Positions 1 to 64,000 of a stretch of DNA of 64,000 nt are shown here, piece after piece. The position numbers and the translations under genes were made by a program. This stretch comes from Gekko japonicus (taxonomy: Eukaryota). Each line of letters opens with the position of its first letter. The first letter of the stretch is position 1. The notes under the pieces were generated by a model. The model was not told the DNA's origin, ran no database searches, and saw only the letters and a program-made list of their open reading frames with translations. The stretch covers positions 1 to 64,000 of the forward strand of contig NW_015160330.1 in NCBI RefSeq assembly GCF_001447785.1, written 5' to 3'.

Positions 1-606
1 CGGTTCTCCCGGATTAGAGTTGGCGCACTAGTATTTAGAGGTCCACTGCCTCTGAATGTGGAGGCTCCCTTTAGTCACTGTGGCCAGTAGACCCAGATGG
101 GCCTCTCCTCATCAAGGGGGCGTCCCACCATCAGCACGCATCAGCCATCTGCTCTGATGTGTAGCTGGCCCAGCAGGGGACTCCATGAATGGTGGATGTT
201 GTCAGTGGCCCTGTGGACTCCAGCAGGGTTATTGTGTCCAGGGGGTCTTCTGGACGGGGGTTTTTATGTGCAGTTTGTGTTTCCTGCTGGAAGAGCAGAG
301 GATTGCAACCAGGTATGCGTAGACCACACTGGCACTTAGGACTGAGCCTTCGGCTTCTCACATGGGAAGTGCCAGACCTACTAGCATTTCTAAAAAAAAG
401 GTGGCTGAAAGCAGTTGGATTGCCTTTCCCCCTTCTGCCAAAGGAGAGAAAGCCTTTTTTTAAAAATCCAAAACACTAGTCAAAGGGAAGGTTCTGCTCA
501 GTTCAAGCCCCCAAAGAGGGGGGGAAAGTGCATTTCTTCACAGCATGGAGTCAGTCCAGAACATAAAAGGGGGAAAGGGGAAAAAACCTGAACCTAAAAC
601 CTAGAA

Positions 607-925
607 TTCAGAACCTAAAAAGGTTAGTCAAGAATAGAAGAGGGCCAACTCTAAAAATCCAATTATGAAACATACAAAAATATACATATATATTTATTAA
701 ACACAAATTCAAATAACCAATAAGGGCCCATTCATACCTCATATACAAATGTTAAAACATACAAAAGCCGATGAAATAGACCTAACGCGTTTCGGCCTCC
801 ACAGGCCTTCCTCAGAGGTCTAATGCAAATAGAACATGCTGGCTAATATGTAAAATTATATACAATCATACATATATAAAATATGAAATAAAGACCAGAA
901 AACAATTGTTCCAAAGTTTAACCAC
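607..925 (-). mobile_element. Penelope-like element pLTR remnant carrying a hammerhead ribozyme
   Basis: AT-rich segment around a minimal hammerhead motif (777-822), with AATAAA on the minus strand; boundaries approximate. Confidence 0.55.
777..822 (-). ncRNA. Minimal type I hammerhead ribozyme (Penelope type)
   Basis: Minus strand TAGACCT-CTGAGGA-A-GGCCT(GTGG)AGGCC-GAAAC-GC-GTT-AGGTCTA: 7-bp stem I, CUGAnGA core, 5-bp stem II, GAAA, palindromic stem III, GUU cleavage triplet. Confidence 0.8.
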
Positions 926-934
926 TGGGCAAAG

Positions 935-1333
935 AAGAGGAAAGAGGTACTTTTCTCCCTTTCTCACAATACAAGAACTCGTGGGCACTCCATGAAATTG
1001 CTGAGCGGTCGGGTTAGAACGGATAAAAGGAAGTACTTCTTCACCCAAAGAGTGATTAACACTTGGAATTCACTGCCACAGGAACTGGTGGCGGCTACAA
1101 GCATGGACGGCTTCAAAAGGGAAGGTATAGATAGGGGCTCTGGGGCAAGAGATGCTCTGTCTTCTTGGTGCTTGGGGGGGGGGTCAACAGTGGGAGGGCT
1201 TCTAATGTCCTGGCCCCACTGGTGGACCTCCTGATGGCACCTGGTATTTCTGGCCACTGTGTGATACAGAGTGTTGGACTGGATGGGCCTTGGCCTGATC
1301 CAACATTGGCATCTCTTATGTTCTTATGTTCTT
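935..1333 (+). mobile_element. CR1 LINE 3' fragment
   Basis: Encodes RKYFFTQRVINTWNSLPQE (CR1 ORF2 C-terminus); ends in (TTCTTATG)n tail. Confidence 0.85.
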
Positions 1334-2249
1334 AATACAAAAATACAAATGAGACCTCCAGTGTAATCACTTGTCCAGTAGTACTTCTCTCTGGTCAACT
1401 ATATATTCTCCTGAGATTGTACAGCCAAATGTTCCCAATGAAATGTTCACTTCCTGTCGTGCCTTGAACATATCCCTTGGCCCCTTTCCCTCCACGACCT
1501 TCTGGGATTCCGCGCCTGGATGGTGGAATCCCGTGAGGAGGAGGTCTCTGTCCCAGCTCTGGAGGAAACTGAGGCAAGAGACCGGGGGNNNNNNNNNNNN
1601 NNNNNNNNNNNNNNNNNNNNNNNNNNNNNNNNNNNNNNNNNNNNNNNNNNNNNNNNGGGGGGGGGGAGGCAGCTGGCATAAAGGTCCTCCGGCTCTCCTT
1701 GGACCAGGAAAAGTCACCCAGAGGCCGAGAGAGGAGGCAGATGGTTCCTGCTGCCACCACCCCGTCATGCTTGCCGCTGGTTTTGCAAGAAGCGCCGGCT
1801 CTCCGGGACCGGAGGTGAGTGAGCGAGAGGGCCCCTGGCTTGGGCCGGCTTCACCACAGAGTGGGCCGGGGTTTGCCCTCACAGTCCCCAGCATGGCAGG
1901 AGGAGACTTCCTGGACAGCTTCCTATGAGCTGATCCTTCTCGGTGAAGCCAGCTGGGCGTCTCTTCCACCATCTTTCTTTGCAGGGGCTAAAGCAACAGT
2001 TGGCTGCTTTTACTTGTTGTCCAGTAAACACGTTTCATATAAACTAAGCGCAATGGCAAGCCATGGTCAGTGCCTGTTCTCCCCCCCCTTCGCCGTGTAA
2101 CGTCCAGTTCAGAAAGCTGCCTTCCTCAAAGGGCCTGAATGTGAGCAACGGGGTTTTTTTCGTTTCAGAAGGCACCCTGGAGTTCTGAAGAAGCGGGCAA
2201 TGACCCAGGGAAGCTCCTCCCCTGCCACAAATGTTGTTAGTCAGTTTGA

Positions 2250-2742
2250 GAGAGCCAGTTTGGTGGAGAGTCAGTTTGGTGTCGTGGTTTATTATTTATT
2301 TATTTATTATATTTATACCCCGCCCATCCCGCGAGCGGGCTCAGGGCGGCTAACACAGTGGTACGATGTACCTAATTGACATACATAAAACTTAAAAACT
2401 CTATAAAATCTCACAAACAAATACTTTAAGACATGAATTAACAGTTTCCACTAAAGTGGTTAAGTGCGCGGACTCTAATCTGGGAGAACCGGGTTTGATT
2501 CCCCCACTCCTCCTCCACTTGCACCTGGCTGGATGACCTTGTTGGGCAAGCCCTAGTTCTGATAAGAGCTGTCCCTGAAAAAGAGCAGTTTCTGTCAAGA
2601 GCTCTCTCAGCCCCACCGACCTCCCAGGGTGCCTGTTGTGGGGAGGGGAAGGGAAAGGAGTTTGTGAGCTGCTCTGAGACACCTTTGAGTAGTGAAGGGC
2701 GGGGTATTAATCCAATCTCTTCCTCCTCCCCCTCCTCCTCCT
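2250..2742 (+). mobile_element. Squam3-type tRNA SINE with nested LINE-tail insertion
   Basis: GAGAGCCAGTTTGGTGT..GTGGTTAAG head, B-box GGTTTGATTCCCC, (CCT/CTT)n tail; about 20 similar copies occur in the window. Confidence 0.75.
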
Positions 2743-2791
2743 AGTCTTGAAGATGCTGCTGGAATCTTACTCTTTTCTACGCTGCAGACAG

Positions 2792-3551
2792 ACTGGAATC
2801 TGCAGTGGTATTTCCCACTGCTTCGGCTACACTCTCGCTCCGTCTCCAAAAAAGATGTCCACCTCTCTTTAGGTTTCGCTCTCCTACTGCACTGTTATAA
2901 TTTCTGCTGTCTGCACTGTTTTATTGCCCTATGGTTTTGGCTCAATCATGACTGTGGCTTCTCTCCGGCTCAAATGGATGTGCTTAAAAGCACTCTAAGC
3001 CCCCCACCCCCCAAAAATGCTAATCGGAGGCTTATCTGCTCTGTTTACCTTCTGACAGCACATAGAGGGATGTAAGAAACTTTTCCCTTGCTTGACAGGC
3101 TAAGTGTGAATGATTTTGTCTTGTTTTGTGATTTTTATATTGCCTGAAAAGTTAGTGAAAGATCCCTTCGACATACATACATACATTCTGCAAACTAAAC
3201 ACCCATACAGTCTTTACAGTTTTTTTGGGCCATTTTGGCTATTTTTGCTTTCTTGTTTAAACCAAAAACTGGGCAAAACTGAAAGCTGAGAACATCCTTC
3301 TCTTTGAACGTAAAGAGAAGTTTGTTGTAGCTTGTTGGCTTGTTGCCTTAAGTAATTTATTGCCTCATGTAAAGCCAATGGGTGCCGGCAAACTCCCGGA
3401 GTGCTAGAGAAGAGAGAGAAGAACGGCAACATTCCCGACCAGCGAGCAGGAAAAAATAGCAGATTTTTGGTACCACTTTGAAAAAAGTATCACACCAGTA
3501 TAAAGAGGGACGGCATCAAGACGGCTTTAAAAATGAAATGCAGATTCAGCC
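2792..3551. mobile_element. Non-autonomous TIR DNA transposon (Harbinger-like), copy 1
   Basis: Ends GAATCTGCA...TGCAGATTCAGCC; colinear with 8135-9494. Confidence 0.65.
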
Positions 3552-4327
3552 TTATAACAGGGCCACCCGTCTTGATCTGTTTTCTTGGGCATAATCCCCA
3601 TAAAGTAACCCCATAGCATTGCCATCTGTAATGCCCTTGAATTCAGCTCCTCTTTCTCTCAGCCTAATTTTCTGTGAGGATGAAACAGGGGTGGGAAAAC
3701 AATGTCCGGGATCCCTTGAAGGGAGGGCAGGACGCAAATGCGTGAATGAATCCGTGCCTAAAAAGGGACAGAAAGAAAGTGGTACACACCTGTGATTGTC
3801 CCCAACCTTTATAGATAAGAAAAACAGACCCAGGAATCTGAAAACAGGTGCAAGAGAAACATTAAGTTCCAGAGGGGAAACTGGAAGACAGTAAGAAATG
3901 CTGAACAAAGTTCGAGTCCAGCGGCACCTCTGAGACCGACAGAGTTGTATTCAAAGTGTAAGCTTTTGCGTGCACGCAGACTTCCTCAGACAAGAACGAA
4001 AGAAAGAAATGCTTCCCATGCCAAATGCAGGAAGAGAAAGGGAAAAAACACCAGCGGGGGGAGAGCAGGGTGTGGGGGGTGATGGTGGAGAAAATTCCAC
4101 TTAGAGGGACTGTTGGGGTGATCCTAGAAGACCAGTTCTGATCCACCAGGGACTGAGCTTATCGCAGAGTACGTGAGTCGAGGGGGGTGAGGAGGAGTAC
4201 GGAAGGAAATGAAGACCCTTGGCCAGAAAGTTGCTTCCTGAGCCCTATGCAGAGATGTTCCCTGTTCGGATGTTGAATGATCCCATCTCACGTTCAGTCG
4301 GCTGCTTCCAAATCCACGCTTTCGTGG

Positions 4328-4630
4328 CGCCAGTTTGGTGTCGTGGTTAAGTGCACGGACTCTAATCTGGGAGAGCCGGGTTTGATTCCCCACTGCTCCT
4401 CCACTTGCACCTGGCTGGATGGCCTTGGGCAAGCCATAGTTCTCTCAGAGCTGTTCTTGGAAAAGAGCCGTTTCTGTCAGAGCTCTCTCAGCCCCACCCA
4501 CCTCCCAGGGTGTCTGTTGTGGGGAGGGGAAGGGAAAGGAGTTTGTCAGCCGCTCTGAGACTCCTTTGGGTAGTGAAAGGCGGGGTATACATCTAATTTC
4601 TTCTTCTTCCTCCTCTTCTTCTTCTTCTTC
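4328..4630 (+). mobile_element. Squam3-type SINE, full length
   Basis: tRNA-like head through (TTC)n tail. Confidence 0.75.
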
Positions 4631-4959
4631 TGGCCAGCTCAAAAGACAGCCCTACAGGCTGGTTGGTTCTGGCACAGCTGTTCTTGAAAAAGAGCAGTTT
4701 CTGTCAGAGCTCTCTCAGCCCCGCTGACCTCACAAGAGAGTGTCTGTTGTGGGGAAGGGAAAGGAGTTTGTAAGCTGCTCTGAGACACCTTTGGGTAGTG
4801 AAGGGTGGGGTAGAAATACAATCTCTTCTGGGCTTGGAAAAGGGGTCACTGGGGGTGTGGGGTGATATTTGTGAATTTCCTGCATTGTGCAGGGGGTTGG
4901 ACTAGATGACCCTGGAGGTCCCTTCCAGCTCTACGATTCTATGACTTAGATGATGCAGG

Positions 4960-6128
4960 GGGGACGGGGGGACATGATAGAGGTCTCTGGCCTGTAAATG
5001 GTAGTGATAGAGGTTTATCAAATCATGCATGAGGTGGAGAGATCTGACAATGGGAACTTTTTCTCCCTCTCTCAAAATGCTAGAACTTGAAGGCATCGAA
5101 TGAAGCTGATGGGAAGTAGGTTCAGGACAGACAAAAGGAAATACTACTTTACACAGAGAGTGATTGAAATGTGGAATTTGCTGCCAGAGGATGTAGTGAT
5201 GGCCACAGGAATAAACAGATTTAAAAGGGGATTAGACAGATTCATGGAGAATAAGTCTGTCAGTGGCTACTAGCCATAGTGACTGAGGGGAGCCTTCACA
5301 TTCAGAGGCACTCATCCTCTGAATCCCAGAGCCAGGAGGCAATATCAGAAGGCCTCGGCCTCTCTGCCCTGTTGCTGGCCCTCCAGAGGAACTGGCTGGC
5401 CCCTGTGTGAGACGGGAGGCTGGACTAGAGGGACCCTCCCTGGTCTGACCCAGCAGGGCTCTTCTGAGGTTCTTATCAGGGGAAGGCCTCGGCCTCTCTG
5501 CCCTGTTGCTGGCCTTCCAGAGGAACTGGCTGGCCCCTGTGTGAGACGGGAGGCTGGATGGACCCTCCCTGGTCTGACCCAGCAGGGCTCTTCTGGTGTT
5601 CTTCTCAGAGGAAGGCCTCGGCCTCTCTACCCTGTTGTTGGCCCTCCAGAGGAACTGGCTGGCCACTGTTTAAGATGGGATGCTGGACTAGACGGACCCT
5701 CACTGGTCTGATCTAGTAGGGCTCTTCTGAGGTTCTTATCAGGGGAAGGCCTCCTCGGCCTCTCTGCCCTGTTGTTGGCCCTCCAGAGGGACTGGCTGTG
5801 TGAGACGGGAGGCTGGACTGGATGGACCCTCACTGGTCTGACCCAGCAGGGCTCTTCTGATGTTCTTCTCGGGGAAGGCCTCGGCCTCTCTACCCTGTTG
5901 CTGGCCCTCCAGAGGGACTGGTTGGCCACTGTGAGAGACGGGAGGCTGGACTGGATGGACCCTCCCTGGTCTGACCCAGCAGGGCTCTTCTGAGGTTCTT
6001 CTCAGGGGAAGGCCTCGGCCTCTCTGCCCTGTTGTTGGCCCTCCAGAGGAGCCACTGTGGGAGACAAGATGCTGAACCAGAAGGACCCTCCCTGGTCTGA
6101 CCAAGCAGGGCTCTTCTGAGGTTCTTAC
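4960..6128 (+). repeat. CR1 3' fragment ending in a tandem array of six ~126-137 bp units
   Basis: AGAGG(A/G)A.. unit marker at 5385, 5519, 5648, 5785, 5911 and 6045, preceded by CR1 ORF2-like sequence. Confidence 0.85.
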
Positions 6129-6292
6129 ATTCTGTCAGGCATCCTTTCCACATTCATGCCTAAAGCAATGGCTGCTAGATGCTGATCAGATGGGAAACCC
6201 CTACAGCAGATGCACAGAATCATTCACACTGTCTTGCTCTGTGACTCCTCCCTCAGCGCCGCGTTCGTGCACCATGCCTGCAGTGAGCGACG

Positions 6293-7243
6293 ATGTCCGT
6301 CTGTAATGGAAGCCGTGGGACCCCTTCCTCTTTCATCCTCCTGGGCATCCCTGGCCTGGAAGCGGTCTACCACTGGCTCTCCATCCCTCTTTCGTCCATG
6401 TACATCGTGACGCTGCTGGGGAACTGCACCCTCTTGTACACCATTGCGACGGAGCCCAGCCTCCACCGGCCCATGTACGTCTTCCTCTGCATGCTGGCCC
6501 TCATCGACCTGGTGCTCTCCACCTCCACCCTGCCCAAGATGCTCTGCATCCTCTGGTCCCGAGCTGGGGAGATCGACTTCAACTCCTGCCTGGTCCAGAT
6601 GTTCTTCATCCACTCCTTCTCCATCATGGAGTCGACGGTGCTCGTGGCCATGGCCTTCGACCGCTACGTGGCCATCTGCAACCCCCTGAGGTACGACTCC
6701 ATCCTAACCAACCCGTTGTTGGCCAAAATTGGGGCGGTGGTGGTCGTGAGGGGCTCGGCCTTCATCACCCCCATTGTCATCTTGGCGTCCCGCCTGCCGT
6801 ACTGCAAGACCCACCTCATCGGCCACACCTACTGCGAGCACATGGCCGTGGTGAAGCTGGCTTGCTCCAGCATCGTCGCCAACATTGTGTACGGCTTGGT
6901 GGTGGCTCTCCTCGTGGTGGGGGTGGACTTGCTGTTCATCACCCTTTCCTACTGCATGATCGCCAGGGCGGTCTTGGCCTTGCCGTCCAAAGACGCCCGC
7001 CACAAAGCCTTCAGCACCTGCGCGGCTCACGTGGCGGTCATCCTGGTGTCCTACACCCCGGCGCTTTTCACCATCCTGACACACCGATTTGGGCACCACG
7101 TGATGCCTCATGTGCACATCCTCCTGGCCAACTTCTACCTCCTCTTCCCCCCCATGCTGAACCCCATCGTGTACGGGGTGAAGACCAAGGAGATCCGTGA
7201 CTGCGTGATCCACATGCTTCTGCGGAGAAAGCACCTTTCCTGA
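6293..7243 (+). CDS. Class I olfactory receptor, OR52-like, 316 aa
   Basis: GIPGLE, LHRPMY, MAFDRYVAICNPLRY, HTYCEHMAVVKLAC, KAFSTC, PPMLNPIVYGVKT; NGS glycosylation site; intact ORF. Confidence 0.96.
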   Translation: MSVCNGSRGTPSSFILLGIPGLEAVYHWLSIPLSSMYIVTLLGNCTLLYTIATEPSLHRPMYVFLCMLALIDLVLSTSTLPKMLCILWSRAGEIDFNSCLVQMFFIHSFSIMESTVLVAMAFDRYVAICNPLRYDSILTNPLLAKIGAVVVVRGSAFITPIVILASRLPYCKTHLIGHTYCEHMAVVKLACSSIVANIVYGLVVALLVVGVDLLFITLSYCMIARAVLALPSKDARHKAFSTCAAHVAVILVSYTPALFTILTHRFGHHVMPHVHILLANFYLLFPPMLNPIVYGVKTKEIRDCVIHMLLRRKHLS

Positions 7244-7274
7244 AAGGACTGGAGACGTTCCGAAGGGACATAAC

Positions 7275-7483
7275 CAGTGTTCCCTCTAAGCTGAGTTAGC
7301 GTGAGCTGGCTCACAGTTTTGAAGCCTCTGGCTCACACATTTTTGTCTCAGTTCAGGAAGGATGGGGCTCCAGAGCAAAGTAATTTATGCCAACAGCCAA
7401 ATCGCTCGCTCACAACTTTCATGCCAGTCGCTCACCAAGTAGAACTTTTGCTCACAAGACTCCATAGCTTAGAGGGAGCATTG
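7275..7483. mobile_element. hAT MITE, family A (~209 bp)
   Basis: TIR CAGTGTTCCCTCTAAGCT / AGCTTAGAGGGAGCATTG; perfect 8-bp TSD GACATAAC. Confidence 0.9.
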
Positions 7484-8134
7484 GACATAACTGCCCTTTT
7501 TTTTCCTGGTCAACAAGCTCAGCAAAATTTATTCCTGAATAATATTGGGTTAGGGTGTTTGTCTTTTGACTACAGATCTTCTAAGTTATTTGCATTGTGC
7601 CTTTATAATTGAGCGTAAGACCTTTGGTCATAGAAGCTAATAAATGTAAGTAAGTATGCATTGTGCCTATTTTTGTGTGTGTGTAAGCTTTTTCCTCGTG
7701 TGTAGGCTTGTTCAGGCTTGTTCAGGCTTGTTCAGGCATTGCAAGGGGGGGAGAGGAAAAAGTCGGTGCTTTCAGAAAGCACCTGGAAGCCCTAGTGATG
7801 GAGAAATACATGGCATGAAGTCCAGAATTTGCAGAAGGGAAGTACGACTTTGGCCTGGCGTTAGACTCCCTGGGTCCCTCCCTCTTCTTATTTCCCCTGC
7901 CAGATTAATTCTGCCTTCTGCCCTTCTTCAACCAACCAACCTCCCTCCCTCCCCACTCACGCACGCACACACAGTCTTACCATAGGCAGGCAACAAAAAC
8001 ACGGCAGTGCCCTCTTTCCTGTGCCGAATTAAATGAAAGCTAAAAAAAAAAAAAATGGAGATGGTTGTCATTCGGGGTGAACAAGGAGGCTGCCCTCTGC
8101 TTGTTACGAGACATACTGAACAGGCTGTCAGTAA

Positions 8135-9494
8135 GGTGGAATCTGCATTGGTATTTCCCACTGCTTCGGCTACACTCTCGCTCCGTCTCCAAAAAAGATG
8201 TCCACATCTCTTTAGGTTTTGCTCTCCTACTGCACTGTTATAATTTCTGCTGTCTGCACTGTTTTATGCCCTATGGTTTGGGCTCCGTCATGACTGTGGC
8301 TTCTCTCCGGCTCAAATGGATGATCTTAAAAGCACTCTAAGCCCCCCCCCCCAAAGTGCTAATCAGAGTAGGGTTGCCAGCCTCCAGGTGGGGCCTGGGG
8401 ATCTCCCGCTTTTACCACTGATCCCCAGCCGACAGAGATCAGCTCCCCTGGAGAAAATGGCTCCTTTGAAGGGTGGACTCTATGGCATTGTACTGTGCAG
8501 AGGCCCCTCCCCTCCCCAAACCACACCCTCTCCTGGCTCTTCTGACAGCACATAGATGGCAGCAAGCTGTCATGATTGATCTTTTGTATATATGCTTCAC
8601 CTGTCTGTGCCTCTTAACCCTGCATTATTATCTGTATTACTTAATATGTTGATAGATGTTACCCAGCAACCCCAGCGCATGCTCAAAGGCGAGCAGCTTG
8701 TTAGCGAAATGCATAACATGTCAAGGGCAGGTGGTCAGATAAGGAAGAATGTTTTGGGAACTGCTTTGGTTAGGAGCCTGGGAAAATATATATTTTGAGC
8801 AAACTAGGCCGTTATGATTCTCAGCACTTTGGCGCTATTTACCCCGAGTGGGAAACCGTCCCATTGGTGTAAACCCTGTTTGAATCTCTTTCATGTTACC
8901 TGCTTGTACCCCTGTACGCCATTCTAAACAGAAATCTTTGTAAGTGAAACATCTTTTAATAAAGTCATCCTCTGGACTGAGAAGTGGCTCGTTGATCGAT
9001 GGTATCATCACAATAGAGGAATGTAAGAAACTTTTCCCTTGCTTGACAAGCTAAGAGTGAATGATTTTATCTTGTTTTGTGATTTTTATATTGCCTGAAA
9101 AGTTAGAGAAAGATCCCCTCTACATACATACATACATTCTGCAAACTAAACACCCATACAGTCCTTACAGTTTTTTGGCTATTTTTGCTTTTTTGTTTAA
9201 ACCAAAAGCTGGGCAAAACTGAAAGCTGAGACAATCCTTCTCTTTGAATGTAAAGAGAAGTTTATTATAGCTTGTTGGCTTGTTGCCTTAAGTAACTTAT
9301 TGCCTCGTGTAAAGCTAATGGGTGCCGGCAAACTCCGGGAGTGCTAGAGAAGAGGGAGGAGAACGACAACATTCCCGGCCAGCAAGCAGAAAAAAAATAG
9401 CAGATTTTTCGGTACCACTTTGAAAAAAGCATCACACCAGTGTAAAGAAAGACGGCATCAAGACTGCTTTAAAAATGAAAATGCAGATTCAGCC
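8135..9494. mobile_element. Non-autonomous Harbinger-like element, copy 2, with nested insertions
   Basis: TAA|GGTGGAATCTGCATT...AATGCAGATTCAGCC|TAA; 3-bp TAA TSD. Confidence 0.75.
8557..9012 (+). mobile_element. Solo LTR
   Basis: TG...CA ends, 5-bp TSD ATAGA, AATAAA near the 3' end; the empty site is seen in the paralogous copy near 3062. Confidence 0.7.
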
Positions 9495-9849
9495 TAAATC
9501 TTTACAATATGAATGGCCTCGAAAGGGCTTGAGGCTGTTTGGGACTGCATGGCGGGTTTCTGATTCGTGTGGATGGGTTTGGCCCGCAGGGTCTTGAAGC
9601 CCCGTCGTAGGGCAAAGAGGTGCCCCCGAGCTGCTTTTTAATAAGGGGGACAGGGCTGAGGTAAAACAGGATTGTTCCTGAGAGCACTTAGATAAATAGA
9701 TAGACCCAGGCCTGGCGAGATCTCCAGCAATTCTGCAGGGCCGTGAAGATAGAGCTTTTCCGCCGGGCATATCAGTGAGACTGATGTCAGGCCAGCTGAG
9801 CCTTGCCGACCCGCTAAGGCATGTAAATGGTAGTGCTTATACTGTGGTA

Positions 9850-10195
9850 AAAGTAAAGGTTCCCTTGCTCGAAAGCCAGTCGAATCCGACTCTAGGGTTG
9901 CGGTGCTCATCTCCATTTCAAAGCCGAAGAGCCAGCGCTGTCCGAAGACGTTTCCGTGGTCATGTGGCCGGCATGACTAAACACCAAGGCACACGGAACG
10001 CTGTTACCTTCCCACCGAAGTGGCACCTATTTATCTACTTGCAATTTCTTGCTTTCGAACTGCTAGGTTGGCAGGAGCTGGAACTAGAGATGGGAGCTCA
10101 CTCCATCATGCGGCACCCGGGTCTCGAACCACTGAACTACTGACCTTCCACAGCCTGCAGTTCAGCGTCTTAACCACTTGAGCCACCGCAGCTCC
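9850..10195 (-). mobile_element. Sauria SINE, full length
   Basis: GGAGCTGCGGTGGCTCAAGTGGTTAAG head, ACCTTT tail, 12-bp TSD TATACTGTGGTA. Confidence 0.88.
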
Positions 10196-10672
10196 TATAC
10201 TGTGGTAGAAGTCTAGATATAATATATACTGAGCCATTTTATTGATATTTATGGTATTTATAGTTAAACTGTTTTATATGAATTGTTCGTGCTCTATGTA
10301 TATTGGTTTTATTGATGTTGTGAGCCGCCCTGAGCCGCCTTGGCGGGAGGGCAGGATAGAAGTTGAACAAACAAACAAACAAACAAATAAATAAATGGGA
10401 CAGGAATGTAACGTGTGGCGCTGCTTGCAGTGTGCCGTCTCTTGCTCTTGCTGCATTGTTTTTTCTAATTTTCTGTAAACTGATTTTGCGCTGTTGATGG
10501 TATATCCTGTTTCATACAGATTTTTCAGCATCTGTCTAATTTTGTACACCAATCGTATTGCATTGCTTATTGTCTGCCTCACACGCTTTCTGTAGCATTT
10601 CTTTTCTTTTTTTAAAATCATTTTATCTGCCTTGAGTCTTAGCAAGGAAGTTGGACTATAAACAATATTCGT

Positions 10673-10945
10673 TTGGAAAAAGTGCAGAAAAGGGCAACTC
10701 GAATGATAAAAGGGTTGGAACGCTTTCCCTATGAGGAAAGGATAAAGCGCTTGGGGCTCTTTAGCTTGGAGAAACGACGACTGAGGGGTGACATGATCGA
10801 GGTTTATAAGATTATGCATGAGAGAAAGAGGTACTTTTCTCCCTTTCTCACAATACAAGAACTCGTGGGCACTCAATGAAATTGCTGAGCGGTCGGGTTA
10901 GAACGGATAAAAGGAAGTACTTCTTCACCCAAAGAGTGATTAACA
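10673..10945 (+). mobile_element. CR1 ORF2 fragment
   Basis: [34 protein letters not shown]. Confidence 0.88.
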
Positions 10946-12023
10946 GTGCAGGATCGGCCTAGAGCATCCTAGAGAGCCAGTTTGGCATAGTGGTTAAGTG
11001 TGCGGACTCTAATCTGGGAGAACCGGGTTTGATTCCCCACTCCTCCACTCGCACCTGGCTGGATGACCCCGGCCAAGCCATAACTCTGGCACAGCTAGAG
11101 CAGTTTCTGTCAAGAGCTCTCTCAGCCCCACCTGCCCCACAGGGTGTCTGTTGTGGGGAGGGGAAGGGAAAGGAGATTGTAAGCCGCTCTGAGACTCCTT
11201 TGGGTAGTGAAGGGCCATGGGGTAGAAATCCAATCTCCTCCTCCTCCTCCTCCTCTTCTTCCTCTTCTTCTCAGTTTTTTGTTTGCATTGAGAGCCCTCC
11301 CAGTCCAGGCTAGGGATGGTCATGAACCGGCTCACGAACTAGAGTTCATCATGAATTTTGGCCAGTTCAGGGTTCGTGAAGGATGTTCACTAACTGAATA
11401 GCCAGCACGAACACCCAAGAACAGAGTACTGTTCTGTTAAACACCTGGAATATGTTGGATTTAAGTCCCCCATGTTAAGAACCAGCTGGGCAGATCTAGC
11501 CTTTTGATGCATTCTTTTCACTAAAAATCCCTAAAGCTCAGTACCAATATTTATTTAGATGCGTTCAAGAAACACAAAACGACCTAGACATAGCAGAATA
11601 TACATCTACAACTTTGCAAGCCAACGCACGTCAGGAAAAACTAGTTCGACATTCCCCACAGACACACACACACACCTACCCCCCCTCCAAGATTTATTTC
11701 AGCCCTTGTGCAAGAGGGGAGGAGACGAGGGAATACTGAGATACTTCTGTTTGTTCAGGAGTGGACAGAACCTGGTAGACCTCCAAAGGCAGCCCAGCCA
11801 GTGGTGCTCAGAGAGGTCTCTGAAACCGGCTGGCAGAGGCTGAGGGAATTCTGGCCCTGCAGTCGGGTGCTGCTCAGCGTGAACTATAAATTAGACCCGG
11901 CCATTCCCTCCACAGGAGCTTCAAGCCCTGGCAGTGAACACACATCGGGAAGGCCACAGTGGACGCTTCTGCAAGGGAGGATTCTGCAGTATGAGAAGGT
12001 ACGGGACCATATTTAGCATCAAA

Positions 12024-12600
12024 GAGAGCCAGTTTGGTGTAGTGGGTTAAGTGTGCGGACTCTAATCTGGGAGAACTGGGTTTGATTCCCCCACTCCTCC
12101 TCCACTTGCACCTGGCTGGATGACCTTGGGCAAGCCGTAGTTCTGATAAGAGCTGTCCTTGAAAAAGAGCCGTTTCTGTTAAGAGCTCTCTCAGCCCCAC
12201 CTGCCCCACAGGGTGTCTGTTGTGGGGAGGGGAAGGGAAGGGAGATTGTCAGCCGCTCTGAGACTCCTTTGAGTAGTGGCTAGCGGGGGATACAGCCAAT
12301 CCCTTGGTGTATTGGTTAGTGTAGTGGTTAAGTGCGCGGACTCTAATTTGGGAGAACCGGGTTTGATTCCCCCACTCCTCCACTTGCACCTGGCTGGATG
12401 ACCTTGGGCAAGCCGTAGTTCTCTCAGAGCTGTCCTTGACAAAGAGCCGTTTCTGTCAAGAGCTCTCTCAGCCCCACCTGCCCCACAGGGTGTCTGTTGT
12501 GGGGAGGGGAAGGGAAAGGAGATTGTAAGCCGCTCTGAGACTCCTTTGGGTAGTGAAGGGTGGGGTATAAATCCAATCTCCTCCTCCTCCTCTTCTTCTT
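12024..12600 (+). mobile_element. Two tandem Squam3-type SINEs
   Basis: Two consecutive head-to-tail copies. Confidence 0.75.
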
Positions 12601-13662
12601 CATCAAATGGTTTCACCATCCCCCCGCCAAACCTGGCGTTGGTGCCCTATAAAGGGCTACAAGCTGGAGTGGCGGGTCTGTGTGCAGCGGGGTGCTGCTT
12701 TTCAGACTCTTTACAGAGAACCTTTTTCTCTTCGACACCTGGAGAGACCTCAGAGACGAGAGGGAAGCAACCTTGGCTCCAGAGGGCAGGGAGCTCTTTG
12801 AGCTGAAGCCAAATGCCAGGGCTTGTCTTTACTGTGCCAGGAGGGAGCCGTCTCCCCGGGACTCCAAGCAGAAAGACAAAGACAAAGAGGTTTCTGGTGC
12901 AGGGGGAAAATCCACAGAGAAGACAGCAGTAGAATTCACTGGGACTCTGCAGTGATTCTTCCTCCAGCTCATCCAAGTTTTGGAAGGCCAAATTCATGGA
13001 GACAGGAAGCCGCTTCTACTCAGTCAGGCTCTTGGCCTGTCAGGGTCAGACTTGTCTAGTGTGATTGGCGGCAGCTCTCCAGGGTCTCAGGTGGAGCTCT
13101 TTCACATCACCCGGTCCCTGCTCCTGTTCCTTTCAACTGGAGATGCTGGGGCTGAACCTGGGACCTTCTGCATGCCAAGCAGATGCTCGAAGACTCGCAG
13201 ACAAGTAAGGTTTGGGTGGGCCAATCAGGATAAGTGGAGGGGCTGTGGCTCAGTGGCAGGGCATCTGTTTGGCCTGCAGATAAAATATCAGGTTCAGTCC
13301 CCGGCATTTCCAGCAAAAAGGATTAGGGGGAAGTGAGATGAAAGACCTCCAGCTGAGACCCTGGAGAGCCACTTCCAGTCTGAGTGGACAAGAGGGTTGA
13401 GATTCAGTCAGAGGCAGCTCCCGGCGTTCATGACAACATCTCCCCCCTCCCTGTACTTTAAGGGGTTCAAGTTTATTTATTTATCTTATACATTTATTTA
13501 TACTTGGATTTATATCCCGCCCTACCCTGAAGGCTCAGGGCGGCAAACAAGGGCACAGTGTACCAAGATTATAACAGTAAAAACACATAGTATAAAACAG
13601 TAAGATACAATATCAAATTTACAGAGTTCTTCCCTCAGGCACCCGTAAGGAGGCCTAGAACC

Positions 13663-13946
13663 TAGGGCTGCCAATTCCCCCCGGGGGGCGGATTTCCCCC
13701 CGCTTTGGAGGCCCGATTTCCACCGCCGCAGAATTGGGCCCCGGGGGAAACCCCACCCCGGCGTGCACGTCACCCCGATGTGACGTGATGACGCCGGGCA
13801 TGCTGGGGGCGGGGCCACAGCCATATGAGGGTGACGTGCATCCGGGTGACGTGCATGCGGTGCGTGCACACTTTGCGCACGCGTGTGCACCGGGGACGCC
13901 GTCCGGGAGCCCCCCACTGCGAGAGCAAACAGATTTGGCAACCCTA
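13663..13946. mobile_element. CpG-rich hAT MITE, family B
   Basis: TIR TAGGGCTGCCAA / TTGGCAACCCTA; perfect 8-bp TSD CTAGAACC. Confidence 0.88.
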
Positions 13947-14649
13947 CTAGAACCTCTGCTAGGCCAAAGAAATCCTACGACCTAAAAGTGAAAGATAATC
14001 ATTTGTCTATGTAAATCTCTATAGAATATGTCATCATTCCTTGTTTGGGAAAGCGGTGGAAGTTGGATCAGCCATTTTAGGGGCAAACATACTCGAACTC
14101 GGAGAAAGCGGCATCTGTTGAATTTCTGCCTGTCATTTAGGTGTTAAGGATCTATAGTTATTGCTGTTATGCAATCGGGTGGGAGGGGAAACTAGAAGTT
14201 ATTTCCAAGTCGGTACAGTGTAGTTTCTCTGTTCCAAGATGAAAAGGTCAAAGCAAAGCTCTTATCCTCTCCTTCCTACCCCCGTGGGAGAAAGGGAGAC
14301 GGAGACGCCAGGGCGTGAGGAGCAAAAACTAGGAGGGGCCATTTAACACCAGAGGTAAGTGTAGGGTTATTATTGCTTGTTCACAGAAAAGAAAATAATC
14401 CATTAACTTTAACTCCTGTTAAATAAAGTGAAGCGCGGATGCTGCAGTAATGCGTTTCTGGCTCTGGAGGAACACAGACCCCTGTCAGAGTCCTTTTCAT
14501 GTGTGTGACAAAGAGGGAAGATGCCCTCAGATCTTTCACCAATGCTTCCTCCCATCCCACTATTAGGGGGAGAGTGTGGCTCAGTGGCCGAGCACCACAG
14601 CCCCAGGTCCACCCCCCCCCCACTCCAGCTAAAGGGATCAGCTTTAAAG

Positions 14650-15440
14650 GAGAATTAAACAGGTCCATGGAGGGAAGGTCTATCAGTGGCTATGGTGACT
14701 AAGGGGAACCTCAACGTTCAGATGGATTCTGAATCCCAGCGCCAGGATGCAACATCAGGGGGCCACTTCAGCCTCTCTGCCCTGTTGTTGGCCCTGCAGA
14801 GGAACTGGTTGGCCACTGTGTGAGATGGGATGCTGGACTAGATGGATAATTGGCCTGATCTGCCAGGACTCTTCTGATGTTCCTCTTGGGGGACGGCCCC
14901 GGCCTTTGAGCCTTGTTGTTGGCCATCGAGAGGAGCTGGTTGGCCGCCCTGTTGTTGGACCTCCAGAGGAGCTGGCTGGCCCCTGTGTGAGACAAGAGGC
15001 TGGACTAGATGGACCCTCACTGGTCTGATCCAGCAGGGCTCTTCTAAGGTTCTTATCAGGGGAAGGCCTCGGCCTCTCTGCCCTGTTGCTGGCCCTCCAG
15101 AGGAACTGGCTGGCCCCTGTGTGAGACCGGAGGCTGGACTAGAAGGACCCTCCCTGGTCTGACCCAGCAGGGCTCTTCTGAAGTTCTTCTCAGGGGAAGG
15201 CCTCGGCCTCTCTGCCCTGTTGTTGACCCTCCAGGGGAACTGGCTGGCCCCTGTGTGAGACAAGATGCTGGACTGGATGGATAATTGGCCCAATCTGATG
15301 TTCTTATCAGGGGAAGGCCTCGGCCTGTGAGCCTTGTTGTTGGCCATCCAGAGGAGCTGGTGGGCCACTGTGTGAGACACAATGATGGACTGGATGGATC
15401 TCTGGGCTGATCCACCAGGGCTTTTCTTATGTTCTTATGT
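14650..15440 (+). repeat. CR1 3'-end tandem array (about 5 units)
   Basis: Same unit as 5385-6128; ends TTCTTATGTTCTTATG. Confidence 0.82.
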
Positions 15441-15480
15441 GCAGGGCCCAGGAAGAGGTCCAAGCCCTCTCCAATCCGGC

Positions 15481-16440
15481 ATGTCCGACTTTGGCAGCAA
15501 CTCCAGCAGCTGTTTTCACCCTTCATTTTTCTTCCTGGTGGGGATCCCGGGCTTAGAGGCTGCCCATATCTGGCTCTCCATCCCGCTCTGCTTCATCTAC
15601 GTGGGAACTGTGCTGGGGAACTGCACCATCATGCTGGTCATCTGGGCGGAGGAGAGCCTGCACGAGCCCATGTATTTCTTCCTCTGCATGCTGGCTGGGG
15701 TGGACCTAGCCGGCTCCACCTCTGTGGTGCCCAAATTGCTCTGCCTCTTCTGGTTCGGCTCTCACGAGATCCCCTTCGAAGGGTGCCTGCTGCAGATGTT
15801 CTTCATCCACGCCCTCTCCATCATCGAGTCAGCCATATTGGTGGCCATGGCCTTTGACCGCTATGTGGCTATCTGCCAGCCACTGCACTACACGACCATC
15901 CTGACGAATCCGGTCATTGTCAAGATGGGCTGCCTGGCTGTCGTGAGGGGGGCCATCTTGACCTCCCCATTTTCCATCCTCGCCAGCAGACTGCCCTACT
16001 GCCGGACTAACGTGGTCCCTCACACATACTGCGAGCACATGGGCATTGTCCGGTTGGCCTGCGGCAGCACCGTCATCAATAACTTGTACGGCCTCACAGT
16101 GGCTCTGCTCGTGGTAGGTCTGGATCTCCTCTTCATTGGCGTCTCCTACGCCAAAATCCTCTTGACTGTGTTGAGGCTGCCCTCGCAAGAGGCCCAGGCC
16201 AAGGCCTTCAGCACCTGTGGCTCCCACATCTGTGTGATTGTCTTGGCCTACACGCCTGCCCTCTTCTCTTTTCTCACCCACCGCTTTGGCCACAACGTGG
16301 CCCCTTACATCCACATCCTCATTGGCAACTTCTACATCCTGGTGCCCCCCTTCTGCAATCCCATTGTGTATGGTATAAAGACCAAGCTGATCCGAGACAA
16401 GGTGGTCAGCCTGCTCTCCAGGAAAAAGGACATCTCCTAA
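15481..16440 (+). CDS. Class I olfactory receptor, OR52-like, 319 aa
   Basis: ATG at 15481 (MSDFGSNSS); GIPGLE, LHEPMY, MAFDRYVAICQPLHY, HTYCEHMGIVRLAC, KAFSTCGSH, NPIVYGIKT. Confidence 0.95.
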   Translation: MSDFGSNSSSCFHPSFFFLVGIPGLEAAHIWLSIPLCFIYVGTVLGNCTIMLVIWAEESLHEPMYFFLCMLAGVDLAGSTSVVPKLLCLFWFGSHEIPFEGCLLQMFFIHALSIIESAILVAMAFDRYVAICQPLHYTTILTNPVIVKMGCLAVVRGAILTSPFSILASRLPYCRTNVVPHTYCEHMGIVRLACGSTVINNLYGLTVALLVVGLDLLFIGVSYAKILLTVLRLPSQEAQAKAFSTCGSHICVIVLAYTPALFSFLTHRFGHNVAPYIHILIGNFYILVPPFCNPIVYGIKTKLIRDKVVSLLSRKKDIS

Positions 16441-16739
16441 AAGTGGGAGCAAGCAAGCGATGTGTTCGGTGGGGCTGTGAAGGCGAGCACCCGGATCAGC
16501 TCAAATGCTGCCATTTTCAGTCTTGGATCAAAAGCTGTTCAAGACTCAAGAGACAGAGAGTTGCGGTAGAAAGAACCCCTGGGAAAGCCAACCTCAGCAG
16601 CTTCATTTGGGGCCTGGAAACTGAACTGATGGCACCTCGAGAAGGATGAGCTGTCTTGCTTTTTCAGCACTGCTCTGGAACTTCACTCCGCTATGGATTC
16701 CTCTCCTCTTTAAAGAGACTTGCAACGTTTGCCAGTAAC

Positions 16740-17760
16740 AGAAAGTAGCACTTAACCTTTGTTTAATTTTTGAGGGAATACAGAATAAACAAAGGGGGTA
16801 AGGGAAAATAATAAAAGGTAAAATTAGCAAATCATAGTATAAGGGGCTTTTTTTGCCAATATAAAGGATAATCCTTGATTCTGATACTTTAATTTTGGGG
16901 GAAATTGTATAACATAATAACTTTAAAAACCACTATAACAATCTAAACATTCTACCATTTTCTTGTAATATATTATTATTTTTATCCTATCTTATCAATC
17001 TGGTCAGTTATATGATAAGCCATGAATAACCTCATAAAATGTGTATATAATTTTGACATAACAGTTTGATTGTGATAAGAATCATATGGAAGAAAAAATC
17101 TTTAGTATTTCATCCTAAAACTATCACGTAATATAACCCATTCAACTGTATGACTACAAAGACTGGTTACAGTAATTATAGAAAACTCGCCAGTGATTTT
17201 CAAATTCGACTTTTGGTCTCTAATTAATGAAATTTGTCAGTTTTGCCATAACAACATATTTCTGCATTTTATCTATCCAATTCTCAAGAGTTGGACAATC
17301 TTCAATTTTCCACTTTGCTACAATTACTACTTTTGCTGCAGTTAACATATATCTATGCAATTCATGTATAGTTCTGTCTGCATTCACTGGTAGAATTCCT
17401 AGTAACATTGTCTCTGGTAAAATAGCAAATGTTATATTCAACATTTTTTGAATTTCAATATGTATTTCTATCTAATATTTACTAGTTTTTTTGCAGGACC
17501 ACCACTTATGGTAAAAGGTACCATCTATTCCTTTACATTTCCAACACAGTCCTTTATAGTGTTTATCCATCTTCTCTATATCTTTTGGGGTAATGTACCA
17601 GCAATAAAACATTTTATACCAATTTTCTCTAAGTGCTTGACTCGCAGTAAATTTTATGTCTTTCATCCATAGTTTCTCCCATTGCTGAAATGAAAACTCC
17701 TTCCCAAAATTTTGTGATCATTTCACCATGGCTATCTCAACTTGTTCTGTTTCTGTGTCA
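16740..17760 (-). mobile_element. L1/Tx1-clade LINE 3' fragment
   Basis: WYKMFYCWYITP..CWKCKGIDGTFYHKWWSC C-terminal CCHC region, frameshifted. Confidence 0.8.
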
Positions 17761-17796
17761 TATTGTAATTAGCATTTATAAATGTGTCATAGAAAA

Positions 17797-18800
17797 TTTA
17801 TTTAATTACATTTATACCCCGCCCTTCCCGCGAACGGGCTCAGGGCGGCTTACACGAGCACAAAGTGCATATATATAATATACAATATATAAAATAGATA
17901 AAAAGTTAAAAAGTTCAATACATCAGGATGCAAGGAAAGAGAAGAGAAAACTCCCACATTTTGCGTAGCAGAGGGGAAGACTAGGGCCACAATTGGATGT
18001 TACACGGTCCTCCGGCGGTAACACTCTATGGAGGATAGGTGGTGGTAATAGCAGTGGCAGCTCCTACTCATATGCCTGGTGGAAGAGCTCCGACTTACAG
18101 GCCCTGCGGAACTGCAAAATGTACGGCAGGGCCCTGATCTCCTCCGGGAGCTCATTCCACCAGGTAGGGGCCGCCACTGAAAAGGACCTGGCCCTTGTTG
18201 CTGCAAGCCTGGCCTCCTTAGGGCCCGGGGTCACCTTGCGGTGTTGTGACCCCGACCGAAGTGCTGTTTGGAGAATATGTGGAGAAATGTCGGTCCCTCA
18301 GGTAGGGCTTTAAAGGTGAGCACCAACACTTTGAAGCGAATCCGGTATGCTATGGGGAGCCAGTGCAGCGCTTTCAGCATAGGTCGGGTGTGCTCCCACC
18401 TAGGGGTGCCCACCAACAACCTGGCCGCAGCATTCTGCACCAGCTGCAGCTTCTGGATTTGTGACAGAGGCAGCCCCATGTAGAGAGTGTTACAGTAGTC
18501 TAGCCTCAAGGTGACCATCACATGGATCACTGTAGCTAGGTCGTTGCTGTCAAGGAAAGGAACCAACTTCCTCACCAGCCGGAGATGGTAGAAGGCCGAT
18601 CTGGCAGTGGCTGCCACTTGGGCCTCCATCGTTAAGGTGGGGTCCAGGAGCACTCCCAAGCTCCTAACCTCCGAAGCTGGCACCAAAGGTGCCCCATCGA
18701 AGGTCAGGAGCTGGAGCCCTAATCTGGTCCGACTCAAGCACAGGACTTCCGTCTTCGCCGGGTTTAATTTCAGCCTGCTCAGTCTGAGCCACCCAGCCAC
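17797..18800 (-). mobile_element. L2 LINE 3' fragment
   Basis: LKLNPAKTE..RLDYCN..LQLVQNAAARL..LHWLP..FKVLVLTFKAL. Confidence 0.88.
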
Positions 18801-21800
18801 AAAAAATGATGGCAACAAATAATTCTCAATTATTCCCTCCTTTAATTGGCAAGCGTCTCATTGCCCCTGTATCTACACGGAGGGGTAGGGCAGAAACAAC
18901 GTTTTGTTATTTGTTTATTTACAGGATTCGTATCCGGCCTTTTTGCCCTCACAGGGGCCACCAAGGTGGCTAATGATTTAAAACATACAGGATGTTATCA
19001 CTTAAAAAAACAACAACATTAAAATCAACTCACTTCCAAACATGCATCATTCAAACAATTTTTATAAAAGCAGAGTCAAAATACATACAAAACATAAAAA
19101 CAACAAACAGTCAGGAAGGAAGGATGCCAAATGAAACAAAAAGCCTTCACCCGTGGGTGGGAGACGGCAACAGAAGGGGACTGGCGAATGTCCCCCGGGG
19201 GAGAGGGTTCTAGAGTTTTGGTGCCACAACCAAGAAGGCTCTCTCCCAGGTTGCCCCCTGCCTAATCTCAGAGGACGGGGGCAGCCCAAACAGGGCCTCC
19301 GAAGATGACCGCCGAAGATGACCCCTTGCCCTAGACCGAGAGCTCCTAATCTATACCTTGTGGCTAAGAGCCACTGAGGGACCTCTGCTCCAACACTCTG
19401 TGTCACACAGTGACCAAAAAGTGATGTTCGCACCTTTCTTTTTATGCAAATTTCAGTGCAGTCCTGAAAATCTTAGTATTCCGGGCAGGACTTGCATTTG
19501 CTGCCCACTAACCCACTAAAATGCCTATCATTATACAGACGTTTATTTTAAACATACTGTGAGTGAAAGAAGAGTCCAGGAAAGACTTTCCAGGGCCATC
19601 CTAAGCAGCTTTCCACAGAAGATCCCATGAGTCCAATGGGGCCTACCCCAAAGGATGCTGCATGTGATTCTAGCCTTAGCTGGGGGGGGGAGGGGTTCAA
19701 GTGATTCCCTCCCTTTCTCCCTCCTGCTTTCCTCCTCATAAAAGCCCTCAGGGCTTCTGCCTTGCTGTTAGACACTTCTCCTCAGACTGCCCATCTTGCT
19801 CGGTTTGGTGTAGTGGTTAAGTGTGCGGACTCTAATCTGGGAGAACCCACTTTGATTCTCCGCAAGCAGCCAGCTGGGTGACCTTGGGTCAGTCACAAGT
19901 TCTCTCAGAGCTGTTCTCCCAAGAGCAGTTTCTGTCAGAGCTCTCTCAGCCCCGCCTGCCTCGCAGGGTGTCTGTCTGTTGTGGGGAGGGGAAGGGAAAG
20001 GAGTTTGTCAGCCGCTCTGAGACACCTTTGGGTAGTGAAGGGCGGGGTAGAAATCTGATCTCTTCTTCTTCTCAGCAAGGGAAGTGGTTTTCTGCTACCA
20101 CCGTCATACTGGGAGGATAGGAGAATGGCAGAATCCAAGAGGATCTCTGGGCACCCTCCAAGCCTTCACTCTACCCAGAGAGGCCAGGCAAATGTATTTG
20201 GCACAAGCCATACCAAACAGTCCCCATGCACAAAACTCTCACGAACAAGATTTAGCGGGTTCAAAGAGCACGATCCTCAGCTCAAGCCTAGTGGTGCCAC
20301 AAAATAAATCAAGTAGTGTGCATGCAGTTCATAAGAACATGAGAGAAGCCCCAGTGTTGGATCAGGCCAGTGGCCGCTCCAGTCCAACACGCTCTGTGTC
20401 ACAGAGTGGCCAGAAATACCAGGGGCCATTAGGAGGTACAATTCAAAGGTGCAATTCAAATGTGCAAATATGACAACTTTATTTGGATTAGCTCCAGAAG
20501 GGTGGCTGTGTGAGTCTGCCTGTAGCAGGAGAAAAAAGCCAGCGTCCAGAAGCACCTTCAAGACTAGCAAAATTTGTGGCAGGGGAGGAGCTTTGGGAAG
20601 TCACTGCAGTCACTTCTGGGGCGATTCACGAGGGGAAGAAGAGGAAGATGATATTGGATTTATAACCCGCCCTTCACTACCCAGAGAAGTCTCAGAGTGG
20701 TTTACAATCTCCTTTCCCTTCCTCTCCCCACAACCGGCACCCTGTGAGGTAGGCGGGGCTGAGAGAGCTCTTGACAGAAACTTCTCTTTTTCAAGGACAG
20801 CTCTTGTCAGAACTACGGCTTGCCCAAAGTCATCCAGCCAGGTGCAAGTGGAGGAAGAGTGGGGGAATCGAACCCAGTTCTCCCAGATTAGAGTCCACGC
20901 ACTTAACCACTACACCAAACTGGTGTACATGTGTTCAGTGTAATATGTGTTCAATTTGGTGTAGTGGTTAGGAGCACAGATTCTAATCTGGGAGAACCGG
21001 GTTTGATTCCCCCACTCCTCCTCCACTTGCACCTGCTGGAGGACCTTGGGCAAGCCGTAGTTCTGACAAGAGCTGTCCTTGAAAGAGCTCTCTCAGCCCC
21101 ACCTACCTCACAGGGTGTCTGTTGTGGGGAGGGGAAGGAAAAGGAAGAAGAGGAGGAGTTTGGATTTATACCCTGCCCTTCATGACTCAAGGGAGTCTCA
21201 GAGCNNNNNNNNNNNNNNNNNNNNNNNNNNNNNNNNNNNNNNNNNNNNNNNNNNNNNNNNNNNNAAGAACAGCTCTTGTCAGAACTATGTGAGTGGAGGA
21301 GGTGTGGGGGAATCAGACCCGGTTCTCCCAGATTAGAGTCCAGACACTTAACCACTACACCAAACTGGCTCTCAAGAAGAAGAGGAGGAGGATGGATTTA
21401 TTCCCCTGGCCCTTCACCACCCAAAGGAGTCTCAGAGCGGCTGACAAACTCCTTTCCCTTCCCCTCCCCACAACAGACACCCTGTGAGGCAGGTGGGGCT
21501 GAGAGAGCTCTTGACAGAGGTCATCCAGCAGCCGCATGTGGAGAAGGAGGGGGAAATCAAACCCGGTTCTCTGAGATCATAGAGCCCAGGCACTTAAACA
21601 CGACACCAGACTGGGGCTGTGCCGAGGGGAGTCCTTCCTTTTAGTACATCCCCGAATTTTGCCACAAGGAATGAAAGCGTGCTGCCTGGGGCTGAGGGAG
21701 GCCAGGGAACGTTTCCCCGTGAATGGGCAACTGGCCGCCGCCTCCGCAGGGATTTAAAAAGCCCCTTCCCAGGCCTGCAGGAGGAGAAAGAACCTCCCCC

Positions 21801-21808
21801 GAGCTGAT

Positions 21809-22020
21809 TTCCACTCCGTGGCCTGTCATCCCAGTTCCTGAAAACTCCTGGCACACCCTGGGGCTGTCATTCCACTCTTGGCCCTGTCATTCCAGTTCCT
21901 GAACTCTCCTGCTCAACCCTGCCGCTGTCATTCCACTCCGTGGCCTGTCATCCCAGTTCCTGAACACTTCTGTTACTCCCAGGGGCTGTCATTCCACTCC
22001 GTGGTCTCTCATTCCATCCC
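21809..22020. repeat. ~60-bp tandem repeat, about 3.5 copies
   Basis: TTCCACTCCGTGGCCTGTCATCCCAGTTCCTGAA... recurs at roughly 60-bp spacing. Confidence 0.8.
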
Positions 22021-22319
22021 CAGTGTAGTGTATTTGGGCCCAGAGACCCTAATGGGAAATCCATTCCGCATTTTTATTGCAACTGTACTTTTTCCAATGG
22101 AGCCAATGCAAGTCAATTGNNNNNNNNNNNNNNNNNNNNNNNNNNNNNNNNNNNNNNNNNNNNNNNNNNNNNNNNNNNNNNNNNNNNNNNNNNNNNNNNN
22201 NNNNNNNNNNNNNNNNNNNNNNNNNNNNNNNNNNNNNNGGCGGGACCCACGTCTCTTTTTGGGGGGGAGGGGGGAGTGTGTCCCCGCGTCTGTTTTAAGA
22301 CGGGTCGCCCTGCCTGCAG

Positions 22320-22514
22320 CAATGCTGCCTCTAGGCTGTGGAGTCCTGTGAGCAAAAATTCTGCTTTGTGAGCTACTGGCATTAAAGTTGTGGCTGCCGC
22401 ATAAATTAGTTTGCTCTGGAGCCCCATCCTTCCCGAGCTAAGACAAGAATCTGTGAGCCGGAGGCTAAAAAACTGTGAGCTGGCTCACACCGACTTAGCT
22501 TAGAGGGAACATTG
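22320..22514. mobile_element. hAT MITE, family A
   Basis: TIRs present; TSD GCCTGCAG/GTCTGCAG. Confidence 0.85.
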
Positions 22515-23900
22515 GTCTGCAGCAGTAGATAGAGGAAGAGCAAGAGTCTCTCCCCCCCCCCCCCAAAAAAGGCATGTGGCAGGGGATTTTTTTTTTTTTT
22601 TTTTTGGGTTTTTTTCTTATTTATTTGTTAGGTTTTTCTACCCCACCCTCCCAGCAGAGCCGGTGAAGGACGGCTTCCGCAACCAGTGTAAAACATAATG
22701 CGGCAGTAAAATCTACATTGTAAAAGAAGAAGAGATTGGATTTATATCCTCTGCCATTCACTACCCAGAGGAGTCTCAGAGCAGCTTACAAACTCCCTTC
22801 CCCACAACAGACACCCTTTGAGGGAGATGGGGCTGAAGGAGCTCTTGACAGAAACGACTCTTTTTCAAGGACAGCTCTTATCAGAGCCATCAATACACAA
22901 TTTAAAACTATAGCATCACAACATATTAAAGTGCTAGTGTTCGACCCTCAGCATACAGTACAGGGATGAACTTTAGTTGAACTTCTCACTTCAGATACCA
23001 TTTGAAGAAGGGAGCAGCGACTCCCGAAAGCTCCTACCCTGCCGTCGTTCACAAGCATTTGCCAAGCTAAAGATACGGATGATAGGCGGATTTTCTGGGC
23101 GCGATCACACCACCACATCTGGGAAGTGTAGTGCACCCGTGGCTTCGTACTGAAGATACAGAGTAAAAAACCAGTACTTACGATGGTACTAGTTTCCGGA
23201 AAACGCGGGGCAAGGGCGGGCGTCTGATCGCGTCCCATCCTAGTCCCGTCGCAAACCAGTTAGGTTTTTTTTTCAAGTCTTCACAGGATGCGCACAAACG
23301 ATCATGTGCATGCTCACCTTTTGGTGAGAAAAAAAATATTCCTGTTTGCCACAGAAGTGGCACCTGGCAATTGCTGGTATGATCATGCCGCTTCTTTGCC
23401 TAACTGCAGGAGAGCCGTGTGATCGACGGGACGTGTCATCGGACAGCCGCGCGTTATTTTGCTCCGGGGCAAACAGCCACGCTCCCCCCCCCCCCCCTTT
23501 TTTTTACCCCCTGGCCCAGGCGTTAGCTTTTAAGGTGTTCCTGGACTCTTGCTCTTTTCTGCTTTATTTCTTTTAAATGCCTGTTTCACTCTCTGTCCCA
23601 TTTTTATCTCCACGACAATGAGGTTAGGCTGAGAGTAGGTGACTGACTGGGGATTCAAACCTGGCACTCCCAGATGCTACTGCTGCAGGCTGGCTCATAA
23701 ATGAGCAGTGGAGCAGAAAGGGGGAGAGATGGGTTGCCCATTTTTTTTGCTGACTGAATGGCCCAGGTTCTCTCCATTCATGACTCCTCTGTGCTTCTGC
23801 AGTGAAGATGGTTACTTGCTTGGCAAAATACCTGGGAAGGTTTAGTAGCTGAATAAAGGAAACCTTTGCACGGCCTTGCCACTTGAGGGCATTCCCCATT

Positions 23901-23996
23901 GCTGACTTGTGATGTGCATTCTCACGATGGTCTTCCAAGCCCCATTGGTGAAGGGGTTTTGACGAGAGTGGCCAAAAGGCCTTGACTGAAGTCAGC
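23901..23996 (+). ncRNA. SNORD35: Box C/D snoRNA U35 family, RPS11 intron 2
   Basis: Terminal stem GCTGACTT/AAGTCAGC, C box GTGATGT, guide TCTCACGATGGTCT complementary to 28S AGACCGUCGUGAGA, D box CTGA at 23986. Confidence 0.88.
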
Positions 23997-24107
23997 TCAT
24001 CTCCACCGATGCAAAACAAACAAACAAACAAACGAAGTGGCTCTTTGCAGGGAAACTGCTGGATAATCTTGATGTTGAGTGCATCACGTAGGGCCCAGAA
24101 GTAGTAA

Positions 24108-24455
<348 letters not shown>

Positions 24456-24601
24456 TGACTGGTGATAGAAGGATTGGGTAAACAGAGGGAAACGATTACA
24501 GCCAAAAGTGTACATTTGCTGTTCAGGGACAGACCCAGTATTTAATTTTTGTAAAATTAATTTTATTTGATATTTATACCCTGCTTTTTCTCCCAGTGGG
24601 G

Positions 24602-25097
24602 CACAAGTGCTCAAAAAGTCATGCAAAAAGAGTAAATTTATATGACAAGAATAACAGAGGACTGCATGTATCAGTAAAACCAAATTACATCATACAATGT
24701 ACAGGTCCATGAATAGTGCAAGTCCATAAATGGTACACAGACAAGGACGAAGACTCCGGATTGTAATCTTTGTTTCGACAGATCTTCGTCAAGAAGTTCA
24801 CACTACTTCATAAAGTACTCATAATGTACAGAAGACTTTATAATGGTGTATGTAGGAGGGAAAATCCTTAGCACAGCACTCACAGTGTATAAAAGCCTTC
24901 AGACCAGTATTACAGGGAAAAACTCAATCCTCTTATAATCATTCAGAGCCGAGCACCTGATCAACAGTAGAACAAACTCTCCAGTAGTCGGTAAGCCTCC
25001 TGCACACACCATTATAAAGTTTTACTGACACATGTGGTCTTCTGTTATTCTTGTCATATAAATTTACTCTTTTTGCATGACTTTTTGAGCACTTGTG
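24602..25097. mobile_element. Probable Penelope remnant bounded by ~79-bp inverted repeats
   Basis: 24602-24680 is the near reverse complement of 25019-25097; degenerate hammerhead core on the minus strand near 24772-24795. Confidence 0.6.
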
Positions 25098-25153
25098 GTC
25101 TGCCTTATTTGTGCAGTGCTTGCTTGCTTTCTGCCCATATCCGCTCCCCCCAT

Positions 25154-25256
25154 CCTTCAGCTGCAGGTGATGTTTTTCTCACGATGGTCTTCTGAACCCC
25201 ATGGTGAAGGGGCTCTGTTGAAATTGCCCAGTGGCTTAACTGATGCGGCTTGAAGG
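25154..25256 (+). ncRNA. SNORD35: Box C/D snoRNA U35 family, RPS11 intron 3 (SNORD35B-like position)
   Basis: Stem CCTTCAGCTGCA/TGCGGCTTGAAGG, C box GTGATGT, guide TCTCACGATGGTCT, D' CTGA, TGGCTTAA followed by D box CTGA. Confidence 0.92.
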
Positions 25257-26201
25257 ACATGATGGAGATGTGCATGAGCGCCGTTAGTCAAGCCATAATT
25301 GGGGGGGNNNNNNNNNNNNNNNNNNNNNNNNNNNNNNNNNNNNNNNNNNNNNNNNNNNNNNNNNNNNNNNNNNNNNNNNNNNNNNNNNNNNNNNNNNNNN
25401 NNNNNNNNNNNNNNNNNNNNNNNNNNNNNNNNNNNNNNNNNNNNNNNNNNNNNNNNNNNNNNNNNNNNNNNNNNNNNNNNNNNNNNNNNNNNNNNNNNNN
25501 NNNNNNNNNNNNNNNNNNNNNNNNNNNNNNNNNNNNNNNNNNNNNNNNNNNNNNNNNNNNNNNNNNNNNNNNNNNNNNNNNNNNNNNNNNNNNNNNNNNN
25601 NNNNNNNNNNNNNNNNNNNNNNNNNNNNNNNNNNNNNNNNNNNNNNNNNNNNNNNNNNNNNNNNNNNNNNNNNNNNNNNNNNNNNNNNNNNNNNNNNNNN
25701 NNNNNNNNNNNNNNNNNNNNNNNNNNNNNNNNNNNNNNNNNNNNNNNNNNNNNNNNNNNNNNNNNNNNNNNNNNNNNNNNNNNNNNNNNNNNNNNNNNNN
25801 NNNNNNNNNNNNNNNNNNNNNNNNNNNNNNNNNNNNNNNNNNNNNNNNNNNNNNNNNNNNNNNNNNNNNNNNNNNNNNNNGGGGGGGTGGGTGGGGGGTC
25901 TTGGAAAAGGGAAAAGGGGGGGGGGGGGGGGTTATGAAGGGTAATATCCACAGACTGTGGCGGAATGAAAGAATAATAATTCCTGTTGCCTGTTTTAAAA
26001 ACTTGGGGAAGTTCACTGTTCTGGTGTGGCCGTTATCATTATATTATTTTACATTTGTATTATAAATCATAGGTACTTACTGGGTGCTTTCGGCCCTCTG
26101 GATAAGATCAGTTGTGATGCGTGGCTTTGTGCTGCGGCAAAAGGTGATGGGCTCTCCGTGATGAGGGATGTTACTGCAAACAGAAGCTGGATGCCTATAG
26201 C

Positions 26202-26633
26202 CGACGCTCCCTCTAAGCTGTGGAGTCTCATGAGCAAAAATTCTACTTTGTGAGCTATTGGCATTAAAGTTGTGAGCGAGCGATTATTATTTATTTATTA
26301 TTATTATTAGATTTATAGCCCGCCCTCCCCACAAATGGGCTCTGGGCGGCTCACAGATAGGGCTTATGTGCCAACAGTTAAAACAATTAAAAACAAGATA
26401 AAGCAATCGCTCAATTACAACAATACAAAGGTAGTGGTGAAAGTAGTGGCAGCTCCTACTCAAAAGCCTGGCGGAAGAGCTCCGTCTTAAAGGCCCTGCG
26501 GGACTGCGATTGGGCTACTGCATAAATCAGTTTGCTCCGGAGCCCTCCTTCCTGAGCTAAGACAAAAAGGTGTGAGCCGGAGGCTAAAAAACTGTGAGCT
26601 AGCTCACCCTAACTCAGCTTAGAGGGAACACTG
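26202..26633. mobile_element. hAT MITE family A with nested L2-like 3' tail
   Basis: MITE halves interrupted at a duplicated GCGATT by a ~225-bp LINE tail. Confidence 0.75.
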
Positions 26634-26789
26634 CCTATTGGATGCGCGGGGCATTGGATTTCCTGTCCATATCGGGGTGCGGGACTGGATGTCCTTACCA
26701 GACGCTCCTTCCAGCTCTGCCCCTTGCGCGCCTGAACGCTGGGGGGGGGGTGGAGGAAGCCGGGGGACGTGGCCCACACAGCCTTTTGA

Positions 26790-26939
<150 letters not shown>

Positions 26940-27156
26940 TAAAGGCGTGTGTGGGATCTTGAGTGGGCTGGCCCTTGAGGACAGCTTGAAGACTGGATTG
27001 GTGCTCTTTGGACCGTCACCTGCCCAGTCGGGTTGTCTCTTCCCTCTGAGAATCCCATAAGTGTTTCAGCTGGCACAGATACAGTCTTTGTGATTCTCTG
27101 GAGCCATGCAGAGGGCATCGTGAGGTCTCGTTCTCCATGTGGGGTGTGATCACCAT

Positions 27157-27553
27157 CAGGGGTCATTGCGTAGAAAGAGGTGCAGGAGCTCATTAGCACA
27201 ACTCATTTGCATGTGCCACACCCGCTGACCTCACCAGAAGTGTGTCAGAAGGCAACACCCACCACTCAGGTTCCACTGGACTGTTTTGGATTGCTAGCTA
27301 TGGGGGGGGGGACTGTAGATCTGTCCTCGTAGAGGAGGGAGACCTTGTACCTGAATAAAACCTGGTCTTAAAGGTGCCACTGGACTGTTTTGTGCTGGGG
27401 GGGCGGGGGAAGCTCTGCAACTTACCTGGCTGCTTCTTGCTCTGACTGAGGGCTGCTGGGAGCAGGGGGTGGGGCTTGTTGCTTGTGCCCGCCCCCTGGG
27501 CGCTTTACTGCCGGAGCTCCGCTCCCGTGCGCTCCTGCAGGAAATGACCCCTG
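27157..27553. mobile_element. hAT MITE, family C
   Basis: TIR CAGGGGTCATT / AATGACCCCTG; perfect 8-bp TSD ATCACCAT. Confidence 0.88.
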
Positions 27554-27801
27554 ATCACCATGTTCCTCAAAGGATCTCAAAGCAGCAGCTTTTGATTGCC
27601 TGAGAGCCAGTTTGGTGTAGTGGTTAAGTGCGCGGACTCTAATCTGGGAGAACCAGGTTTGATTCTCCACTTGCACCTGTTGATGTGACCTTGGGTTAGT
27701 CACAAGCTCTGGCACAGCTGTAGCTATACCTTTTTGTGTGTTGAGGGAAAGAAACATGCATTTCTTTGTACCTTGGTTTGCGGTTGGAATTTGAGCACTC
27801 T

Positions 27802-27905
27802 GGGCTGGTGATGATGTGTGAACTCACGATGGTCTTCAGAGCCTTTTCTGCAGAATTGGGGAGTGGGCTGCTGAATACGACACTTTGTCAATCACTGAAC
27901 CGCCC
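27802..27905 (+). ncRNA. SNORD35: Divergent U35-family box C/D snoRNA, RPS11 intron 4
   Basis: C box GTGATGA, guide CTCACGATGGTCT, D' CAGA, D box CTGA at 27895, stem GGGC(T)GGT/ACCGCCC. Confidence 0.8.
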
Positions 27906-28989
27906 CGCCCCCCCCAGGTTTGCTCAGATCCAGCAGTCCAGTGCCAGAAGCGTTAGTCAGTAACGTGCTTTCCAGTTAGCTCACCACGTTCACTGCCTGT
28001 GTATGGGGTTACTTCTGTGAAGGCCAAAAGGGGGGAGCCGGGATCTCTTTCTTTTGCACAGTGGTCCGCAAAACTTAGGTGGCATTGACACCAGGCCTCC
28101 TCCTGTGTAGCTTTTCGCGATCTCTGCTTGCTGGAGGATGCGGGTGATGGTTCTTTCTTACTATCCTAGATGCCCACTGTAGGGATACTAATATGGCTTC
28201 CTTAAACTGAGATCATCTCTCATCTGTCCAGGAAGTGAAATAACAGGGGTTGTATGGGGATACAGGTAGACCATGGCTCATTATTATAAGGTTCTTCAGC
28301 ATGCAGTTGTCTCTATTACCTTTCTAGTCTAATTCTTCACCCCATTTTGCCCTCGCGACGGCCCTCTGCATCAGGTTAGACTATCTCAATGTTTGGGTTA
28401 GTTAAGGTAGTACTAAGTAGCTCAGGGACGGGCAGGGTTCTAAGTAAAAGGGTGTAGCCCTCCTCGTTTCTGTACCATTTTACGGGCTGCTCTGTAACAC
28501 TTAACTGCTAGTGGGTAACAGATGCTGCAGTCTTGTAGCCAGTTTGGTGTAGTGGTTAAGTGCACGGACTCTAATCTGGGAGAACCGGGTTTGATTCCCC
28601 ACTCCTCCACTTGCACCTGGCTGGATGACCTTGGGCAAGCCGTAGTTCTGATAAGAGCTGTTCTAGAAAAAGAGCCGTTTCTGTCAGAGCTCAGCCCTGG
28701 AGAAACTACAGAAAAAAAGAAGCATGAGACAACAGGAGTTTGTAAGCTGCTCTGAGACACCTTTGGGTAGTGAAGGGCAGGGTATAAATCCAATCTCTTC
28801 TTCTTCTACAAAGAGCAGGATGCCAGTAACAATCCTAATTCAAGATGTTAAAATGTAGTTGTTCGATGATTTTACAATTCTTGCTTTATTTATGTTGTAA
28901 ATGGACTTGAGTTCCACAAGGCAGAAGAGCGGCTAGTAGATATTTTAAATCAAAAAGTGCACCTTGCTGTTTGAACCGTTCCCTCCTAA

Positions 28990-29154
<165 letters not shown>

Positions 29155-29182
29155 AGTCTATTCTTGTCTGTTGGGATGTGCA

Positions 29183-29188
29183 AATAAA
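29183..29188 (+). terminator. RPS11 polyadenylation signal
   Basis: AATAAA ~30 nt after the stop, followed by a GT-rich downstream tract. Confidence 0.85.
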
Positions 29189-30179
29189 CTTTTTGTAAAG
29201 ACCCATAAGGCTTTGGAGTGGTGTGATTGTGAAGGGAGGGTGCGAAGGTGCAGTTCTTCAGCTTTGCTCAACCCTGTTTAGAAGACCAGCCAGGGTATTG
29301 TGTGTACAGGCACCTTAGGGAGGGGACTGGTCATGTAGCTCAGTGGGAGAACACACGGATTGCATGTATATATTTCAAACAGAGGACCATTGTGTGCGAA
29401 CTTGGGGGGTCCATTTTTGATCCCCTGTTCTTGGTAGACCCTGTCTTGAACTGGGCCAGTAGAACCCTGTGGCTTTGCTTCCTTCGAGCCTTCCAAGTCC
29501 ATGAGGGTGTGGAGCCATTTCCTGGTGGGTCAGAGGAACCTGCTCCTCATTGGCTGCTTCGGCCTCAGTGTACTGCTAATGTTGATCTGTGCTAGGAGAG
29601 CCAGTTTGGTGTAGTGGTTAAGTGCGCGGACTCTAATCTGGGGGAACCGGGTTTGATTCCCCACTCCTCCACTTGCACCTGCTGATGTGACCTTGGTTCA
29701 GTCACAAGCTCTGGCACAACTTTCCTTTAAAAAGAGCCATTTCTGTCAGAACTCTCTCAGTCCCACCCCCCTCACAGGGGGTGTCTGTTGTGGGGAGGGG
29801 AAGGGAAAGGAGTTTGTCAGCCACTCTGAGACTCCAAGGGAAGGGCGGGGTATAAATCCAGTCTCCTCTTCTTTAAAAGGTGTGCGGCTCTTAGGGGTCG
29901 GAATGGGTGCAGCAAATGTTGCTCTTCCAGCTCTCCTTGTGGTTGAAAAGGGATCTGCACCGGCAGCAGCATGTGATCCTAAAACATGAACATGTTCACA
30001 GGCCTCAGGGGTGATTGTGATTCTCTGTGTAGTCTGCCTCCAACACCCAGGCTGGGCATAGAAACCTCTCTCCAAGGAGATTCCAGTACCTGCATTCTTT
30101 AGGTTTAGACTGGGCAGGAGGAATATTTTTGCTGGTTCCGCTCCCACGTGGTAAGAGTGCCTTCCCCAGCAGAATAATA

Positions 30180-30615
30180 ACATAAGCAGAGCTCTGCTGG
30201 GTCAGGCCAGTGAGGTTCCATCCAGTCCAGCCTCCCGTCTCACACGGGCCAGCCAGTCCCTCCGGAGGGCCAGCAACGGCAGAGAGGCCGAGGCCTTCCC
30301 CTGAGAAGAACCCTGCTGGGTCAGACCAGGGAGGGTCCATCTAGTCCAGCCTCCCGTCTCACACGGGCCAGCCAGTCCCTCCGGAGGGCCAGCAACGGCA
30401 GAGAGGCCGAGGCCTTCCCCTGAGAAGAACCCTGCTGGGTCAGACCAGGGAGGGTCCATCTAGTCCAGCCTCCCGTCTCACACGGGCCAGCCAGTCCCTC
30501 CGGAGGGCCAGCAACGGCAGAGAGGCCGAGGCCTTCCCCTGATAAGAACCTCAGAAGAGCCCTGCTGGGGCAGGCCAGTGAGGGTCCATCTAGTCCAGTA
30601 TCTTGTATCACACGG
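30180..30615 (-). repeat. CR1 3'-end tandem array, 119-bp period, ~3.5 units
   Basis: CCTCCCGTCTCACACGGGCC at 30231, 30350 and 30469; near-identical units. Confidence 0.85.
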
Positions 30616-30871
30616 GGGCCAGTCTAGTATGAAAAAATATATATAGATGTGTGCTAGATGCCCACAGATTAATTTAATGACAAAAGAGACTAGATTAAAG
30701 CCATAACATCATTTAGTGTCTAGTAATGAAAAACAACCACTTATTCCTTCACAGAAAAAATACAAAGGTCAATAAAATTACACATAGCAGTCTGCTCCAA
30801 ATTCAATCTCTTTCAACACTTATTCTGGATATTAAAGTGTTTCAGACCTTTGGTCTTTCCTCAGGAACAAA

Positions 30872-31232
30872 TCATAGCATCATAGGATGTTACAGTTGGA
30901 AGGGACCTTGTAGGTCATCTACTCCAACCCCCCTGCACTCTGCAGGAGCATAGCCGAAAGACAGCCCTACAACATACCTGAAAGATGGTTGCCCAGCCTC
31001 CGCTTGAAAACGTCCAGCGAAGGAGCCTCCACCACCTCCCGAGGCAGACTGTTTCACTGCTCGACCACTCTTCCAGTTAGGACATTTCTGATATTTAGCC
31101 GGTAACAACTCCCTTGTAATTTCCACCCATTCGATCTAGTCTTGCAATCTGGAGCAAGAGAGAACATGTCCGCACCATCTTCTACATGACAGCCCTTCAA
31201 ATACTTGAAGGCTGCAATCATGTCCCCTCTAA
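30872..31232 (-). mobile_element. CR1 3' fragment
   Basis: [23 protein letters not shown]. Confidence 0.85.
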
Positions 31233-31577
31233 TCCTATATAGGAATCTCGCATTCAATGTCTCACATTCAAGTTGACACAATCATTGGTTTATTTTTACT
31301 ATTTTTATGTTAATCTACTTGCGCAAGGTCTCCTCACTGATTTCCAAGCTGCCGCCGCCAAAGTCAAACGGACCCAAGCGATGCCTCCCTAAAAGTATCG
31401 TGGGCCCAAGGCACTGTGCCTGCTGTGCCTACTTGATAAATTGGCCCAGGAGACCACCATGGATGTACAAGAGCTGCTACACAGAGGCAGTGTGTCTTTT
31501 GCCCTGACCACAAGAGGGAATTGGATAAACATCTGGAACAGAGGTCCACGAATGGCTATTGGCCACAAGGTATAGAG

Positions 31578-31921
31578 GGAACTGCGGTGGCTCAAGTGGT
31601 TGCTGAACTGCAGGCTGTGGAAGGTCGGTAGTTCAGCAGTTCGAGACCCGAGTGTGCCGCATGACGGAGTGAGCTCCCGTCTCTAGTTCCAGCTCCGGCC
31701 AACCTAGCAGTTCGAAAGCAAGAAATTGCAAGTAGATCAATAGGTACCACTTCGGTGGGAAGGTAACAGCATTCCGTGCGCCTCGGTGTTTAGTCATGCC
31801 GGCCACATGACCACGGAAACGTCTTCGGACAGCGCTGGCTCTTCGGCTTTCAAACGGAGATGAGCACCGCAACCCTAGAGTCGGACTTGACTGGCTTTCG
31901 AGCAGGGGAACCTTTTACCTT
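31578..31921 (+). mobile_element. Sauria SINE
   Basis: Head, ACCTTT tail, TSD TATAGAG. Confidence 0.85.
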
Positions 31922-34900
31922 TATAGAGGGAACCCTCTGTCTGGGGCAGATCAAGATGGGTGGCCGTGTTTGTCTGTAGCAGGAGAAAAGAGCAAGAGTC
32001 CAGGAGCACCTGAAAGACTAACAACGTTTGTGGCAGGGGAGGACATTTCACGAGTGAGCAGTGACTCATGAAAACTCATACCCTGCACATATTTTGTTAG
32101 TTTTTAAGGTGCTCCTGGACTCTTGGGGTGGGGCCACAGTGGGAGGGGGCTTCTGGAGTTCTGGACCTGATGGCACCTGGTATTTTTGGCCCCTGTGTGA
32201 CACAGAGTGCTGGACTGGATGGGCCATTGGCCCGATCCAACATGGGTTTCTCTTATGTTCTAAAGGTGCCGTCACCGTAGCTGGATGCCACTATGTTGGA
32301 AGGCTGAAGGTCATATTTTCCCTCACAGCAACATGTAGTCTCTGGGTTGGTTAGAAAGATAACAGTACAAAGCAAAGCAATAGACACCTGGCTTGAAAAT
32401 CTCATGCAGATAAAGTATTAATAAAGCTACCTCTGTTCTTCTAAACGGACTGGAAGTGTATACAGAAGAAACAAGGGACAGGATCCAAGCTACTGTTCCT
32501 CAAAGAAGTACTTCTGTTGTGGGGATGTTGTACATAACTGTTCTTTGCTGGGTTTATTATTAATTTTTAAAAATGTTGGTAGTTGTTTCCTGCTCCCTCA
32601 GGGCTGTCATGTACAGTTTCTTTGATTTGAATAAAAAAATAAAGAAAAGTGGCAAATGAAGAAGTAGAAGAAGAGAAGAGATTGGATATATATCCTGCCC
32701 TTCACTACCCAAAGGAGTCTGAGGGGCTTACAATCCCTTTCCCTTCCCCTCCCCTCCCCACAACAGACACCCTGTGAGGTAGGTGGGACTGAGAGAGCTC
32801 TCTCAAGGACTACCCTTGAGAGAACAGCTCCAAGAGAACTTGTGACTGAAGAAGAGATTGGATTTGCACCATGCCCTTCACTACCCGAAGGAGTCTCAGA
32901 GCGGCTTACAAACTCATTTCCCCTCCCCTCCCCACAGCAGACACCTTGTGAGGTAAGTGGGGCTGAGAGAGCTCTGACAGAAACTGCTCTTTTTCAAGAA
33001 CAGCTCTGAGAGAACTGTGACTGGCCCAAGGTCATCCAGCAGCTGCAAGTTGAGGAGTGGAGAATCAAGCCTGGTTCTCCCAGAGTAGAGTCCGCGCGCA
33101 TAACCACGACACCAAACTGGCTCTCCCTCAGTTCAGCTACTCCCATCCATCACCCACTGGTGAGAGGTCATGCAGCTCATATTAACCTGAAGCAAATAGG
33201 GTGCTATGGGGGGAAACGCAATGCTTGACTCCTCTCCAAGGGCCCCAGGAAGATCTTTCCCCAGCTGGCAAGAGCAGCTGCCTCACAAGACATCCTTGGA
33301 AAATGCTCCAGACTTCTGGTTTGTGGATTGGCGATGGCGGTTGCTCTCCCCGGACCTTGGGGGAGCAATTAGCACACCAGCAGCATGGAGGGGTGCTACA
33401 TCAAGTGGCATCCCCACGGAGCCTTTGTGATAGGCTCCAGGACAGAGGGCTTTTGAGGGTTAGCCTCTTTGACAGCTTGATGCCGGAGAATCGAGGCTTC
33501 CCTCCGCCCTGACAATCCTGCCGTTGTGTGGCCTCCGGGCACAAGCTAATTCGTCCGGGACAAGCGTGGGAGATCGAGTGGAATAATGAATGATGTGAGC
33601 GAGGTCAGAGATATGACCAACAATGAACACAAGTTCAAAGTAAACGGAGTATTTAAAAAAAACAGATTACACCCCACCCCCACCCCCCGTGGGAAAAGCA
33701 GAGCGCAAAGAGGGACGCCTCTTAAGCGCATGGACATACAAACGTATCGAAGGGGGAAGGGAGGAAATAAACAGTGAGTTTATTTTGAGAGACTTACGTG
33801 AGTGCCGATAGTGACGCGACAAGTTTTTCGAGCCCTTGCAAAGCGGTTTGAAATTGTAAACAAAACTGTAAAATGAGGACTCTGTGGTTGAAACGGGTGT
33901 GGGAGCAATGAAAGTTGTATACGATTTTAGAGATAGAAAACCAAAGTAAGGGCAGAAGGACTTTGAAAATCGCCTTTTGAAGTAAAGAAGATGCTCAGAA
34001 AGTTATCTCATAATAACTAACATATTAACATAGAAGCTGTGAAAAACAAGAACTTTACAAGTGTATTGTGTTACTAACACTTTAGTGACTAGTATTTAGT
34101 TTAACACGGATATGATCTCCTTCTCTTGGGTTTTTAGTTAGTGTGGGTATCTTTTCTTTATCCATAGTTGTAGTCCCCCCCCCATTTGTTTCTTTGTAGT
34201 TATGTAGTCTTATGAAAAAATAATAAAAATATCCCTTCGGGGTTTTTTTAAAAAAAGAAAAGGAAATGCTCCAAAGGGATCCCCAGTAGAGCAGAGCCCG
34301 GAGTGTGGTGTTGTGCGACTCGCAGCCATCCCCTGACAGTTCCTCTTAGTACAAGACAAATACTTCTGGATTCGTGGCTGAAACCTCCATGCCGACAGAG
34401 GAGGTTCTGCTGCACCAACAGGCCGACGTGCCCTGGTAAGCACTGCCATTTTCTCTCATCCCTTTGGGCAACCCGGGGGCTGACATGCCGAAGACGCTCT
34501 GTTGAGTGTGTGCTGAGAGTGTGTATGCGAGTTCACCAGCAACTCCCGCATTCCATAACCAACAAAACCATCACAGCTCACCACACACTTCAAAGTCACT
34601 CCAGGAGGTGCTGAGGAGAGATCTCAAAAGCCCAGTCCGGCACCTGGGAGTGACCGCTGGACAGGCAAATTCAAGCACCCACGGTGCCACAAGTCGACCT
34701 TTGATGCAGATCCACTGAGAAAGACCAGAGCAGGAGAAGAAGACAGGGAGGCTGGAATTCAAGTGCCAAAGGGACACCTGCAGTTTCTCCTTGAAGAACC
34801 AGGTAATTTCACAGCAAAAAAAGGCAGAACGGGGTCTTTTAAATCTGCTCCATATAACCTGCATTGGCTGAGCTGTACACGAAATGTTCCTTCAAGATTT

Positions 34901-35207
34901 TTCATGCGGTAAGAGCATTCATACGTGACCCCAAAAACAGGACAAAGAGGTGGGTGAACTGAAGTTAATTCCCTGGGTTGTTTTCAGACACGAGACTCGG
35001 CAGATTCAGTTTCAGAGGGCTTCGTGAGACAAGCGTAAAACCTACTTTGGCCGAAATGGTCATTTGCATCACAAATGCCTCTTCTCCCCTTTCAGCATCC
35101 ACCTTAACAGCAATTGAACTACAGCTCAAAGTCGATTCCACACGTGTGAATTCATCCTCATGCCTGGGCTAAGGAGACCTGGGGTCTTTGGGAGGAGGGG
35201 AGCAGTG

Positions 35208-35535
35208 TCATAGAATCATAGAGTTGGAAGGGCTCCTACAAAGACCATCTAGTCCAGCCCCTTGTCCAATGCAGGACCAGCCTAGAGTATCTCTGACAAA
35301 TGTTCATCCAGCCTCTTCTTAAAGGCTGTCAGTGAAGGGGAGCTCCCCACCTCCCAAGGCAGCTGATTCCACCTTTGAACCACCCTGACCGTGAGAAAGT
35401 TTTTCCTAATTTCCAGCCAATACCTTTCTGCGTGTAACTTAAACCCATTGCTTCGGGTCCTGTCCTCTGCTGCCAACTGGAACAGCTCCTTGCCCTCCTC
35501 CAAATGACAGCCTTTCAGATATTTAAAGAGAGCAA
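35208..35535 (-). mobile_element. CR1 3' fragment
   Basis: RTRSNGFKL..KNFLTVRVVQRWNQLP; (ATTCTATG)n tail. Confidence 0.85.
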
Positions 35536-36052
35536 CACAGGTTCCAACTCACACACATGAGAAGGGGAACTCAAAGCCCTCCAAAGATTTCCCCAGGGGC
35601 CCGGCATCGGATTTGCCCTGGAGCAGTGGATAGAGGTGGTTTCCACACTGACATTTTATTCCACTTTGCTTCCCAAATTATTTTTTAACAATGTGAAAAA
35701 CGTCCCTATGACATTACTAGGCAGTCGTGCGCCTTCTAGGTTTCTCCTGCTCTGCTGTGATTTTTTCCCAAACTTGCTATGGTATGATCGTTCCAGAAAG
35801 ATTGTTGTCAAAGTGGGTTTGTCCACTATGTGGGTAGGAAGGTGCAGATTTTCTGTACAATGATATAGCTAGAACTGATTTTTCTTTTTAAAAGCCAGCT
35901 AAAAGCTCCACTGAGCACCATGATTCCTACCTCTGAGGGTCAAACCATAAGATATGTTTGCCAAGAGTTGGGTTGGACTTTCCCAGACAGGCTGGGAATT
36001 GTGTTTACAAATATGCTGGGGCTCAGTTCCATTCAGGAGTGTGTCACAGACT

Positions 36053-36331
36053 GGTCGAATCTGCATTTGTCTTTCCCCACCGGTGTCCCAGCCTTCTGAC
36101 ACTGTCTTCAAAAAAGCTGTCTACATTTGGTGTCGTTTTCACACCTCAACAGTGCTGTCATACTTTTGCACATCTGCATATGTTTATCGCCCTATTGTGG
36201 TGGCTCCACTGTCATTGCACCTCCACACTGCTTTAAAAGAATCTTCTCCAAACAACATTCAAACAAGCATAGAGAAGGACGGCGTCACAGCAGCATGAGA
36301 CTGCTCTCAAAATGCAAATGCAGATTCGACC
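36053..36331. mobile_element. Short Harbinger-like MITE
   Basis: 17-bp TIR GGTCGAATCTGCATTTG / CAAATGCAGATTCGACC; second copy at 58739. Confidence 0.75.
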
Positions 36332-36763
36332 AGAGAGAGGAGGTCCTCAGCTTTCCCTCCAGCACCAGTTTGGGGAGCCAAAATGTCCAAGAGGGGCCTG
36401 ATCTCTCCCACTTGCTCCGAGTGCTGCCCACAGGAGGGCTGTTTTGGCTCCCCAAAACCAAGCAGAAGGGAAGGCTGAAGCCCCTCCTCTTGAGCAGAGT
36501 CAGGCCCCCAGAGCCTTTGGGAAAGTCCCAGTGTAAGGTCTGTCAATGCAAGATGAGCCGGGGTACCCTGACAAGGCTAAGGCAGATGAATCACTTTGTT
36601 TGCCCTTATGACCCTCTCTCGGCATGCATGCCATCCAGGCTGAAAGGGTGGGGAAAAGGACTTGGGGCTTGTCTTCTGGCAGTCACCCTTCCTACCCCTA
36701 ATGTGTCTCACGGAACTCTTGTGAAGCCAAGGGTAGTGCATGTGTTGCCTTGCCCTCCTAGGT

Positions 36764-37340
36764 ATAGAATCATAGAATGTTAGAGTCGGAAGGGACCTTG
36801 CAGGTCATTCAGTCCAACCCCCCTGCACTCTGCAGGAGCGTAGCTGAAAGATAGCCCTACAACATACCTGAAAGATGGTCATCCAGCCTCCACTTAAAAC
36901 GTCCAGCGAAGGAGCCTCCACCCCCTCCCGAGGCAGATTGTTCCACTGCTCAACCACTCTCACAGTTAGGAAGTCTCTCCTGATATTTAGCCGGTATCGA
37001 CTCCCTTGTCATTTCCACCCATTAGACCTAGTCTTGCAATCTGGAGCAAGAGAGAATAGATCCGCTCCATGTTCTTCATGACAGCCCTTCAGATATTTGA
37101 AGACTGCAATCGTGTCCCCTCTAAGCCTTCTCTTTCCCAGGCTAAACAGACCCAACTCTTTCAGCCTTTCCTTCTGTTTTCCAACCCTCTCACCATCCTG
37201 GTTGCCCTCTTCTGGACACACTCGAGCTTGTCAACATCCTTCCTAAAATGTGGTGCCCAAAACTGGACACAGGACTCCAGGTGAGGCCTGACCATAGCAG
37301 AATAGAGCGGAACGACCACCTCCCGTGATCTGGACACGGG
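36764..37340 (-). mobile_element. CR1 3' fragment
   Basis: [39 protein letters not shown]. Confidence 0.88.
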
Positions 37341-38026
37341 GTATGTGGATCCCACAGGTCTGTTTGACACAGAGACCAGAGTCTATTGCAGTCTATTAGT
37401 TTACACGTCAACAATTCTAATCCGTGAATTAACACCCAACATTCTTCCCACTTCAATGAAACAGATTCTTAGAGATTCTTAATTTTTACAATGTAAAAAT
37501 ACGATGCACTACAGAATAGTAGTCTAAATATATTTTCATAATGTAACATTGCAGTAATTCAATTTCTTTAGCATTTGTTTGGATGCTGACTGTTGCACTC
37601 TTCTTGGTTTCTGCCGTTGATCTTTCCATTGAGAGCTCACGTGAGCTGAAAACAGGTCATAAATCCCCCCAAAGAATCAAGCAGTGCTAAAGAATTATTT
37701 ATTTATTTATAATTTCGGTTTATGAATCGCGCTCTATCCCTGGTGACTCAGGGCTCTGAGCGATGAACAACAGCGATAAAAACAGTTCCCAACAATTAAA
37801 CAGTTCCCAACAATTAAACAATGAAATAAAAACAGTTCCCAACAATTAAACAATCTAAGTAAAAAGAATTCATAGAGGGCGTTATCAGATTCTAGACCAT
37901 GTGGCCACTTCCTAAGCACAGTAGGAGGAAAATAGCTGGAAGAGAGGTGGAGAAGGAGGCAAAGGGCCAAGATGGTACCCGTTGCTGCCCTCAACCAAAG
38001 GCCTCGTGGCACATCTCTGTTACTGA

Positions 38027-38239
38027 CAGTGTTCCCTCTGAGCTGAGTGAGTGTGAGCTAGCTCACAGTTTTTTTAGCCTCTGGCTCACACATTTTTGTC
38101 TTGGCTCAGGAAGGATGTGGCTCCAGAGCAAACTAATTTATGCTGCAGCCAAATCGCTCGTTCACAACTTTAATGCCAGTGGCTCACAAAGTAGGATTTT
38201 TGCTCAGACAAGACTCTCCACAGCTTAGAGGCACCACTG
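38027..38239. mobile_element. hAT MITE, family A
   Basis: Same sequence as 7275-7483; degenerate TSD. Confidence 0.82.
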
Positions 38240-38335
38240 GTTCCTGGCCCCCTGCCCCTGACTCTAACTCACGATATTGTTTTGTGTGTTGAACTGTAGG
38301 GGGAAGACGACGTTCTAGAAGACTGGTGGTGCGTC

Positions 38336-39319
38336 ATGCTAAACCCCAATGCGACAGGAGGCCGGCCTTTCGCCTTCTTCCTCACCGGGTTCTCAGGGCT
38401 CGGAGCTGGCCGTCAGCTCTGGCTCTCCGTCCCAATCTGCTTTATGTATCTCGTCGCTCTTTCCGGCAACTGCCTGATCCTCGCGGTGGTCCAGCTGCAC
38501 CCCAGCCTCCACGAGCCCATGTACCTATTCCTCTCCATGCTGTCTCTCACTGACCTGGGCCTGTCCCTTTCCACCTTGCCAACGGTCCTTCAGATCTACG
38601 CCTTCGGCTCCAGGGAAATCTCCGCCGACGCCTGCCTGGCCCAGCTGTTCTTCATCCACACCTTCTCCGTCATGGAGAGCTCCGTGCTGCTGGCCATGGC
38701 CTTCGACCGCTTTGTCGCGATACGCCACCCTCTGCGGTACGTCTCGGCGCTGACCCGAGGCAGGATCGGGGGTATCGGGCTGGCCATTGCCCTGAGAGGG
38801 GTGGGGCTTCACATCCCGGCCCCCGTCCTGTTGAAGAGGCTGCCCTATTGCCGGAGCCACCAGCTCGCCCACTCCTACTGTCTCCATCCGGACGTGATGA
38901 GGCTGGCCTGTGCAGACACGGCCCCCAACAGCGCCTACGGCCTCTTTGTCCTCCTCTCCACGCTGGGCCTGGACTCCTTGCTCATCCTCCTCTCTTACGT
39001 CCTGATCCTCAGGACCGTGCTGAGCATCGCTTCTCGGGCGGAGCGCTCGAAAGCCCTGAGCACCTGCGTCTCCCACGTCTGCGCCGTCCTGCTCTTCTAC
39101 ACGCCGCTCATCAGCTTGTCCATGATCCACCGCTTCTGGAAGGCGGCCCCCCACCACACCCGCATCCTCCTCTCCTACCTCCACTTCCTGGTCCCGCCCG
39201 TGCTGAACCCCGTGGTCTACAGCATAAAAACCCGGCAGGTTCGAAAGCAGATCGTCAGGCTGTTCCGGCAAAAGAATCTGACCAGGCGCAGGAAGGATCC
39301 TGCCTTTTTGGACCCCTAG
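38336..39319 (+). CDS. Class I olfactory receptor, OR51-like, 327 aa
   Basis: LHEPMY, MAFDRFVAIRHPLRY, HSYCLHPDVMRLAC, KALSTCVSH, PPVLNPVVYSIKT. Confidence 0.96.
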   Translation: MLNPNATGGRPFAFFLTGFSGLGAGRQLWLSVPICFMYLVALSGNCLILAVVQLHPSLHEPMYLFLSMLSLTDLGLSLSTLPTVLQIYAFGSREISADACLAQLFFIHTFSVMESSVLLAMAFDRFVAIRHPLRYVSALTRGRIGGIGLAIALRGVGLHIPAPVLLKRLPYCRSHQLAHSYCLHPDVMRLACADTAPNSAYGLFVLLSTLGLDSLLILLSYVLILRTVLSIASRAERSKALSTCVSHVCAVLLFYTPLISLSMIHRFWKAAPHHTRILLSYLHFLVPPVLNPVVYSIKTRQVRKQIVRLFRQKNLTRRRKDPAFLDP

Positions 39320-39322
39320 AGA

Positions 39323-39677
39323 GGAGCTGTGGTGGCTCACGTGGTTAAGACGCTGAACTGCAGGCTGTCGAAGGTCGGTAGTTCAGCGGTTTGAGACCCG
39401 AGTGTGCCGCATGACGGAGTGAGCTCCCATCTCCAGTTCCAGCTCCTGCCAACCTAGCAGTTCGAAAGCAAGAAATTGCAAATAGATAAATAGGTACCAC
39501 TTCGGTGGGAAGGGAACAGCGTTCCGTGCGCCTAGGTGTTTAGTCATGCCAGCCACATGGCCATGGAAACATCTTCGGACAGTGCTGGCTCTTCGGCTTT
39601 GAAACGGAGTTGAGCACCGCAACCCAAGAGTCGGATTCGACTAGCTTTCGAGCAAGGGAACCTTTACCTTTACCTTT
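39323..39677 (+). mobile_element. Sauria SINE
   Basis: Head, (ACCTTT)3 tail, TSD TAGAGA. Confidence 0.88.
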
Positions 39678-39699
39678 TAGAGAAAAGTAGCACAATGGA

Positions 39700-40145
39700 A
39701 CAGTTTGCAATGTGCTTTAAGCACTTCATTTTTCAGCATCACCCATCCTTCCTGTGCAGATTTCCCCCTCAGCATTTCCAGCCATGGGATCCTACCTAAT
39801 ATTTCTCTGAGTTTTTTTAAATCAGCTTTCCTGAAGTCCAGGATACAAGCCCTACTATGTCCTGGTTACACATCCTTCTCTATGTCAAATTCCAAGGTGA
39901 CATGGTCACTATTCCCCAAGGATCCCACAACATTCACTTCATCAACCATTTCTTCCCTGTTAGTCAGGATTAAATCTAGGATAGCAGATCCTCTGGTTCC
40001 CACCTCGAACCTTCTGAGAGATGAAGTTGTCCGCAAGACTATTCAAGAATCTGCGGGATGCCCTATGTCTAGCAGAGTTAGATTTCCAGCAAATATCTGG
40101 ATAGTTGAAACCTCCCATAACCACTACATCCTGTCTCTGTTTCCT
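39700..40145 (-). mobile_element. CR1 ORF2 endonuclease-domain fragment
   Basis: [19 protein letters not shown]. Confidence 0.8.
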
Positions 40146-41208
40146 TGTGTGCTGAGTCCCTGAGCGCACTCAGATCTCTAAACTGGGAAGGCAGCCATTG
40201 ACCATGTCCTCACCTCAAGAGCTGGAGCAAGCTTCAAGGTAGTGGTGACTCTATAGAGATCTATAGCATCCTAAGCAAAAGGAACCTGTCCTATTAACAT
40301 GTGATAGGGCATGTATGGGGGGGGGGGGGCAACAGTGGGAGGGCTTCTGGTGTCCTGGCCCCACTGCTGGACCCCCTGAGAGCACCTGGTATTTTTGGCT
40401 ACGGTGTGACAAGATGGGCCATTGGCCTGATCCAACATTGGCTTCTCTTATGTTCTTATACAGAAAGGAACAGAGGAAGTGTGTTTTACCCATTTCTTTT
40501 GGATCCCTTGCTCAGTCTGGTGCTGTGCTAAAAGTATGGTTTTAACCCGTCATGTAGGGAAGACCATGTTCCCGAGTGTTTTTATATGGAAGAGAAACAT
40601 TCTGTATCTGGATACTGCGTGTACCAACGCAGACTGTGAGCCTGCAAGAAGAGGGTGTTTTTACTTTTGTACTGTCTTCAGCTCTGTATAAGTTTGTGAA
40701 TGTTATCACTTTGGCACATCAACTGAATGCATTAAAATACTTAGCATTTACATAGGACTTCAGTGTATTCAAAAGTGCTTCCCCTGTCTTCTCTCAGTAA
40801 TCCTTAAAACAACCCTCATGGGCAAGCCAGTATCCCCACACTGTAACACCTGAAGAAGAAGTGAGCAGTGACTCACAAAAGCTCATTCTCCGCCACAAAG
40901 TCTTTAAGGTACTACTGGACTCTTGCTCTTTTCTACTGCAATACCTTCTAACTGCATACAAATGAAAGAGCACCTACATGCATAAATACTTAAAAAAAAA
41001 CTATTTCTAATTTGCAGAAACTCCTGAAAACACAGAATTCCCTCAAACATTCATTTCAGATAGAATGGGGGTGGGGAGTATGGGTGAAATACATTTTCAT
41101 GGAGTTACAAAAGAAAGTGGTGTGTGGCTGGATTTTTTGGAAGAGGGGGAGGTGTGGACATTTCCCCTCTTAAATCTAGTTTAAATCAATGGAGATTTGC
41201 ACAAGTTA

Positions 41209-41735
41209 ATCATAGAATCATAGAATGTTAGAGTTGGAAGGGACCTTGCGGGTCATCTGGTCCAACCCCGTGCACTCTGCAGGAGCACAGCCGAAAGAGA
41301 GCCCTACAGCATACCTGAAAGATGGCCGTCCAGCCTCCGCTTGCAAACGTCCAGCGAAGGAGCCTCCACCACCTCCCGAGGCAGACTGTTCCACTGCTCA
41401 ACCACTCTGACAGTTAGGAAGTTTCTCCTGATATTTAGCCAGTAACGACTCCCTTGTAATTCCCATCCATTAGATCTAGTCTTGCAATTGGGAGCAAGAG
41501 AGAATAGATATGCGCCATCTTCTACATGACAGCCCTTAAAATACTTGAAGACTGCAATCATGTCCCCTCTAATCTAAGCCTTCTCTTTCCCAGGCTAAAC
41601 ATACCCAACTCTTTCAGCCTTTCCTCGTAAGACTTGGATTCCAGCCCTCTCACCATCCTGGTTGCCCTCTTCTGGACACACTCCTAGCTTTTCAATATCC
41701 TTCCTAAAATGTGTTGCCCAAAACTGGACACAGTA
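41209..41735 (-). mobile_element. CR1 3' fragment
   Basis: [29 protein letters not shown]. Confidence 0.88.
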
Positions 41736-42685
41736 CATAATCAGTATGTCTGATTCTCCACATGGCTATTTCTCCACATGTGGATACTTAAATCCAGAGA
41801 TTGCTGCCATGAACACAGCAGACAGATCTTCCCACAAATCTGGAAAACACCACAAAGACCCTAACCTCCCCCCTCCAAACAGGAGCAGCACCTGTAGGGG
41901 GAAGGTGCCTTCGGAGGCTCTTGCTAGGCAACCACAGCAGCATTGCTCACGGGTTCCAAAAGACTGGGGACCCCAGTCTTAAAATATGTTTTCCACTGAA
42001 ACTGGCGGAGAGGACCACAAGAACAGATCACAAGTTCACAGAACCATTCAGCACCCTGAAGCTCACAGTGTCTGGCTTGGACATTGGGTTTCAATGACAT
42101 GCAGAAAAGTATCCGCCGGATATTGGTCAACACTTGTTCACGGTCAGAGTGGTTCTTCAAAGGTGGAATCAGCTGCCTAGGGAGGTGGTGAGCTCCCCTT
42201 CACTGGCAGCTTTCAAGAAGAGGCTGGACGAATATTTGTCAGAGATGCTTTAGGCTGGTCCTGCATTGGGCAGGGGGGGTTGGACTACATGGTCTTTGTA
42301 GGACCCCTTCCAACTCTAGGATTCTATGACGCTATGATCATTCTCCACCTCTGTTCTGTCCTCACAACAACCCTGTGAGGTAGGTTAAGCTTAGGGCGTG
42401 TGGATGGCCCCCAAGGTCTCCCAGAGAGATTCCCTGGCAGAGTGGGGATTCAAACCCGGGTCTCCCAAATCCTGATTTAGCTCTCTAGCCACTCCACTCC
42501 ACTAATGCTCATTAGAATTAAAAGGCATCTCCCCCACTCCCCCCAGTATCTCCTCCAAAAGCAGTCAGGTGAGTATTGGACCAGGGATCCTGCCAGAAGA
42601 CAAGGGCTGTGTCTACAGTTCAGTGTAACTTCCATGCTTAGACACAGCATGCCACAAACTAGGGACACACAACAGGAAATGGCCA

Positions 42686-42891
42686 CGGTGCTCCCTCTAA
42701 GCTGTGGAGTCTTGTGAGCAAAAATCCTACTTTGTGAGCTACGAGCCTTAAAGCTGTGAGCGAGTGATTGGGCTGCTGCATAGATTAGTTTGCTCTGGAG
42801 CCAGCTTTCCTGAGCCGAGACAAAAATGTGTGCTCCGGAGGCTAAAAGACTGTGAGCTGGCTCACACTCACTCAGCTTAGAGGGAACACTG
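42686..42891. mobile_element. hAT MITE, family A
   Basis: TIR-bounded copy in reverse orientation. Confidence 0.8.
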
Positions 42892-44831
42892 CATCCCTTT
42901 CATGCATGATCAGCCTCTCAGAGATGTTTGGCTGACCACTGTGGGAGATGCGGGAGTTCCCATGCCCGTGTGTGTGTTTCTGTCCCACCATTAACCAAAT
43001 GGGCTTCTAGTTTCCCAGCCCCACGGCTGGACCTCCTGAGGGCCCCTGGTACTTTTGGCCACTGTGTGACACAGAGTGTTGGACTGGATGGGCCATTGGC
43101 CTGATCCAACACTGGCTTCTCTCTTATGTTCTTATGTTCTTAAATATCCCACGTCTGTCTTCCAATATGCGTGTGTGGTCAAGAAAGGAACCCACATCTC
43201 ATTTGCTATCAGGAATACACCAGTTCTCTCATTCCTGAGACCTCTCAGACAGTGTGGTGCCGTGGTTAAGTGCACAGACTCTAATCTGGGAGAGCCGGGT
43301 TTGATTCCCCACTCCTCCACTCGCACCTGCTGGATGACCTTGGGCAATCCATAGTTCTGTAAGAGCTGTCCTTGAAAAAGAGCAGTTTCTGTCAAGAGCT
43401 CTCTCGGCGCCACCTGCCTCACAGGGTGTCTGTCTGTTGTGGGGAGGGGAAGGGAAAGGAATCTGTAAGCCTAATCTGGGAGAACCAGGTCTGATTCCCC
43501 ACTCCTCCACTTGCACCTGGCTGGATGACCTTGGGCAAGCCGTAGTTCTGATAAGAGCTGTCCTTGGAAAAGAGCAGTTTCTGTCAGAACTTTCTCAGCC
43601 CCACCTGCCTCACAGGGTGTCTGTCTGTTGTGGGGAGGGGAAGGGAAAGGAGTCTGTAAGCCGCTCTGAGACACCTTTGGGTAGTGAAGGGCCATGGGGT
43701 AGAAATCCAATCTCTTCTTCTTCTTCTTCTCTCTGCACCCAGGGACCACCATTCTGCCTACCCTGCTAATTGGGGGGGGGGCTGCAACTGTGAGGAACTG
43801 GACCCCTAAGCATGTGCAGTGTGTACACTTTCTCCATCGGCCTTGTATCTCTGGGCTGAGGGGTCATCCCTTACCAGGGAACGGAAGGACCTCCCGGCAG
43901 GCAGCCTTGGGACCAAGTAGGACCCTGGCTGGTAAGGCCAACGGAGCCGGCACTGGCTCAGATAAGCCTCCCCCCCCCCGGAGGGTCTCATAGCTCACGT
44001 GGTGAATCAGGAGTTGTTCCCACCGTTGTGGGTTTCCTGCCTCCCCAGTTGGCTGAGCCTCCCTCGACTGCAGCATCTCTCCGGGGTCCCCAGTCTATAA
44101 ATCCTCCTCCCCGCCAGCTCCATCAGCCCTCCGGCGCTTCCTCCGGAGTGTTGCGTGTGCATCTTCAAGGGACTAAGAAGGACAGGCCACAGACGACACC
44201 GTCTTCGCTGAGCGGCCCAGAATGGAGGGGGACAGAGAACGCTGAGAAGGGAGGTCCTGCCCTGGGCCGGAAGAATATCTCCATCGTTCCAGGTGGGTAG
44301 CCATGCTGGTCTGAAGCAGGAGGACAAAGTCCGAGGGGGAGAGTTCTAGGTTAGAAAACAGCCTTTCTGAATCAGACAAAGAACTCCTTCAGTATCCTGG
44401 CTCCAGAAGCGCCCAGGAAAGAAGAAGAAGAAGAGATTGGATTTATACCCCTTGCCCTTCACTACCAAAGGAGTCTCAGAGCTGCTCACAAACTCCTTTC
44501 CATTCTCCCTCCCCACAACAGACAGACAGACACCCCGTGAGGCAGGTGGGGCTGAGAGAGCTCTTGACAGAAACTGCTCCTTTTGCAAGAAGAGCTCTTA
44601 TCAGAACTACAGCTTGCCCAAGGTCATCCAGCCAGGTGCAAGTGGAGGAGGAGTGTGAATCAAACCCGGTTCTCCCAGATTAGAGTCCGTGCCCTTAACC
44701 ACTACATCAGTGAGCTTTCCCCTCCTCTTGAGCATCCTCCAGCCTAGCCTTGTGTCCTGAAAGATGATCGTGTTCCTGACGCCACAAAATAGTTCCCACT
44801 CCACAGGAGGGGAGAGATCAAGCAAAAGAAA

Positions 44832-46185
44832 GTTGGGTTAGAACGGATAAAAGGAAGTCTTTCTTCACCCAAAGAGTGATTAACACCCGGAATTCACTGC
44901 CACAGGAGGGGGGGGGGCGGCTACAAGCATGGACGGCTTCAAGAGGGAACTGGATAGACATCTGGAGCAGAGGTCCATCTGTGACTATTAGCCACAAGGT
45001 ATAGATAGGGACTCTGGGTCTGGGGCAAGGGATGCTCTGTGTTCTTGGTGCTTGTGGGTGGGGGGCAACAGTGGGAAGGCTTCTAGTGTCCTGGCCCCAC
45101 TGCTGGACCTCCTGACGGCACCTGGTACTTTTGGCCGCTGTGTGACACAGAGTGTTGGACTGGATGGGACATGGGCCCAGTCCAACATGGGCTTCTATTA
45201 TGTTCTTATAGGAACTCTCAGTCTGGGGCAAGGGATGCTCTGTATTCTTGGTGCTTGGGGGGGGGGCAAGANNNNNNNNNNNNNNNNNNNNNNNNNNNNN
45301 NNNNNNNNNNNNNNNNNNNNNNNNNNNNNNNNNNNNNNNNNNNNNNNNNNNNNNNNNNNNNNNNNNNNNNNNNNNNNNNNNNNNNNNNNNNNNNNNNNNN
45401 NNNNNNNNNNNNNNNNNNNNNNNNNNNNNNNNNNNNNNNNNNNNNNNNNNNNNNNNNNNNNNNNNNNNNNNNNNNNNNNNNNNNNNNNNNNNNNNNNNNN
45501 NNNNNNNNNNNNNNNNNCAGGCCAGAAAATGGAAGGCTGGATGCTGAAATGGACTTGCACAGATCTGCTTTGAGATTATACATAATGCAAACTCTCCCAC
45601 CGACCTGAGGCCATCAGGGCTCATGTAGAAATATTCCCCCCCTTTTTAAAATTTGTGTGTATGTGTGTGTGTGGGGGGGTACATGCGTGTGTCCATGTGT
45701 GCTCATGCCTGGAAGTCATGGTGACAGAGCCACAAGGTATAGATAGGGACTCTGGGGCAAGTGATGCACTGTATTCTTGGTTGCTTGGGGTGGGGCAACA
45801 GTGGGAGGGCTTCTGGAGTCCTGGCCCCACTGCTGGACCTCCTGAGGGCACCTGGTGTTTTTGGCCACTGTGTGACACAGAGTGTTGGACTGGATGGGCC
45901 TTTGGCCTGATCCAACATTGGCTTCTCTTAGGTTCTTATATGGAGCAGAGGTCCATCAGTAGGTATTAGCCACAAGGGATAGATAGGAACTCTTGGTCAG
46001 GGGCAAGTGATGCTCTGTCTTCTTGGTGCTTTGGGGGGGCAACAGTGGGAGGGCTGCTAGCGTCCTGGCCCCACTGGTGGACCTCCTGAGGGCACCTGGT
46101 ATTTCTGGCCACTGTGTGACAGACAGAGTGTTGGACTGGATGGGCCCTGGGCCTGATCCAACAAGGGCTTCTCTCTTATGTTCTC
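44832..46185 (+). repeat. Cluster of 3-4 consecutive CR1 3' ends (spans an N gap)
   Basis: Repeated AGCCACAAGG...GGACTGGATGGG...TTATGTTC blocks. Confidence 0.75.
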
Positions 46186-46309
46186 AATTTCCTTCCTGTA
46201 TGGAAGAAGAGCGTTGGCTCAGTTCTCCCCATGCCCAGCGGCACTGGGGACTAAGGGCTCCCATTTGCTTGTACCAGGATGAAGAAGCCAACCCCCCCCC
46301 CAGCACTAC

Positions 46310-48355
46310 CACTACCCCCTGTATATTGGAAGGCCGTACAACCAGGCTCTGACGTCACCACAATGGCGACGAGATTAGTCATAACAGTCCCCTAGTGGTG
46401 ATGTGCGGCTAAGCGGGCAGTTTGAATTCAGTTGCTGCAGTGTTGGAGAGAGATTTCAGTTAGAGGAGACTCGTGTTGGCTGTTGACTCTTCCTCTGTAA
46501 TACTCTGCTAACAACAATTTCTGTCCTTCATTTCTGGATTAAAACTGCCTTTTCACTGTTGTGTTCCTGAATCTTTCATGGAAGAAAGAGGTGGGTCGAT
46601 TCCCCGAAGCTTCCCTTCCCCCCCCTTCCCCCCATCTTTGCAATAGAGAGACGCTGGGGAGGTGGAGGCTGGGGGGGGGGGAAGCAGTTGCTGCTGAAAT
46701 GGGGATGAGAAGGAGTCTATATTTTCCTCTATTTTACTCAAAAGAAGTTCCATAGGAGGATTGAATGTTGTACGAGGTGGAGGCTGGGGGGGGGGAAGAA
46801 GTTGCTGCTGAAAAATNNNNNNNNNNNNNNNNNNNNNNNNNNNNNNNNNNNNNNNNNNNNNNNNNNNNNNNNNNNNNNNNNNNNNNNNNNNNNNNNNNNN
46901 NNNNNNNNNNNNNNNNNNNNNNNNNNNNNNNNNNNNNNNNNNNNNNNNNNNNNNNNNNNNNNNNNNNNNNNNNNNNNNNNNNNNNNNNNNNNNNNNNNNN
47001 NNNNNNNNNNNNNNNNNNNNNNNNNNNNNNNNNNNNNNNNNNNNNNNNNNNNNNNNNNNNNNNNNNNNNNNNNNNNNNNNNNNNNNNNNNNNNNNNNNNN
47101 NNNNNNNNNNNNNNNNNNNNNNNNNNNNNNNNNNNNNNNNNNNNNNNNNNNNNNNNNNNNNNNNNNNNNNNNNNNNNNNNNNNNNNNNNNNNNNNNNNNN
47201 NNNNNNNNNNNNNNNNNNNNNNNNNNNNNNNNNNNNNNNNNNNNNNNNNNNNNNNNNNNNNNNNNNNNNNNNNNNNNNNNNNNNNNNNNNNNNNNNNNNN
47301 NNNNNNNNNNNNNNNNNNNNNNNNNNNNNNNNNNNNNNNNNNNNNNNNNNNNNNNNNNNNNNNNNNNNNNNNNNNNNNNNNNNNNNNNNNNNNNNNNNNN
47401 NNNNNNNNNNNNNNNNNNNNNNNNNNNNNNNNNNNNNNNNNNNNNNNNNTGTGTATTTAAATTACCTGGAGTGCTTTTGCTTTACAGGTATGTGTTCTTC
47501 ACTTTCAAACCAGTGACGTCTTATGGTAGACAGAACTGTTTGATGAAAAGAAGAGGATTAATTTGTTGTTGTACTGTCTTTATATTACATTTGTTGGTTC
47601 CCTTGAACGTTTGTGATGGTACACCAATATCCTGTGTAGCTGTTCTTTTTTGGTAACTGGAGATTATGATTGAAGTTTACTGTATGTGAAGACGTCTTAC
47701 CAAAGTATGAGTTTGTGCATATTACTATCTCATGCTGTGTCGTCAATGTTAAATAAAAAGTAATACTGAAAACCAGAAGTTATTAAACTCTTAGTATTAC
47801 TATTATTTGACAATTTATGCTCACATGCAAAGTGGGGATGACAGCCGTGTGATGAACCACATTCATTGTTCTGTCATCTTTGATGCAAGCAGTGTGCTTT
47901 TAAGTGTCCTTTGAAAATTCTAGTCTATAAGGCTGGCTTTAATACTGAGCAGAAGAAGGGGATGTGCAGAACCCCCCAGTTCCCTTCTGGATTTGTTGTG
48001 GCAAACTGAAGCAAAACCCACTGATCTGCCCACAAAAAATCTGAAATAGAGTGAGAATAGACAATACCATCATACAACAGACATCCACCACTCTCCAATA
48101 TTATATGCTTGTAAATTATATGAAACATACACTCAAATATGCAAGGGAAACTGAACTCAGTAACACTGTAAGCTAGTGTGAAGTGTCTGGAATACTACAG
48201 TGAAAGAATCAAGATAATATCTTGTTGCGTACACGAGAAAATACAATTTAAAACAATTGTGAAAGTAGCTGGCAACTGCAGAGTTCAGGGAATGTTATGA
48301 CTACATGCGGTGACGTCAAAGCCTGGTTGTACGGCCTTCAATATAGGGGGCAGTG
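46310..48355. mobile_element. ~2-kb TIR DNA transposon with 7-bp TSD (P/Galileo-like signature)
   Basis: ~50-bp imperfect TIRs beginning CACT(A/G)CCCCC; TSD GCACTAC at 46303-46309 and 48356-48362. Confidence 0.8.
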
Positions 48356-49624
48356 GCACTACGTGCAAGGAAACCCTCTGCATTCTCCTGCTCTGTGGCA
48401 TTCAGGGCTCTTCCCTCCTTTCAGCTCTCCAGCGGAGTCTTGCAATCACCTTCCCTTCATCTCCCCACAAGGGGCACCCTGTGAGGCAGGGGGGGGGGAC
48501 TGAGAGAGCTCAGAGAGAAACTGTGACTGGCCCGAGGTCACCCAGCAGGCTTCCCGGAGGGGGGGAGGAGGACTGGGGAATCGAACCTAGTTTGCCAGAT
48601 TAGAGGCCGCCAGTCGGAACCACGACACCACGCTGGTTGCTTCCGTGTGGCACCTTTATGGTGCTTAGATAGTCACAGCAGCTAGACGTTAGGTTACATT
48701 TTTAATCTGCTTGTAATGTCTTATTGATGTGTTTTAAAATTATGTAATTCTGTAAAGGTGGACTTCTTCTTTTTTTGTAGTATTACTGGTCTAAGGACGG
48801 TGAGCAATGAACTGAACGGAACTGAAGGCTGGCTGCTTTACAACATGTTGCATTCCATGAACAAGAGGAAGAGCTGGTTTTTTATATCCTTTCAGGAGTC
48901 TCAGAGTGGCTCACAACCTGCTTCCTTTCCCCTCCCCTCCACAGGCACCTTGTGAGGCAGGCGGGGCTGAGAGAGTTCAGAGAGAACGGTGATTGGCCCA
49001 CGCTCACCCAGCAGGCTTCCTGGGGAGGAGGAGGAGGAGTGGGGAATCAAAGTCGGCTCTTCGGATCAGGGCCCGCTGCTCTTAACCATGACACCACGGT
49101 GGCTCTCGGGCCGAGCGGGCGTTGCCGGCGAGAGGAGCCTCAGCAAAGGCCTGTGAAGGAGCCGGAGCAGCCGGTCGGTGGGCTGGCAGATCTTTCAAGC
49201 ACCTCAGTGGGTTTTCCATAAGCGAGGCTTGGTTCCTTGGAGAGAGGACTTAAAAGCCATTTCCATCCAAAGAAGGGGGGAAAACCCCAGCGGCTGCAGT
49301 TTTCCTGGCAGGGCTGCCTTTGAGTTACCCGCGTCCGTAAAACCCGGCAATTGGCCAAGACAGGAGCCTGCCTCCACACCCTGGTCCTTGGTGCCCTTTC
49401 AAGGTCTGTGTAGGTTCTCTGACATTTGATGACCGGCCTCTCCCGAGGTCAACCGCTCCTCCATCCTGCCCGCCTGATCAGCAGTTTTAGAGATCACTCA
49501 AGCTTGAAAATCTGGCCGTGGATTGCCTCGCAGGAGCCCAGAGCAGTTCCTGAAGGTGGCGTTTCCCTCCCTTCCTTTCTGGCATTCCGCAGAGGAACTG
49601 GGAAGGTGCCACGTGTGACTCATC

Positions 49625-50590
49625 ATGACCCCCTTCACCCCCGCCAACGTCAGCAACCCCGCGCTCGGCCTGAGCGGCTTCCCAGGGCTGGAGATGGTTC
49701 ACCACTGGATCGGCATCCCCATCTTTTCCGCCTACCTGGTGGCAGCACTGGGCAACTGCACCATCCTGTACGTCATCTGGACGGAGCCCAGCCTGCACCA
49801 GCCCATGTACTATTTCCTGGCCATGCTGGCCACCACCGACCTGGGACTCTGCCTCACCACCGTGCCCACCGTCATGGGAGTCCTCTGGTTCCAGCTGAGG
49901 AAGATCAGCAAACACGCCTGCATCGCTCAGCTCTTTATTGTTCATTCCTTCTCCTTCATGGAGTCCGCCGTGCTCTTTGCCATGGCGATAGACCGCTTCC
50001 TGGCCATCTGCTTCCCTCTGAGGTACGCTGCTCTCGTGACCCCCACCAGGGTGGCTACGATGGGTCTTGTTCTCCTGTTGAGAAGCACCCTGTTCTTGCT
50101 GCCTCCTGTGCCTTTTATGTTGCGGTTCCCGTATTGCCCAAGGGCTGTCCTTTCTCACTCCTACTGTCTCCATCAGGACCTGATCCGCCTGGCATGCGCC
50201 AACACAGCCTTCAACAGCCTTTACGCTCTCACCCTCATCCTCCTCACCATGGGCTCTGACCTCCTCTTCATCCTCCTCTCATACAGCCTGATCCTGAAGG
50301 CAGTCCTGGGCATGACCTCTGGGGACGAAGGCCACCGCAAGGCCCTGGGCACCTGCGTCTCCCACATCTGTGCTGTCCTGGTCTTCTACGTTCCGGTGCT
50401 CGGGCTCTCTGTTGTGCACCGGTTTGGCCGGCATGCCTCTCCCCTCCTCCACGTCGTCATGGGCAACATCTACATCCTCCTCCCACCCCTGATGAACCCC
50501 GTCATCTACAGCATCAAAACCAAGCAGATCTACACCAGGATCCTCAGAATACCCTTTATCCTGAATCCTTTTGGGAGAAAAAGGTGCTAA
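49625..50590 (+). CDS. Class I olfactory receptor, OR51-like, 321 aa
   Basis: GFPGLE, LHQPMY, MAIDRFLAICFPLRY, HSYCLHQDLIRLAC, KALGTCVSH, PPLMNPVIYSIKT. Confidence 0.96.
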   Translation: MTPFTPANVSNPALGLSGFPGLEMVHHWIGIPIFSAYLVAALGNCTILYVIWTEPSLHQPMYYFLAMLATTDLGLCLTTVPTVMGVLWFQLRKISKHACIAQLFIVHSFSFMESAVLFAMAIDRFLAICFPLRYAALVTPTRVATMGLVLLLRSTLFLLPPVPFMLRFPYCPRAVLSHSYCLHQDLIRLACANTAFNSLYALTLILLTMGSDLLFILLSYSLILKAVLGMTSGDEGHRKALGTCVSHICAVLVFYVPVLGLSVVHRFGRHASPLLHVVMGNIYILLPPLMNPVIYSIKTKQIYTRILRIPFILNPFGRKRC

Positions 50591-50626
50591 AATTGTCACA
50601 AATAAAATTAGTAAAATGAAGTACGG

Positions 50627-51158
50627 GAGTCCTGTGTCCAGTTTTGAGCACCACATCTTAGGAAGGATGTTGACAAGCTCGAGCGTGTCCAGAAGGGGGC
50701 AACCAGGATGGTGAGAGGGTTGGAATCCAAGTCTTACGAGAAAAGGGTGAAAGAGTTGGGTCTGTTTAGCCTGGGAAAGAGAAGGCTTAGAGGGGACGTG
50801 ACTGCAGTCTTCAAGTATTTGAAGGGCTGTCATATGTAGAAAATGGAGCAGATCTATTCTCTCTTGCTCCGGATTGCAAGACTAGGTCTAATGGGTGGAA
50901 ATTACAAGGGAGTCGTTACTGGCTAAATATCAAGAGAAACTTCCTAACTGTAAGAGTGGTTGAGCAGTGGAACAGACAGCCTCGGGAGGTGGTGGATGCT
51001 CCTTCGCTGGATGTTTTCAAGCAGAGGCTGGACAACCATCTTTCGGGTATGTTGTAGGTATGTAGGGCTATCTTTCAGCTATGCTCCTGCAGAGTGCAGG
51101 GGGTTGGACTAGATGACCTGCAAGGTCCCATCCAACTCTAACATTCTATGATCCTATG
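50627..51158 (+). mobile_element. CR1 3' fragment
   Basis: Same family as 36764-37340; ATTCTATG tail. Confidence 0.85.
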
Positions 51159-51567
51159 AATTTTACACAAGAGATCGCAAGGAACCAACGAGAAGGGATG
51201 GCTGAGAGAGCAACATCTCTGTCATTTCCGAGTCATTTAGCACTGGTTCTGTGCCACGAAACTGGCATTTTGTACCTCCAGGTCTGCCAGAATTGTATCT
51301 AATGTTGCACAAGACTTCTGTATTTGTTTGTTGTGCCCCTGATGTTACTGTTTTCCTTTTGCTTTCACTGAAGAAACTTTCCAGTGTCCCAGATATGGAC
51401 AGAAATGTAGAGGAACTGTTAAGCCTTGACCGAAAAGGGCATGGAGGATGTTCCTGAACACAGAACCAGAGCTAGACTGGCCTCTTGGCTAAATATGCCG
51501 AAAAGGGAGTTTAGAGACCCAGAATAGAGGCAAAAATAGCCTTGGAGAGAGGCAAGAAACATGGAAG

Positions 51568-51963
51568 CAGGGCTATTTTGGGGCAGGAACGCACAGGAAC
51601 GGCGTTCCGGCTGGCTCCCAAGTTGGCCACGCCCAGCAGGAATGCATTAGCATAATAGGCCACACCCAACAGCAGAAACTCATTAGGATTGGCTACAGTA
51701 GGGGTGTGTGGCCTAACATGCAAAGGAGTCCCTGCTACAAAAAAAGGCCCTGGGTTTTGACAACAAACAAGGTAAACAGAATAAGAAGTAAAAGGTGGGG
51801 GTGGCTGGATGACCACACTTCTGGCAACACGGGGCTGCGGCCAAGTATGCTAATGAGCTGTGCTGTCAGGGTGTGGCCTGATATGCTAATGAGTTTCAGC
51901 TGTTGGGTGTGGCCTCCTATGCTAATTAGTTCCTGCTGGGCTTTTTCTACAAAAAAAGCCCTG
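51568..51963. mobile_element. Composite hAT MITE, family D
   Basis: TIR CAGGGCT(A/T)TTTT; TSD CATGGAAG/CATAGAAG; extra internal TIR end near 51752. Confidence 0.85.
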
Positions 51964-53502
51964 CATAGAAGCAACACAATTATATGGCCTTGTGCAGATC
52001 AGAAGCACTCAGAGACTATCTGTAGATATTACGTGCTGAGGCCTCGTTTCAGAAGCATCCGAGCCTGGCAAGAGCATACAGTTTTACAGAAGTTAAGATA
52101 CCCAAAGAGTGCTCGTAAATGGCTCTGCGTCTACGTGGAGGGAAGTCTCGAGTGGAGTGCGTTAGGGCTCGGTCCCGGGCCCGGTGTTGTTCGATGTTTT
52201 TATAAATGGCCTGGACGAAGACATAATAGAGGGGATGCTCATCAGATCTGCCATTGACACAAAGCTGGGTGGGATGGCTAATTCTGAAGAAGACAGAGTC
52301 AGGATTCAAAATGATCTAGATAGGCTGGAACAGTGGGCTGAGACCCCCCGATGAGCTCAGCCACGCCCCCGACGTCAGCAACGTGGCTGCGTCACCTTTG
52401 GTGACGCAGCTTTGGTGGCAGGGTTCCCCCGGGCCGCGATTCCGCCGGGGCAGAAATTGGGGCTCCGAAGAGGGGGATTCCCCACCCCCCAGGCCCATTT
52501 GGCAACCCTACCCCAGACTCATCCAAGTCTGAAATCTTTACTGGGCAACCTAAAATGGAGTTATTGCTTTCTTTCCTCAAGGGCAGAAAGAGGACCACTC
52601 CTCATACAGTTTTATTGTAATGGTTCATATAGGAAGTAATCTTTTCTTGCTTGTCCACCCCTAGTTTAAAATAGAACTGTATCACGGCAAAGCATGGCCC
52701 AAGAGGGTATTTTTAAAAGGAATCCTTCGGGCCCCCTCCCCCAGTTTTCTTACTTCCCAGTCCAGACACAGGTAGGAGAGCAGCGCTGACTAATAAACCC
52801 CTTGGTGATGCGCTAGCAGAGTCTGATCCAGTCAATGGTGCTGTCAGAACCCACAGCTCACAACGAAGTACACACATTCAGGAACGGTTATACTTTTATT
52901 GCAAAACTATAGATGCAATAACATAGGCACTGTTAGGAATGGCGGCAACCCATAGAACCAGATAGGATATAGGGCATTCTTATGCAACCCCCCATATTGT
53001 GCCAATAGGGCACCCTCCCGCGCGTGGGCAGAGTTAGGAAACGGTTAGGTGGCAAAAGCTGGGAATTGGGAATCTCTCACGATGGACGAGAGACTTCTAG
53101 ACAACACAATATCCTCCTGCACTTCTGTAGAGATAAGCATTACAGCCAAGGGATAGTGAAAGGGAAAGGAATGCAATAGCAATTAACAAGACTGATGGCA
53201 GCATAGCTGGCAGGTGCATGTGTGAAGAACATAAGATGGGGAAATCCACGGCTCCTACTTGGGGAAGGGACTTCTTAAGTCCCCTTAAGAAGGGACTTCT
53301 ATGCTTGCTTTCACTGGAAGATACCAAGCGCGTTGTCAACCTGCAGAAAAAAAAATGAAAACTCCCACCTTGCTATACTTGACTGAACTCAAGAAAGCTG
53401 TCCCATGGAATGGATGCCTGTGCGGGTGCACATTCGGCTGGCGCTACACCAATTGCACTGGCTACCAGTTGAGTACCAGATCCGCTTTCAGGTATTGGTA
53501 TC

Positions 53503-53895
53503 CAGGGCTTTTTTTGTAGAAAAAGCCCAGCAGGAACTCATTAGCATAATAGGCCACACCCAACAGCAGAAACACATTAGCATATTAGGCCACACCCCTG
53601 AGTGCACAGCTCATTAGTATATTAGGCCACACCCCCACATTACCAGAACTGTGGTCATCCAGCCACGCCCACCTTTTGCTTCTTATTCGGTTTACCTTGT
53701 TTGTTGTCAAACCAGGGCTTTTTTTGTAGCAGGAACCCTTTGCATGTTAGGCCACACACCCCTAATATAGCCAATCCTAATGAGTGTCTGCTGTTGGGTG
53801 TGGTCTATTATGCTAATGAGTTTCTGCTGGGCGTGGCCAACTCGGGAGCCAGCCGGAACTCCGTTCCTGTGCGTTTCTGCCCAAAAATAGCCCTG
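53503..53895. mobile_element. Composite hAT MITE family D, inverted copy
   Basis: Reverse complement of 51568-51963 over its full length. Confidence 0.85.
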
Positions 53896-54362
53896 GTTAA
53901 CCTTTAAAGCCATGCGCTGCCTGGGACCAACACACCTAAGGGACCACCTCTCCCCATATGGGGCCCGGAGAGCACTGCACTCTGCGAATCAAGACGTCCT
54001 GGTGATCCCTGGCTCAAGAGAGGTCCGCTTAGCCTTGACCAAGGCCAGGGCCTTCTCCGCCCTGGCCCCTGCCTGATGGAACGTGCTCCCACCTGGGATC
54101 AGGGCCCTGTGGGATTTGTTACCATTCCGCAGGGCCTGCAAAATGGAGCTGTTCCACCAGGCCTTGTGGCTGAGGCGGCACGCGTCGAATAAGATCTTAG
54201 CCTCCCCTGCTGAAGCGGCTGAAGCTGAAGTTACCATCTCACGTGGCCCAGGTTAAGAAATTCGAGAGACCAATGGCACCAGCTGGAAACCTCTGTATGA
54301 GGATTAAATAGTGCGCTCTGTTTTAATTTATGCTGTTTTAAATGGTCTTAAGTTGTTTATAT

Positions 54363-54720
54363 GGAGCTGCGGTGGCTCAAGTGGTTAAGATGCTGAACTG
54401 CAGGCTGTGGAAGGTCGGTAGTTCAGCAGTTCGAGACCCGAGTGTGCCGCATGACGGAGTGAGCTCCCGTCTCTAGTTCCAGCTCCTGCCAACCTAGCAG
54501 TTTGAAAGCAAGAAATGGCAAGTAGATAAATAGGCACCACTTCAGTGGGAAGGTAACAGCATTCTGTGCACCTTGGTGTTTAGTCATGCCGGCCACATGA
54601 CCACGGAAACATCTTCGGACAGCGCTCTGGCTCTTCGGCTTTGAAATAGAGATGAGCACCGCAACCCTAGAGTTGGACTCGACTGGTTTTCGAGCAAGGG
54701 AAACCTTTACCTTTACCTTT
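54363..54720 (+). mobile_element. Sauria SINE
   Basis: 14-bp TSD TAAGTTGTTTATAT; ACCTTT tail. Confidence 0.9.
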
Positions 54721-54943
54721 TAAGTTGTTTATATCTGTTTTTATAAGGTTGAAGTGTTCATACGTTTTGATATCATGTTGTGATCTGCCCTGAGGCCGCT
54801 TGTGTGGAGGGTGGAATATAAATTTGAAAAATGAATAAGTGATTAAAAATAAATAATATTTTGATGGGTGTCAATAAGCACCTTTCCGATGAGGGATGGC
54901 TAGAGATTCTACACTCTCAGTATAGAAAAAAAGTTGGCATATA

Positions 54944-54944
<1 letters not shown>

Positions 54945-55002
<58 letters not shown>
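54945..55002. repeat. (TG)n(AG)n microsatellite
   Basis: Direct reading. Confidence 0.95.
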
Positions 55003-55006
<4 letters not shown>

Positions 55007-55384
55007 CATCAAGCAGGGTTCCCAACCTCCAGGTCATCGTCAGACCATAGAGATCAGCAGGGGTCATTTCCTGCAGGCGCGCACAGGAGCCGAGCTCCGG
55101 CAGTAAAGAGCCCACCCTCTCATTAACAGCCTTGCTCGGGTCTTGCAAATGGAGGGTCTTTGTGGTGGCCTTTATTGATTCAGTGCATCAGCAACATCAT
55201 AGAAGTTTATAAAAGGCAGAGAAGAAGATGAAGAGATTGGATTTATACCCCACCCTTCACTACCCAAAGGTGTCTCAGAGCAGCTTACAAACTCCTTTCG
55301 CTTCCCCTCCCCACAACAGACATCCTGTGAGGTCGGTGGGGCTGAGAGAGCTCTTGACAGAAACTGCTCTAGCTGTGCCAGAGT

Positions 55385-55707
55385 CAGGGGTCATTTCATA
55401 GAAAAAGAGCTAGGGGAACTCATTAGCATAACTCATTAGCATATGCCACACCCCCTGCAAGGCCGGCGGGAGTGCGAGGAAGCCCCGCCAAGGCCCTCCC
55501 TGGCCCCAGGCAGGCAGGGGTGGGGAGCGGTGGGGAGAGGCGGGGAGGAGGCAACTTACCCTCCCTCTTCTCCTGCCTCCTCCTGGCTGAATGAGGGCCG
55601 GAAGTGGGCGGCCGGAAGCAGGGGGTGTGGCTTTGTTGTGTGCCTCGCCCCCCACACCTCACCCGGGGGAACTGTGTTCCCCCGCGATCCCCCCGAAATG
55701 ACCTCTA
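55385..55707. mobile_element. hAT MITE family C, inside a Squam3 SINE
   Basis: TIR CAGGGGTCATTTC / GAAATGACCTCTA; perfect TSD GCCAGAGT. Confidence 0.88.
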
Positions 55708-56147
55708 GCCAGAGTTATGGCTTGCCCAAGGTCATCCAGCCAGGTACAAGTGGAAGAGTGGGGAATCAAAGCCGGTTCTCCCAGATTAGAGTCCACACAC
55801 TTAACCACTACATCAAACTGGCACTCAATGACATTGTTGGGAAATAGGTTCACGACCGACCAAAGGAAATCTTTTCTCAACCGTAATGAAGTAGTAGGCT
55901 TTTCTACCCCACTTTCCTGTACCCTAAGGAGTCTCAGACTGGCTTGCAATCTCATACCTTTCCCCCATCAACAACAGAACTTGTTTCTTTATGTTAAAAG
56001 TTCCATTCAAGGTTGACTCTAGTAGGAGGGAGGGGCTCGGATCTCTGTGCTCTGTTTTCGACTTGCAAGGTTTTTTGTCTCCCCCCCCCCAAGGGTTTCT
56101 ATTCCATCATGGTATGCCCCATTCTTGCAGAAGAAAACTGAAATGGT

Positions 56148-56686
56148 ATAGCCCTCTCTCATAAAATCTCAGAAGTTATGCAGGGTTGGTAGTTAGATGG
56201 GAGACCATCCAGGAAGGCTCTGCAGAGGAAGGCCGTGTCCAGCCACCTCTGCTTCTCACTTGCCTTGGAAGCCCCTCGCTGGGGTCACCATAAGTTGGGA
56301 GCTAAGCAGGGTTGGTACTTGGATGGGAGACCACCAAGGAAAATTCTGCAGAGGAAGGCCATGGCCAACCACCCCTGCTTCTCACTTGCCTTGGAAGCCC
56401 CTTGCAGGGGTCACAATAAGTTGGGAGCAAAGCAGGGTTGGTACTTGGATGGGAGACCACTAAGAAAGGCTCTGCAGAGGAAGGCCATGGCCAGTCACCT
56501 CAGCTTCTCACTTGCTTTGAAATCCCCCTGCTGGTGTCACCATAAGTTGGGAGCTAAGCAGGGTTGGTGGTTGGATGGGAGACCACCAAGGAAGACTCTG
56601 TAGAGGAAGGCCATGGCCAACCACCTCAACTTCTCACTTGCCTTGGAAGCTGGGGTCACCACAATTTGGCTGTGACTTGACAGAAC
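56148..56686 (+). repeat. Tandem array of four 126-bp units of a 5S rRNA-derived SINE
   Basis: AGCTAAGCAGGGT..GTACTTGGATGGGAGACC (5S boxes A and C) at 56174, 56300, 56426 and 56552. Confidence 0.82.
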
Positions 56687-57189
56687 GTATGGTACGTGTG
56701 CCCCTATTCCACTTCCACATTCAGCTGCCGTGTGTCGACCCAGACTTGCACACAGAACCCTCTGCACCTTCACACCTTTGAAATAGTCCTATCGAACCAG
56801 TTTTTAAAAATAGGTCCAGGTGGGGTCGCCGTGTCGCTCTGAAGCAGCGGAACAAAGTTTGAGTCCAGTGTTGGTACCCTTAAGACCAGGAAAGTTTTAT
56901 TCAGGGGATAAGCTTTCATTTACACGCACACGTCTTCACAGTTATTTTAAAATATTTTAAAAGTAAAGCCGTTAGCGCTCTCTTGGGCCCACAGTAATGA
57001 TGAAACCACTCCCATTGGACCCCTTACCGGAACGTGGTCAGAAAAGCCACAGTGGCTTGCCGGAGAGTCACACGTGGCTCCTGAGCCACTACTGATGCTT
57101 TGATCTTCTCTGGTTTCTTTGTGAGGTTGAAGAGTCAGCCCAGACTTAATCCCCACTCATCACTGCTGCAGCTCAAGGGGGCTGGAGAC

Positions 57190-58155
57190 TCAGTCAGGCC
57201 TGGACTTGGTGGTGTCCCTTCCTGGCAGGAAGACCCTGACGACCCGTTCCCGGATCTCCTTGGTCCTCACTCCGTACACGATGGGGTTCAGCATGGGAGG
57301 GAAGAGGAGGTAGAGGTTGGCCAGGATGATGTGGATGTGGGGAGCCACGTGGTGGCCGAAGCGGTGAGTGAAGAAGGAGAAGAGGGCAGGGCTGTACGAG
57401 ATGAGGATGACACAGAGGTGGGAGCCACAGGTGCCGAAGGCCTTGCGCCTGGCCTCGTGGGAGGAGAGCCGCAGGACCGCGCGGACAATCAGGCAGTAGG
57501 AGAGGCCGATGAACAGCAGGTCTCCCCCGATGACCAGCAGCGCCACGCACAGCCCGTAAGTGCGGTTGACGCTGGTGTCCCCGCAGGCCAGCTTGACCAC
57601 CGCCATGTGCTCGCAGTAAGTGTGACGGATGACGTTGGTCCGGCAGAAGGACAACCTCCTGATCAAGAATGGGCAAGGGGCCATCAGCAGCGTCCCCCTG
57701 GCGACGGCAGCGACGCCCATCTTCGCCACCAGCGCCCCCGTGAAGACGGAGCTGTACCGGAGCGGGAAGCAGATGGCCACGTAGCGGTCCAGCGCCATGG
57801 CCAGCAGGATGGCCGACTCCATCATGCACAAGGCGTGGATGAAGAACATCTGGGCCAGGCAGGCACCGGCTTGGATCTCACCGCCCTGGAACCAGAAGAT
57901 GCAGAGCACCTTGGGCAGGGCGGAGGTGGAGGCGGCCAAGTCGATGGTGGCCAGCATGCAGAGGAAGTAGCACATGGGCCTGTGCAGGGCGGGCTCGGTC
58001 GCGATGACCAGGAGGAGGGTGCAGTTCCCAGCGATGATCACTATGTAGATGGCGCACACAGGCACCGAGAGCCACTTGTGGTAGGCCTCCAGCCCCGGGA
58101 TGCCTTGCAGCAGGAACGCGGAGGGGTTGGAGGGCGTCAGATTGGCAGAGGCCAT
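57190..58155 (-). CDS. Class I olfactory receptor, OR52-like, 321 aa
   Basis: GIPGLE, LHRPMC, MALDRYVAICFPLRY, HTYCEHMAVVKLAC, KAFGTCGSH, PPMLNPIVYGVRT. Confidence 0.96.
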   Translation of the reverse strand: MASANLTPSNPSAFLLQGIPGLEAYHKWLSVPVCAIYIVIIAGNCTLLLVIATEPALHRPMCYFLCMLATIDLAASTSALPKVLCIFWFQGGEIQAGACLAQMFFIHALCMMESAILLAMALDRYVAICFPLRYSSVFTGALVAKMGVAAVARGTLLMAPCPFLIRRLSFCRTNVIRHTYCEHMAVVKLACGDTSVNRTYGLCVALLVIGGDLLFIGLSYCLIVRAVLRLSSHEARRKAFGTCGSHLCVILISYSPALFSFFTHRFGHHVAPHIHIILANLYLLFPPMLNPIVYGVRTKEIRERVVRVFLPGRDTTKSRPD

Positions 58156-58255
58156 TGCTCAGCGGCAGCGGAGTCGCAGGGTCCTCTTCTGCGGCCCAGC
58201 CCCCATGACGGTCAGGCCACCTGGAAACCAGACCACAAGAGGCACAGGCCAAGAG

Positions 58256-58521
58256 TAAGGCTCCCTCTCAGCTGTGGGGTCTCGCGAGCAAAAATCCTAC
58301 TTTGCGAGCTCCTGGCATTAGAGTTGTGAGTGGGCGATTTGCCTGCTCCAAAAATTAGTTTGCATCCTCCCTGAGCAGAGACAAAAATGTGTGAGCCCCA
58401 GGCTAAAAAACTGTGAGCTAGCACACACTAGCTCAGCTTAGAATCATAGAATGTAAGAGCTGGAAGGGACCTTGCAGGTCATCTAGTCCAACCCCCTGCA
58501 CTCTGCTTAGAGGGAACAGTG
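58256..58521. mobile_element. hAT MITE family A with nested CR1 tail
   Basis: TSD GCCAAGAG/ACCAAGAG; a CR1 tail sits inside the TIR with GCTTAGA duplicated. Confidence 0.78.
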
Positions 58522-58738
58522 ACCAAGAGCATGCAGTGGACAGGGGGGTGGGGTTCCAGGTATTTTATTTATTTGTTTGTTTGTTTGTTTGTTGCATTTA
58601 TATCCCGCTTATTCCCATGATAGGCTTAGGGCGGCTCCCGACAAGGATAAAACACTAAATATGCAGTTAAAACCAATGAAATAAAACAAGATGGCAACAG
58701 CAAATAGCATCGGTCCAGAGCAGCCTGGTACACTTCTT

Positions 58739-59019
58739 GGTCGAATCTGCATCTGTCTTTCCCCACCAGTGTCCCAGCCTTCTGACACCATCTTCAATAA
58801 TAGCTGTCTACATTTGGTTTCGTTTTCACACCTCAACAGTGCTAGCATACAACTTGCATGTCTGCATATGTTTTTCGCCCTCTTGTGGCGGCTCCACTGT
58901 CATTGCGCCTCCGCACTGCTTTAAAAGAATCTTCTCCAAACAACATTCAAACAAGCCTAGAGAAAGACGGCGTCACAGCAGCACGAGACTGATTAAAAAA
59001 TGCAAATGCAGATTCGACC
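58739..59019. mobile_element. Short Harbinger-like MITE
   Basis: TIR GGTCGAATCTGCAT / ATGCAGATTCGACC; colinear with 36053-36331. Confidence 0.75.
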
Positions 59020-59204
59020 TTGTTAGATGTTGGTAGGATAGGAAGCATCTGTAGGCCTTCTATGTGTCCTGTGACAGATTAAGACCCTCTTCATAGGTCA
59101 TTGGTTGGAGCTTGACTAGGGCAGCTCAGCTGCAGAAGCTGCTGCCCAACGGGATTTCGGTGTCCGGTTTCCTTGGAAACCTTCTATTTAGCTGTAGATT
59201 CAAG

Positions 59205-60020
59205 CAGTGTTCCCTCTAAGCTGAGTTAGTGTGAGCCAGCTCACAGTTCTTTAGCCTCCAGCTCACACACTTCTGTCTTCATTCAGGAAGGATGGGGCTC
59301 CAGAGCAAACTGAATTATTCAGTAGTCAAATCACTGGCTCACAACTTTAATGCCGGTAGATCACCAAGTAGAATTTTTGCTCTCAGGACTCCACGGCTTA
59401 GAGGGATCATTAGTCCAGTGTTCCCTCTAAGCTGAGCTAGTGTGAGCTAGCTCAGTTTTCTAGCCTCCGGCTCACACATTTCTGTCTCCGCTCATGAAGG
59501 GAAGGCTCCAGAGCAAACTGATGTATGCAGCAGCCAAATCGCTCGCTCACAACATTAGTGCCAGCAGCTCACAAAGCAGAATTTTTGCTCACATGACCCC
59601 ACAGCTTAGAGGGAGCACTGGACACCAGCAAGATTTCCAGTGTATAAGCGTTTCAGAGTCAAAGCTCAGTGTGTCAGATGTCACGTGCATGCATCCCCTG
59701 AAACTTATTTCATTGCGGATTTCTGTCTCCCTTTCCCCCTCAAAGCAAGCTCGGTTTTCTAGCCTCTGGCTCACACATTTCTGTCTCCGCTCAGGAAGGA
59801 TGGGGCTCCAGAGCAAACTGATGTATGCAGCAGCCAAATCGCTTGCTCACAACATTAATGCCAGCAGATCACAAGTAAGAATTTTTGCTCACAAGACCCC
59901 ACAGCTTAGAGGGAGCACTGGACACCAGCAAGATTTCCAGGGTATAAGCGTTTGAGAGTCAAAGCTCAGTGTGAAACTTATTTCATTGCAGATTTCTGTC
60001 TCCCTTTCCCCCTCAAAGCA
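59205..60020. mobile_element. Tandem hAT family A MITEs plus a local ~300-bp duplication
   Basis: Two adjacent full copies; the 59450-59750 region is repeated at 59750-60020. Confidence 0.78.
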
Positions 60021-60344
60021 TCTTACGGACAAACAAAAATACAACTTAGATCTACACACACACCCCACCCCCAATGTACAGCAAAATCCATATCCTGGGC
60101 TGGTTTACTCAGGGCCACAGAAGGAGGCCGAAAGCCTGTGCCTCTTACCGACCGGTTTGCTCCTCCATCTATTCCCAAGTTTAAATGCCTGCAAGACGGA
60201 AAGGAAAGCCCTGCCTCAGGTAGTTCAGGCTTGCCTGACCGCATCGTATTTTGGAAGCTAAGTTGGGTCAGGCCTGGTGAGTCCTGGGATGGGAGGGGTT
60301 CCTATGCAGGGGCTCTGGGAAGCCGTCTCTGAACTGGACGGCTC

Positions 60345-60540
60345 AGGCCAGCTCGGTTTCATCCGATCTCAGAAGCTCAGCAGGGTCAGCCCTGGTTAGG
60401 ACGTGGGTGGGGAACGGCCAAGGAATACCAGGGTCATGAGGCAAAGGCAAGCCGTCGCAAACCGCCTCTTAGCGTCTGTTGCCTTCAGAACCCCCGCAGG
60501 GTTGCCATAAGTTGGCTGTGACCCCACGGTGCTTTCCACA
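60345..60540 (+). mobile_element. Degenerate 5S-derived SINE monomer
   Basis: GATCTCAGAAGCTCAGCAGGGTCAGCCCTGGTTAG..GGAATACC matches 5S; tail resembles the array unit. Confidence 0.65.
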
Positions 60541-60735
60541 ACCACCACCACCAAGAGGGAGAGAAAGAGGGGCTTAGCCCACATTTCTCACAGCTGGCGT
60601 GTCCCTGAAATCCCCCTCTCTTCTTGCACCAAATCCATGCGATCGTTTTAGTTCCCATCAGAATGCAAGTTGACATAAGAACATAAGAGACACCAATGTT
60701 GCATCAGGCCAAAGGCCCATCCAGTCCAACACTCT

Positions 60736-61242
60736 GGGTGCGTTCAGACGCGGCCTTTCTGCCGGCATAAACTGCATCGGTTGGAACCGGTGCAGTTTAT
60801 GCCGGCATAAACGCGATCAGACTTACCTCCTGTCTTTACCTTTAAAGTTTAAAACCCAACCTGGCCTCGCTGTAGTCCCGGACTCCTCCGGGAAGTTAAA
60901 GTAAGGCATTTTTATTATTTTTTTAAACAAACGCTCAGGGCGAAGCTTCGCCTGAGCGCATATCGCTTCCTCTTTTAAAAAAATGGCGGGGAAAGCCGGA
61001 AGCCTCAGGCTTCCGTCAGAAGTGTCTCTGTAACGGAGGAGAGCGATCAGACGCCGGGTGCACCAATTACAACCGTTGCACTCTGTTTACCACCACTTCG
61101 GACCTAGTGGCAGAGTGCAACAGTTTAAAGGGATTTACAACGGTTAGGGAGGGGAGGCAGATGTTCGCCGTCTGAACGCCCGTAAGTACACCGGTTGGAA
61201 CCGGCACCCTAACCGTTGTAAATCCCCCGTCTGAACGCACCC
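60736..61242. mobile_element. Young Harbinger-like MITE (507 bp)
   Basis: Perfect 15-bp TIR GGGTGCGTTCAGACG; 3-bp TSD TCT splitting a CR1 tail; CpG-rich. Confidence 0.88.
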
Positions 61243-61968
61243 TCTGTGTCACACAGTGGCCAAAAACACCAGGTGCCCTCAGGAGGTCCACCAGTGGGGC
61301 CAGGACATTAGAAGCCCTCCCACTGTTGACAAATTGCCCCAGCTCCCAAAAGGAAGGAGAAGACTTCTTTCTAAGGGCGCATCTCTCACTCGGGCTGCCT
61401 GATCCTCGGAGCTTCTCTCCTGCTCTTGGTGGAGCAGAGGAGGTGGGTGGGCAAGCCTTACCAGGTTCAGCAAAGGTGTGGAGATTGCACCCCCCCTCCC
61501 CATTGAGATCTGCCTCCCCCCTCCCCAAGTGGAAGGGGAGGGTGTCCTTCAAAGGCACAGAGTGGCACTAGGGGGCAAAGCATAATTTCTAAAAGGACAA
61601 CTTTGAGGCTTCAGTTTGTTCTTGCTGGCGGGCTTCCCTTACTGGCCCCTGTTGGGGGAAAGGATACTGGGCTAGATAGGGTGTTGCCAACCTCCAGGCT
61701 GGTGGCTGGAGACCTCCTAGAATTACAACTGGTCTCCTCCAGGCGACATGGATCCGTCCCCCCTCACAGAAATGGCAGCCTCACTGCAACAATCTTCTCC
61801 GGACGTTTGCGGGAAACCTGGAATCCAGAAAGGGGGGGGGGAGAGAGCAGCCCTCCCCTCGCCGGACCCCCAGATGTCCCCCACCTCAGTTAGAGGAAGC
61901 AAAGAGCACCGAAGGAAAGAGTTAACCCCCCACAACACCCCACCGCAACCCAAACCCCAGGCCACAAC

Positions 61969-62175
61969 CAGTGTTCCCTCTAAGCTGAGTTAGTGTGAGC
62001 TAGCTCACAGTTTTTTAGCCTCCAGCTCACACACTTTTGCCTTCGCTCAGGAAAGGAGGGCTCCAGAGCAAACTAATTTATGCAGCAGCCAAATTGTTTG
62101 CTCACAGCTTTAATACCAGTAGCTCACAAAGCAGAATTTTTGCTCACAAGACTCCGCTGCTTAGAGGGAACTTTG
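61969..62175. mobile_element. hAT MITE, family A
   Basis: Perfect TSD GCCACAAC. Confidence 0.9.
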
Positions 62176-63759
62176 GCCACAACCCCAAACCAGTTCAGAG
62201 ATCCCTCGTACCTGCTTTTTAACAGGGCAGGAAATGAGGGGGAGACCAGTTACAAATCTTCCCTGTAGTGGCATAGCTGTTTTTGACCTGGTGAAGAAAG
62301 CAGAGACTGGAATTTGTAACTCATTTCCCCTCCAGCATCTTCCTACTTCTGGAGTATAAAGTTTTTCCAGCTGTTGGTTCCCACCTCAATACTGAGCTCC
62401 AGCAACTGGCTCCAACCCCCCCACCCCCCCATGGGAATGTGTAGTAGGAAATGTGTGCGTGGCCCTGCACTGGCCCTTCCTCTCAGTGCAGACGCCTGTG
62501 AAGACCCCACTCAGTTCCTGCACCTCGCCCTCTCTATCCGTTATAATTCTGGGAGATCTCCAGGCCCACGGGGGGNNNNNNNNNNNNNNNNNNNNNNNNN
62601 NNNNNNNNNNNNNNNNNNNNNNNNNNNNNNNNNNNNNNNNNNNNNNNNNNNNNNNNNNNNNNNNNNNNNNNNNNNNNNNNNNNNNNNNNNNNNNNNNNNN
62701 NNNNNNNNNNNNNNNNNNNNNNNNNNNNNNNNNNNNNNNNNNNNNNNNNNNNNNNNNNNNNNNNNNNNNNNNNNNNNNNNNNNNNNNNNNNNNNNNNNNN
62801 NNNNNNNNAGGAGGAGGAGGAGGAGGAGGAGGAGGAGATTGGATTTATACCTCGCCCTTCACTACGCAAAGGAGTCTCAGAGCGGCTTACAAACTCCTTT
62901 CCCTTCCCCCTCCCCACAACAGACACCCTGTGAGGCAGGTGGGGCTGAGAGAACTCTTGACAGAAACTGCTCTTTTTTCAAGGACAGCTCTTATCAGAAA
63001 TATGGCTTGCCCAAGGTCATTCATCCAGGTGCAAGAGGAGGGAGTGGGGAATCAAGCCCGGTTCTCCCAGATTAGAGTCCGCGCACTTCACCACGACACC
63101 AAGCTGGGTCTCAAACAGCTCTTAACCACTACAGCAAACTGGCTCTCTGCATGTTCCTTTACAATTTTTTTTTTAAAACCTCGCTAAATCAAGAAGGAGG
63201 AAAGATACTAAATCGGGAAAGTCTCCGAGCCCGAGCCCGGGCAATGGGGGAAGACAGAAAAAGCAGAGTCCATTTAGTTGGGCCAAACTTACCAGGCCTG
63301 AACGAGGAGGCAGACAGCCCTTTGTGGGGTCTTGGCCACATTAATCCTTGGATGGGGCATCCGCGCAGTGTCCACCTCTTACCTGTGCAGAGGACAACCT
63401 TTATCAATTCCTCTCCCCGGCCCCGGACGCCCTGGTGACCAACGGTGGTGTCCTCCTCACTCAGTTGCCAGAAGTCTCATGAGAGCAACAAAGGCTGGTG
63501 GGACGTCATGAGTGGCCAGAAATCTCCAGAGCCCCTAAGTAGCCGTCTCTGCAGCATTGCTTGTCCCCTTGGAGCAAAAGCCTGGAGGAGAACCTATTTT
63601 GGGTACCACATTTGCCGCGTCAGTCTCCAAAGGGTGGCCGGGAGGCAGGAAGCTGGAAGAGTGCCTCCTTTGACTAGCACAGTAGCCGGCCACCTTTTGT
63701 CCAGCAATAGAAATGTCGCAATAAAGGGCTGTCGTCGCTTCAACTGTATTTTTAATTGC

Positions 63760-64000
63760 CCAGATGTTTTAATGCACCTGTACAAATCAATGGTGCGACC
63801 TCATTTGGAGTACTGTGTACAGTTCTGGTCACCAAACCTCAGAAAGGATATTATAGTGTTGGAAAAAGTGCAGAAAAGGGCAATTAGAGTGATCAAAGGG
63901 TTGGAACCCTTTCCCTATGAAGAAAAGTGGAAAGCGCTTAGGGCTCTTTAGCTTGGAGAAACGACGGCCGAGGGGTGACATGATCGAGGTTTATAAGATT
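63760..64000 (+). mobile_element. CR1 ORF2 fragment (runs off the window)
   Basis: [27 protein letters not shown]. Confidence 0.88.

Follow-up and report, generated by a model that had tools for sequence, protein, structure and literature searches.

Remnants of a THAP domain in a multi-copy element of Gekko japonicus point to a non-autonomous transposon of the P superfamily

In the portions of the literature on which this account draws, target-site duplications (TSDs) of 7 bp are described for two of the three Drosophila families of the P superfamily (PMC3698922). Galileo and 1360 have 7-bp TSDs and are intronless (PMC3698922, PMC10990002), and Galileo's terminal inverted repeats (TIRs) measure about 300-1,200 bp, with a range of 18-1,250 bp in one species (PMC3573991). 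In the Drosophila P element, the THAP sites are set inward from the TIRs by 21 nt at the 5' end (bp 53-63) and by 9 nt at the 3' end (bp 41-51; PMC7776569, PMC3688188). Among vertebrates, zebrafish possesses a TIR-flanked THAP9 with 13-bp TIRs and an 8-bp TSD, human THAP9 is without marks of mobility (PMC7776569), and THAP9 orthologs exist in lizards (PMC10824691). A survey of 23 vertebrate genomes recorded P elements in platyfish and coelacanth (PMC4350176), and a survey of Anolis, in the part of the paper drawn on here, recorded six superfamilies, P not being one of them (PMC3014272). As far as these sources extend, the vertebrates with reported mobile P elements are fish and coelacanth, whereas amniotes are represented by the fixed THAP9 gene.

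Here, we describe an element of Gekko japonicus which very probably is a non-autonomous, internally deleted transposon of this superfamily. It lies at positions 46310-48355 of the window, by which we mean the whole stretch of 64,000 nucleotides that was analysed, and comprises 2,046 nt, including 633 N; it starts with CACTACCCCC and ends with GGGGGCAGTG. The initial annotation had proposed that its left end matches the reverse complement of its right end, that similarity resumes further inside at TAGTCATAACA, and that an exact 7-bp GCACTAC stands on both sides of an element containing a gap of about 630 bp, all of which is borne out. Alignment of the left 82 nt against the reverse-complemented right 68 nt gives 64 identities, 4 mismatches and 14 gap positions. 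The ends are composed of an imperfect outer repeat of about 50 bp (5' TIR, 46310-46359, plus strand; 3' TIR, 48309-48355, minus strand) and an inner inverted repeat of 16 bp, the arms of which lie 16 nt inside the 5' TIR (46376-46391, plus strand) and 5 nt inside the 3' TIR (48288-48303, minus strand). These two spacer lengths are kept in the loose ends of other copies, including one from sequencing run X3, found before 48310, which is the left end of another copy with the same spacer length. Within the window the 19-nt core of the TIR occurs twice (0.02 occurrences expected), and no second copy of the element was found in these 64 kb. A TGACGTCA palindrome followed by ATGGCG is also present inside the 5' end, at 46350-46370; we take the two to be putative promoter motifs of the CRE-like and YY1-like kinds.

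The two GCACTAC copies occupy 46303-46309 and 48356-48362, and an exact 7-mer match between two random window positions arose in 17 of 200,000 trials. The 633 N lie at 46817-47449, within a putative intron discussed below, and each arm of the element runs unbroken into its own flank. A second copy of 46659-46699 enters the gap at 46774-46813 (plus strand, 95% identity over 41 nt). The right arm (47567-48287) is common to most copies and is without recognisable coding remnant.

The element is inserted among clustered olfactory receptor genes that lack introns. Five intact-looking receptor open reading frames are present (6293-7240, 15376-16440, 38300-39319, 49619-50590 and 57190-58158, minus strand), and all three of those tested matched Pfam 7tm_4. 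The element lies about 1.3 kb upstream of the receptor gene at 49.6 kb, and this adjoining receptor is closest in the PDB to the class I receptor OR51. On either side of the element, at 45750-46180 and 48480-49102, two abundant interspersed repeats stand as tandem pairs; BLAST within the window gives 15 and 10 pieces of them, counting the self matches. We take these repeats to be the 3' end of a CR1 element and a squamate SINE; no Pfam family was matched by two of the surrounding SINE/LINE-like fragments, and four SINE/LINE motifs of the kind present in the window did not occur in the three text supplements of a paper on squamate SINEs. The receptor genes mark the host as a vertebrate, and the likeness of the nearby SINE and LINE fragments suggests a gecko-like lizard.

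Parts of the element are contained in at least 20 sequencing runs, belonging to 7 studies and bearing three organism labels, with at most 0.46 of its words in any one run. Copies were compared in four of the 24 runs listed (X1, X3, X14 and X21). In X1, two contigs link the left flank directly with the right flank and represent the site without the element: one joins 46301 to 48369 (depth 47.3, its shorter side having 61 letters) and the other joins 46301 to 48359 (depth 36.5, its shorter side having 70 letters). Their sequences across the site are A-GCACTAC-G and A-GCGCTAC-G; each contains one copy of the 7-mer, with an A>G change in one of them. A single 7-mer at the empty site directly shows the 7-bp duplication, at this one locus, and the insertion hence added 2,046 + 7 bases. 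Several flank positions differ between X1 and the window, and the coexistence of filled and empty states is either a polymorphism or a difference between close species.

The element is also repetitive in X1, where 836 contigs fall on it. The summed depth of its interior bins is 8,000-105,000, against 94 and 170 in the flank bins, a sign of repetition which does not amount to a copy number. The family is present in at least two organisms, the second being that of X14, with 16 contigs, one of which covers 46329-46745; a third organism (X16), with a share of 0.29, was left out of this count. In X14 a flank that ends in GAAGGGC is followed by the left end CACCACCCCC, and the three ends seen have in common only CAC-Y-R-CCCCC. 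Loose ends behind 48306 (X14) and 48318 (X3) represent right ends with a diverged outer repeat, in copies that otherwise keep the inner repeat as well as the right arm; such ends in both runs indicate that sister subfamilies exist.

Many copies are internally deleted, and no autonomous partner was seen among them. In the four runs compared, frequent joints omit about 800 nt, leading from 46758-46771 to 47556-47583, and some copies omit an additional 260-281 nt, so that deleted forms of about 1,245 (1.25 kb), 970 and 750 nt are found. Multiple dispersed, internally deleted copies together with an empty site are the mark of a mobile family, and both are present here. An RNA form in X21 (36 reads) exits the element behind 46764, at the common deletion point, and runs on into different sequence; this could represent either a host transcript making use of a copy or the next part of the parent element. 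Raw RNA reads of X21 fall about equally on both strands.

At 13 of the 40 variant positions listed, nearly all of the X1 depth departs from the window copy. Between 46185 and 48435, comparison with X1, X3, X14 and X21 also reveals a strand-asymmetric excess of A in the window copy at the differing sites, with 47 A versus 27 T in X1 (p 0.006), the remaining three runs giving p values of 0.03, 0.007 and 0.12. Part of this excess may be consensus error beside the gap, introduced by gap filling in the assembly, and such possible errors make the age of the window copy uncertain.

The initial annotation saw no transposase in the element. This does not hold, as remnants of a THAP domain are found on the plus strand in two pieces, a THAP start and a C-x-x-H half, in the correct order and as in P-like transposases. 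The first piece, LPFHCCVPES (46545-46574), ranked first of 127,942 window positions and its score was reached in 1 of 300 shuffles. It lies in the portion common to all copies, 236 nt from the 5' end, and reads better in other copies than in the window: a C>A change at 46545 restores an ATG start (depth 6,718 of 7,903 in X1; 15 of 21 reads in X21), and a C>G change at 46573 restores the second Cys (2,955 of 5,044 in other copies). The start of human THAP11 contains a similar F-x-C-C-V-P. A weak mid-THAP remnant, SIPRSF, follows in frame at 46596-46613 (plus strand), but alone it is not significant (30 of 300 shuffles reach its score and six window positions equal it).

The second piece lies 940 nt from the first and reads VCVLHFQTSDVLW, one stop codon and TELFDEK (47488-47550, plus strand), where an internal deletion ends it. 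With a matrix built from 60 THAP domains, this block ranked first of 127,876 window positions, and none of 300 shuffles reached its score. In tblastn of 158 THAP/P-like proteins against the element, the best seven matches all fell at 47476-47568 on the plus strand, the best of them with an identity of 57% across 30 aa (P0025) and of 55% across 22 aa (P0046). Sub-profile hidden Markov models gave 15.4 bits at 47485-47550, and the best score outside the element in any of the 37 sub-profiles was 8.5 bits. Immediately upstream, at 47478-47487 (plus strand), stands a splice-acceptor-like GCTTTACAG, which would mark an intron at a position common to related transposases. The piece is retained by a minority of copies only (depth 194-1,463 versus 24,000 or more). 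Its peptide matched nothing in Pfam or the PDB, and a homolog search yielded two candidates and nothing usable; these library searches came up empty because the remnant is too short. Among the loose ends listed, no X21 RNA read crossed a joint at the putative intron, a result limited by the assembly gap.

The remainder of the gene appears to be missing from the readable part of the element. The 60-domain matrix located no FxFP block of THAP (225 of 300 shuffles reach its score), and in the 1,413 sequenced bases, which exclude the 633 unread N, there was no remnant of the helix-turn-helix (HTH), RNase H (DDE) or GTP-binding core. When 442 blocks of 14 transposase columns were scanned against the window, 15 peaked inside the element, where about 10 were expected; of these, the THAP exon-2 blocks alone stood out clearly on the correct strand and in the correct order. 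Two further candidates were dropped: 46698-46761, considered as mid-THAP residues, after the scan with the 60-domain matrix, and 47893-47967, considered as a C-terminal motif, after the sub-profile and block scans.

The proteins used for comparison were retrieved independently of the remnant, by means of a degenerate motif for the C-terminal end of THAP. The motif led to 14 animal contigs, among them locus L053, whose relatives include a tick protein of 907 aa, and this protein in turn led to 150 P-like transposases; the set is P-like by construction (motif and P-like query), and THAP domains of other superfamilies are outside it. L053 (1-3893) is an animal contig from a metagenome that consists almost entirely of a P-like transposase gene with THAP and a TNP-like RNase H; inverted arms of 31 nt close it off at both ends, without flanks. 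Tnp_P_element and/or the N-terminal part of TNP-like RNase H were detected in 14 of the 15 proteins scanned, 13 of which had been picked as good matches to the remnant, the others being P0010 and the query P0007. P0025 and P0046 match the structure of the Drosophila P transposase, 6P5A (E 6e-14 and 5e-11), and the named members of the set are spider, tick and beetle proteins. One protein, P0008, has this type of THAP beside another domain, PF13837. A usable TSD was found at none of the THAP/P loci L046, L050, L051, L053, L054 and L057. In viral contigs, TIR-derived patterns gave 23 and 18 matches without further similarity to the element, and scans with THAP motifs gave four chance matches and then none.

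The same set bears on the putative intron. In 5 of 11 open reading frame calls that lack the THAP start, Q directly precedes V-C-x-x-H-F, as expected from read-through of a splice acceptor, and L050 has an AG|GTGTGT acceptor at the same place, after an upstream stop. At the DNA level, an intron at that position is absent from three of the four loci examined (L048, L054 and L056).

The element could also stem from a transposon outside the P superfamily that makes 7-bp duplications, for example one of the hAT group with this length, whose parent carried a THAP domain or had captured a THAP exon; we regard this as unlikely. Although the exon-2 piece is confined to the minority of copies noted above and the comparison set is P-like only, the THAP start belongs to the portion shared by all copies, is collinear with exon 2 and lies on the same strand, and the 16/5 geometry of the spacers resembles that of the P element. 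In addition, hAT enzymes usually carry a BED finger, which counts against a hAT origin. On the other side, some hAT families are annotated by Repbase with 7-bp TSDs, according to the part of PMC4455052 considered; a literature search yielded no useful description of these families and no reference sequence.

The initial annotation had called the element Galileo-like. This stands for the length of the TSD, but not for the length of the TIRs or the putative intron, and membership of the Galileo family itself is very unlikely. In its favour, Galileo makes a 7-bp TSD and the target GCACTAC is, as had been claimed, one mismatch from the Galileo consensus GTANTAC given in the excerpted part of PMC4168063. 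However, the TIRs of Galileo are long and internally repeated, whereas the present ends consist of about 50 bp and the 16-bp inner repeat; Galileo is intronless, whereas the 940-nt split of THAP and the shared acceptor position suggest an intron here; and the X14 flank GAAGGGC, seen on one side only, matches GTANTAC at just 3 of 6 fixed positions. Nor could CACT termini be confirmed as a mark of Galileo, as none were mentioned in the accessible portions of the Galileo papers PMC3688188 and PMC3573991, and CAC ends also mark Chapaev3 (PMC3014272, in part). Short ends together with the putative intron argue that the element is not Galileo proper. A CMC element with CAC ends (Chapaev3/EnSpm), or a Kolobok, whose 7-mer arose by chance or through misassembly over the gap, is highly improbable: CAC ends are indeed found in the Chapaev3 of Anolis and 633 N separate the arms, but the empty site gives exactly 7 bp duplicated, each unbroken arm has its own flank, and neither the 3-bp TWA duplication of Chapaev3 nor the TTAA duplication and RR..YY ends of Kolobok, as outlined in the parts of PMC3014272 and PMC9587614 used here, are found in the element.

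We return to the P superfamily, of which the element presents TIRs, a 7-bp duplication (at one locus) and N-terminal THAP remnants (below library thresholds). The empty site, the many copies and the THAP remnants support the earlier proposal, namely that the element is non-autonomous and belongs to a P-like family that was once mobile, and P-type elements likely kept moving in this animal. The parent would have carried, on the plus strand, a gene for a transposase with THAP, HTH and RNase H, interrupted by an intron just 5' of the C-x-x-H motif, and most of the gene body may have been lost through incomplete repair after excision. Transposase supplied in trans by an intact relative would then use its THAP domain to bind the inner 16-bp repeats, candidate binding sites by analogy with P; cleavage at the CAC ends would be followed by their transfer to target strands at a distance of 7 bp, and filling of the gaps would produce the 7-bp duplication. 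Judging from the remnant peptides, we infer that the parent may belong to a clade whose named members in our set are arthropod proteins, outside Galileo and probably outside the THAP9 line. The stretch that separates the last His and the Pro of AVP measures 21 residues in amniote THAP9 (PMC10824691, in the part used) and 36 in P0046; the remnant seems to match the long loop of P0046, unlike THAP9.

No description of a mobile P family in squamates was found in the literature as far as covered, Repbase and Dfam being outside the scope of this search. In particular, the portions considered of PMC7070016, PMC6050309, PMC12905397 and PMC10702118 mention none, although the repeat tables in survey supplements may contain a P class. 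The arthropod identity of the named relatives, together with the long THAP loop, suggests a possible transfer from arthropods to reptiles; identities of 55-57% over 22-30 residues are too little to date or prove it. As a tentative scenario, which we consider rather less than even, an arthropod-type P unrelated to the domesticated THAP9 entered a lizard lineage, multiplied in several related species and was mobile so recently that genomes differ in their sites. On that scenario, no mobile family of the P superfamily would have been described from an amniote before, and a transposase close to intact may still exist. A multi-copy amniote P family that varies in presence and absence would widen the known range of the superfamily, would give a test case for the transfer of transposons from arthropods to reptiles, and would supply natural ends and a transposase for comparison with Drosophila P and THAP9. 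Families with TIRs and no gene, which usually stay unclassified, would also prove placeable from a few dozen codons. The mechanism at work would be one already known.

The element resembles described systems in several ways. With the Drosophila P element it shares short TIRs, an N-terminal THAP, introns (putative here), internally deleted derivatives and unequal spacing of the inner repeats with the longer spacer 5' (21/9 nt in the excerpts cited at the outset, versus 16/5 nt), whereas P has an 8-bp TSD and perfect TIRs of 31 bp and the gecko element 7 bp and imperfect ends of about 50 bp. Galileo and 1360/Hoppel have the same TSD length and are intronless, in contrast to the intron proposed for the element. 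Like zebrafish Pdre, it would be a vertebrate representative of the superfamily with TIRs and deleted relatives, whereas the fixed THAP9 gene of amniotes lacks TIRs and the element is TIR-bounded and multi-copy. Among the arthropod transposases with THAP and Tnp_P_element, such as P0046 (Stegodyphus dumicola LOC118191504) and P0007 (Amblyomma americanum LOC144123693), the putative intron position of the element is common to several members of the set, and P0046 is alike in the THAP start and in the long-loop C-x-x-H half; these are proteins compared by sequence, whereas the element consists of remnants only, in a vertebrate host.
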